A stretch of DNA of 64,000 nucleotides, taken from the NCBI RefSeq assembly GCF_020745735.1, contig NC_083421.1, forward strand, positions 38,679,001 through 38,743,000, in the 5' to 3' direction. The first letter of the stretch is position 1. The number at the start of each line of letters is the position of its first letter. Under the pieces are notes generated by a model, which did not search any database, was not told the DNA's origin, and was given only the letters and a program-made list of their open reading frames with translations. Below are positions 1-64,000 of this stretch, in pieces. Made by a program: the position numbers and the translations under genes. This DNA comes from Hemiscyllium ocellatum (taxonomy: Eukaryota).

Positions 1-216
1 CGACCCTCCCAGACCCATTCCCCTATATTTACCCCTGGCTAATTCACCTGACCTGCACATCTTTGGACTGTGGGAGAAAACCAGAATACCCAGACGCAAC
101 CCATGCAGACATAGGGAGAATGTGCACACTCCACACAGACAGTTGCCTGAGGCAGGAACTGAACCCAGGTCCCTGGTGCTGTGAGGTAGCAGTGCTAACC
201 ACTGAACCACCATGCA
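1..216 (-). mobile_element. HE1-type tRNA-derived SINE (partial, runs off window edge)
   Basis: Reverse complement reads ggtggttcagtggttagcactgctacctcacagcaccagggacctgggttcagttcc (tRNA A/B-box head), followed by the same body as copies at 11548 and 37650. Confidence 0.85.
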
Positions 217-631
217 GGTTAGAATGGATGAGGGGATCAGAGAAATTAAGGAGTCAGTATCTCAATAATGAGATCAAATACAGGCCAGAGAAAAGGGCAG
301 AGGTGGAGGGATGTATTGGAGATGGATGGAAGTATCTATGGAGGCAGCCAGAATTCCTGTCCAAAGAGGTAGGCATGGAGGCAAAGGCAATGGAAGAATA
401 GCTCAATTTCACATCATGCACAATATTCAATGATGTGGGGACATATTGGGACAAAACCAGATCTTTTGTTGAGCGAGATTATTCAGCATCAGGGAAGAGG
501 AGATCAGTGGTATAGTGAATATATCGCAAGCTTAGGAATTAGACTAAGAGATGGATTTAGAGAGAAAGAAAATTGGGAGGTGGTGGGGGGATATCCAGAG
601 GGTCATCAGTATCTGTGAAGTGTTAGAGGTT

Positions 632-1113
632 GTGTTCCTTTTATGAAGAGGTGACAAAGTTGTTTGATGAGGGAAGGGATGTAGTTGTCATGTACATGGA
701 CTTTAGTAAGGCATTTGATAAGATTCCCCATTGTAAGCTGATGAAGAAGGTGAAGTCGCATGGACTCCAAGGTGTTTTGGCTAGATGGCTAGAGAACAGG
801 CGACCGAGAGTAGTAGTGGAAGGGTGCTTCTCAAAAAGGAGAACTGTGACCCATGATGTTCCACAGGGATCTGTGCTTGGACCACTGTTGTTTGTGATAT
901 ATATAAATGATCTGGAGGAAGGTGTAGGTTGCCTCATTAGCAAGTTTGCAGATGACACTAAGATTGGTGGAGTAGCAGATATTGAAGGGGACTTTCAGAA
1001 AATACAGCAGATTGGAGAATTGGGCAGAGAAATGACAGATGGAGTTCAGTCCAGACAAATGCAAGGTGATACATTTTGGAAGATCCAATTCAAAAGCGAA
1101 CTGCACGGTAAAT
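632..1113 (+). mobile_element. CR1 LINE ORF2 RT fragment (left part of a CR1 interrupted by the Gypsy element)
   Basis: ORF 630..1211 has MDFSKAFDKIPH, VPQGSVLGPLLFVIYINDL and KFADDTK motifs; homology stops at ggtaaatg near 1113. Confidence 0.9.
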
Positions 1114-1330
1114 GCACCAACATGAACCCACCTGCTAATTCTGCTGCTCTTCTCACTTCTGAACTTGCTGTTCCTCCACATGAATTCTTACTATCTCCTC
1201 CAGCAGAATAATCTCTTTTAGAGCCTCATAGGCCTTATCTATTTTCGAAGCACAAACCCATAGATCAAAATAACCATGTTTAATTCTTTCAAACCCAACA
1301 TAAGTCTGATCTGGTTCCTTCTTTACTGTA
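1113..1330 (-). pseudogene. Inverted gag fragment (SCAN-like capsid domain) of Gmr1-type Gypsy retrotransposon
   Basis: Minus strand reads KKEPDQTYVGFERIKHGYFDLW..YEALKEIILLEE..VRIHVEEQQV / RRAAELAGGFMLVH, matching the pattern QTYxEF..FDxW..LxELILLEEF..AAxLAD of Gmr1 gag/SCAN. Confidence 0.7.
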
Positions 1331-3570
1331 CATTTGTCAGACATGCCAAATGGTAGGTAAGCCACAGGCAGTAATAAAACCCTTTGTTGCTGATTGCTAC
1401 ATTTGAAGAACCTTTCACATGGGTTATAATCGATTGTGTCCCCTCCCAAGAACTAAAAGTGAGAACCAGTACTTGTTAACCATAACAATGTGTCTACCAG
1501 ATTTCCGGAGGTAATTCCATTACAGAATATCAAGGCAAAAAGTGTAGTAGAGGAGTTAATAGCTTTCCTCATGATATGGGCTACCCAGAGAGATCCAGTT
1601 GGACCAAGGGTCAAATTTTGCTGCTAGGATGTTTAAGCAGGTTATGATTAGCTTGGATATGCAGAAGTTTAAATCCAGAGCACATCATCCTGAATCCTAG
1701 GGAGCTTTAGAAAGGTGGCATCAGATTTTGAAAACCATGTTGAGAGCATGCTGTCAGGATTACCCGAATGATTGGGTTAAAGGTATCCCATTGATATTGT
1801 TTGCCATTAGAGATGTCCCAAATGAATCTTATTGGTTCACTCACTTTTGAATTAATATTCGGGCAAGAAATGAGAGGTCCTTTGTGATTAATTAAAGAAA
1901 AATTGACAGGACCAAAGTAAGAGATCTCACATTTAGATTATGTATTGGAGGTAAGGGAAAGATTAAATAGAGTGGGTGAATAAGTTAAACAGCACCTAAA
2001 GAGGCCACAGCATTGAATGAAGCAGATTACAGATAAAAGCTCTGAGACTTAGATGTTTTCCTGGGGGACTAACATGTTAATACTGTTACCAATGATAGGA
2101 GGTCCCTTCAAAGCCAGGTTTAGTGTCCCTATGAGATTGAGGAAAAATTAAAACAAATTTTAAAATGAAGGAGTCCTAGAGGAGTGGGATAGGTTAGTAA
2201 ACTATCTGACTCAGGAGCATAGAATGCAGTTGAAAAATTTGTTACTGCAGTATGAGGACATATCTAAGAATCAGATGGGGAAGACTAATGCTATTATACA
2301 TGAAGCAGACGTAGGGAATACTGCTCCAATAAAACAACACCCCTGTCACTTTAACCCTTTCAAAGCCAGACAGGTCCAGATGGAGGTGGAGGCCATGCTC
2401 AGTAAGGGCCAAGCCAGAGTGAGTGGAGTTCGCCGATTGTCTTAGTTCCCAGACCTGGTGGGACTCAATGATTCTGCATGGATTATGGGAAAGTCAATGT
2501 CTTTATAAAATTGGAGTCATATCCAATTCCTAGATTGGAGGACTGTATTGAGAAAGTTGGACAAGCCAGTTATATCACCAAGTTGGATTTAATGTGTGGT
2601 TACTGGCAGGCATCTTTATCAGAGATGGTGAAAGAAATTTCTGCATTTATAACCCCAAGTGGGCTATATCAGTTTAAAGTGATGCTCTTTGGAATGAAGA
2701 ACGCACGTGCCACATTCCAAAGACTCATGAACAGTGTTGTGGCTGGGTTAACAAACTGTGCAGTCTATTTGGACAATGTACTGATCTTTAGTAAGTCCTG
2801 GAAAGATCATAAGGTACAGTTGGCAGAGCTCTTTGAATGACTACGAGAAGCAAAACTGGTGATAAAGTTGAATAAAATTGAATTCACGAAAGCAAAGGTG
2901 ACATTCTTGGAACGTAACAAAGGTCATGGAAGGTTGACCCCATGGAAAACAATGACGAAGGCCATCAAGGAATTTTCACAACCAACCTCGAAGGAAGAGG
3001 TGCTTCATTTCTTAGGACTCAACGGAACCTATTGGAGGTTTGTTCCAAATTTCAGCAGTAAAATGGCACCATTAACCAATTTGCTGAAGAAGAATGCAAA
3101 GTTTTGGTGGACAGAACAACTGCCAGGAGACATTCGACATTTGAAAGCCATATTAGCCACCAAACCCATTTTAGCTACACTAAACATTTCAAAATATTTT
3201 AAAGTTGCCATCGATGCTAGTAACATGGGAGTTGGAGCTGTACTCCTGCAGGAAGGTGAGGATGGGCTTGAACTGCCAATTGGTTACTTTTTGAAGAAGA
3301 TAAACATCCACCAGAGGAAGTACTCCATAATTGTAACGCAACTTTTGAGTTTGGTACTTGTCTCCCAACATTTCAATGTGTGTGTCACAAACAATTTGTC
3401 AGAGTCAGTTGTGTACACTGATCACAATCTACTTACATTCTTAAAATGCTTTAAAGAAGAATATGAGGCTATTTTGTTGGAGTCTTATATTGTAGACCTT
3501 TAATTGAAAAATCATATATGTTGCGAGTCATAAGAATGTAATTGCAGATGCATTATGGTAGATTTAACTG
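1331..3570 (+). mobile_element. Gmr1-like Ty3/Gypsy pol, decayed; order integrase - RT - RNase H
   Basis: 1331-2150 integrase (CQTCQMVGKP, EPFTWVIIDCV, RFPEVIPL, DQGSNF, HHPES*GALERWHQILKTML). 2224-2990 RT (YPIPRLEDCIEKVG, KLDLMCGYWQ, FGMKNARATFQRLMN, YLDNVL). To about 3570 RNase H (AIDASNMGVGAVLLQ, VYTDHNLLTFL, NVIADAL). Confidence 0.9.
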
Positions 3571-3756
3571 ATAGAGTTTAGAAGAGATTTATATTTGTTT
3601 AATGTTTTATTATATATGCAGTTATATGGGAAGAGGTTAAGGTGAACTTATATTAATGCTATCTGGATGTTAGGGTGATGTGTTAAAAGAAAAAGAAGAA
3701 AACAAATGAAGCCATTGTTTCATTATGATGGTTCATTTTTTTCTTAAGGGGGGAGG

Positions 3757-4418
3757 TTTTATGAAGATATTTTAAGAGAGTTAAAAACTAGCAGAAAATA
3801 CCTGACAGCACCATGTGTTCTGAAAGATGATACAATGTAACATGTGCTTCAGGTACTGGGGTAGCTAGGGTAGCTGATTGTCCCAAAAATACCAAACTCC
3901 AATCCAGTTTGAATTTAGTATATTGACAATCTTAAAAGCCAATGACAATGGCTTTGGTCTGATACTCTCAAAGCCAATCAGACCAGGGAAAATTGAACCG
4001 TTGAGAGGAGACCTGCCAAGCTACCAGCATGTAAAGTTTGCCTGAAAAATAGCTCTCTTAAAGGTACTTTAATCAATCAGCAACCTGTGAGCAGAATCCC
4101 CAAGAAGAAGAAAAGACGACAGGAATACAGAGAAGACTGAAAGCTGCCTGGTTTTGAGATAAGAAATTTTGTTTTGTAAATTGTAATTGGCAGTTTTATT
4201 AGACTAGTATCATAGAAGGGAAGGTAAAAGATAGTTTCAAGAGGCATTGTAAATAGTTGTTATTTAATTATTCTCTGTTATACTTTCGGAAATAAATTGT
4301 TAGTTTTTACTTTAAATAGCTCTTGGCTTATCGAATTTTCATAGATTACTGAATGGGATAAATTGTTTCTGTGTTACGGGATTTAAATTAGTAGAGGGGT
4401 TTACCCTGTGTCATAACA
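3757..4418 (+). mobile_element. 3' LTR of the Gmr1-like element (662 bp), preceded by polypurine tract 3746-3756
   Basis: PPT aaggggggagg immediately upstream; inverted termini tTttatga...tcataaca; aataaa at 4291; CR1 sequence resumes at 4419. Confidence 0.8.
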
Positions 4419-4955
4419 GGCCACATTTAGAATACTGCATATAGTTCTGGTTGCCACATTAACAAAAGGAGGGTGCAGAGGAGATTCACCAGGATGTTGC
4501 CTGGTATGGAGGGTGCTAGCCATTAGGAGAGGTTGAGTAAATTAGGATTATTTTCATTGGAAAGAAGGAGGTTGGGGCGGGGGACCTGATTGAGACCTAC
4601 AAAATCATGACAGGTGTAGACAGAGTGGATAGCAAGAAACTTTTTTCCAGAGTGGAGGACTCAATTATTAGGGGTCATGAGTTGAAAGTGAGAGGGGAAA
4701 AGTTTAGGGGAGAAATGTATGGAAAGTTCTTCATGCAGAGAGTGGTGGGTGCCTGGAATGCGTTGCCAGTGTAGGTGGTAGGGGCAGGAACGATAGCATC
4801 ATTTAGGATGTATCTAGACAGATACATGAATGGGCAGGGAGCAAAGGGATACAGACCCTTAGGTGGCAGATTTAGATAGAGGATCTGGATCGGCGCAGGT
4901 CTGGAAGGGTTCAGGGCCTGTTCCTGTGTTGTAATTTTCTTTGTTCTTTGTTCAT
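4419..4955 (+). mobile_element. CR1 LINE 3' end
   Basis: RPHLEYC..FTRMLPG..FMQRVVGAWNALP coding tail, 3' UTR ggcctgttcctgtg and a (gttcttt)n tail. Confidence 0.9.
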
Positions 4956-5149
4956 TTCCTGATGAATCCTCGCAACCAAACTCACTACACTGGGCTTGAG
5001 TGTAGGTAGGAGACATGATCCTGAAAGAAACTTGGTGGATAAAACCTCTTACTCCCCCCTTCTGCCTTATCTTCTTTGCTGTGTCTGCTCTTTTTTCCTG
5101 CAAAGCTAGAGAGAGTCAGCACAGGTTAACTGTTGTCTCACAATGTCAG

Positions 5150-5410
5150 CTTTGGGTGACTGTCTGTGTGAAGTTTGTACATTCTCCCTGTGCCTGCGTG
5201 GGTTTCTGCAGGGTGCTCCAGTTTCCTTCCATAGTCCAAAGATGTGCAAGTTAGGTGGATTGGCCATGCTAAATTGTTTATTGTGTCCAGGGATGTCTAA
5301 CTTAGCTGCATTAGCCATGGGAAATGCATGGATAGGGTAGGGAGATGGATCTAGTCAGGATGCTCTTTGGAGGGTCAGTATGGACCTGTTGGTCTGAATA
5401 GCCTGTGGGA
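5150..5410 (+). mobile_element. HE1-type SINE, 5'-truncated
   Basis: gactgtctgtgtgaagtttgtacattctccctgtg...tccaaagatgtgcaagttaggtggattggccatgctaaattg core. Confidence 0.8.
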
Positions 5411-5685
5411 ATTCTAGGAGAGATGAGGGAGATCGCTAACTGAATGCTAGAGGGCTGGGAGAAAATGATGCAACTCCAAAGCCACTGAAGTCTTCTTCAC
5501 ATTCAGTGCAAACTCTCTGCAGACCTCATCAACTTTTATTAACTCCTCCCAACACTGAGCATTAACTCACTCACAGCAAGGGTCAGTAAAAGCTAATAAG
5601 CAAAGAGCCTAATGTTGTTGATGACCTCTTTACATCGCACTGGAAGAGCTTGGGATCCTCATGCTGTTGAGTTTACTATCAGTTT

Positions 5686-5725
5686 TGTGTGTGTGTGTGT
5701 GTGTGCGCGTGCGCGTGTGTGTGTG
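5686..5725. repeat. (TG)n microsatellite with CG interruptions
   Basis: Direct read: tgtgtgtg...tgcgcgtgcgcgtgtgtgtgtg. Confidence 0.95.
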
Positions 5726-7154
5726 TTAAGAGAGACAATGAGTGGAATTGAGCTGACATCAATGAGTGGTCTGGTGTCATTTTGGCATTAAATGGTTGAC
5801 TCACAATCTGCCAACTCGGCATATTTACAGTGCACGAGCATCGTCGCTATGATGCTACCCTCATCAAGGAGTTTCATAACACTAGCCGTCCTGAAAGTGG
5901 GCTGAAGCAACGTGGATGCTATGTCTCTGCTGAACCAGCACCCATACAAATTCTGTGGCCGTTACATTCTCTACTCACTCACACTTTCCAAACAGTGCAC
6001 AGAGAACAAAAAATGATCTCTCGCTTTCTTTTGCAATGGAAAGACACCAACGAACCAATGTGGGCAAGACTGACTGACTGGCAGCCAGAGAGAACATCTA
6101 CATTCCAACAAACGAACATTGCTGTAGCTCTCTACTTGTTGGACTGGATTTGTAATAAGCTGGTAGCAAAAGTATTGTCATTCATCTTAGAGAGATTACT
6201 GTTACCCTAGCATTGAAACCTCTAAGAAGTGACTCCAGGTAGGATTGTTACTTCAAAGTGTAAATTGCTTAGAAACTAAAGAGTTGAAAGATTGCTATAT
6301 ATTTTGTTTCTTTATAATCAAGAATTATATATCTCTGTTTTAAGTTGCATTATTTGAATTAATATCATTTAGTTAATAGAATGCAAAAGTGAAATTTTGA
6401 TTTACAGACTCATACTGAAATTTTGGCTATGATTCATCAATTACAAGAAATTTTACTCATTACATCACTAACATTCAGCAGTGTTACAAGAAGCAAACTC
6501 CAAAATGCCCCGTTGTGCTTTTTTTATCTCAAATCTTTTGCAAAGTATTGAATTATCAGTTTGCTGCTGCTTATTTACCTTTGCCCTCATATTATGAGCA
6601 CTTCATTGCAATAGCAGACAGCACCTACATTACCTGAAACCTTGAGACATGGCCTTCATTGGCAGTTATATTTACTGGTAGGCCAATTCTTCTTCAGATT
6701 TGGTCCCACTGCTGAATAACTCCTAATTTTTCCTTTCTTCTTCAGATTATCTAACAAAACAGGTTGTAATGTGGGCAGGATTTATTGATATGTTTCTGCT
6801 TGTGGTAAAATTACTCTGTGAGCCCCAGGTTGTGAATTAAATGCATAAATATTTGCATTTGCTCATTTCTTGGATGGGAAATATATAAATAAATTACTGG
6901 GATTGAAAATGTTATTATGCATTTTCAATCTGATCTGCAAATTGATCATTGCTGCTTGCAATGAAAGCTCATCTACCCTGTCAACTCAAACATAATATTA
7001 ATTCTTCATTTATCTTGCATATTGCAACAGCTCCATGTTTATCATCAGGCTGAAGTCTCCTCACACAACAAAAAACATTTAATCTGAGGGTGAGGGTGTT
7101 CAACCCCATACCTTCCAGTTTCACTTTTGCTTTTGTTTAATTCAACAAAGAATA

Positions 7155-8197
7155 TTGAGTATTGACAAATATGAGGTGATGCATTTTGGAAGGTCAAGTA
7201 CAGGTGGAAATTATACAGTGAATGGCAGAACCCTGAGGAGTATTGGTATGCAAAGGGATCTCAGTGTGCAGATCCACAGATCACTGAAGGCGGCAGTGCA
7301 GATAGATAAGGTAGCAACAAAAGACCTATGGCATGCTTGTAGAAGTGAGGACTATGGATGCTGGAGATCAGAGTCGAGATGTGATGCTGGAAAAACACAG
7401 CAGATCCGGCAGCATCCGAGGAGCAGGAGAATCAACGTTTTGGGCATAAGCTTTTCATCAGGATTCCTGATAAAGGTTTTATGCCCAAAACATCGATTCT
7501 TCTTCTCCTCGGGTGCTGCCTGACCTGCTGTGCTTTTCCAGCACCATACTCTTGACTATGGCATGCTTGCCTTCATTAGAAGGGGGATTGAGTATAAGGG
7601 TAGATCAGTTATGCTGCAGCTTTCTAGAAGTTTGGTTAGGCCACACTTGGAATACTGCATATAGTTCTGGTCACCACACTACCAGAATGATGTGGATGCT
7701 TTGGACAGGTTACAGAAATGGTTTACCAAGATGTTCCTTGGTATGGAGAATTTTAGCAATGAAGAAAGTTTGGATGGGCTGGGTTTATTTTCACTGGAAT
7801 GCAGGAGGTTGCAGGGTGACATGATCGAAGTTTATAAGATTGTGAATGATATGGATAGAGTGGAAAGCATAAGGCTTTTTAGTCAGGGTGGAGAGGTCAA
7901 TTACTAGGGGACACAGGTTCAAGATGCGAGGGGGTGCTGGTTTAAAAGAGATGTGTGAAGCAAGTTTTTCACACAAAGGGTGGTGAGTGCCTGGAATGTG
8001 TTGCCAAAGGAAGTGTTGGAAACAGACACAATAGTAGCATTCAGGAAGTACCTAGACAAATACATGAATAGGCAGGGAATAGAGGGATATAGATCCTGTA
8101 AGTGAAGACAGTTTTAGTAAGGAAGGGCAAAATGTGTCAGTGCAAGCTTGGAGGTTGAAGGGCCTGTTCCTGTGCTGTGTTGTTCTTTGTTCTTTGT
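7155..8197 (+). mobile_element. CR1 LINE 3' fragment with nested palindromic insertion
   Basis: DKYEVMHFGR, RRLQGDMIEVYKI, FFTQRVVSAWNVLP; (gttcttt)n tail near 8180-8197. Confidence 0.9.
7340..7555 (-). mobile_element. ORF-less palindromic Penelope-type terminal-repeat element with two back-to-back decayed hammerhead cores
   Basis: Arms about 7372-7461 and 7467-7555 are inverted; centre tcatcag-gattc-ctgataa; 14-bp TSD ctatggcatgcttg at 7326-7339 and 7556-7569. Confidence 0.8.
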
Positions 8198-9286
8198 AGT
8201 ATTCTTTTTCCGCAATGTGAGGGGCTTTACAAGATGCACAATTGCGAAACGGAAGTTTCGAGTTCAAAACCTTGTTAGAGGGATGTGAGTGGAAACTGAC
8301 ATCAACTGAAAATCACTTGTCATTTTGTGAATTTGTTTTGGAAAAATCAGCAGATGACAAAATGTGATTTTTTAAAAATTTCACCTCATAATTTAACTCT
8401 TGGAATCTAGGTATCATTCTGGTAAATCTATACCGTAGTCCCTCTGAGGTCAGTATACCATCCTCAAGTTGTGGCACGCAAAGAGGTTTACAATACTCAG
8501 GTATGGACAGCCCATAACTGTAACATAAGTTCTACCTCTTGTACTCAGGTTCTGTAGTTATAAATCCAACACTTGATTAATTGTTTCAATTATTCTCATG
8601 TTTGTGTTTTTTAATGATCAGTGCAGCACACCCAAAATTCAGCAGGTGATAGATTCGTTCTTTTATTTGTGTGACTGCACTAACAGAAGCTTTTGCAGCA
8701 TATTATCAAAATAGATTATTCCATTTGTGACAAGAAAGCCTTCCACAGGAGGAGTATGGCAAAATACAACATTCCTGTAAGGCAACAGGTCACTTGTTTG
8801 ATCTGAAAGCCAAACATCTTTCAAGCATTAAGAGAAGAACAGAGCTAATGTTTCAAGTCATATGATACTTTCAGGATTGTCTCTTTCTACCAAGATGCTG
8901 CCAGACCTGTTGAGTATTTCCAGAATTTCTGCTTTTATTCCAAATCTCCAGTGTCTGTGGTATTTTGCTTTTGTGTCATCTGTATGATCTGTAGGCAGAT
9001 GGAAAGATTTTAATTTGAATCATTATCTAAAACAATAAACTTTCTGTCCCTGTCATGTAGATGAGCAATGAGTTAATCTCATTTATAATTTAAACATTCC
9101 ACAATTTCTGAGAGGAAATGATAACTGAAGAAACCCCCAGCTATGAATTATATGTCAGGGATTGCAGTTTAACAATTAAAGATGAACCAGGAAAACATTC
9201 TCTTTTGTGTCTTGTCCCTTCACTCTCTCAAACTACAGGAGCTTTATTACATTACTCTGGGCAAGATTTAATCCTACCTGGAGGAG

Positions 9287-10243
9287 TGAGGCCCTTGCTG
9301 AATACTGTGCATCTGCATTCACAAAGGACAGGGACATGCTGGATGGTGAACCTAGAGAGGGATATTTGATATTCTATGACTTCTTGTTGAGGTGTTGGGT
9401 GTTTTGAAAAGCTTGAAGGTAGACAAGTCCCCAGGACCTGATAGTATGTATTCTAGAAATCTGAGGGAGATGAAGAAGAAAATTGCTGGGCCTCATATGA
9501 AATCTTTGTATCCTTTCTGGTTACAGGCAAGGTCCCAGAGGACAGACAAAGAGCCAATGTTGTTCCTTTGTTTAAGCAGGGCAACAGAGATAATCCTGGA
9601 AATTACCAGTCAGTGAGCCTTACAGCTCAGTGATAGGGAAATTATTAGAGAAGATTTTTAGGGACAGGATTTATTCACATTTGGAAAAATATGAACGTAT
9701 TAGTGACAGGCATCATGGCTATGTGCAGAGGAGGTCATGTCTCACAAAGTTGATTGAGTTGTTTGAAGAAGTGACAAAGGGGTCTTAAAAGACAGTAGCA
9801 GTGGAAGGGTGTTTTTCTGACTGGAGATCTGTGACCAGTGTTGGAACCCATGTTATTTGTTATATATATATAAATTATTTGGAAGAGCACATAGGTGGCC
9901 TGATTAGTAAGTTTGTGGACAACACAAAGATTGGGGGAGCTGCGGATATTGAGGAGGATTGCAAGCAGGATATAGATAGGCTGAAAACTTGGGTGGAGAA
10001 ATGGCAGGTGGAGTTTAAGGAGTTGTGAGAGGCAAGTTTTTAATGCAGAGGGTGGTAAGTGCAGATATAATAGCAACATTTAAGGGGCATCTTGACAGAT
10101 AAAAATAGACAGGGAATAGAGCGGATTTGGACCACCTGGAGATAAAAGGATTTTAGTTTAGAAAAGGGTTATTTGTAAGTGCAGGGTTGGTGGGCTGAAG
10201 AGCCTGTTCCTGTGCTGTACTATTCTGTGTTCTTGTTCTTTGT
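9287..10243 (+). mobile_element. CR1 LINE ORF2/3' end, internally deleted
   Basis: VDKSPGPD, EGCFSDWRSVTS, KFVDNTKIGG; CR1 3' UTR and tail. Confidence 0.85.
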
Positions 10244-10711
10244 TTCAAAGTTAGAAGAATATATTGATGTTTTCACAGTGCATAAGGCCCAAGCTAATGC
10301 CAACAGGGTTTACAATATGCTTTCTGGCCTATGCCAACTGTTAAACTAGGGGAACATGCTGGGGTAAACTGCCAGGTAAACTCTATTTTCCCTCCAAGAA
10401 GCTAGGGACGATAAGAGAAGATTGGGTCGTTTTACATGAAGTGAAAATTATACTTGGACCCTGAGGCGATTATCATTTATTTACATGATAATACAAATTT
10501 TAAAACATTTGCAATAAATTGACATGTTTTGAAATGGATCAGAATTTTTCAATGACATCACTCTTCACTTAGTTTCACTCACCACGGAAAAGAACAGATT
10601 AGGAACACAAATTGAATCCAGCGTATCTGATATGCAATCTAACTCCAATACCTGCTTTGGCAAATTCCTTTTCACCTGCATAAAATGAAAGCCCATTATT
10701 CTAACTGTGTA

Positions 10712-10910
10712 AAAACAAAGTATTGTGAATTCTGGAGATCTGAAATGAAAAAGAACATAATGTTCTAGAGAAACTCATCAGTTCTGTCAATACCTATGCA
10801 GAGCCAAACAGAGTTCTGAAAAAGATACATATTGGACTTGAAAGATTAACTCTGTTTCACTCTCCATATATGCTGCCAGATCAACTGAGTTTCTCCAACA
10901 CTTTCTTTAC
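10712..10910. mobile_element. Decayed palindromic Penelope-type terminal-repeat element
   Basis: gagaaactcatcagttctg...aacagagtt vs aactctgtt...ccagatcaactgagtttctc; relic core ctgaaaaa...ggacttgaaa. Confidence 0.55.
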
Positions 10911-11547
10911 CTCACTTAGATTTGTGCTATTGACAAATGTGGCACTATACCTCCTGTCCCTTCATCCCAGTCATTTATATGAATTGTAGAGAGATGACAT
11001 GCTAGAACTGATCCCTGGGATACCACTCATTACATTTTGCCAATATGATTATACCTAACCTCTGCTTTCTGTTAACTGGCCAACCTTCCTATTGTGTCAA
11101 GATATTAACCCTCCTACACCATGAGATTTTATTTCTGCAATAACCTTTGATGTGAAGCTTCATTAAATGCCTTCTTGAAAACTAACACAAGTTCCTCTTT
11201 ATCCACAGCACATGTTCCTACAAAAAGTTTCAATAGCTTGCTCAAACATGACTTCTTTCTCACTAAATGTTGACTCTTCCTAATTATTTCGAACTCGTTT
11301 AAGTGCCCGGCTATAACCTCTTTAACAATCCCTTCTAACGTTTTCCCTTTAACAGATATTAAGCTAACTGGCTTGTAATATCCTACTTTCCTAGTTACAA
11401 TCAGCATTACCGTCAAATCTAATGGAAATTTCCTCGAATTCAGGGAGTTTTGTAAAATTAAATCAACGCATCAACAACCTCAATAGGCATTTCTTTTAGG
11501 ATCCCAGGATGTGGTCCATCATGGAGGAGGGAGGTGGGCATGTGGAC

Positions 11548-11856
11548 TGGCATGGTGGCTCAGTGGTTAGCACTACTGCCTAACAGCGCTAGGGACCTGG
11601 GTTCGATTCCATCCTCAGGCGACTGTCTTGTGGGTCCTACCTGGGTCCTCTGGTTTCCTGCCACAATCCAAGGATGTGCAGGTTAGGAGAATCGGCCATG
11701 CTAAATTGAACATCATGTCCAAGGATATGTAGGTTAGATCATTAGTCAGGGGAAATGTAAATTGTAGGGGAATAGATCTGGGTGAGATACTCTTCAGAGA
11801 GTTAGGGTGGGCTTGTTGAGCCAAATGGCCTGTTTTGACACTGTAGGAATTCTATG
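11548..11856 (+). mobile_element. HE1-type SINE, full length
   Basis: tggcatggtggctcagtggttagcact (A box), gggttcgattcc (B box), CR1-like tail ggcctgttttgacactgtaggaattctatg. Confidence 0.9.
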
Positions 11857-12607
11857 AAAGACCTAGGCACTTGGTCAGCCCACAGATCCACCAATTTAAT
11901 CACTAGCAACATCTCTGATGATTTTCTCATTTGTTGCTCCTTCTGGCATATTATTGGCGTATACTTTATAGTGAAACACAATGGAAAATGCCTGTTCAAT
12001 TCATCTGCCATCTCTTTAGTTTCCAATATCACTTCTCCAGACTCAGTTTCTTAGAACAACGCTTTTTAGAAATATTTTCAAACATTCTTACTGTTTTTAC
12101 ATTCTGGCTACAGTTCTGTATGAAAGAAAACAGCCCCAGCATGTTCAATTTTCCACTGTAGCTGCAATTTTCAAGCCCTGGTAACATTCTTGGAAATCTC
12201 CTTTGTACTTTCTCTGGAAGAATTATGTCCTTCCAGTAATATGGTGACGAGAACAATGCATGAAACTCCAGTTGCAGTCCAACTAGTGTCTTACTTAGTT
12301 CCAGCAGTACATCTCTGCTTTTGTATTCAGTACCTTGCCTCATGAAGCAAAGCATCCAACATGTCTTCTTTACCACTTTACTTGCCTGCATTGCCCATTT
12401 TCAAGGGACTTGTCAACTTGCATTTCAAGGTTTCTCACTTGTTTTACTTCTCAGCGTACTCCCATTTATTGTATACTTCCTCATTTAGTTCACCCTCCAC
12501 CATTACATAATCTTGCACTTCTTCAAATTGAATTCTATTTATCACTTTTTCACCCACTCAAATAATTCAATGCCATTATTCTTCAGTCAACAGTCATACT
12601 CTTCATT

Positions 12608-13695
12608 TGGATGTTGGTTAGCTCGCTGAGCTGGAAGGTTTGTTTTCAGTCGTTTTGTTACCATACTAGATAGCAACATCAGTGAGCCTCCGGATGAAGC
12701 AGTGGCAGCACGGTCTGCTTTCTACTGTGTTTAGGTTTCCTTGGGTTGGTAATGTCATTTCCCATGGTGATGTCATTTTCGGTGATGTCATTTTCTTTGA
12801 TGTCATTTCCTGTTCTTTTTCTCAGGTGGTCGTAAATGGGATCCAAATCAATGCGTTTGTTAATAGAGCTCCAGTTGGAATGCCATGCTTCTAGGAATTC
12901 TCATTGACATTAGTTTTGCGTATTGTCTATATAGGATCTTTCAAGTTCATTAGCTGTGTTTTAGTGTGTTGATGGACTTGTGGACTACCATGACACCAAG
13001 AGGTCTGAGTAGTAGCATCATGGTGGCCCACAAACCCACAAACACACTAAAACAGCAGCTAATGAACTTGAAAGACCCTATACAGACAACAAGCAAAACT
13101 AATGTCATTTACAAAATACCGTGCAAGAACTGTAACAAACACTACATTGGATAACAGGCAGAAAACTAGCCACCAGCATACATGAACATCAACTAGCCAC
13201 AAAAATTCATGACCATTTTCACTAGTATCCTTACATATGGATGAGAAAGGACACTACTTCGACTGGTACAACACATCCATCCTAGAACAAGCCAAACAGA
13301 AACACACACGAGAATTCCTAGAAGCATGGCATTCCAACTGGATCTCTATCAACAAATACATTGACTTGGATTCCATTTACCATCCCCTGAGAGAAAAGAG
13401 CAGGAAATGGCATCACCACAGGAAATGATATCACCAACCCAAGGAAACCTAAACACATAAATAGAAAGTGGGCCATTTGGCAAATGACATTAGTTTTGCT
13501 TGTTGTCTGTATAGGGTCTTTCAAGTTCATTAGCCACTGTTTTAGTGTAAAACAGCCACCAGTGCTTCATCCAGAGGCTCACTGATGATGTTACGTAGTA
13601 TGGTGATGAAATGTCTGAAAACAAACCTTTCGGCTCAATGAGCAAACCTACATCTAGAACCTCAACCTGACCTACAAAACTTTCAAAACTTGCTA
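12608..13695 (+). mobile_element. Penelope-like element (GIY-YIG endonuclease end) with inverted pseudo-LTR and extra internal inversions
   Basis: NVIYKIPCKNCNKHYIG..TGRKLATSIHEH..HYFDW..REFLEAWHS; 12608-12902 is an inverted copy of the 3' end; 12-bp TSD atactcttcatt at 12596-12607 and 13696-13707. Confidence 0.9.
13579..13618 (+). ncRNA. Minimal type I hammerhead ribozyme motif in Penelope pLTR
   Basis: tca-CTGATGA-t-gttac..gtgat-GAAA-tg-TC-tga: core boxes intact, stem I tca/tga, stem II weakened by wobbles. Confidence 0.65.
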
Positions 13696-14957
13696 ATACT
13701 CTTCATTATCAGGTACACAGCCAACCTTTTTCTCTTCTACAGATTTCTCCAGCAAGGCACAAGTCTAAAATCATTAATATATATCAGAACCAGCAATATC
13801 CCCAACAGTGCGCCCTGTGGAACATCACCAGAAGCCACTTTCTATTCTCAATAACCTCCATCAACCCCTACCCTGATTTCCTGTTGCTGAATCAATTTTG
13901 GAGCCAACACATCCCATTCCCTTATATCCCATGGACTCAGTTTTTCTAAAGATTCTGCCATTTGGGCCCTCATCAAATTCCTTACTAATAGCCATCTAGA
14001 CAACACTGCACTACTTTTGTCAATTCTTCTTTTTATTTCCTCAAAAAATCCAATTGTTAGTGAGATATGAACTTTCCTTAATGAAAGCATGCTAATTATT
14101 CCCAATTAATTTGTGCCTTTTTAAATAACAAGTAATTATATTCCTCAGCATTGTTTCTAGTAATTTGCCCACTATGGATGTCAGATTGATCAGCTTTCAA
14201 TTGGTTGGTTTATCCCTTGCATTTCTTTTGATTAATATTTACATTTGCAGTCCTCCAATTCTCTGGTATGTTGACTATATCTAATAAGGGTTGGAAGTGA
14301 TAATCAAAGCCTCTGCAATTTCATCCTTCCTTTAACAGCCTAGGACATAATTCCCTGACCCTAGTCATTTACTCAGCTTCAATGAGGTCAGTCTGTCCAG
14401 TAGTTCCATTCTCATCTGGTTCATTTTATCTAAAATGCATTCTCTTGTCAGCTACTTCAGAATGTCTTCAAAAGACTCAATTAATTTTATTGGATCTGAC
14501 CTATGCTTTCCAAAATCATGCAGGCTTTATCTAATCAGCTGAAAATTTTCATACCCTTGATTATAAACTCCACAATAACCAAAGAACAGAAGTCAGGCTA
14601 ATTGATCGGTTGTTCCCCAGTTTCTCTCTATTTTAAAATAATGTTGTTAACACGTGCTTCTATCTAAATTTTAATTTCCCAAATTAGTCAATAATAATTA
14701 GAACAACTGCAATATTCTTCAGCTTCCAGAAAAACTTTTGGATGGAGCCATCTGTTGCTCAGGATTTGTCATTCTTTCGTTCTTTGATATTCTCCATTAC
14801 TGTTATTTTACTTGCATTAGTTTTAACAAGTGTCATTGCTGATTCAATGCTGATTTTCTTGGGGTGTCTGGCATGTTGATCCCAAGCTGTACTGTAAATA
14901 CTCAAGCAAAGTGATTACTGAATATTGCCATTTCATTATCATCATTAGTAATATCTG

Positions 14958-15435
14958 ACATTGATGGGCCCAGCGTAGGACTTGCCAAGGCGGCATTGGC
15001 TTTCAAGGTAGTGGCAATGTCGGGGTGGCCTCTGCGTTTGGCAGAAACAACAGCATCTGCGGTCAGCTCTGGGAATGTGGTAGGCCCAAGTTGGAATTGC
15101 TGATATTGACGGGAATGCCGGTTGCTTTAGTGGCAGCACGGGAGGCCTGGTGTGCTGCTCCTGGTGGTGCGACACTTGTGGCCACTTGAGATCAAGTGCT
15201 TTTAGCAAGTGCAGTCCCAGCACAGTTAAACACTTGAGGAAAACTACAATGTTTAAATGTCTTGATTTATTTCTTTATTTTTCTACTTATTACTGGAAAG
15301 GACTATAATGTTTAACTTTCACATTGTTCTTTGTTTCTTTCTTTTTTTTGTGCCTAGGTATGTGTGTGGTGACATTGTAAACTTTTGTACGTGAGTGCAA
15401 GTGACAGTAAGTTCTAAATTTCTGAAATCTGAATC
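14958..15435 (+). mobile_element. Non-autonomous retroelement with GC-rich body and Rex1/Babar-type 3' tail
   Basis: 3' end gacattgtaaacttttgtacgtgagtgcaagtgacagtaa plus short repeat tail; related to 38911-39850 and 59671-59765. Confidence 0.55.
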
Positions 15436-16137
15436 AGTGGTATCTGTTTCTGATCAGTAATCTTTTCTTAATTTAATGTTAAAGAAAATTTTAGTATCAT
15501 TTTGATGCTCTTTCCACATGTATTTTCTTATTCCTTTTCATCTTTTTTATGCATTTCCCACTCAACAGGATCAGTATTTATTTTTGAAAATTATGACTCA
15601 CTAATAAAAGAAAGGTGTTAAATGAAGATCAGCAACATCAGGGATAATGTATCCCATATCTGTTGAAATGAACTATTGAGTCATGCTCACACCATGTTTT
15701 GACCAGGTAATTTAATCATTATATTAAAGCTCTCTTTACAGGGAGATCCTTTATGAATACATACTTTTCAGGTTATCCGTTTAGTTGAGTTGTGGGTGTT
15801 GATATATAATGACATCATATGAAATATAATATTTCATCAACAAGTTATTTATAGTTCCAGGAACCACTTATAGTTCCGATATTGAGGATTCTTGTGCAAT
15901 TTTGGAAATCTACTTTTTTTTTCTAGAATTCCTTTCCAGGCAATATCAGGCGTACCGCCACCATGAAAAACTAAATATTTGCTAAAATTCACAATGTTAT
16001 TGTTTCTTTATTCAGAAATTATTTAGGTCCACCTTTGGTGTTACTGCGTGGCATACTTTATTCTAAGGCATAGGGTTCTAAGGCATCCTATGGTTTACTA
16101 GGATGTTGATAGTTTCATATCACATAGCCTTATAGTT

Positions 16138-16461
16138 AGCGGAGGTGATAGCCCAGTGATATTATCATTGGACTGTTAGTACAGAGACCTAGGTAATGTT
16201 CTGGGGACCACAGCAGATGGTGGTATTTGCATTTAATAAAAATCTGGAATTAGAAATCCAAATGATGAACATGAATTCATTGTTGATCGTCGGAAAAGCC
16301 CCGTCGAGAAAGAAATTGACATCCTTGCTGGTCTGGCCTATGTGTGACTCCAGAGCCGCAACAACAATGGATGACTCTTAACTACTCTCTGGACAATTAC
16401 AGATAGGCAATTAAGGCTATCCTCACCCATGTTGCCCTCATCCTGTGAATGAATAAATAAA
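16138..16461 (+). mobile_element. SacSINE1/DeuSINE-like SINE
   Basis: tRNA-like head, central ggtctggcctatgtgtgactccaga...gactcttaact block, LINE-type tail catcctgtgaatgaataaa. Confidence 0.75.
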
Positions 16462-17690
16462 GGACTGAATCTTACAATTTTGGGTAAGTGTCACATTTGT
16501 CGAGTTTCATGGATGTTTTCTTTCCATGACACCCAGAAAGATTTCTTGCTCCATCTTACCAAGCTGTCCTCCATAACTGCCTACCTTCCCTAATGATGCC
16601 CCTCTTATCTGACTTGAGCTTCACTTTAACACTCTGCATCCCTGAAACAACTCAACACTGCTGGGCTATCCCAGAATTGACTGGTAAACCTGGCATCAAT
16701 ATAATCTTTAAAAGGCACTATTGGCCCAGAGCTGATCTAGGTGGTTCCTAAGATATGCACTGGACATGGCAGCTAAGGGGAAAATTGGCAGGGACAAGAA
16801 GGACCTGGTTACCGGGGCTGTGTTTAGGTGGGACATCCTCATCCTCCAGGACTAGTAGAGGAGGCTATGACAGCTGGAAGCAAGAATTGAAGTTACTGGG
16901 TAGTCACACTGATGACCAGAAGGTGATCACTGGTGGACATGATCACTGGAGTCTGACTGTTTGGAAAATCATTCACAGGTTGAAGGCATCACTGATGAGA
17001 CAATTCATTTATTGCCCATCCCTAATCATCCAGGGGGCAGTTAAATGTCAATCGCAACACTGTGGGTCTGAAGTCACATGTAGGCCACATCGACTAAGGA
17101 TGGCAGCTTTCTTCACTAAAGGACAATCGTGAACCAGATGGGTTTTTCTGACAATTGACATTGGATTCATGACCAGCATTAGGTTCATGCCAATCTAAGT
17201 CAAGGCTGATGCCCAGGTCAGTGCTGTTTCAGCTGTCTGGAGCAGTGCAAGGCATTGTGGGAAGATGGTAATCACTTTCTTTGTTATAACAGTGTAAGTG
17301 ACACCATCTTCTCAATGTGATACCTCACACTCACTCTATGCCTGCTACGGTAACCACTTCCCATCAGGGTTCATGCTCTACTACTCTCACTATTATCTGT
17401 AACATCTTCACCACTCACTGTTACACACTCCAACTTCTGACACCACTGACCCTGAATGGCCTCAGTGCTGTTTACTCAGTCACTCACTCGGGGCACCTCC
17501 CCACCTCCTCAACAGTTACAGCTGTGCCACCCACTTTCATCTCTCTAAATACTTGCTTCTCTTTCATTCTAGAAGGAAGGGAGCCCAGAATAGGACAGAA
17601 GGAGTCAAGTTGGGTGGTAGACTACCCAACATTTGTCTCCTTACCTTCTGTGAGGGGAGGATCCTGGCTGTGATGGCCCCAAGTTACTGA
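16461..17690 (+). mobile_element. PIF/Harbinger remnant: left end plus two-exon Myb/SANT-like ORF2 (decayed), with a nested DeuSINE fragment at about 16990-17190 (-)
   Basis: End ggactgaatcttac...gagtttcatg resembles 29378. ATG 16766 MAAKGKLA..RWDIL; 17200-17275 AQVSAVSAVWSSARHCGKM; donor gtaagt 17294; acceptor ttctctttcattctag 17572; exon 2 KGAQNRTEGVKLGGRLPNICLLTFCEGRIL. Confidence 0.55.
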
Positions 17691-19166
17691 CTGTGTTTCA
17701 TCCCTTGGATTAGTATTGGAAGTTGCCTTTGACATCCTTTACTGGGATCCTTTACTAACCAAAAGCTTTTTCCAGTAACTTTGACTGAGAGCAGCTGACA
17801 ACATTACTAGCTTTCTGGCTTTAAACTGCAAAGCAAGGTAGCAGCATTGTGAGCCTGATATCTCTGACCAAGGCTCAAGGTGTAAAATTGGCAAAGCAAG
17901 ACAAGGCGGAAATGTTCAGCTCAGGGTGATTGACCTCGAAGACAGCAAAAGAACAGTCAGTGCCCTACCATTTCCTGAGTACTGCCCTTGGGCAAAAGCA
18001 AATTCCTTTCCTGGAATAATGTGATTGAATATCAATATAAAACTCTCTGCTACAATTTGAATCAGAAAAATAGAAGAATATAGGATTTAAGGAAAACCTA
18101 CCAGTGAAACCACCTTGTTACTACCAAGTATAGTGTCAGACCATTTTAATTGAACTACTGTGTCAAACCATAGCTCTAATAACCTTCTCTTTGAATCTGA
18201 AATCTATCCATTTTGTTCTTCTGTGTTGCAGCTGTACTTCTGTTCACTACGCTAGATGGCAGTCTGTTCCCTGCATTAACTATTTTTTTAAAGAATGATA
18301 TAATTTCATATTCCATTTGGAGAGTTTCTATGATTAGCACAATGATTTGAACACTTCAGCGTCCACTTTGCCAGTTCCCTTCATGATTTTTACAATAAAT
18401 TCACTGCCCCACATTGTTTCTGTTACTCAACTTGGAAAAGATTAGCTCCTCCCTGGTCTTCATTGTTTACCTTGATTCACTTCAAATCTCTTTGGGTTCT
18501 CTCAGGTTGACCAGAATAATAAGGAGAATTTGAAAAATTTTCATGTCATTTTGGTAGGAGTCCTTCAAGCATGAGCATTTAGTGGATTTAAAAATCTTAT
18601 TGATAAAGTTGTATTAATTGCCTAGGTTTGGTTTCACTAATGTTTTCTGAGGTGCAATTTTTACTCAGTTATTTGGAGTTTTAGATAGCAAGGACACCTT
18701 TCATTTTTAGGGTATTAGGAATCGTGAACAGGGAAAATTAAGCTGAGAGTCTCAGAATTTCTTGCTATACGCATCCAGCAAGAATTAAATGTTAAGGCAG
18801 AGATTCATGAATGAATCATCTATTCATGAGGTAACAGAATCTTGTCATGTCCAAATGCTTACAGCCTGTAGTCTGCAATGTATCTACCACAATTACAGGG
18901 TTCAAGAATGTTTGTATCTGAAATCATGTCCTCAGAGCTGGTCCTGAGAAATTGTGTATGTGACATGTTTTAGTACCTGTTGTAATAAAGATTCTGTATT
19001 CACTTTCAAAATGGAGTGATATTCTTACTTGCTATACATAGTGTTTCTACCCTAATGTCCAAGATGGGAATAATTTTTCTATCTTTCCCTAGAATGCCCT
19101 ACTTTTTATCCTAAAGTCTGTCAATTCTACTCAGTTCATTTTCCATCTTTGATTTACTTTGATTTA

Positions 19167-20093
19167 CCATATATAACCATGTAAAAGTTGAATGTTTTAG
19201 ATTATTTTTAAACGTTCGATAGGGTCGACTGTTACATGGGCACTAGTTTTGAGGGGGTGAAATTCCTGCTGCAGTTCAAAAATACCATATTATTAGCAGC
19301 AGTCAATTTGATCGCTCAACCAATCCTGGGTAATGAAGAAAAACAATGACTTATGGTAAAGGTAAATACCGATGAAAGCAAGAGAAACAAGAATAAATTA
19401 CTGGTAGGAAATTTTATTTTTACATACTTGTACGAAAATTTAACATGTCAAAGATTCATTAAAATCCTGCAAAATCACATTGTTCAATATCACCATGGCT
19501 TGGTAAAGTGGCACACTTAAAATGAAATATTTATTAAATTCTGAGTTTGTAAGCGTCTTAAACTTCCCCGCCAAATCCTTCCATTTCCCTCCCACTTACT
19601 CTCGTATGTAATAAATCTCAACAACGTTAACAAATTTGTCAAAGATTTAAAGATATATGGAGCTAATATATATCACTTTTACTCAGATATAATGACACAA
19701 TTAAAATGATTAACTTTTTAACGATATTTACTTTTGGATGTATAGTGAAGAAAGTGTGATAATTCTGATAGACTTAGTCCTGGTCGGAATGAATGAATGA
19801 ATCAAAAGGTGCTGTAGTAAACCAAGTGGGCTAAGTAGAGTTATGAATGAATGAATGAATAGAGACTCAATATAGTAAACAAAGAGCACTGAGTAGAGTT
19901 ACTGGTATGAATGAATGAATGTGATTTTGTTTAAGTGAATTAATGGGAATACGCAGTTTCCTTTGTAAGAGTTTTATAACGCAATACAGCAGGATCAACA
20001 TTTATGTGAGATATATGGAAAATACAAGATTTTTTGGCCAAAAATAAGTGGTCAACTTTTACATGAGATCAACTTTAACATGAGTATATATGG
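19167..20093. mobile_element. Tc2/pogo-type non-autonomous DNA transposon (MITE), copy 1
   Basis: TA-flanked TIRs ccatatataaccatgtaaaagttga ... tcaactttaacatgagtatatatgg; internal (gaat)n; colinear with 54202-55114. Confidence 0.85.
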
Positions 20094-20306
20094 TATTATT
20101 ATTGTCACATGTACCAAAGTACAGTGAAAAGTGTTGTTTCCCTGCTATCCAGACAAATCATACCTTACATATGTACATCAGGTAATAGAACAGAATGCAG
20201 AATATAATGTTACAGTTGCAGAGAAATATTAACTCTAATATTTGAGAGGTACTTTCAAAAGTCTGATAACAGTAGGGAAGAAGCTGTTCTTGAATCTGTT
20301 GGGATT

Positions 20307-20985
20307 CAAAGTTTGTGAGAAGATTTGTAGCTCGGGTGCTCGTTGTTGTGGTTCTGTTCGCCGAGCTGGGAGTTTTTCTTGCAAACGCTTTGTCCCCTTT
20401 CTAGGTGACAACCTCAGTGCTTGGAAGCCTCCTGTGAAGCGCTTCTGTGCTGATTCCTCCGGCATTTATATTGGTTTGAATCTGCCGCTTTCGGTTGTCA
20501 GTTGCTGTCCGTTGCAGTGGCCGGTATATAATGTACAAAATCCCATGCAAGGACTGCACAAAACACTACATAGGACAAACAGGAAGACAGCTAACAACCC
20601 GCATCCACGAACATCAACTAGCCACGAAACGACACGACTAGCTATCCCTAGTAGCCATACACTCAGATGACAAACAACATGAATTCGATTGGGACAACAC
20701 CACTATTATAGGGCAGGCCAAACAGAGAACAGCCAGGGACTTCCTAGAAGCATGGCACTCATCCACGAATTCTATCAACAGACACATCGACCTAGACTCT
20801 ATATATCGGCCACTGTAGCGGACAGCAACTGACAACCGGAAGCGACAGATTCAAATCAGTATAAATGTCGGAGGAATCAGCACAGGAGCGCTTCACAGGA
20901 GGCTCCCAAGCACTGAAGATGTCACCTAGAAAGGGGACGAAACGTTTGCAAGAAAAACTCCCAGCTTGGCGAACAGAGCCACAAC
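20307..20985 (+). mobile_element. Penelope-like element, 5'-truncated, with inverted pseudo-LTRs
   Basis: 20531 onward MYKIPCKDCTKHYIGQTGRQLTTRIHEHQLA..FDWDNT..ARDFLEAWHS (GIY-YIG); 20343-20530 is an inverted copy of about 20800-20985; 14-bp TSD aatctgttgggatt at 20293-20306 and 20986-20999. Confidence 0.92.
20910..20949 (+). ncRNA. Minimal type I hammerhead ribozyme (core intact)
   Basis: gca-CTGAAGA-t-gtcacct agaa aggggac-GAAA-cg-TT-tgc: stem I gca/tgc, stem II 6 of 7 paired, palindromic ACGU stem III, GUU cleavage triplet. Confidence 0.75.
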
Positions 20986-22589
20986 AATCTGTTGGGATTT
21001 TTGCATCTTCTGCTCGATGGAAGAGGGTGGAAGGGAGTTTAACTGTGGTGGGAAGGGGTTTTGGTTGTGATGGTTGTTTTCCTGAGGCAGTGAGAAGTGT
21101 AGAACGGAGTCAATGGAAAGAAGGCTGGTTTTTGTGATGGACTGGGCTGCGTTCACAACTCTCTGTAATTTCTTGTGATTTTGGACAGAGCAGTTGCGAC
21201 ATCAAACTGTGATGGATGCATCTGGATAGGATGCTTTCTATGATGCATCTATAAAAATCGGTAAGCGTCATTGTAGACATGCTGAACTTCCTTAGCTTTT
21301 TGAGGAAGTAGAGGGTCCACAATTGGACTTTTCAAAAAAAAAATCTTTAGTTGGACACCAAATTGTTTATCATATGTCAAAGGTCCTTGCCGCAGAATAA
21401 TTTTAATAAGGAATGCAAAATTAACTAGAATATTGGGGAGAAAGGATCTTATTTAATATGGATACCATTTTTACTTCCCCCAAGTGTGGAATAATTATAT
21501 TCTTACCAAGAATGATTTCAAAACTGTTGGATTTACAAATTGGAAGATGATTCTAGTTGCTTTATTCTTGGAAACCTTATTTTACGGCTTTGGGATAGGA
21601 CCACGTTTCCAAATCTGTGATGTTCTATGGCAACTCCGACAAGCTCTTGCACAAGATGAAGTAGAGACATTTTCCTAGGTCCACATTTGGGCTCAGACCT
21701 GAAATTAGTCCCATGTGTAATTTTAACAATTGATTTAAGCTGCCAGCATTTGTTCCATCTCTAGACTCATGAAGTAACAGAGTCTGCTTCATATGTTGGA
21801 TGGTGGGCTTAGCAGGATATCATTGAATATTTAGCAAACTCAGCAAATCACTTTTCTTTTTATACCAGGTCATTTCTCTACAAATACCAACAATAGCTTT
21901 GGCCCATCTACTGCTGTCAATAGCTCCTTTACTGATTACATAGTGTGCCACATCACTGCATCTGCTGTGACTTAATTCTATCCCATTGCAGGGTAACATC
22001 CTCAAAATTGAATAAAGTATTCCTGGTCTACAAGGTCACAATCACCGTGGAAATTATGAATCACCCAGAACTTCTTCTAAGTTCTTGTATTGTTCCATCA
22101 CGTGTCACAAACTAGACAATGCTACTATATTGAACTATTCCGAGAGGAGAATTTAGATATGCAGTGGGTGAGTTTTGGAAAATTCTAAGCATCAAGTTGA
22201 ACAACTTTAACCCTTGTGAAAAGATGCACAAATCATTATTGAGTAATTTACTTCTGCTACCATTGTACTTGTCATGTATGATGTTGTGTTAATAAACTGC
22301 AATTAAAGAGGAACATAAGCAAAGTCCAAAATATTGGGGAAATTCCAGGGCGTGGAGCTAGAATGTTTATGTATGCAATTTTTGTGTAAGTGAGTTTCTG
22401 TTGCAGTTATCCCATTACTATGCCACAACTTCTTATCAACATACTTTGCACAGAAAGTGAAAGATTGTGACTATTTGGAATAGTTTATTCAGTTCAAGAA
22501 ATGTAATAACAATTATAAATACCAGGAAGAGTAGGAGACCTTGTAATAAGGAATAACAATGAACAAGTTGTAAAGTAAGCTAATAATAT

Positions 22590-24115
22590 GCTATGCAACA
22601 AGAATTACAAACCTGGAGAAACGTTTGGGATGTACAGTGAGGTGTACGTAGGAAACAACTTAACCTGAGTGGATGTGTATTGAAAAGGTACATCCAGATG
22701 AAATTTGTAAGGATGAATCGAGGCTTGTGTCACAACGTTTTAAGTAAAAAACTGGATGAGCAAGATAAAATAGTAGATTCAGCAATGGCAGGGATAGCAC
22801 TTTCGAAAGTTTTCTTGGCTTTGTTGGGGAAAAAAATGTAACGTTCTCTCTACTTTTCTTACTGGCTATACAGGCTTCTGAGGGCCATGCATGGCTGCAA
22901 CTTTTGGAACCAGCCGTCAATGGTCCAATCAATGGCTGATGTGAATAGCTGTGTGTGGAATATTAGAGTGGCTGCATGCACAACCGAATAGCTTTGAGTG
23001 AAAATTACTTGGGAATGTAGATCAATTGATATTAAAGCAGGATTTCAGCATGGTGATCACTTTGTCCTCCAATAGAGGCAACAAATGCAGGGAGGTCTCT
23101 CTGGAAGTTAAATAAATGTGTATGTGGTCTCAGTAATATATTTAGAGTTTCGCACCTGTCAGTCAGGTCTCCCTTACTAAAATCTGGCTGTCTTCAGTTA
23201 AAAGCAGACTTTGATATCTTTTACTGGCTCCATGAGGAGCAGCTTTCAGACATCTTTATGATACATGTAGTTTTTTTTTGTGGAATGGGGGCAATTAATG
23301 TGAAAACATTGTCATAAGTCAGCTTAACGCAGAATTCAAAACTGCAAGTCGGGCTTCTGGGGCACTTGAGTACATTAGATTGGAAATTAGGCAGCATGAA
23401 TAGATTGTAAGTTTGCATCAGTAATCTCATTTGAAAATTATTATTCTCATTGATGATAGTTGAAATAGGGTTTAACAAAAAGATGCAGTAACTTCTAAAA
23501 CTGAAATGGAGGAATTGTGAAGTCTAATCAGAACATTGAATTGACTGAAGTAGAGCTAGATGACAGTTTTGAGATATCAGAGTTGAATGTAATTTCAGAA
23601 AATCTCAAGGTCGAAAGATTATTTGGGCAAACAAAACATTGAAAATTTTACAACAGAGCGCTTTTCACCATTTGGAGATGCCAGGAGCAAGGAACTTGTT
23701 TTTAATGATGTTCCTTCTGGAAAACCCTGAAAGTGTTCTCAAGTGCAGGAGGTTTATATATTTTTTCTTGTGGGAGAAGGGCGTTAAATTTTTCCCTTTA
23801 GCTTGGGAAACTGAAAGTATCAGAAGAGTACTAAAAAGTGCCTTAGTGCCTCATGAGGTGAGGTGGTGGATGTGACATTTACTAGAAGAATTTACTAATT
23901 CATCTGAAATATCCATAGAGTGCTACATCAATCTTCAGTCACCATGGTAAATGTACACTCTGTGAAATGTATGAATGAAACAAAACTGAGAACAAAACTG
24001 TTATTGCTGTTTTCGAACAGAAGTGGGAGAATGGTGTTATCTTCAAACTGAAATGGCTAGAGAGCAGCAGACAGCTATCTGATTGTATCGCAAAAAAGGA
24101 GCAAGCTCTAAGATG
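22590..24115 (+). pseudogene. Highly decayed Ty1/copia RT - RNase H
   Basis: Manual translation across frameshifts gives, in order: AMQQELQTW, ESRLVSQRF (KARLVARGF), VDSAMAG, WECRSIDIKAGFQHG (DIKxAFLxG), LWKLNKCVCGL, MIHVVFFLWNG (HVDDF), PLAWETESIRRVLKSAL (WxSKKIxRVVxSTL) and WLESSRQLSDCIAKKGAS (QLADxLTK). Confidence 0.8.
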
Positions 24116-24268
24116 TGTAGGTCATACTGGTAAAAAAGAAACTTGGAACTTTAATGTGCAAAGAAAAAAACAAGAAAATAGTGTGTTGCAATGTATATCT
24201 ATTGCTTTTTATTATTCACATTCATATTGATTAATCTGCTTCTGAATTGATTCTATAAATAGGGGAGC

Positions 24269-24751
24269 TATTAATTAGTGGCATGTGAGTGCTTTTGAAG
24301 TGTGATTAATTGAAATAAGTTCTGCACTAGAAGTGTGAACTGGAATTCTGTTTGCAAACATTTATCTTCTGGTGTATAAGACTCTATTGGTGTAGTATCA
24401 TTGGAACAGGTGGAGCAGATACTGAGAAACTGGGAGAATGGAATTAAATCCTAATGGTAAGCTTGTCTAACTTTACTTCTTCACATTCTGCATTCCTCAG
24501 ATTCAATTTCTGCTCAGTGTTACAATATTGTTTATGGGAGCTTCCTGTGCACATCTTGGCTGGTGTGTGTATGAATGACGATACTTTGAGGTAATTGAGT
24601 GGCTGTGAAGTTCTTGGAAACATTTGTAGGTGGTGAAGACTTGTGCACCTGAGTTCTTCAAGCTCAGATTGATACAGCATGGATGAAAACAGCCACTTTT
24701 CTGGTCTAACTGAAAGAGTCTTATCGCATAAATAATAGGAAGTCATTAACA
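24269..24751 (+). mobile_element. Putative 3' LTR of the copia fossil
   Basis: Purine run aggggag at 24261 followed by tattaat, ending attaaca at 24745-24751 (imperfect TG..CA inverted termini); position just downstream of RNase H. Confidence 0.35.
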
Positions 24752-26887
24752 TTAATGTAGCTATTTACATTACTTACCACTTCTTACCCCAAGCCTGAAT
24801 AATGGCCAGGTCTTGCTGCAATGGTGAGAAATTATTAAATTTTAGTGTGAAGAGGGGTTTGAGTCTTCATGTATAGATTGTATTAAATGGTGCTGTAAAC
24901 TCGAGGGGTTGAAGGCCTACCTCCTGCTCCTCTTTCATCTGTTCTGATATTCTTAAAATTAACTGATCCAAAAGGCACACCTTGGTGTTGAGTAATCAGC
25001 ATCCATCCACGTTTTGAGTAGAAACTAGGCCTGGTTCTGGGCTGTAATGCCACGAGAGTCAACATTCAAAGAAATCAATAAAACAAAGAGTTTTGGATGC
25101 TGAAGATCAGAAACAAAAAACAGAAAGTAATGGAGAAACTCAGCAGGTCAGGTGGTGCTTAGAGAGAAAAGCATAGAAAACCGAGAAATCACTCTGCTGC
25201 TGGGTAAAGATCAGGAAACCGCATCAAGTCATGTTGGAATTCCAAATGTTCGAGAAAAGCAAAGACAAGAAATAGGTAAATTAAAATGTGAAGCATGTTT
25301 ACTGGTTCCATCTGAGATGTTTTTCACTGAAATCAGTGCACATGAAACTATGTTTCAGTGTTACAATTATAACTAGTCAGCAAATTCTAATGGACAGTGA
25401 ATGTGGTGCAGTAATGAACTCACAGCAGATTGCAATGTCACAGCGTAAATACACTGATCAATTGATGAACTGCTTCTTTGGCCCCAAGTCCAATGATAAC
25501 TGAGGTATTCTTGAGACCAATTCACTTCTTTAATAAAAAATGAGTGACCATGAGCAACTGTTTGAAGCTCTTATCTATAGGAAGAGCAACAAAGTGGAAC
25601 TCTGTACACAACCCTTAATAATCTAGCAAGGGAATGGGAATATAGCTAATCATTGAAGATTCTTATTTTATACATTGAGGTATTGTTTACTCGGCCATTT
25701 TTCTAACTGTGGAAGGTTTATGTTCTTCCTGTGACAAGACAATTTCATCTTGTTTTAGCATGTGAGACTTTATATTCAGCAAACAGCTTTGCTATGCTGG
25801 CCCAGTTCCCATCAGTTCCAAAGCTCAAATATATTTGTATGGAATAAGAATGTGTTTTAAGGATCGTTAAGACATTTATTACAGGACATAAGCAGAACCC
25901 TTAAACATTAGTTATAAGAACAGTTACAGGACCTAAATTGTATTACCGCTCTACCCTTGTGTGTTTGTAATATATAGAACTCTGCAGAAGCAACACCTGA
26001 ATTCAAACCACAGTCCTGTCGATCTTGTCGAAAATATTTGAGCAGCCTACGCAATAAAGCAGAAACAAATAGAGTATTTTAACTTTCAAGACTGATTTTT
26101 GCTGTACTCCCAACCATTCTGCTTATACCAGCTCAAAGCAGCACCTGGGAGACTTTGAAACAGCCACTGCTGGGACTTCGTGGTTAATTGAACAATGTTT
26201 TGAACTTCATGTAGGTGGTTTGAAATTTTTTTGTATTATAATCCCCACGCTTCTGCTCTTGGCTTGCAGGTGTTTTACAGGGCATTCAGCTGGGCAGCAA
26301 TGATCTGCTCTGTTAAGTATACCTGACGATTTTATGATTTTATTCACTGAGCAATATACCAACACGGTTATTTACAGAGTCGTGCTAATAGACCTCAGCT
26401 CGTATTGGCTGATGCTATGACTTGAATGCAACATGGTAATGTTTCTCATTTTCATGCTTATACACCATAAGCCCACACTAACTGGTGGTGGTTTGATGGG
26501 TGAAATTAGCAGCATGGTAAACTTTCACTGTGATCTAGTAAATGTTTGTATTTTGTAATGCCTTATATTCACACTTGCAGTTTTCATTTTTACAAGCTTT
26601 CAAAATATTTTGTGCTGAAATCATTTTGGGAGGTTAAGCAAATTCAATGCTTATCCCATGTTTGGCATATTTAATCTTGTGGTAGCTTGCATAATAATAA
26701 AAAAGCAATAATAATCCTGTATGTAGATTGCACTAAAGCCTGCTGTTACATGCAGTAGGAAAGGAAAAGGACTGTCCACATCCTTTATCAAAAATGATAA
26801 GGTCTGGTGATTGGGACAGGTACAATGATCCTTTGGAGTTACGTATGTGTGACTCCAGATCCCTCCCAAAAACACGCATATAATAAC

Positions 26888-27062
26888 CTTGGAGATCACA
26901 GCCGGTCAGACAGCAACCATGGAGAGAAAGCAAGGTAATGTTTTGAGTCTAGGTGATAAAGAGTCATCCAGACTCCCAACATTAGCTTGCTTTCTCTTCA
27001 TGGATGCTGCCTGATCTCTAGCAATTTTTATTTTCCATTCAGATTCCAGCATCTACAGTGAC
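26888..27062. mobile_element. Decayed palindromic Penelope-type terminal-repeat element
   Basis: ggtcagacagcaaccatggagagaaagcaaggtaatgtt vs aacattagcttgctttctcttcatggatgctgcctga; tail cagattccagcatctacagt. Confidence 0.65.
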
Positions 27063-28526
27063 TTGCACCTACTCATAATAACCCCCTGGTGTGTAGTGGA
27101 GCCTCTGACAGCAGGTGGCGATATTGAGGGAGAACAAGGAGTAAGAGAGCTGTTTGGCCCTTTTGCCCACTTGCTGCAGGGAAAAGTGAGGTGTCATTGA
27201 CAAGTTTATGAGAGTATACAAATGCCAAGAAACAGAGAAGCAAGGTTTCTTCTTGTTTGTTATGAGAACTCTAAGTATCACATTCCTGCGAAGGTTGCTG
27301 CTGTTGCTAGGCTGGAGTGAACACACATGATTGAGGCAGACAATAGGAAAAATTTCTCTGCAGCTAATAGTGTCTGAACTGAATGCTTGAAAGTGACACT
27401 TGATAGACAAACATGATTGAATTTCCATGACTCTTAAATGTAAACAAAAAGCTAAAAATGCATTTTAAAAGGTTGAACTAGCTTCATGTTCAATGGGTTG
27501 CTGATTTTGCTTCTCATGGTCAGTGAGTGCTTGTGAAGTGTCTGTTTTTGGTAAGATAATTTTTTTTTGAAGTAGCAGAATTTGCAGCCCATGTTCTGAA
27601 CTAATATTCACATTTTAATAGTATTGTGGTTTTTCGATTCATGTAAAAGTGTTCAGGAACCCAGTTTGCAAGCTTTGATTGTAATCATAATTGTGTCATA
27701 TGGGAAACATGGTTTCTGTTAGTGTCTTATTCATGTGCAGGAGAACCAAATAGCGAAGGATGTTTATCATCAAAAACAATTTAATGATTGTTACAGTAGA
27801 GTCGAAAGCAAGTTTCTAGCATGAAAGATTGAAAAAAGTATGCTACGACTTCTTTATTTGTTGCAATGCATTAAATTTCCATCAAGTAGAGAATAAGAGC
27901 ATTACTATGAATCATGATAAAAATATCACAGACCATCTCAATAACTGACCTTTTACACTTACTGATAGCGCATACATTTTAGGAAGGTATAAATCTCCTT
28001 TTCATTTTTTGAAAATGCAATGGATAAACTTTACATCAGCTCAATGATCTAGTCTCATGTATGAGATCAAAGCAGTTCTAGTCAAGCTACAACTTGCTTG
28101 CCCTGTGCAAGTCGTTATATTTCACACGTTGCAGCATCCTGTGAAGAGCATTCAGACAGCACTTGCACATCAAGTTGAATGATCGTTAACTGCAAAAGTA
28201 AGTCGATTTGCAATGAGCAGAAACTTTACTGTTAGTGTAATATGTTTCCCGTTAAAATAATGGCATAGGGAAAAATAGTTTCACTTCCTTTACAAATCAT
28301 TGTTAGTCATTTTAATTGATTTATTGCACACACATCAAGGATTACAGTTAATCTGAAGTCAACAAACCGATACTTCCAAGATAAGGCCAGTATGATATCC
28401 TCTGCATTCCTCTGCAGCATGCAGGCCTAGCCTAAAAATACAAGAGAATGCCAACTCTTGCAGTCAGCCCGTCAGAAATCAACTATTAGTCCCTGCACTT
28501 CCTGGCTGCTGGCCAAACAAATTAGA

Positions 28527-28643
28527 TTACCTATAGAGTGGAAACAGGCCCTTCGGCAAACCCCACACAGGCAGTTGCCCAAGGCCAGAATCAAACCTGG
28601 GACCCTGGTGCTGTGAGGTAGCAGTGCTAACCACTGAGCCACC
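28527..28643 (-). mobile_element. HE1-type SINE, internally deleted
   Basis: Head ggtggctcagtggttagcactgctacctcacagcaccagg and tail gaagggcctgtttccactctata on the minus strand. Confidence 0.75.
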
Positions 28644-29377
28644 TGGCTGCCTGAAACACAGCCAAAAAACGCCCAGCTTCAAATTCCTTTACCTACGCTG
28701 TTAAATTGAGAAATAGCCAATCTTTTTTAGCCTGCACTCACATGCCCTTCTCTGATTCTTGGGTTTAAGGAGGATTAAGCACTTTTTGATGGATGACATT
28801 ACTGTGAATAACTCAAGTCCTTTAACATGTGGGCATATAAGTCAATGGGATGAAAGACACGCAGGTTTCCTGCGATTCTTGTCATAAAGGAAAACAATTC
28901 TGTATTCCTTTCATCTGATGCAACATGGTTTGAAGACAAAATGTACAAATTCTTGAGAATGTCCTTGATAAGACCACAATTTGCTGCAATCAGCAAGAGT
29001 GATGATGAAAAGAGTGTGATGGTTATTTGTAAATTTTTGCCTCAGTGTAGCAACAGGGAGATTCGGATCAGCTGCGATTGCAAGCACAAAATGTGGTTGC
29101 ATATTCCTGGTACTGTTGTGTCAGTAAGGGGGCACTGTCAAAGAGTGAATAATTGTTGAGAAAGTTCACCAAAAGCTATCGAAACATTCACATCATATAT
29201 AATTCTGACTAATGTTCTAATATTACACAAACATTTCTCTCCATAGATTCTGCCACACCTGCTGAATATTTGTCACTTTCTGTTTTTAAAACTTTCTCAA
29301 CTTTACTTTTTCAGTCCTGCAGCTAGGAGCAGTATTACACCAGTTGTGACACAAGAATCTAACGTAGGCAAAACCTT

Positions 29378-31990
29378 CCACAAATTTTACTAGAAATTGG
29401 CTGTGTTGATTTTGGCGAGTTTCATGAAGGGTTTCTCTCCTTCGACCCTGACGAGATTTCTCATGGTTTTTCTCACCTCCTGAACAACACATCATGCTTC
29501 GACACATCAACACATCATGTCCCACTCACCATCCCTTTCACCTGAAGCACTGCCTCTGCTATGCCTGGACGTAGGAACATAGGAATCATGAGCAGGAGGA
29601 GGTAATTCAGCCTTTCAAGCCCACTCTGCCATTTAACATGATCATGGCTAATCTTGTCCTGATTTCAACTCCATTTCCTAGCTGCTCCCTATAGCCTCTA
29701 ACACCACCTTTGACCAGAAACATATCTATTCCTTTCTTGAATCTGTTGATTGATTCTGCTTCCAATGCACTCTGGGGCAGTGAGTTCCACAGAGTCACAA
29801 CCCTTTGAGAGAAGGAGATTCTCTTCATTTCAATTTTGAACCTACCTCCTCTCACTCTATATCCATGACCTGTTGTTTGAGACTATCCCTCAAGAGAGAA
29901 CTTCTGTTTAACATCCACCTTATGAATCTCCTTTAGCATTTTATATAATTCAAACAGATTCCCCTTCATTCTTCTGAACTCCAGCGCATACAAACCCAAG
30001 CTCCTTATACACAGTCCTTTCACCTCTGGAATCAAGCTGGTGGGCCTACTGGGACTCCCAGCACCAACGCCATTGTTGAAACCCAGTTGTCAACCAGGTA
30101 ATATGCTACCAGCTAGTAGTTGTCCTTCACCATGTACATAATGGGAGGGGATCTAAAATCAAACACTCCTCAGGGCATACCTATGACACATTGGGCACGT
30201 CATTGCGAATTGAAGTGCCCATTTGCTGCTTTTTAAGAAGCAACCTCATCAGGTTGGCCATCCTTAGACTCATTCCATTTCAGAATGCTAGTGGAGTGCT
30301 ACTCCTTCTCTAATGTCCACTGCAACTTTTTACTTTTATTCAATGTAATAGAAAGCTTCATATGGTAAAAATGAACGATAAACAAACAGAGAGAAGCTAC
30401 ATTTACTTGTAGGAACAGATGGGGATTACTTGTCGTTTGAGCACCAACAAGTTCACAATCAATGATTAATCACTGCACCCAACTACTGCTGGAACCAGGT
30501 GTCCGTTCAGCCTTGTCTAGTTTGTTTTGCCTGACATTGCATCTCTCTATCATGTCGTCCTGCTCAGCGTCCTCACCTAACTTCTCAGAAGATTGCTAGC
30601 GTTCTCCTAGCTTTTTAAAATCCATCCTCATGTTGCCAACTCCAGTTGGATAGAGAATGGCATGCTAGGAATATTCCGAGGCACACTCTGTCTGGAAAGT
30701 ACTGCAAAGAGCCCCAGACACACCCAAACACTGGAACCACATCTTCAGGAGGCCTATCATCTTCTCCATGATGACCCTAGTTGAATAATGTGCTGCATTG
30801 TATCTATGCTTATGTTTCAGTCAGAGGATTTACATAACAGGCTCATTAGCCATGGTTGCAGAGGGTGGCCCAGTAGTCATCCCTGTGGCACCTCTGGCCT
30901 GGGAACTGAAGCAGGCACCCAAGAGTCCTCTAGGATATAGGCACGGTTGCAGCTCCTTGGATACCTGGTATAGGTATTGAAGATGTGACACCAAAGATCA
31001 CAAAAGACTTGCACATTGATGGTGGAATCCTATTCTGATCATAAAGTCAAGTGCAAAATGATATTTCCCTCTCCATATAAAGTGTGTACAGTCTATAGCA
31101 CCCTGCACCTGGAGGAAGCCAGCTATGTTGCCAATGCCCGCATTGCAATGCTCACCATATGACGATATGAGATGAAATGCTGTAATCTGGCACAAATTGC
31201 ATCAGTAACAGCCTTGATACATTTGTGGATCTTAAGTTGTGAGATCTCACACTGGTCCCTAGTGCATCCTTGGAAGGATCTAGTTCCACAAAGATTTGGT
31301 GCAGCGGTCACCTTGACAGTCACTGGGTTAAGATGGCCACCCTCTCCTTCAGTTTGCAGCTTGAACTCCTTTTCATTGGCTTAATTCACTGATAGTGTTT
31401 AGGGCATCCACAATGTGTACCAATGCTATGCCTTGCCCATCTGGATGGCATGGAAGATGATAGACTCTGGACCTCCTGTACCTACTGCATATCTTGAGGC
31501 TTCTTCAACTGCAGTGTCTTCATGGGAAGGCTGTTCAATGGCCAATGGAGGTTGCTGCTGATTCTGCCAACACTTTTGCTCGTCCTCCATTTCTCTCTGC
31601 CTTGGTTGCATGGCAACAACAATGATGATCATCTCTGCTCTAGCTGGATCCATTAATAATGGTTCCAATTGAGCCGTGCGAGGAATATAAGAAACAGAAG
31701 AGGTTCTTAGTCATGTGAGCAGTAAGCATTTGCATCACTCACAAATAATGATTTAATACTCATTATACCCAGGAATACTCCTTCATTCAGCAAGACATGG
31801 AAGTCTCTGTCCAGGAAGGTCATGAAATGTCTCGACATGGACACATCATGAAAAGACAGTAGGAGATTGTAAGTGCTGTATGATTACAGATATCTTGTCT
31901 ACCCGTTCCCAAATCACCCAGTGAAAGTAACATTGCGAATGAGAGCACATTGGCGAATATTTACAATTTAAGGTGGAAGAAGCTCAGCTC
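29378..31990 (-). mobile_element. PIF/Harbinger DNA transposon remnant; HARBI1-like DDE transposase pseudogene at about 30630-31380
   Basis: VKVTAAPNLCGTRSFQG..EISQLKIHKCIKAVTDA, AGFLQVQGAIDCTH, RYPRSC, PWLM, RYNAAHYSTRVIMEKMIGLLKMWFQCL; outer limits approximate. Confidence 0.8.
29575..30050 (-). mobile_element. CR1 LINE 3' end nested in a Harbinger element
   Basis: ORF 29607..29855 FSQRVVTLWNSLPQ..; (ttcctatg) tail. Confidence 0.85.
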
Positions 31991-32537
31991 CATGCTTTTG
32001 TGCAGCCTAAAGAAATCCTGGAGAATGGTTCTGTCATTAACCTGTTCAGAGATGTCATTACACACCTCCAGGGACCAGAATCCAAGCCTCCTGCCTCAAA
32101 GATAGGGAAGCTACCACTGCAGCACTACAGCCCATAGAGAGATCTTGGGTTATCTTTTTAATAGTGACCAGCAGATGCCACTTTTAAGATCGCCTGTGAT
32201 TACGATTCTTCACAGAGATGTCCATGTTCAATCTGCATTGACTAAGAACATGATCAAGACTATTTATGTCCAGGATTTCTTTCCATCAGTTTGATATGCA
32301 GGGTATAATGACTATAGATGACCTTAATCTGTACTATTTAATGCAATTGCCCTTTGAAGGGTTTCACTTCACTCACAAACAGAAGCCACGTGCTGAGATA
32401 GTTTATATTGTGTTGAATGCCCCAGCTGAGACCATAACAAAATCTAACACCATTCCCGATCTCACGTCAGCTTCTTTAAGCCTCATGAGATAATGATCAG
32501 AGATATATAGCATTGTACTTAACTTAGATTTTCAAGG

Positions 32538-33295
32538 CGTGGGAAAGCAAATCTTAGCAGGACTTATACACTTAATGGTAAATCCTTGGGAGTGTTGCTG
32601 AACAAAGAGACCTTGGAGTGCAGATTCATAGCTCTTTGAAAGTGGAATCACAGGTAGATAAGATAGTGAAGAAAGCGTTTGATATGCTTTCCTTTATTGG
32701 TCAGAGTATTGAGTGCAGGAGTTGGGAGGTCATGTTGCGGCTGTACAGGACATTGGTTATGCCACTGTTGGAATATTGTGTGCAATTCTGGTCTCCTTCC
32801 TATCAGAAAGATGTTGTGAAACTTGAAAGGGTTCAGAAAAGATTTACAAGGATGTTGCCAGAGTTGGAGGATTTGATCTTAGGGAGAAGTTGGATAGGCT
32901 AGTGCTGTTTTCCCTTGAGCGTCGAAGACTGAGGGGTGACCTTATAGAGGTTTATAAAATCCTGAGGGGCATGGATAGGATAAATAGACAATGTCTTTTC
33001 CCTTGGGTAGGGGAGTCCAGACCTAGAGGGCATAGGTTTAGGGTGAGAGGGGAAAGATATAAAAGACACCGAAGAGGAAACTTTTTCACACAGAGGGTGG
33101 TACATGAATGGAATGAGCTGCCAGAGGAAGTGGTGGAGGCTGGTACAATTGCAACATTTAAAAGGCATCTGGATGGGTATATGAATAGGAAGGGTTTGGA
33201 GGGATGTGGGCCAGGTGCTGTTAGGTGGGACTAGATCGGGTTGGACGAAGGGTCTGTTTCCATGCTGTACATCTCTATGACTCAATGACTCTATA
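32538..33295 (+). mobile_element. CR1 (HER1-type) LINE 3' fragment, relatively young
   Basis: ORFs 32618..32902 and 32890..33234; closely similar to 45852-46626; (ctatgact)n tail. Confidence 0.95.
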
Positions 33296-34719
33296 AGTAA
33301 CCCAACCCTAATAAAGGAGAGCAAATTTTAATATTTTAATTTTTTCACTTGGGAGCTGTAAGAGATCAAAATTAACTCTGGCTAATTAATAAGTAGCATT
33401 ATGATGAGCAGGGTAACTACATCATCCCATTTAACAACACTTTACATTAATAGAGCCAAACTGAAGAACTATTCACAGCACATCCTATTTGTACATTAAT
33501 ACCCAGCAACATAATGTTTCCTAATATTAAAGTTCTGTTGGGAATTCTTTAAATAAAGAGACTTACAGCATTTAAGTTGAAAGGAAAAATATAAACCTAA
33601 AAATTAATAGCCAACTATCTAGAAGGAATAAGATATGCAGACATGGATGAGGTCCTAACTTGAAACTGAGACCTGTTTAAAATGATAATGGAGGACAAGT
33701 CCATGATAATATGAATGAAGTGGGAAAATGTTTAATATTACCAAGAAATGATTGTGGGAAAGAGACAGAGTGGAAACCTGTTTAAAATCACAAAGGGGAC
33801 CTGACCTCCTTCACACATGTAAAATAGAAACTCTTATAACTTGTAAATAAACAATCACTGTAAACAGAGAGGAGAACTGTTTTAAAAGTTAAAGAGGGAT
33901 GATTATTGTCAAAGGTACAATAGGGAGGAACTGATTAGCCTTTTAAAGAATTCAATTGCTGTAAAATGCACAGACGAGACTTGTCTAGTTACATGTAATG
34001 ATAAAGTATAATAATGGTTTCAGGTAATTCATAAGACAACTAGGAGTCCTGAGTATCCAACTAGATCATAGCGTGTAAATGTGTAAAATGAACACAACTG
34101 GGGAGATGGAAAATAGTCTCTTCACAAGCTGTGACCCTTGTTTGTACTTGTCTAATAAACTTGACTCATTTGGACCTTCAGCCACTTCATCTCTAGTGCC
34201 ACTTGAGGACTGTATTAGAATTTATAACATTGATTGCATTTTAAGAAAGAATACTCTAATATCCCAGCATTTTTGTTTATTACATTTGTAAATACATATA
34301 CATTGGACTAAAAGTAATGAATAGCTATATCAGAGTTTGATTTTGTACCCTAAGGTAGTCACCAGTTACAGCTAGATTTTATTTATGACTGTAGGGTGCT
34401 CTGCCAGCTGTCGGAAACTCGAGTGTCAACTCTGGTAGTGGGTGAGATTGTGTATTTGACCCCTGGGACTTTCCTTGAGATAACCACGCTGGGTTTCACA
34501 TGAAGCAACATTATGAAGCATTAATGCAACTGTTAGGACAAAGAGTTGATTAAATTGGTGGCAAAGTGAAACAATTGATTATGATTGATATTTAACTCAA
34601 ACGAGTAGCTTAGAATGGCAAAATGTAGGTATGAGCACATCCTTGAAGCATGATGAGAAATGCAGCCAATATGTAGGAATGATGGGATATGTTTTCATTA
34701 AAGGTTTGGGTAAAGAGTT

Positions 34720-35568
34720 ATGTACAGGAAAGCCACACAAACCAGCCAGGTCCTGAACTACAACAGCAACTACCCAAACACACACAAGAGAAGCCTCATT
34801 AGGACCCTGTTCATAAGGGCTACAGCACTCTGCAGCACTCCGGACCTACAAAGGGAAGAAGAAGAACACCCCTATAGAGTATTCAACAAGAACGACATCC
34901 TCGCAACTTCATCCGCAAATGCAGAACAGACAAACAACACGACAAGGATATGCCACACCTAACTCACTAGACACGCTACCTTATATAAAAAACCTCTCAG
35001 AACTGACAGCCAGCTTTCTCCATTCACTCAGGTTCATGACAGCCATAAACTGACAGCCACCAGGACAAAATACCCGATACCCATCATGTGCAAGACCAAT
35101 GTAATTTAAAGGATTCCACGCAAAGATTGGATAAAACACTATGTAGGGCAAACAGGCAGACAACTACCAATCCTCATCCACGAACACCAACTAACCACTA
35201 AACGCCAAGACCAGCTGTCCCGAGTATCCATACACACAGATAACAGGAACCACAAATTCGACCGCGACAACACAATGATCATAGGTCAAGCTAAACAGAG
35301 GACAGCCAGAGATTTCTAGAGGCATGGCACTCAGCCATGGACTCCATCAACAAGCACATTGACCTCAACCCAATATACTGGCTGCTACAATGAGCAACCG
35401 GAACCGGCCAACCGGAAGCAGCAGGAATGGAACCAAATAAATTCCAGGAGTCACAGTACAGCAGTGCTTCACAGGAGGCTCAAAAGCACTGGAGATGTCA
35501 CTTAAATAGCAGAGGAAATGTCTGCAAATCAATTTCCCAACTCAGCGAACATACCCACAACCACAATA
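34720..35568 (+). mobile_element. Penelope-like element (RT C-terminus plus GIY-YIG), decayed
   Basis: YRKATQTSQVLNYNSNYPNTHKRSLIRTLF..RA, HYVGQTGRQLPILIHEHQL; pLTR with mutated HHR gcactggagatgtcac..gaaatgtctgc. Confidence 0.88.
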
Positions 35569-35770
35569 TATTTCCATTGCTGCGGGAACTTAGCTCAGAA
35601 TATAAGTTGTAAAATGTAACAATCTACCCAAGGCTGAATGGCACCTTTAAGGTGATAAGAATGGAAATGGGGCGAGGGGGCTGGAATGTAGAGTTATAGT
35701 GTTCATAATGCTTCACAGGGTTAATGAGGACATGAAAGAGACAGCTTTGACTGGTATGCCTTTGTTTATT

Positions 35771-35961
35771 AGAGTAAAAAGTGAGGTCTGCAGATGCTGG
35801 AGATCAGAGCTGAAAATGTGTTGCTGCTTAAAGCGCAGCACGTCAAGCAGCATCCAAGGAACAGGAAATTCGAAGTTTCGGGCAAAAGCCGAAACGTCAA
35901 ATTTCCTGTTCCTTGGATGCTGCCTGACTTGCTGCGCTTTAACCAGCAACACATTTTCAGC
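35771..35961 (-). mobile_element. ORF-less palindromic Penelope-type element, centre deleted
   Basis: 74-bp arms 35808-35881 and 35889-35962 with 5 mismatches; TSD tgcctttgtttatt 35757-35770 / tgtctttgtttatt 35962-35975. Confidence 0.85.
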
Positions 35962-37236
35962 TGTCTTTGTTTATTGATAGGGATATATGATGTAAATGCT
36001 AAGATAGTCGATGACAAGTGAACTGTAAATCATTTTAACTCTACGTTGTCATGCTGACAGAGTTTTGAGAAGAAACCTAGATGGACTTGCACCAAGCCTG
36101 TCTCCAACTATATACTTAAATCAAGTCTGTAATATCTGTCACCATGATTCAAAAATGGCTGTCTTAAAATCACCACAACAGTTACAGAGGAGTGATGCAA
36201 CCTATTGCTGCAGCTGTGCTGGTTTTCAGGCCCTCTGCCCAATTCATCCGTGCCAACCAGATTTCCCAAATTGAACTTCCCATTTGCATGTGTTTGGTCC
36301 ATATCCCTGTAAATCTTTCCTATCCACGATTCACGTCGATTTACGTTGTTGAAAGCACACCATAAGTTAAATTTTCCTATAGCTTTTCTCTTTACTCTCT
36401 GCTTTGTTCTGTGAAGACTTTGATGCCTTGCTGGCAGTCACTTTCTGTTACTGGGTCCCCTTCAGTATTTCAACCAAGTGACATTTGAACCTAAGTTGGT
36501 GATGGGCTGTTCAGCCACAGAGAGAATCATGCTTTTTTTTAAATGTTCTTGGGCTCTTGAAGATGCACCTGTTCCGCATCCACACTTCTCCCTGAGAAGG
36601 CAGAATTGGACATTCCCTTTCAAACACTTTAGTCCTGTGACAGTAGATTTCCCCTGACTGTATACCAATCAGTATTACACAAAACTGTCAAAATGTGGTG
36701 GTGATGGAGAATGTGGAATTTGAGTCTAATGTCAGAGGCAGAGACAAACCCATTTTCAGTCAGTAACCACATTTGCATTAGAGATTACAGGCTAATATAT
36801 ACCAGTGGGAACTCTCTACTTTCATATTCATTCATCCAAGGATACTTTGATTGCCAGTTTGATACATTAAAAGGCTTGGACTTCGGTTAATGTTTCAGCA
36901 TAGGACAATGAAATTAATTTCATTGCGTTTTCTGTATCTCTGTGGGATTCCTTGTATGTCACCTGGGTTACAGTTAAGTGTCTTTGATTGACATAAGAAT
37001 CATAACCTTAGTGTGAAGGGCGACCCATTTAAAATAGAAATGAGCTGCAATTTTGTCTCTCATGTCGTGCTGTGTATTTGCATAGAATGGAGACACACCT
37101 CAGCAAACCTGATGTTGGAGACACATTGCCCAATATATTTAAAAAATTGAAAAACAATCAGGCAGTTTTTAAGATATTTAGCAAATCCTCATGTCAGGTT
37201 TATATCTGAGGGACAAGTTAATCTATCTCCAACATA

Positions 37237-38540
37237 CGTTCATAGAGTTATAGAACTGTACAGCATGGAAACAGACCCCTTGGTCCAAACTGTCCATGCT
37301 GAGCAGATTAACCTAATCCCATTTGCCAGCATTTGGCCAATATCCCTCTAAACCTTCCTATACTCATCCAGATGCCTTATAAATGTTGTAATTGTACCAG
37401 TCTCCATCATTTCCTCTGGCAGCTCAATCAATACGTACACCACCCTCTGTGTGAAAACATTGCCCTTTAGGTACCTTTTAAATCTTTTCACTCTCATCTT
37501 AAAACTATGCCCTCTAGCTTTGGACTCCCCCACCCCAGGGAAAACACCTTGTCTATTTAGCCTATCCAAGCCCCTCATGAATTTATAAACTTCTATAAAG
37601 TCACCCCTCAGCCTCTGACGCTCCAGATCAATTAGCACGGTGGCAGAGGTGGGTGGCACGGTTGCACAGTGGTGAGCACTGCTACCTCACAGTGCCAGAG
37701 ACCTGGGTTCAATTCCCGCCTCAGGCAACTGTCTGTGTGGAGTTTGCACATTCTCCCTGTGTCTGTGTGGGTTTCCTCCGGGTGCTCCAGTTTCCTCCCA
37801 CAGTCCAAAAGTGTGCAGGTTAGGTGAATTGGCCTTGCTAACTTGCCCGTAGTGTTAGGTGGGGGGGGAATGGGTCTGGGTGGGTTGCTTTTTGGTGGGT
37901 CGGTGTGGACTTGTTGGGCCGAAGGGCCTGTTTCCACACTGTAAGCAATCTAATCAGCCTGTCTGATAGTTCAACCTTTGCAACATCCTTGTAAATCTTT
38001 TCTGAACACATTCAAGATTCACAATATCCTTTGTATAGCAAGGAGATGAAAATTGCACACAGTATTTCAAAAGTGGCCTAATCAATGTCCTGTATAACCA
38101 CAACATGACTTCAAAACATTTACCTAAATTAAACTCCATCTGCCATTCCTCAACCCATTTGCCCATCTGATCGCAGTCCCGTTGTATACTGAGGTAACCT
38201 TCTTGACTGTCCGCTACACCTCCAATTTTGATGCCATCTGCAAGCTTACTAACTATGCCTCCTAGGTTCACATCCAAATCATTTATATAAATGACGAACA
38301 GCAGTGAACCCGGCACTGAGCCTTGTTACACACTGTTGCTCACATGCCTTCAATCTGTAAAGCAACCCTCCACCACCACCCTCTGTCTTCTAGCTTTGAG
38401 TCAGTTCTGTATCCAACTGACTAGTTCTCCCTGTATCCCTTATGATCTAACCTTCCTAACCAGTCTACCATGAGGAACCACTCTGCCCTCATCAATCCTC
38501 TTTGTTCATTCTTCAAAACAATCAATCAAGTTAACATGTT
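37237..38540 (-). mobile_element. CR1 LINE 3' fragment interrupted by an HE1 SINE
   Basis: ORFs 37954..38316 (LLFVIYINDL, KLADGIKIGG) and 37348..37659 (RLRGDFIEVYKFM). Confidence 0.9.
37650..37954 (+). mobile_element. HE1-type SINE, full length
   Basis: A/B boxes (gggttcaattccc), core body, tail ggacttgttgggccgaagggcctgtttccacactgta(aatct)n. Confidence 0.92.
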
Positions 38541-38910
38541 ATTTGTACAATTATTTAGAAGAGTACAATGATATATTGTCTTACTAGGTGGTCTGTTGTA
38601 GCCTGCAAGATAAGGGAAAATTATTAAATTATTCAAATTTTACCAATTCTACTTCTGTATTTTTATATAGATATAAAAAGATAATCTATTTGACAATGGT
38701 AATTCTGAGCTTTTTGGTAATTACAACTGCAGAAAATATCATTTAGAAATAAGTTTTTGATTATTTGAAGAGCATTGAATATAAGAAGACATAATATCCT
38801 TATTATTCAAACTCTCTGAATGGATTAATTGATAAAACTAAATGCTCTTTCTCATTTATAATTACCTGCGTGTTCCAGTTTCCTAGTTTAGGCATGCAGC
38901 AACTGTGATG

Positions 38911-39850
38911 GAATAGATAGAATAGAACAGCCTTCATTGTTACGTGCACCTGAATGAGTACAGGGAAACGTTTGTAATGTCTACTCTCAGCACCATCTTA
39001 GGTACAAGGTACCTAGGTCCAGATACTTTAATTGTTGGTACAGAATTGAAATAGAAGAAAACAAAAGCCTAGCAAAGGATTACAGAGTTTAAAACATCCA
39101 GAATGATAATAAAAAATATATTTAAAGTATTTAAGTTATTGTCCCTTTTCATTGAGTCCGAGCTCCTCAGGCCTCCATGCATTGCCTCCTGGCCTGAACT
39201 CGCCTCCAGGACTCCTTTTCCCAACCAGCCCGGACTTGCTCTGCTCCTGCTCTGGGCCCCAGGCTCCAGGCTCCAGCCCCTGACTCAGCTCCCAGCTCTG
39301 CCCGTGCTTGCTCTGCTCCCTCTCCGTGCGCTAGCTCCCAGCTCTGCCCGTGCTTGCTCTGTTCCCTCTCCGGGTGCCAACTCCCAGCTCTGCCCCTGCT
39401 TGCTCTGCTCCCTCTCCAGCCACTGACTCAGCTCCCAGCTCTGCCCGTGCTTGCTCTGCTCCCTCTCCAGGCACCAGTTCCCAGCTCTGCCTGTGCTTGC
39501 TCTGCTCCCTCTCCAGGCACCAGTTCCCAGCTCTGCCTGTGCTTGCTCTGCTCCCTCTCCGGGCGCCAGTTCCCAGCTCTGCTCGTGCTTGCTCTGCTCC
39601 CTCTCCGGGCGCCAGTTCCCAGCTCTGCTCGTGCTTGCTCTGCTCCCTCTCCGTGTGCCAGTTCCCAGCTCTGCCTGTGCTTGCTCTGCTCCCTCTCCGG
39701 GCGCCAGTTCCCAGCTCTGCTCGTGCTTGCTCTGCTCCCTCTCCGGGCGCCAGTTCCCAGCTCTGCTCGTGCTTGCTCTGCTCCCTCTCCGGGCGCCAGC
39801 TCCCAGCCCTGCCCGTGCTTGCTCTGCTCTCGCTTTGGGCTGACACATCA
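38911..39850 (-). mobile_element. Rex1/Babar-tailed non-autonomous element containing a minisatellite
   Basis: Minus strand 3' end cctaggtaccttgtacctaagatggtg..gacattacaaacgtttccctgtactc..gtgcacgtaacaatgaa plus (tattc)n tail. Confidence 0.55.
39291..39830. repeat. 46-bp GC-rich minisatellite, about 12 units
   Basis: Unit cccagctctgctcgtgcttgctctgctccctctccgggcgccagtt; unit starts at 39291, 39337, 39383, 39434 (preceding unit 51 bp), 39480 ... 39802. Confidence 0.97.
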
Positions 39851-40059
39851 AGAGGATCATTATTTAGCTGTTCTTCATGTCAGAATCAAATAATCTAAAT
39901 GCAATTTGTGTGTGTATTTTTATGAGTGTTTTTTTTAAACAACTGAGAACATAAAATGATTGCGACAATTTAATGTCATTTCATTTGGATGGGATGTGAG
40001 CTATGGATAATACAGTACCTCAGTTTAAATATTCCAGTTCCTGCCTTCTGTGTGTATGG

Positions 40060-42400
40060 GTTTCTTGAAGTCCTTGGTGAAGATATTTCTCCTCACATGA
40101 GTCATAAATGGCTTATTCCACACCCTGTGTCCCTGATTCTGGACTCCCCCTGCCAACAGGAACATCCGTCCTGTTAACCTTTTTTGGGTTTTATGAGATT
40201 CTTCCTGTATTCTTTTTTAACTCCAGCAGATATAACCTTAACCGTTGTAACCTCTCTTCACACATCCATCCCACCATCTAAGGAATTAGTCTGGTAAACC
40301 TTTACTCTGCTTTCTCTGTAGCAAAAAATATCCTTTCTCAGATTACAAGACCAAAACTGCAAACTATACTCCAGGCCTGGTCTCAGAAAGGCCCTGTATC
40401 ATGGTAGCAAGACACCCTGCTCCTACACAAATCCTCTCACCATGTAGGCCAACACAACATTTGCCTTCTTTAACACCTGCTGCATCTGCATGTTTACCTT
40501 CGGAGACTGGTGTTTGAGGACACCCAGGTCTCGTTGCAAGTTCACCATTCCAAATCTATCACCATTCAGATAATAATCTCCCTTCCTATTTTTGCCACCA
40601 AAGTGGACAGTCCCATATATACCCACATTCTGCTGCGTCTGCCATGCATTTTTTCACTCACTCAGATTGTCCAACTCTTACTGAAGCCTTTCTGCTACAT
40701 CCCCACAGCACACCCTCCCACCAGATGTATGTTGTCTGCAAACATGGAGATGTTACATTTAGTTTCCTCATCTAAGTCATTCATATATATTGCAAATAGC
40801 TGGGGTTCAAGCACTCATCCCTGAAGTACACTACTTGTCACTGCCTGCCACTCAGAAAAGACCTGTTAATTCCTATTCTTTGTTTTCTGTGTGACATCAG
40901 TTTTCTATCTATGTCAGTACACTACCTCCAATCTCATGTGCTTTAATTTTACACTCTAACCTCTTATTTGTGACCTTATCAAAAGCCTTCTGAAACTGCA
41001 AATAAATCACATCCATTGGCTTCCCCTCATCAACTCTGCTCAAAGATTTCCAGTAGATTTGGCAAGCTTGATTTTGCTTTTGTAAACCCACACTGATTCT
41101 GTCTGATCCTCTCATTGTTTTCCAAAAGCTCTGCTATTAAATCTTTTATAACGTACTCTAGCATTTTCCTATCACTGGCATCAGGCCTAGTGGTCTATAA
41201 TTCCCAACAATCTCTCTATCTCCCTTTTTAAATCAAAGGGTTACTTCAGCTACCCTCCAAAGTGTAGGGGCTGTTTCAGAGTCTATAGAAAATTGGAAGT
41301 TGGCCATCAATTCATCCATTATTTCCAGGGCCTCTTCCTTAAATACTCAGCCCCTGGGAATTTATTAGCCTTCAATCACAAATTCCTCATCACTGTTTCC
41401 CTATTAATACTGATTTCCTTCAGTTCCTCCATCTCGCCGCCATGTTCCACAGGAAGCCTGGTATGTTATTTATGCCCCCCCCACTTTGTGAACATACTTA
41501 GTTAGTTCACCATTTCTTTGTTTTCCATTATAGATCCCATTGTTTCTGACTGTAAGAGATCGACTTTCATCTTTATTAACTTTTTTTTCTCTTTGCATGG
41601 CTTTACAGACTTTTACAGTCATTTTTTCATGTTCCCCATAATGTTACTCTCATACTCTACTTTCCCTCTTTTAGTCTATCCCTTTGTTTTCCTTCAATGA
41701 ATTCTAAACTGCTCAGATTTTTCCGATTTTTTTTCTGGTCAATTTGTACACCTCTTCCATGGATCGAATACTGTGTCTGATTTCTCTTATAAACCATGGT
41801 TTAGCCACCTTTCCTATTTTACTTTTGCGATAAGCAGGAGCAAACAATTGTTGCAGTTCACCCCACTCACTCGTTGAATGTTTGCCATTGCCTTTCTACT
41901 GGTTTCCTTTTAAGCAATGGTCCCCAGTCCATCATAGCCAACTCATCCCATGTTATCATGGTTTCCTCTATTTAGAGTTAGAATGCTTTGTTCAGAAGCA
42001 ATTGCATCACTCTCAAACCAAAAGAGAAAATGCTGGAAAATCTCAGCAGGTCTGGCAGCATCTGCAAGGAGAGAAAGGAGCTGACGTTTCGAGTCTAACT
42101 GACCCTTTGTCAGCCAGACCTGGTGAGATTTTCCAGCATTTTCTCTTTTGCATCACTCTCAATCTTGATGATGAACACTATTATGTTTGTCTCTAAGGAG
42201 CCTTGCACAACTTGACTGCCAATTATTCTTTTCTCATTCCACATGACCCAGTCCTGAATGGCGTGTTCTCTCAAAAGTCCTGAGGAAGGGTCCCTCAAAA
42301 CAAAGCATTAACTTTAACTTCTCTCCATAGATGCTGCTAGGCCTGCTGAGCTTCTCCAGCAATTTCTGTTTTTGGCCTATCCTCTAGTTGATTGCACTTG
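40060..42400 (-). mobile_element. Old CR1 LINE ORF2 fragment with nested Penelope-type short insertions
   Basis: VHFGGKNRK..QRDLGVL, DVIYLQFQKAFDKV; continues toward the endonuclease side. Confidence 0.85.
42017..42147. mobile_element. Short palindromic Penelope-type element
   Basis: aaaagagaaaatgctggaaaatctcagcaggtctggc / gccagacctggtgagattttccagcattttctctttt; 15-bp duplication ttgcatcactctcaa at 42002-42016 and 42148-42162. Confidence 0.8.
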
Positions 42401-42539
42401 GAATCAACTGTCAGAGAATGTTAAGATGTATTATCAAAATTAAAAAGGAAGCAAATGCATTAAATGGAAATTATATTAAAGTCAAACTAATAATGAACTA
42501 TTAGATGTGCAACCCATTCTAACAGATGAAAGACTTAAC

Positions 42540-42755
42540 AACAATATAGGTTTGTTAAGTATATCATTTCAGTTGCATGGCACTGTAATCTTTTGCTGTA
42601 AATTCTGTGTCTTATAGTCCTGCTTCACTACCACCTGATGAAGGAGCAGTGCATCAAAAGCCAGTGCTTCCAAATAAACCTGTTGGACTGTAATCTGGTA
42701 TTGTGTGATTTTTAACTTTGTCCACCCCAGTCCAATATCGGCATTTCCACATCAA
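42540..42755 (+). mobile_element. Short HHR-bearing repeat, second family (decayed core at 42632-42666)
   Basis: cac-CTGATGA-aggagcagtgcatc-aaaa-gc-ca-gtg then cttccaaataaacctgttggact..gtgtgatttttaacttt; homologous to 50596-50718 (-). Confidence 0.7.
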
Positions 42756-43484
42756 ACTGTTAGAAGGCAGTGTTCCGTTGATAAGTCCACAGACCTGAAA
42801 TGTTTCTTTGTCAACAGAGCACTACCCAATATGTGCTGAATATTTCCAGCACTTCCAGTTTTATTTCATATTTCCAGTATTCACTATTTTTTTTTCAGTA
42901 TTTGATGTTGTTACAACAAACTTTGTTTTAACTTGCACGTTATGAACTGGTAAAAATTTAAACATTTCAAATACTGCAAAGTTTACTGTGTTGTTCTGTC
43001 TAATTATAGTTCTTTAAAAAATTGATTTACCTCAGTGTAAAGATATTTGTTGTTCAATCAAACAGGCACACGAAATATCAAAGGTTGATTCAAGTATAAG
43101 TCAATTTCTGCTCAAATACCATGATCTACCATGATATCAGAGTAGTCAGTTGTGGGGAAGTGTGTGAAGGTTGCCTGCTGGTAAATTGAATTATTATTTT
43201 AGTGATTTATACTGTAAATAAAGTATAACAGTGATGGATGTACCCGCACCTTACATTTCTATTACTTAGTGTAAGTTTTTACATTGATTATGTGAACCTC
43301 TTCATTATCCGGAATGTTCCATCAACTAGCACACTCCTGGTCTCATAGATGCCAGATTATAAGAAGTTTACTATGCACCTCTTCCAAGAATGCCAACCTT
43401 AACAGGATCATTGAATTGTATTTCCACTAATCGTTTCAGTCATGCTGACCAGTTGTGACAAAAGGTAACAAAACTGAACTATTA

Positions 43485-43880
43485 ACTGAAACAAAAACAG
43501 AAATTGCCGGAGAAACACAACATCTGTGAAGAGGAAGCAGTGTTAATGTTACAAGTCCAGTGACCCTTCTTCAGAACCGATACTAGCTCGGAACGGGCAG
43601 CATATGTGCTGAAGACAAGAGGTGACAGAGGACAAATGAGTCAGCAAATAGATAGAGGTGGAGCCCAGAGAAAGAGGAAACAATCATAAGTCAAAGGGAT
43701 GGATGGTAGTACTCCAGGGAAAAAGAAAAACTGACAATGGGGACTGTGAGTAGGTGAAAATGGGTTGGCTGTGCTGAAAGTAATCCAAGTCATGTCAGAA
43801 CCTGGTGTGTGGGGTGGATAAGGGACATAGATGTGGGTGTTCAGGTTCTAAAGTTACTGAAGACGATACCGAGTTTCAGA
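43485..43880 (-). mobile_element. Penelope-type 3' terminal region with HHR relic (43542-43577)
   Basis: Minus strand gtt-CTGAAGA-agggtcactggactt-gtaa-ca-tt-aac, followed by the family tail (tctccggcaatttctgtttttgtttcag). Confidence 0.6.
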
Positions 43881-44581
43881 TTTCCACCACCCACAGTTCT
43901 TTGTTTTATTGAAATATTAGTTGTCTCTCTTTACACAGATGCTATGAGGTGTGTACAGCATTTCCTGTCTTTATTAAAAAGGGGATTCATGTCAAGTTAA
44001 TGGTGATCGAAATGTATTATTAACAAAACGGGATGAAACACATACACTGATTTGGCACTGATGCTAAATCATTGGACATTGTACTTCAAAACAAAGATGT
44101 GCTATACTCGGAAAAGAAAAAGAATAAGCAAGTCCTGGAGAAAAAGAAATGAAGTAATAGAGATCTGGTAGTGAGACATATTCAGCAGGAATCAGTGAGG
44201 AATCTTTCTCGCAGGGTGAAGTGTCACCTATTGAAGACTGAGATGAGGAGAACTTTCTTCTCTCAGTGGGGAGCAAATCTGTGGGATTGTTTACCGATCT
44301 GTCGAGGCTGGGTCATTAAGAATATTCAAGGTAGAGGTAGACAGATTTTTAATTGGAAACGGGATTAGGGGTTATAGGGAAAAAAACAAGAAAGTGGAGT
44401 TGAGCACTATCAGATCAGCCATGATCTCTCTGAATGGGTGGATTTGCTTCAATGGGCCAATGGGCTTATTTCTTCCCCTACATCTTATGGACTTACAGTC
44501 CAAATTACTTCAGGATTCAAATAAGAGATTAGGAGTGATACTATACATATCCATTCCATTACTTTTAAAAATTACATGACT

Positions 44582-46626
44582 ATATTCCTGTCAGGGTGAA
44601 AGGGAAGGCTGGAAAGTATAGGGAATGCTGGATGACTAAAGAAATTGAGGGTTTGGTTAAGAAAAAGAAGGAAGATATGTCAGGTATAGATAGGATAGAT
44701 CAAGTGAATCCTTAGAAGAGTATAAAGAAAGTAGGAGTGTACTTAAGAGGGAAATCAGGAGGGCAAAACGGGACATGAGATAGCTTTGGCAAATAGAATT
44801 AAGGAGAATACAAAGGGTTTTTAAAAATCTATTAAGGACAAAAGGGTAACTTGGGAGAGAATAGGGCCCCTCAAAGATCAGCAAGGCAGCCTTTGTGTGG
44901 AGCCACAGAAATTGGGGGAGGTACTAAATGAATATTTTGCATCAGTATTTACTGTGGAAAAGGATATGGAAGATATAGACTGTAGGGAAATAGATGGTGA
45001 CATCTTGCAAAATGTCCAGATTACAGAGGAGGAAGTGCTGGATGTCTTGAAATGGTCAAAAGTGGATAAATCCCCAGGTCCTGATCAGATGTACCTGAGA
45101 ACTCCGTGGGAAGCTAGAGAAGTGATTGCTGGGCCTCTTGCTGAGCTATTTGTATCATCGATAGTCACAGGTGAGGTGCCGGAAGACTGGAGGTTCAGAA
45201 ACGTGGTGCCACTGTTTAAGAAGGCTGGTAAAGACAACCCAGGGAACTATAGACTGGTGAGCTTGACCTCGGTGGTGGACAAGTTGTTGGAGGGAATCCT
45301 AAGGGACAGGATGTACATGTATTTGGAAAGGCAAGGGATAGTCAACATGGCTTTGTACATGGGAACTCATGTCTCACAAACTTGATTGAGTTTTTTGAAG
45401 AAGTAACAAAGAAGATTAATGAGGGCAGAGCAGTAGATGTGATCTATATGGACTTCAATAAGGCATTCAACGAGGTTCCCCATGGGAGACTGATTAGCAA
45501 GGTTAGATCTCATGGAATACAGGGAGAACTAGCCATTTGGATACAGAACTGGCTCAAAGGTAGAAGACAGAGGGTGGTGGTGGAGGGTTGTTTTTCAGAC
45601 TGGAGGTCTGTGACCAGTGGAGTGCCACAAGGATCGGTGCTGGGCCCTCTACTTTTTGTCATTTACATAAATGATTTGGATGAGAGCATAAGAGGTATAG
45701 TTAGTAAATTTGCAGATGACACCAAAATTGGAGGTGTAGTGGACAGCGAAGAGGGCTACCTCAGATTACAACAGAATCTGGACCAGATGGGCCAATGGGC
45801 TAAGAAGTGGCAGATGGAGTTTAATTCAGATAAATGTGAGGTGCTGCATTTTGGGAAAGCAAATCTTAGCAGGACTTATACACTTAATGGTAAGGTCCTA
45901 AGGATTGTTGCTGAACAAAGAGATCTTAGAGTGCAGGTTAATGGCTCCTTGAAAGTGGAGTTGCAGGTGGATAGGATAGTGAAGAAGGTGTTTGGTATGC
46001 TTTCCTTTATTGGTCAGAGTACTGAGTACAGGAGTTGGGAGGTCATGTTGCGGCTGTACAGGACATTGGTTAGGCCACTGTTGGAATATTGCGTGCAATT
46101 TTGTTGTCCTTCCTATCGGAAAGATGTTGTGAAACTTGAAAGGGTTCAGAAAAGATTTACAAGGATGTTGCCAGGGTTGGAGGATCTGAGCTACAGGGAG
46201 AGGCTGACCAGGCTGGGACTGTTTTCCCTGGGGAATCGGAGGCTGAGGGGTGACCTTATAGAGGTTTACAAAATTATGAGGTGCATGGATAGGATAAATA
46301 GACAAAGTCTTTTCCCTGGGAAGTCCAGAACTAGAGGGCATAGGTTTAGGTTGGGAGGGGAAAGATATAAAACAGACCTAAGGGGCAACTTTTTCAAGCA
46401 GAGGGTGGTACATGTATGGAATGAGCTGCCAGAGGATGTGGTGGAGGCTGGCACAATTGCAACATTTAAGAGGCATTTGGATGGGTATATGAATAGGAAG
46501 GGTTTGGAGGGATATGGGCAAGGTGCTGGCAGGTAGGACTAGATTGGGTTGGGATATCTGGTCGGTATGGACGGGTTGGATCGAAGGGTCTGTTTCCATG
46601 CTATACATCTCTATGACTCTATGATT
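44582..46626 (+). mobile_element. CR1 (HER1-type) LINE, 5'-truncated, youngest copy in window; ORF2 44897..45385 / 45382..46536 split by one frameshift
   Basis: 384-aa open RT and C-terminal region (GVPQGSVLGPLLFVIYINDL, KFADDTK) running to the end of ORF2; (ctatgact)n tail. Confidence 0.97.
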
Positions 46627-49600
46627 TAGTTTAAGAGCCTTTTGTAACTGTTGTAAACTATATTCTGAGTATGAAGCAGGTTCTGAAAAGACATCCAGAA
46701 CAAGAAAAAGATGTTCCTATTTTCAATCATTTCCGATTGAAAACTAGCTAAAGAGGCTGACATTTTCCCTCTGCAGCACTATCTATCTAACCTTGTCAAA
46801 TTGATGGATTTGCCAAATTATGTAAATTAATGGGCTATTATTTGTGATAGGTGCAAATCTAACAAGTGCTCATCATGAGTTCAACACACTATTGCATGCT
46901 TAAGCTTTAATATTGTTTCCATAACAAATTGCTGATAGTGTGTCCTGATAATGTCACAGTGACCAAAATAGCTATCTGTGATTGAGTGATCATGACAAGC
47001 AGTTGTGTATCCCCTGCAGCAATCAGATTACTGAATCGTGAATCTAATAGAACAAAGCCTCAGAAAGAACTGTAAATTAAAATTGGTTCACTCATTATTT
47101 AAGTAAGGACAATTATGGCAAGTAAGTAAAAAAGGAGAGAATGATTTGATAAAGAGAGAGAAAGGAGGCTAAACAGAAAAGCAAGAAAAGGGTTTTAACT
47201 TTGAAATGACATTTTATAAAATAACCAACAGCAATGAAAACCTCACAGAATGAAATTTCACCTTTAATTAGTTTTCAGTACCCGAATGATTATTTGGCAG
47301 TGATTGTTTTGTTTACTGCTTTCAGAACCATGTAAGGTAGTGAGCCAAGGACAAGAATGAAACTACATATCCAACTGCCAGAAGGTCTCCAAACTGCTGC
47401 ATGTTAAACTAAAGGTATGTACAAAGGTTTCTATAACAGCAAGTTATCAGTTTGTCTGTTAAATAAATCTGTTTGACACTTCCAAGTAGACAAAACATTT
47501 GCTACTCGTCTGATTGTGGTAATTCTGTGTTGGGGAAAACGACAGAAGAATACAAAATGATTAACGATTGTCACATTGTTAAAAGAGAAATTTGATTGAA
47601 ATAGACAATGTTTAACTTCCTGTCCTGAGTTTACAATTGTAAGTCAATGTATTTGAATAATGAGACAGACAGTATTATGAAATTTTGTGAATTTGCATCT
47701 CAGGCAGCAAATGATAAGTTTCCACATTGAACAAGGCATCTGTTGGCACTGGAAGTCACTTTGCCATTTGTGCATATATAAACACAGCACTATTCTCTCA
47801 TTTTTCTCCACAGTTATGCCCATTATCAGACATGATGGTTAGGTGAAAACAATACTTTTTAATTCCAAACCAGAAATAATTTACAGAAGGTTGTGGTACC
47901 AAAGAACCACAAAGTACTGACAGGAAGTGAGAACTCAGTGAGACACTTGCTCTCATGTAATCAAAGGCCCCACTGATCAGAATATCAGTAAAGTAAATGT
48001 CCCCAACACAATCCTCACAGAAAATTTCACAAACAGGAAATGCATTGATCACTCCAAGTATTTATCATTTAAATTGCTTAGTCGTGTTCTCATATCACAT
48101 CACATGTTATATAAACACAGAATCATAGAATCAAATTGCTTATACCACAAACGAACACAACACTTGAGAGTACATTTATGTGTCTGTCACTCATTTGTGT
48201 AAATTGTTTCCTTACTTGAAGCCTGCATTTTGCTTTCAATTATAGTGTGCCCCTTTTTTACTGTCAGAGCACTTTAAGGTATGGTTTGGCAAGCATTGAG
48301 TGTAGGCATGACTTCTCTGATGGGACTGCAGCATTTTGATTATTAAGTTAAACTCACTTTTAATTGTTGTACATCTATAAAGGAAATGCTAAGCACAGAG
48401 TGTACAGATCCCTTAGAATTCTTTTTAGGTCTTCAGTTCGATTCTGACACTATTCGCAAACTTATACAATTTTCTTCTACAACCTGTACTTTACTTTCAC
48501 CGTTTCTCACCGACCTTTAATTATGTTATCTATCTTTTTATATTGAGTCAATCTCAGATTCAACTTCTAAACCAACTTTCTACAGCAAATTGTATTATCT
48601 GCAAAACACTATTCTTGATTGATCTTTTGCTTCTACTTTATTGATGAACATTAGATTCAGTGGTGCTTCCAATCTGATTGACAGATGACTCAGCACGTCC
48701 TCACTACCAAGTGCGTGTTGTTTGCTTCAGCAAGGTATTCGTCCATTCCATAATCTTACTTTGACTTCATTACCACTGCTCTCAAGTGGCTCTTTGTCAA
48801 AATGCTTTAGAAGTCTGGATAAACTGGACTGCATAGTTTTCCAAATCTACTAGCAATTTCATTTCACTTCTTGTGTCATGTTTACAGAACTCAAAAATTC
48901 CCCAAATGTATAGTGATTCTGAAAGTATTCAATCTTATCTTGCAGTCTGCAGGCGCCCTGTCTCTGAATGTTACCAGTGTAGAATGTAGATACACGTTGC
49001 TGGTAATACAACAGAAACTAATGTTATTGTAAAACATGGAAGAATGTCAATATAAAATGTAATAAATTCCTTCACAATCTCAGCTAGTTAATTTCATTAG
49101 TGTTTGAGTCATACTGTTCAAGAAGGTCCATATTGAACCAATGTATTATGCTGATCAACAATAGTTATTCTGTAATTGGTCTCAGTTACCTAGATTGGGA
49201 AGGGAAAATTCATGTTGTTTCTTGTGTCTGATGGCTATTAAGAGATCCCTGGTCGAATGAAATCAGCTGAAGGCCGGGATCAAACTCATCCATCCTCACC
49301 ATCTGCCTTTTCCATATTTAACAGGTTCATTCATAAAGTTCAATGGCTGTTTGTCCAGTATTTCATGAAATCAGTTCATTGATGTCTGGAGAGAAAAAGT
49401 CAAAAAGATCCCTGGTGTATTAAAACATAATGCTACATAATACTAGTGGTTTATTATCGTAAGAGTCACTTGGGCTTGCCATAAATGCCTAAACATTCTC
49501 AAGTTCTGAAGAGTTAATACTTATTCATAGAAGCTGTAATATTACAGGCTTACCTGATTATGCTGCAAGTCTTGGCAGGCAGGGTTGATGCCTTCCTGTT

Positions 49601-50595
49601 ATGTAACCCTGCATTCAGCTTTTAACATCAAGGAATTCCTCTTCTGTCCAAGCCGGATATGTAAATTCATGAGCTTACAAGGGAATACTACAGAATTATT
49701 ACTACACTGCAATGCATTTTAGCAAATTTCTGCATAAATCATATTGGGAGTGGCTCTGCATAAGGGTCACTTAATCTGTAATTCCATTTCACCCTGATCT
49801 TACAGATAGTATTTTCATTAGTCTCTAACCTTTAGATTAATGTCTTGTCTATGAGTGGAAATACAGGTAAATTATTAAACTCAGGGATTTATTGACTTGT
49901 AAACCCCTCCAGCTGTGCCCTTTATAGCTATCATCTTTGACAGACTCTTAAACCTAGAGAGTCCGATGGCCGGATAAACATTTCTGAAGCATAGATGGGA
50001 GTTGTGCTTGGGAACTTGCGGTATCCATAACCTAGCAGACACTGAAGGTATTGCCTGGATAAGTGAGGATACCACAGGGCAGCCAGAACCCTCTGAAAAT
50101 ATCCATTTACATCAGAGAATGTGAAAGGTGCTGCTGAAGTGAATAATTACTCAGGAAAGATAAGATGATTAATACTCAGTGTAACACCCGAGTAACTATG
50201 AAACCAATGCCTAACTTACCTCACAGGCCACACAGCACACCATCCCTAGATCTTGGCACACCCCAGACCCTGACCTAGCACACCTTCCTTGCCTGGAAAC
50301 CCAACACCTCCATCACCACACCTCTCCCACCCCTGACTCAACACATCCTTTCTTGACTCTGGCCTCAAAATCTCCGTAACCTCCTCCAGACTCGACACCC
50401 ATCCCTTTCCTGCCTCTCAAGATCCAACAACTCTCTCTCTCTTTGCCAGTCTGCCAGAGCAGAAACCCCTCCCACGAGATCTGACTCCCTGTACTCCCCC
50501 TCCTCCTCATTGCCATATTGCTCAACCTCTGTACGATTACAAAAGACCACCCAGGATGGGAAATAGGGAAATGTATCCCCAAAACTGTTCTGAAT

Positions 50596-50718
50596 AATAA
50601 AGTTAAAAATCACACAACACCAGGTTTTAGTCAACAGGTTTATTTGGAAGCACTAACTTTCGGAGCATCGTTCCTCATCAGGTAACTACGGAGCAGGACA
50701 TGAGACACAGAATTTGTA
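50596..50718 (-). mobile_element. Short HHR-bearing repeat, second family; near-intact core at 50651-50684
   Basis: Minus strand tac-CTGATGA-ggaac gat gctcc-GAAA-gt-TA-gtg. Confidence 0.7.
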
Positions 50719-50730
50719 GATGTAAGTTTG

Positions 50731-50952
50731 GAGTGGCACAATAGTTAGCACTGCTGCCTCACAGTGCCAGGGACTCAGGTTTGATTCCTGCCTCAGGCGA
50801 GTACATGGAGTTTGCACATTCAGTGAATTGGCCATGCTAAATTGCCCATTGTGTTAGGTACATTAGTCAAGGATAAATGTAGGGAGGGTTAGTGTGGACT
50901 TGTTGGGCTGAAGGGTCTGTTTCCAATATGTAGGGAACCTAATTTAATCTAA
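50731..50952 (+). mobile_element. HE1-type SINE, internally deleted
   Basis: gttagcactgctgcctcacagtgccaggga..ggacttgttgggctgaagggtctgtttcc. Confidence 0.8.
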
Positions 50953-51309
50953 CATCCACATCCTGAATAATAAATGTAGTCTAAGGCCTAAAATATGCTT
51001 GATTAGAATTGAATCTCAAGGGTCAAAGCTCTATCTCAGTTACAAAGAATAATTATTTAAACTATTGTGCTATTTCAATAATCTAGCTCTATTTCTAAAA
51101 TATGGAGGTACTGGTGTTAGACTGGGATGGACGAGATACGATGTCACATGACAGATTATTTAAAATCACAAGCTTTTGGAGCGCTGGTCCATTGTCACCT
51201 AAACTGCCAGCCTGGCTGAGTTTCACCAGCAATTTCTGTTTTTGTTTGGCTTCTTTTTTTAATCTAGTCTACTGTTTTTGCTGCTCATAATATAATCTCA
51301 CTTACATTG

Positions 51310-52100
51310 GTGACATCCGGGTATCACTGCACAGCTTTTTGCTAAGTAGGTGCTACTTGATAGCACTGTTGATGACACCTTACAGATGATTGAGAGTAGA
51401 CTGATGGGGCGGCAACTGGCCGGGCTAGATTTGGCCTGTTTGTGTGCAGGTCATATCAGGACAATTTTCCCTTTTGCTGGGTAGAGGCCCAATATAACTG
51501 TACTGAAACAACTTGATTCAGGTGTGGTGAATTCTAGAACACAAGTCTTCAGTACAATTGTTGAAATGTTGTCAGAGTCCCATAGAGTGGACAGCATCAG
51601 GTACCTTCACTAGTTTTTTGATGTCATGTGGACTGAACTGAATGGACTGGAGACTGTTATCTGTGAGGCTGGTAAAGATGAATCATCAGCTTGGCAATTC
51701 TGGCTCAAGATTGTTTCAAATGCTTCAGGCTTATAACTTATACTGATGTCCTGCTACCCCCCACCACCCCCCCAAACATTAGGGATGGGAATTTTTGTGT
51801 AGCCTTCTCCTCCAGTTAGTTGTTTTGTTGTTTCCCTCCATTTACAACTAGATGTGACTGAATTACAGTGCTTAGATCTAATCCATTGGTTGTGGGTTCA
51901 CTTAGCCATGTTTATCATTCTGCTTGCTCTGTTTGGCATGAAAGTAGTTGTGGTCTGCATCTTGACACCTCAGTTTGGCATATGCCTAGTGCTTCTGCTC
52001 TGCCAATGGCTCACAGCGCCTCATGGGATACCCAGTCTTGAGTTGCTAGCTCTCCCCAAAATCTGTCCCATTTAGTATAAAGATAATGCCACAACATGAT
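51310..52100 (-). mobile_element. Decayed L2/CR1-group LINE ORF fragment (probably the same family as 60400-64000)
   Basis: Minus strand codes ANLARPVAAPSVYSQSSVRCHQQCYQ-like RT N-terminal relic; assignment by family resemblance only. Confidence 0.5.
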
Positions 52101-52104
52101 CTAT

Positions 52105-52287
52105 TTCTCTCACTCCAGCTCCCCCCAACAAGTTTTTTAAAAAAAATCACCATTTTTAAATCCCTTTCAGTTCTGAAGAAGTCATCTCAGATTCAAAACG
52201 TAAACTTTGTTGCTCTTTCCACAGATGCTGCTGAATTTCTCCATCATTTTCTGTTTTATTTCAAGATCTCCAACATCTGCAATACTG
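52105..52287 (+). mobile_element. Penelope-type terminal repeat with HHR relic
   Basis: gtt-CTGAAGA-agtcatctcagattc-aaaa-cg-ta-aac, then tccacagatgctgctga..agatctccaacatctgcaata. Confidence 0.6.
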
Positions 52288-53044
52288 TGAGCTTGTCTCA
52301 GCATATTTGGAGATGTTTGAGCAAATGTAACTGTAGGAATTGAGGGGAGTTATGAATGATCAAGAAAGAGAAGAATAAAATCAATTTAAGATTTCCAACT
52401 CTGCCAAAAAAGTTTAAAAGCTGAATAAAAGAGTGGCAATAAGATGGAAAACAGAAGAAAGCAACTAAGGAAAGGAAAGAGAGAAAATGCAGAATATGAA
52501 AACAGGGCTGCAGATGTCTGAGGTTTTGACACCAGCCACGAAGCAGATTTAATTATCAACTTACAAATCTGTTATATAATGAGTCAACTGTTGGGGCTCT
52601 TATGCATAGTGTGTTTGGCCCTGTCACAGAGTCACAAAGTACTGGGCTCAAGTCCTCCTTACGTCAGAGGTGTGTAACAGCATCTCAGTACAGGTTGGGT
52701 AGATAATATCTCTAATAAGTTAATTCAGTAAGTTAATAAAATTGATTTTAATTTTGGATAAAAGGGACAAATGAAAGTGTTTACAAAGTCAGAATTTATG
52801 TAGGAAAAACCGATCGGATGCGATTAAACATGTTTCTCGGGGGGAAGCAGGACTGTGTAAACTCTGTAACTTTCCAATCTCTTGCTCAGAAGGCCAGAGG
52901 TCTTGCAATTTTATTCATTTCGTTTTTCAATTTTCAGTCCTTGTTTTATTTGTGTTACATATTGCAAGTATTCGTAACCTGGTTGTTCACTGTCCCCTGA
53001 ATTTACAGTTGTTTATTTTGTAGTTAATATAATACAATAAATAA

Positions 53045-53778
53045 GCACAGGAACAGGCCCTTTGGCCCAACAAGCCTGCACGGATTCCTATTACTTTCTT
53101 AGACCCGCTTCTTATTGCCCATTCACAGTTTCTTTCCCTCTGTTTGCCTCCCATTCATTTGTCTATTAACATACGCTTCAAACATTGCTAATGTACCTGC
53201 TTCCACCACCTCCACTGGCAGTGCATTCCAAGCACCCATCACTCACTCTGTGAACAATTTTCCCTGCACTTCTCCTCTAAACATTCCCCCTCTCACCTTG
53301 AACCTGTGCCATCTTGTAATTGACATTTCCACTCTAGGAAAAAAATCCCTGACTATCTGCTCTATCTATGCCTCTCATAATTTTGTAGACTTCTACCAGG
53401 TCATCCCTCAGCCTCTGCCTTTCCAGGGAAAACAATCCAGGTTTATCCCACCTCTCCTCATAAGTAAAACCCTCCAGACCAGGCTACATCCAGGTAAGTC
53501 TTCTCTGAACCATCTCTGAAACATCAGCGTTTTTCTGGGAGTGAGGCGATCAGAACTGCATGCAATATTCCAAATGTGGCCTAACCAAAGTTTTAAACAG
53601 CTGTAACATATGTCGCCAACTTTTATATTTGATGCCCTGGCCAATGGAGGCATGTGTGCTGCATACCTTCTTGATGGCCTTATCCACCTGTGTTGCCACT
53701 TTGAGGGATCTGTGGACCCGTACACCCAGATCTCTCTGCGTGTCAAGCTTTTAAGTGTTCTGCCACTTATTGTATAAT
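53045..53778 (-). mobile_element. CR1 LINE 3' fragment
   Basis: 3' UTR ggcttgttgggccaaagggcctgttcctgtgc and ORF2 C-terminal relics (ORF 53408..53791 region). Confidence 0.85.
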
Positions 53779-54201
53779 AAAATAATAACAATGAAGTAGT
53801 TCATGAAATGATCAACCAACTGCCCATATTGCAGTTTTTTAATGTTGGTATAATATAGAATATGCTTTTTTATGAAGAGCATTCTGCCTGAGTAAAAGAG
53901 CATTAATACAGACCGTCATTTTCTATGAATTGTGGGTCACAGTGAACCCACAGTTTATTTTCCTCATCTTATGCTTTGCAGGGAAGATAGATTTTTTTAA
54001 AAAATCAAGACAATTTAAAACCATAGTCTTGCCTTTTTTAACTAAAGCTCACTGGAGGATGTTAAAGCTATGCAACGTTTGTGATTTAAAATTGTGACAT
54101 TTATTGCATTTGGCCCAAAGACCAAATTGTTTCACCAATGTCACCTTCCTGGATGTAAAGCTGGGTTTCCTGGGTAAGAATTTGTCTTTAGATAACAGCT
54201 A

Positions 54202-55114
54202 CCATATAAACTCGTGTAAAAGTTGAGTTTTTTTTAGACTATTTTTAAAGTTCGATTTATCAAGTTGACTATTACACGGGCACTGGTTTTGAGGGGCTGA
54301 AATTCCTGCTGTAGATTGAACTACCATATTATTAGCAGCAGTCGATTTGATTGCTAGACTAATCCCAGGTAAAGAAGGAAACACAATGAATTACTGTAAA
54401 GCTAATTACCGGATGAAAGCAAGAGAAACAAGAATAAATTACTGGTAGGAAATTTTATTTATACATACTGATATGAAAATTTAACCTGTCAAAGGTTCAT
54501 TGAAATCCTGCAAAATCACACTGTTCAACATCGCCACGGCCTGGCACACTTAAAATGAAACATTTATTAAATTCTGAGTGTGTAAGCACACAGCCAAATC
54601 CTTCCGTTTCCCTCCCACTTACTCTCTTATGTTATGAATCTCAGCAACATGAACAAATTCGTCAAAGAATTAGAGATGTAGAGCTAATATATCTCACTTT
54701 TATTCAGATATAATGGCACAATTAAAATGATTAACTTTTTAATGATGTTATCTTTTGGATGTATAGTGAACAAAATATGATAAGTACCGATACACTTAGT
54801 ACTGGTCGGAATGAATGAATTAATCAAAAGGTGCTGTAGTAAATCAAGTGGGGTAAACAGATTTATGAATGAATGAATGAATGAAGATGCAATATAATAA
54901 ACAAACAGCGATGTGTAGAGTTACCGATATGTATGAATGAATGCAATTTCGTTTAAGTGGGTTCATGGGACCATGGAGTTTCCTTTGTAAGAGGTTTATA
55001 ATGCGATATAGCAGGGTCGGCTTTTACACGCAATATATGGAAAATACAAGTTTGTTTTGGCCAAAAAAAGGGTCGACCTTTACATGAGATCGATGTTTAT
55101 ATGAGTTTATATGT
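54202..55114. mobile_element. Tc2/pogo-type MITE, copy 2
   Basis: TA 54200-54201 + ccatataaactcgtgtaaaagttga ... tcgatgtttatatgagtttatatgt + TA 55115-55116; colinear with 19167-20093. Confidence 0.85.
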
Positions 55115-55769
55115 TATCTTAAGATGCAAAAAACATATTTGCAAATGCTGTTGGATTGAAGAATTTTGAAAACTTGGGTATCACTAAATTCTACCTCATT
55201 ACAAATATTCATGACTCCAATACATAGCTCTTGATCTATACCACAATATGTATTTATTACATTTGAAGTTTCCTTTTCCAATAAAGCAGAAAGCAATCTT
55301 GAATCCATTGTACCCCAATGGTAGCATCAGGAATTGCAATATTAAAATATGGTGCTGTTGATTTTTACTGAATGACCCATTACTGAGAAAGGGTACGATC
55401 TTCTTTGACAATTACATGGGAACCTTGAAATTTAATGTATGTGCATCATCAATGTAATAAATTTTAAATTACTGCACTTGATTGAAAGTAAATGGTACAA
55501 AACATCATTATTCTGGCAACTAGACAGGCTTTAGGGATGAAATCTTATATATTCTATCTGGAGTTATTAAAATAAAATATGTTCCATACATAATCACGGT
55601 TTACATTTGAACAACTTTCATTTGTTCCTTTGGACACGTCATTGCTGGCAGTTGATGCAATGTATTATTATTCATCTCAAAGTGCTGACTTATTACAAAT
55701 GAGTTCCGGGCTGTTTCAGAAGTCAATTGAGAGCTACCTGCATTGCTACATATTGGGCATCGTATATAG

Positions 55770-56015
55770 ATCATATTAGGGAACGTCAGCAAATTTATTT
55801 CCCTCAATGACGTTAGTGAGCCAAGGCTTTTACAACAAACCTGTAATTTCATAGTCCTGACTTAGTAATAACAATGCTGGCTTTTTCTTGAATTCAAGAT
55901 ATATTTCATTAAGTGATGGCACATAAGCTCTTCCTGTGGTGTAATTTGAATTTACCAATTTGCAATATTAGCCCAGACCTTCGAATCTTTAGTCTAGTCA
56001 CATTATCACCGTACT
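55770..56015 (-). mobile_element. Old DeuSINE-like SINE; further tRNA-SINE head fragments at about 32040-32130, 52595-52710, 56905-57080 and 57980-58080
   Basis: Minus strand tagtacggtgataatgtgactagactaaagattc..ccacaggaag head; other fragments carry accactg..ccacaa tRNA-like ends. Confidence 0.5.
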
Positions 56016-58849
56016 ATCCAGCTTTCATGCCCATTGAAATAAGCATAATCCAAAAAGGAAAATGATTAGTTGTAAGGGGTTGAATCAATCCCCCTTTGGT
56101 GTGTCTTAGGACATTGTTACAATGTCTTGGATCCAACCATTCCCAGCACTTGTCGAACTTCTGTTTATCTCAATTATTCTTTCCCTTTCTGCCATGCAGT
56201 GATCAGTTCAGTATTACATTGGAATGGTTGCACAGTATTTGCTGACTGACTGACTTTGTATTCCATCTGTGTACAGTTCTGTTCTCAGCAGACTTAACAT
56301 AATAAGATGCCAGACTTGTGCACTGTCTTACAGGAGAAATTTTACTTCAAGTATTAATTTCAAATTCACAGTATAAATGAAAGGATGCATGTTGCCTTTC
56401 AAAAGCTCTGCACCCTTATTTCACAAGGGTGTTGCTCTGTGCAACTCAAAGCTTTCCTCAAGCATTAATGGCTCCTCCGATTTTAATCTACACAGATAAC
56501 AAAAACGGGTAAACAAGTACTGTGGTGATGACCACCTTGATTGTTCAGGGAAGATGGGTTTCTTATTATATAACCACATTAAGTGTGCAACAAGGTATCT
56601 ATACAACAAATCACAATCCATAGATAATTGTTTATGCATTTTGTTTTTAAAAATAATACAATCGCTTATCAGATTAAGCTCAGTTATGCTGTTATCCAAA
56701 GACTCATGAAATTGTTTTAAAATGGGTTCATCTGGCACAATTCCACTTTCTGTGAACTTCAGCAAATATTGTTCAACTGTTCTTACAATGCTGTAAAAGT
56801 AATCCTAACAAGTATTGAGTTGATGAGTAGCAAAATCCATGACAAATTAACAACATTGTTTGTTTTATTTAATCCATTTTGCTAATCAACCCATTCAGAG
56901 AAGTTAGAACTTGAACCTTTGCCTCTTGGACAGGGGTAGAGACATTACCACTGTGCCACAATAGGGACCCCAAATTCAACAGGTGCCACAGTGGGATTTG
57001 AATCCATGTCTCCACAGCATTAGCCTGGGTGTCTGGTTTACTGGTCTAGTGACATTACCACTATAACACCGTTTCCCCTCAAGTTAACCATGTTGTCTCC
57101 AGGCCATGAATGCTTGCTGCTGATGTTAATCATCAAACAACTTAACACAATCTGAAGATGCTTCACTGTTCATTGTTTTAACGGAAATATTCCCCCTGTT
57201 TAGAAATGAGCTTAGCAATCAACGATAGGCTTATCTATTGAACTTAGTTTAATTTTACTATACTTTATTGGGCTTGTTCGACACAATCCTTTGCATGGAT
57301 ATTGAATCAAAATGCTGTTGTTAATTTGGAAGTTGCAAAAGACTCTTAGAAGTAAGTTCAGTGATTTAAATAATCCACTGATTGAAATACACCAGGCTAT
57401 CCTGAGATCATGAAAAGCACTTTACTTTCAAAATTGCCACAAGAAGGAATGAAAATGAGTGAAGAATGGGATTGGAGTAGAGGGATAATGTTTCCACCTT
57501 GGACGCAATTGGGTCAGAATTGGACTAACTTTCTGATGTGAAGTTTTGATTTCAGCATTTATTCAAAAACTCATGTGCATAACCAGAACATTAAATTCAC
57601 TGTGAATAAATGGAATTGAGCAACATTCTAACATTGAATTACTTATTTTGTCTTTGCATTCAAAAATATTCTTTGGCATATTTAAGAGTAGCAAACTTGA
57701 CAAAATTTTATTACAACAAGTGATACTGGATTTTTCACCAAAACCTAATTTAAAAAGCAATTAGACCATCAGCTGTTAATACTTTAATTTTAAGCTGCTG
57801 AAAATGGTGTTAAAATACTCAATTTCTATCAGTTTCTTAGCAAATTATAGATTTTCAATACTTATATAAACTTTGTCACAAAGTCACAAGCAACTCTCTA
57901 TGTTTAATATCTTGATCCTGGGGTGTGCACGTAATATGACTGAGGTAACCTACAGCACATTTTTAAAAGATAATTTTGTTAACCATTTCAGGCACATCAT
58001 GACATGTCTCTGGAGAAGGTGGAATTTGAATGCAGATCTGCTGGCTTAGAGGTAAGGACACTACCACTGCACCACAATTGCCACCTTTTAGAATGGCATC
58101 AATTATTGTGGAAATTCCACTTAGTCTTGATGTAATTTGCACTTAGAATACTTTCATCTTTTGTACTGGTTTGAGTATGTCAAGCAATTTGTGCTAATAA
58201 TACAAACTGCAGACAAGAATATGTAAACATTGACAAATTAATTTCAGTGATTTAAGAAAATACATGGTCAGGTGAACTGGGAACAAAGTTTAGTCAGGAA
58301 AACAGTAGCAGGTTTTCAAGGTGGAAGTGGTTTGGGTACAGTGTTAGAACATCCATGAAACGTAGAAAGATCAGACAGCCAAAGCTGCTACTTCTTATAT
58401 GACAAAGTAAAGCAAGGTCAAATCAAATCAAAATGGCTTATGACAAATTTCCGATCCATGGTAGTGATGAAAGTCAAACAAAATAAAGGAAGTGCAAAGA
58501 GGAAACTGAAACAGAATACAAGGAGAAAAAGACACTACCAGAAATGGATAACATGAAATGAAATTCAAAAATCTTTTACAAATATGCACAAAATAAACAA
58601 AGGAGTCATAGTCATTGCTCTCTATTAGAGTCAGATATTTGATCATATACAGCTTCAGTGTACCCATTGTCGCAAATGAGGAAAGTGGTCTCCAACAACT
58701 ACAACAGCCATCGACTTTATTCTACAATATACTCTAATCATCTCACTAACCGAGATTATGACCCTATAGAATAAACAAAACAGAATTCAAATTGGACTGA
58801 GAAAGTAGTTTTGTAGGAAGCATGACTGAGGGACTGAATCATGTTGTGA

Positions 58850-60150
58850 CTGTCTTCATGGAAAGAAGAGGCTGAAATTAATGTGTCAATAGAGGAAGGG
58901 TGAGTAGGGATATTACGTAAGATAATAATAGATAGAAAGAGGATTATGAAAAGGTTGACGTCAGAATCAACCAAACACCTGGTTCAGATAACATCTAAGG
59001 ATGCTGAAGGAAGCTGGAATGATTGAACCACAATCTTTCAATCATTTTTTGATAATAGGAGTCATGACATGAAATTGGATGATTGTGAAAAGCAGTGAAA
59101 CTGGTACTTTAAGTCCAGTCAGTCCAACATTAGTGGCAGAAAAAAGGCACCATTTTCATGGTTAAGACTAATTTTCATTTGGAGAAGTATGAGTTGATAA
59201 AGGAAAACTAGCACAGACATGATCAAGGCAAATCCTCTTTGAATAACCTAATTGAGTGTTTTTATAACATGTCAGAGAAGTTTCATAAAGGGTATTATTA
59301 TAGATAGGATTTCAAAACACTTTAGTAAAGTTCTGAGAAGTATTCTTACTTAGAAAATAGAAGCACACAAAATTAAGTGACAGTGGGCATTTACATAAGT
59401 AATTAGTCTAAAAGATAAAAAGGAGAGAAATGTGACAAATCAATATTTTTATTGTTGGAGAGAAATATGAAGTGATATGTCTCTGCAGCAGTATTGAGAA
59501 TATTGGTGTTTTGTTGTATATAAATGACCTGGACTTGTGTTTAAGGAGTACAAATGGGAAGCTTGTGAATCATTCAAAGAAAATAGGGACCAAGATACTT
59601 CCAGACTTCCGGACAGCATAGACAAACCAATGAAATGGACAGACATAGACCAAATGCATTTTGGTGTGGATTTACCTAAGATAGTGCCATAGCGGCAACA
59701 TTGCAAACTTTTCATTGCACTCATTCGAGCGCATGTTGCAATAAAGCAAATTCAATTCAATTCAATAGATGCGCAGTTATTAGCTTTGCTGAGAACAACA
59801 TGGAGAGACAGTGTAATCAAATAATACCTATTTTGAGGAATACAAATACAGAGGAATGTATGTGTTCGCAAGTGTTTGCAAGGTGACAGGTCAAGTAGCT
59901 AATTATTTAAGTGATAATAGGCTTTGTAAATAGGGGCATTAAATATAAAAGTGAAGGAGAGTTTTGACAGAGCAAGGAAAGATAAAACTGTTTCCACTCA
60001 TAAATGGGTCAGTCACCAGAGATCTTGGACATTTACATTATTGACAAAAGAACTCGGAGGGAAATGAGGAGGGTCTTTTTGTCTCACAAAGTGGTTTTAA
60101 ATATTTGGACTGTATTACCCAGCATGGCATAGGAGTTGGGTTCCATAATA
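58850..60150 (+). mobile_element. Very old CR1 LINE fragment
   Basis: Relics of TPGSD, PVSPTLV, DFKTL*KV, YINDLD and the 3' coding region. Confidence 0.65.
59671..59765 (+). mobile_element. 5'-truncated copy of the Rex1-tailed non-autonomous family
   Basis: tacctaagatagtgcc..caacattgcaaacttttcattgcactc..gcatgttgcaataaa(ttcaa)n. Confidence 0.6.
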
Positions 60151-60399
60151 TTCAAAACTATTCCCTAGCACCACAGAATGTGTAAGTAAGATATATTGGA
60201 GTGATCATAAGATCATAAGAAATAGGAGCAGATGTACACCTTTCAGCCAATCAATTCTACTGCATCACTCGATGCAATGATAATGACTGACCTGATTGTG
60301 GTCTTGATGTCATTTCACTGCCTGATCCCTTACCTCACTTTTCAATCAAAGAAGAGCAGCCTTGAATATATTCAATGACTCAGCCACCACTGGTCTTAC

Positions 60400-60877
60400 A
60401 TTTATTCATTCATGAGCTGCAGGTGTCTTTGGCTGAACCAGTATTTAGTGCCCATTGCTAATTGTGCTGCTGCTGGTGAGCTGCCTTTCTTTATCAGCTG
60501 CAGTCTATGTTGTGTAGGTTGAAGCACAATGCTGTTTGGAAGGGAGTTCTAATCTTTTGCCCCAGCCAGGAGGACTGACTGTGAAAGAATGGACAAGTCA
60601 GGATGCGGAGTGACTTGGAAGGGAACCTGCACAAGATGGTGTTTACATATATTTGCTGCTCTTGTCCTTCTAGATGTTAGAGATGACAGCTTTGGCCTTA
60701 GTGAGTTGGTGCTGTGCAAACTGATGCCACTATGCTCAGTACAGTGGAAGTGAATATTAAGAGGGTGCGAAATGGAGTGCTAATCCAGCGGGTTGCCTTG
60801 TGATAGATGGTGTCAAGCTATTTGAGTGGTTGTTTGGAGTTGCATACATCAAGGCAATTGTGGTATATTCCATCAAT
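60400..60877 (-). mobile_element. L2/CR1-group LINE 3' end (tail shared with the DeuSINE)
   Basis: Minus-strand end gggcactaaatactggttcagccaaagacacctgcagctcatgaatgaataaa matches the tail of the SINE at 16400-16461; long non-SINE body upstream. Confidence 0.75.
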
Positions 60878-61136
60878 GAGAAGGCAATTGTATAGTGGTG
60901 AATTAGTAATCCGAGACTCAAATAATGAAATGGGGTCCGCCACCAAGACAGATAGTGGAATTTAATTTCAATAAAATCTGCAGTTAAAAGTCTAATGATA
61001 GTTTTTACAACAATCTAGTTCAGTCAAGATCTTTAGGGAAGGAAAACTGCTGTTCTTACCTGGTGTGGCCCACACGTGACTTCAGACCCACAGCAGTAGT
61101 CATTTAGTTACATAAAGTACTGGAAGGCCTCTAAAG
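60878..61136 (+). mobile_element. tRNA/Deu-SINE-like head lacking a SINE 3' tail; probable 5' UTR of the LINE continuing at 62945
   Basis: Aligns with 16138-16365 (cagatagtggaatttaatttcaataaaatctg; cttacctggtgtggcccacacgtgacttcagacccacagca), then diverges from the SINE tail. Confidence 0.65.
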
Positions 61137-62944
61137 CTATGTAAGAATCCTACTCATTGACTACAGTTCAGCCTTCAACACTATCACCCCCTCGAGACTG
61201 ATTACTAAGCTTAGTGATCTCGGATTAAGCACCACTCTCTGCAACTGGATCCTTAATTTCCTGACCCACAGGCCTCAATCAGTGAAGATTGGGGACAATA
61301 TTTCATCCTCACTAACACTCCACATTGGAGCCCTCCAGAGGTACACACTCAGCCCTTTACTGTACTTACTGTATAACTATGACTGCGTCACCAAATACCA
61401 GACTAATGCCATTTACAAGTTTGCTGATGACACCACCGTAGTTGGTCGAATCTCAGGTGGTGATGAAACAGACTACAGACGGAAGACCTAGAAAAATGAT
61501 GCACTGAGAACAGTCTAGCTCTCAATGCAGGCAAAACCAAGGAACGCGTTATTGACTTTCAGCGGGATGTTACTCACGGCCTCCCCTACACATTAACAGC
61601 ACAGAGGTGGAACGAGTAGAGAGTGTCAAGGTCCTGGGAGTGGTCATCAAAACAAACTTCCTTGGACTCTTCATGTGGACGCACTGTTTTCAAAGGCCCA
61701 ACAACGTCTCTTCTGTCTCAGGCAGCTGAGGAAATTTGGCATGATGACGAATACCTTTGCCAACTTTTATAGGTGCTCCATCGAGAGCATTCTGCCTGGA
61801 TGTATCAGTACCTGGTATGGTAACTATACCATTCAAGATCGGAGACGGTTACAGAGAGTGGTGAACTCAGCTCAGATAATCACAAAGGCCAACCTCCTAT
61901 CTATAGAAACTATCTACCAGGCCCGCTGTCAAGGAAAGGCAGCCTGCATTCTCAAATATATACCCACCCTGGCAATGTTTTTCCCCAATCTCCACTGTTA
62001 GGGAGAAGGTACAGAAGCCTGAACACATGCACCAGCTGGTTTCAAAACAGTTCCTACTCTACTGTTGTTAGAATACTGAATGGACTCACAAATTCTCAGC
62101 ATCTGCCTGTACCTGTGGTTTTTCTTTTTTTTTGCTGCTGTTTACCTACTACAGAAGAACCTCGATTATCCAAACTAGATGGGCGGGCACTACTTCATAC
62201 AGATAATTAATTATTTGGTTAATTGATTTCTTGTGGGGCTCGGAATTTTCTGTGACGTTTGCTTCCCGTTCAGGAGCCTAGGCAAAAGTACACTACGTGT
62301 GGGACCCTGACCTTTGTCTGCTCCCACCCCACCCCAACCCCATCCGCTCCCACCCCACCTCCCACCTGCCCCCAGCCCTGTCCAATACCACTCCTGTCTG
62401 TCCCCCGCCGGGCCCCAACCCCACAGCCATGTCCCCTGTCCATCCCCACTCACCGTGGGGCAGCCAGACTGGATTGCCTTTGTGGGGTAAGTCTCCAAAT
62501 AGTGTGAACACACACACACACACACACACACACCTTTTTGATAGGTTCCACCTCTGCCCTGTATAGGACAATGTTGGAGAGATTATCCAGGGAAGGGTGG
62601 TTTAGGGTTCACCCCTGTGTAGAACTCCAGGGAAAGTGTCGGGGGAGAGAGAGGGCAGGATGTCAGTCATTTAGAGACAATGTCTGGTCTGTCCAGGACT
62701 GTTCGTTTTTAATCATTGTACCTATAAACAAAGACACGATCAGGGTTGAAATACCTCGTTGACATAATGTTTCTATCGGGACTTTGAGATCGCCTTTGGA
62801 TAATCCGATATTTGAATAATTGATATTCGGATAAACGAGGTTCCTCTGTATTTACTTACATATGCTATTTAACTATGTGATCTGCCTGTATTGCACACGT
62901 GACAATAAATTAAATTAAATTAAATTAGATTCAATTCAATTCAA
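61137..62944 (+). mobile_element. Rex1/Babar LINE, 5'-truncated RT and 3' UTR
   Basis: [52 protein letters not shown]; 3' end cacgtgacaataaa(ttaaa/ttcaa)n. Confidence 0.92.
62152..62848. mobile_element. Tigger/pogo-like MITE (697 bp) in the Rex1 3' UTR; (CA)n at about 62508-62532
   Basis: TA + cagaagaacctcgattatccaaa ... ttcggataaacgaggttcctctg + TA. Confidence 0.85.
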
Positions 62945-64000
62945 AGATGAATGAAACTAGATGGGCCACCTGGCATCAGGTAAGGCACTGCAAACGACAT
63001 TGACAAACTCAGATCCGTCAACCCTACAAAGTCCTCCTTGCCAATTTGGGAGCTGGTGCCGAAATTGAGAGAGCTGTCTCACAAACTAGCCAAGCAACAA
63101 CCTGGTGTGGTTCCACTCACAGAATTATACCTAATACACAAAGTCCCATCACTGTCCCTGAAAATGCCCTGTCCCACTCGTAAGTGCTAGAGGAAGGAAT
63201 TGCCCTTGGAGTTCTTAATATTGACTCCAGACCACATCAGATCATACACTGGCAAGATTACATGTACCATCTACCCACTCAGTTGATGAATCAGTGCTCT
63301 TTCATGGTGAACAACACTTTGCGAAGTACTGAGGGTGGCAAGGGCCCAGGATGTGTTCTGTTCAATGTCCATCATCAAGGGTGATTCAGCAACTACTGAC
63401 TGAGCTGGTCAAGTCCTGAAGGACATAGGAGGTCTGTTGCAGGTTCTGAGAGAGCCAGCATGAGACAAAAACATACGTGACCTCATGCTCACTAATCTGC
63501 CTGCCATAGCTACATCAGATGTAGTGAATGTGTAAGAATGACTGCTGCACAGTCCTTGTGCAAGCAAGGTGCTAACTGGGATAAACCGTGAACAGATCCA
63601 GCAGCCATGAGATGCTGGGTGTCATCAGCAGCAGCAAAATCGTACTCCACACTATATGCAACTTCATGGCTCATCATAAACTCCACTCTACCATCACATC
63701 AAGCTGGGAGATCAACTCTGGTTCAATGAAAAATGCAGGGGTTTATTCCAGAAGCAGCATTCAAAAGAGGCATCAACCTGGTGAAGATGCATAATAGGAT
63801 TACTTGTGTAGCAAGCAGCTTAAACAGCAAGTGATAGACATGGATAAGTGATCCAACAACCAACAGATTGAATTAAACCTTTACATATCTAGCTATGAAT
63901 GATGGTGGGCAGTTAAACAACCCACAGAGGAGAATGGTCTGCACACATCTCCATCCTCGATGATGGAGTGCCCAGTAAAAGATAAGGCCAAAGCAACAGA
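62945..64000 (+). mobile_element. L2/CR1-group LINE 5' portion, APE endonuclease pseudogene (runs off window)
   Basis: KVLLAN/IWELVPKLRELSHKLAKQQPGVVPLTELYL (NxxGL..PDIVxLTE), FNVHHQ, QVLREPA*DKNIRDLMLTN (PTR..LDL). Confidence 0.8.

Follow-up and report, generated by a model that had tools for sequence, protein, structure and literature searches.

A probable elasmobranch LINE family with a 5′ untranslated region homologous to the head and body of a tRNA/Deu-type SINE

When a nested Rex1-like element (61137–62944) is removed from the end of the 64-kb stretch of Hemiscyllium ocellatum DNA analysed here (the window), a SINE-like head is followed by a conserved start codon and then by an endonuclease. 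The question raised by this locus (60878–64000) is whether a LINE family carries the head of a SINE as its own 5′ UTR or whether a SINE and a LINE came to lie side by side by accident. The initial annotation had proposed that excision of the Rex1 joins the head to an APE-type LINE, and the alignment of the head, the domains and boundaries of the Rex1-like element and the match to an independent shark LINE contig, L001, agree on this point. We consider it likely that the locus represents one insertion, old, dead and complete at its 5′ end, of a CR1/L2-like, APE-type LINE of elasmobranchs that has a single ORF and whose 5′ UTR shares homology with the head and body of the tRNA/Deu-type SINE found locally. 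The SINE-headed LINE is probably a real family feature, for which no published description was found, and the locus itself is a poor exemplar of it.

The SINE-like head occupies 60878–61095 on the plus strand and consists of a tRNA-related 5′ part and a conserved central core without a tail, as delimited by alignments to the SINEs at 16138 and near 17121. The first of these, used as the reference, is a free SINE on the plus strand (16138–16470), in which alignments define a head, a core and a LINE-type tail from 16393. The second is a 5′-truncated copy on the minus strand (16969–17121) that has core and tail, identified by alignments and by a match to P0011, a whale-shark (Rhincodon typus) gene model. 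Positions 60903–61095 of the head aligned with 16175–16363 of the free SINE in 125 of 199 columns (63%), with a local score of 35 compared to 10.3 ± 1.2 in 300 shuffles (z about 20). The identity of the head to the minus-strand fragment near 17121 was 75% (61/81). The head start (about 60877) coincides with the first bases of the SINE, and the SINE tail is missing from 60878–61095. These findings bear out the earlier observation that the head aligns with the 5′ and central part of the free SINE without the tail, and the absence of the LINE-derived 3′ tail indicates that the head is not a free SINE copy. The core at 61031–61095 was conserved and very high-copy in contigs of four shark runs from three organisms; these contigs, which relate to 60000–64000, are short, and their depth figures are not copy numbers. 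We take the local SINE to be a putative DeuSINE of the SacSINE1-like type. The description of the head as tRNA-derived and of Pol III type fared less well: no tRNA was detectable in the head or the free SINE (ARAGORN, 0 genes; Rfam, no match even at E ≤ 10), and next to an A-box-like tatagtgg seen by eye in the head, the B-box region is partly deleted and decayed.

Between the end of SINE homology and the Rex1 insertion site lies a 41-nt linker (61096–61136, plus strand) with no significant similarity to the SINE body. A by-eye alignment of the linker as a continuation of the SINE body failed the shuffle test, in which 995 and 371 of 1000 shuffles scored as high against the SINE-body continuation and against 16364–16400, respectively. 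An 18-mer, GCCACTCAGTTGTATCAA, deduced by overlaying the reading frames of P0009 and P0011, was absent from the 64-kb window. The linker is possibly what remains of the family 5′ UTR after decay and shortening. After removal of 61137–62944, SINE homology and linker together place the head start about 265 nt from the ATG at 62951, which corrects an earlier estimate of ~340 nt to an ORF start near 63030. With only about 265 nt available, an ORF1 is excluded for lack of room, as the initial annotation had held.

The region 60878–64000 as a whole is a nest of insertions. The Rex1-like part (61137–62944, plus strand) is the 3′ part of a 5′-truncated LINE that was inserted later, and it was recognised by RVT_1, ALKBH8_N, loose ends and contig joints. 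The translation of 61138–61488 matched RVT_1 (E 3.3e-07, 30.7 bits, above cutoff), and 61675–62001 matched ALKBH8_N, a Pfam family commonly matched by Rex1 C-termini. About 100 contigs of other Rex1-like copies from the shark runs extended upstream past 61135, indicating that the nested element is 5′-truncated there. Its flanks, ctaaag and tcaaag, agree at five of six positions and are plausibly a target duplication. A 701-bp TIR transposon with its TIRs and a 9-bp duplication lies within the Rex1-like element (62150–62850); contig joints 62148→62849/62861 span it, and loose ends were found at 61135. The joint 61136→62945 was not among the 15 best contig joints listed (591 more exist), which speaks neither for nor against the contiguity of head and LINE.

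The decayed 5′ coding part of the APE-type LINE (62945–64000, plus strand) was traced by three-frame translation, by tblastn of the whale-shark fragments P0002–P0010 and by identity to L001. The conserved start codon of the family is the ATG at 62951, which reads MKLDGPPG at the locus and MKPDG(P/L)PGID in P0007 and P0010. The 9-nt motif atgaatgaa at 62948 was considered as a remnant SINE tail and rejected, since whale-shark copies carry the motif at the LINE start codon; it represents the start region of the LINE, displaced by a 4-nt slip. The APE endonuclease follows from about 63030 in a frame broken by many stops and frameshifts, and the LINE runs off the window at 64000. In the comparison of 62983–63552 with L001, identity was 76% outside gaps, with 109 gap columns. 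L001 (687 nt) begins downstream of the start codon, and its pieces matched Exo_endo_phos_2 (E 1.2e-10, above cutoff) and, weakly, Exo_endo_phos. The N-terminal APE identity of the locus LINE follows from the match to L001, which carries Exo_endo_phos_2; the LINE pieces of the window alone gave no Pfam match. In whale shark, the fragments P0013 and P0014 combine APE-family with RT-like pieces (RVT_1 in P0013, E 4.8e-4, below cutoff). The APE-family fragments, together with the published L2-2_CM or CR1-4_DR-like tail partner, point to a CR1/L2-like LINE with its RT outside the window. Decay is alike in the head and LINE parts, which are ~75–76% identical to their respective references.

Searches for further relatives of the LINE gave little. 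The representative-set search returned three matches, and P0002 was the only real relative; P0003 is a tandem-repeat protein with a spurious match, and P0001 is probably another such case, judging by its match pattern (15 stretches, 34% identity). No relatives of the window's 68-aa N-terminal piece were found by word search, no match was obtained when metagenome, GTDB genome and viral contigs were scanned with protein or DNA patterns, and a solved-structure search with P0006 yielded nothing useful.

Whale-shark gene models carry the same arrangement. P0011 is collinear with the locus and runs from SINE core through LINE 5′ UTR to APE N-terminus: residues 32–52 match the head core at 61036–61098 and residues 77–114 match the APE N-terminus. 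Residues 36–60 also match the SINE copy at 17105–17031, and residues 53–62 translate the SINE-body consensus with 7 of 10 identical, the other three requiring 1–2 base changes each in a codon comparison. The P0011 model possibly includes a predicted intron or has a deletion. The inferred 18-mer is read in two frames by P0009 and P0011, and the same 5′ UTR leads, in P0009 and P0005, into MKPGG / APE. The sequence between core and ATG is common to P0005, P0009 and P0011 (three copies only), which indicates that the junction is shared and was not formed anew in each copy. The junction, which the initial annotation had taken for a feature of the LINE, is accordingly not unique to this locus. This cross-copy evidence consists of a handful of whale-shark gene-model fragments at the protein level; a word search with the SINE-reading part of P0011 returned only the self-match.

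The free SINE at 16138–16470 is itself made up of two blocks of homology. Its 5′ block matches the SINE-body consensus to about 16392 and, from 16393 on, its 3′ block corresponds to the LINE 3′ fragment, so that the two abut at 16392/16393 with zero bases left over, and in P0011 the LINE head extends through the 5′ block. The LINE 3′ fragment is a 5′-truncated 3′ UTR on the minus strand (60395–60877), the reverse complement of which aligns with SINE tails; high-copy contigs from the shark runs were found over 60536–60803. It ends in the tail ...catgaatgaataaat, common to the free SINE. The LINE-type 3′ tail motif reads ...atgaatgaataaa. The tail of the SINE had been equated with the 3′ end of the LINE fragment at 60400; the tail match stood, and the fragment turned out to be a separate insertion on the minus strand. 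The broader proposal that the SINE equals a LINE 5′ head plus a LINE-type 3′ tail was sustained by the abutting blocks, the fragment at 60400 being possibly, but not necessarily, of the same LINE family. Because the SINE is fully covered by the LINE 5′ part and a LINE-type 3′ tail, internal deletion is favoured, and the free SINE would fit an internally deleted LINE derivative.

It is possible, if somewhat doubtful, that only a capture took place, in which the LINE acquired a SINE head and body to serve as its new 5′ UTR or promoter, and the SINEs found locally form an older, independent lineage. Such a capture would agree with the occurrence of tRNA- or 5S-headed Deu-SINEs in taxa ranging from bivalves to mammals (PMC3747384, PMC11481361), with the Callorhinchus sharing with L2-2_CM being reported for the tail only (PMC5499810) and with a Repbase screen that found LINE 5′ parts in SINE bodies for RTE and Vingi only (PMC5786205). 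However, the end of the acquired block would have to coincide precisely with the start of the SINE's LINE-derived tail (16392/16393), whereas a single internal deletion needs no coincidence. For the earlier history, a capture is compatible with an inherited SINE-headed LINE that later gave rise to the local SINE.

A purely local accident, in which an ordinary SINE lies beside a LINE whose truncation happens to fall a few bases upstream of the start codon, appears quite unlikely. The LINE would then have landed either within the SINE or beside the Rex1 tail, without any link at the family level. The linker (61096–61136) that fits neither SINE nor LINE, the lack of the whale-shark 5′ UTR 18-mer in the window copy, the start of LINE homology exactly at the Rex1 boundary and the nesting of insertions in the region are all consistent with such an accident. 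In contrast, it would require three things at once, namely SINE and LINE in one orientation, a SINE without its tail and a LINE truncated no more than about 6 nt from the ATG, while P0011 has the same order in another species and P0009 and P0005 place the UTR within the LINE. Moreover, head and LINE are equally old, and the 5/6 duplication around the Rex1 argues that the flanks were once contiguous. One-off chimeric retrocopies, made when the LINE enzyme switches during reverse transcription from the LINE RNA 5′ end to SINE RNA and representing recurrent dead ends rather than a heritable structure, are very unlikely, for although LINE/small-RNA template-switch chimeras are well documented (PMC13174262) and the SINE is abundant enough to be a likely template, independent jumps would vary in their breakpoints, whereas P0005, P0009 and P0011 share the UTR from core to ATG (three copies), and a head running from the first base of the SINE without the tail has the shape expected of a transcribed unit.

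For the SINE-headed LINE, the following history may be proposed. In an earlier step, the LINE would probably have taken its head and Deu body from an older Deu-SINE. The first nucleotide of full-length LINE RNA would be that of the SINE, the LINE protein would recognise the common 3′ tail and mobilise both LINE and SINE, and the local SINE subfamily would have been born from such a LINE by internal deletion. The LINE is more likely transcribed by Pol II, with a promoter lying within the SINE-derived UTR; no T4 runs occur in 1.06 kb + 0.69 kb of sense strand, which is weak evidence on Pol III. The earlier suggestion that the Deu domain originated in the LINE is, in that form, unlikely, since Deu-SINEs are far more widespread than the known range of the present LINE (PMC5499810, PMC3747384, PMC11481361); with this wide spread, the LINE more probably gained head and Deu from an older SINE. 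We also regard as improbable the wider scheme in which an elasmobranch CR1/L2-type LINE is transcribed, possibly by Pol III, from a tRNA-derived head shared with the SINE, DeuSINE subfamilies arise by repeated internal deletion, and the Deu body, in cartilaginous fish at least, is a LINE 5′ UTR kept for the LINE's own expression.

Single-ORF L2-clade LINEs with APE and RT and without ORF1 are represented by UnaL2 of eel and ZfL2-2 of zebrafish, in which recognition of the 3′ tail is stringent and the partner SINE shares the 3′ tail. The present LINE resembles them in its APE, in having no ORF1 and in its presumed SINE partner by the 3′ tail, its own RT being outside the window. We know of no report that UnaL2 or ZfL2-2 shares its 5′ UTR with its SINE.

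DeuSINEs of the SacSINE1 / LmeSINE1 type (tRNA head, Deu domain and CR1/L2-type tail) have the same three-part layout as the SINE at 16138, with a LINE-shared tail. The partner of SacSINE1 through the tail is L2-2_CM or CR1-4_DR-like (PMC5499810, PMC3747384; the latter with a table of SINE/LINE partners). In these DeuSINEs the published LINE homology is in the tail only, whereas here head and body are also found at the LINE 5′ end. Kojima (2018) described non-autonomous LINEs of bipartite structure and SINEs whose bodies come from LINE 5′ regions, in RTE and Vingi only; that screen found no LINE 5′ contribution to the named conserved SINE domains and left their origin open (PMC5786205). There, likewise, a short element combines the two ends of an autonomous LINE, 5′ and 3′, and the middle part of a SINE corresponds to a LINE 5′ region. 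In the RTE and Vingi cases, however, a small-RNA head was added upstream of the LINE 5′ part, whereas here a probably CR1/L2-like LINE itself bears the putatively tRNA-type head, and the body common to LINE and SINE would belong to the conserved SINE domains. U6/L1 and tRNA/L1 chimeras and L1 promoter co-option (PMC13174262) likewise involve a small Pol III RNA 5′ of a LINE and the gain of a foreign 5′ end. Such chimeras are mostly one-off and 5′-truncated with variable joints, whereas the joint here is common to copies and species and precedes a complete ORF start. No description of a SINE-headed LINE was found in a paper search of incomplete coverage, with Repbase/Dfam outside its scope, and the exact motif strings likewise gave none.

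An internal-deletion (bipartite) SINE from a CR1/L2-like LINE would be a new clade for this phenomenon. Repeat annotators will split SINE-headed LINEs into a "SINE" and a "5′-truncated LINE". The middle domains of SINEs, Deu among them, show conservation across phyla, and where they come from and what they do is a question of long standing. A CR1/L2-type LINE whose 5′ UTR comprises an entire SINE head together with a Deu body would tie such a conserved domain to an autonomous element, and shark genomes would allow tests of the direction of descent, the function of the domain and the polymerase used.

The region from 60395 to 64000 consists of piled-up retroelement insertions, and the observation of a SINE-like head, a nested element and a LINE made in the initial annotation was confirmed with corrections. 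A 5'-truncated LINE 3' untranslated region (60395-60877, minus strand) terminates in ...catgaatgaataaat, and its final approximately 66 nt align to the tails of both the free SINE at 16138-16470 and the SINE fragment at approximately 17121, so that the SINE tail is indeed also present at the 3' end of this LINE fragment. The SINE-like head begins at approximately 60877 on the plus strand and is collinear with the free SINE from its first bases. In a local alignment of 60903-61095 with 16175-16363, 125 of 199 columns were identical, with a score of 35 compared to 10.3 ± 1.2 for shuffled sequences, which bears out the homology of the head to the local SINE; the head and the 17121 SINE copy were identical at 61 of 81 positions. 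The best-conserved segment of the head was a core at 61031-61095 (plus strand). Hundreds of contigs in runs from three shark species matched this core alone and continued on both sides as standard SINE, leaving loose ends at 61031 and 61095. No tRNA was detected by ARAGORN or Rfam in the head or the free SINE, and the tRNA label of the head is therefore based on how the SINE family is described in the literature rather than on the decayed copies here.

The nested element reported at 61137-62944 was verified as Rex1-like by its domains, its loose ends at 61135 and its flanks. The translation of 61138-61488 matched RVT_1 above the cutoff, identifying a reverse-transcriptase segment, and that of 61675-62001 matched ALKBH8_N, which we take to be a common Pfam match of Rex1 C-termini. 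Approximately 100 contigs per run carried different sequence upstream of 61135, indicating that this Rex1-like copy is 5'-truncated there. Its 3' end is a short-repeat tail (62944), and its flanks, ctaaag and tcaaag, are identical at five of six positions, as in a target duplication. The 3' untranslated region of the Rex1-like element contains a non-autonomous DNA transposon of 701 bp (62150-62850), with 25-nt terminal inverted repeats (22 of 25 matching, TACAGAAGAACCTCG...) and a 9-bp target duplication (TTTACCTAC / TTTACTTAC). Within the transposon lie a C-rich tract of low complexity and, at approximately 62510-62535, a run of (CA)n. The transposon is missing from other Rex1 copies, in which 62148 was joined straight to 62849 or 62861.

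Downstream of 62944, three-frame translation revealed the 5' coding end of a LINE in decayed form, with SSLPIWELVPKLRELSHKLAKQQPGVVPLTE-type pieces amid stops and frameshifts. The segment 62983-63552 was 76% identical (excluding 109 gap columns) to L001, a contig of 687 nt that derives from a shark and belongs to an ENA metagenome assembly, whose reading frame contained Exo_endo_phos_2 (E 1.2e-10). The N-termini of two whale-shark fragments, MKPDG(P/L)PGID..., align from the ATG at 62951 (MKLDGPPG in the window), and this ATG is thus likely to be the start codon of the family, 79 nt upstream of the ORF start near 63030 that had been proposed. Once the Rex1-like element is excised, only approximately 265 nt lie between the first base of the head and this ATG, leaving no space for an ORF1, as had been suggested. 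The start region at 62948-62958 reads atgaatgaaac and resembles the shared SINE/LINE 3' terminal motif atgaatgaa. The whale-shark copies imply aaatgaaac at this position, which makes a 4-nt slip in the present copy appear likelier than a remnant of a tail.

A protein search in which the 68-aa N-terminal piece of the LINE served as query returned one true relative, P0002, and a word search based on P0002 yielded twelve further fragments. All six fragments that were looked up, P0005, P0009 and P0011 among them, are gene models from EukProt for the whale shark (Rhincodon typus), and a further fragment, P0006, derives from the ENA contig L001. P0005, P0009 and P0011 extend upstream of the start codon. 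In P0011, residues 32-52 match the head core (61036-61098) and residues 77-114 match the APE N-terminus (63044-63169) in collinear order, approximately 60 nt shorter between the two anchors than the window owing to a deletion or a predicted intron. A further match of P0011 is to the free SINE fragment (17105-17031). Residues 53-62 of P0011 were identical at seven of ten positions to the translated SINE-body consensus after 61095, and codon comparison placed the remaining three one or two base changes away. One inferred 18-base stretch is read in two frames, by P0009 (MAQQATQLYQSLQSLKE-MKPGG...) and P0011 (...PLSCIN...), and P0009 and P0005 continue into the start codon and then the endonuclease. 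Chained together, these fragments give the order SINE core, common untranslated segment, ATG and APE in a second species, in copies independent of the present one, evidence at the protein level from few gene models. They indicate that the joint is common to copies and was not created afresh at each, and by this indirect check the junction of head and endonuclease is not confined to this locus. We consider the family to be, with fair confidence, a SINE-headed, single-ORF LINE.

The copy at 60878-64000 is itself a poor exemplar, being decayed, interrupted, cut by the window edge (the LINE 3' end lies beyond 64000) and with an unassignable linker. This linker (61096-61136, 41 nt), from the end of SINE homology to the Rex1 site, bore no significant resemblance to the SINE body, and the inferred whale-shark 18-mer was absent from the window; either this copy is decayed and approximately 40 nt shorter through loss, or the linker is foreign sequence. 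The head and the LINE part have decayed to a similar extent, the head retaining approximately 75% identity to the better of the two SINE copies and the LINE part 76% to L001, which fits one insertion and is no proof of it.

Other retroelement sequences were noted elsewhere in the window. A 5'-truncated LINE of another family (44897-46536, plus strand), in which an ORF of 162 aa precedes one of 384 aa that matches RVT_1 (E 3.9e-23), is far less decayed than the LINE at 62945-64000. ORFs at 630-3503 (plus strand) with RVT_1 (630-1211) and RT_RNaseH_2 / RT_RNaseH (2859-3503) are probably remnants of an LTR retrotransposon pol. A strongly decayed LINE fragment at 51300-51710 (minus strand), with no recognisable 5' end, shares approximately 37% protein identity with fragments P0013 and P0014 from whale shark and is a distant relative of the 62945-64000 LINE.

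Single-ORF L2 LINEs with SINEs sharing their tail are known. For SacSINE1-type SINEs and the L2-2_CM LINE, homology is reported in the tail only (Luchetti et al. 2017, PMC5499810), and a CR1-4_DR-like partner was listed by Ohshima 2013 (PMC3747384). In a Repbase screen, RTE and Vingi were the only LINE groups whose 5' regions turned up within SINE bodies, and the source of conserved SINE bodies was stated as not found (Kojima 2018, PMC5786205). No published description of a SINE-headed LINE was found in a literature search of incomplete coverage that did not extend to Repbase or Dfam.

The initial annotation had also suggested a possible Pol III-type head, which is unsupported. No run of at least four T was present on the sense strand in the 1,056 nt of the window LINE (62945-64000; chance of none 0.09) or the 687 nt of L001 (chance of none 0.28), a weak test in which the two stretches overlap and neither P is significant alone; six and four A runs, respectively, were present on the same strands. 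A Pol III transcript of 3-4 kb would be unusual, and we regard transcription of the LINE by Pol III as improbable.

The free SINE is homologous to the SINE/LINE-head block up to approximately 16392 and to the LINE 3' fragment from 16393 onwards, with no base unexplained between them and breakpoints blurred by a few bases of decay. One internal deletion in a head-bearing LINE would yield these abutting blocks with no coincidence needed. The proposal that the SINE is an internally deleted LINE is therefore plausible, with the 3' fragment at 60400 used for the tail comparison only putatively of the same family as the LINE at 62945. Alternatively, the LINE could have captured a SINE as its 5' part; the captured piece would then have to stop precisely at the SINE body-tail boundary. 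For the local SINE subfamily we therefore lean towards descent from LINE to SINE. The further suggestion that the LINE supplied the Deu domain was not upheld, since Deu-SINEs are far more widely spread than the known range of the LINE (PMC3747384, PMC11481361, PMC5499810), and an older SINE was most likely the earlier source from which the LINE took both its head and its Deu body.
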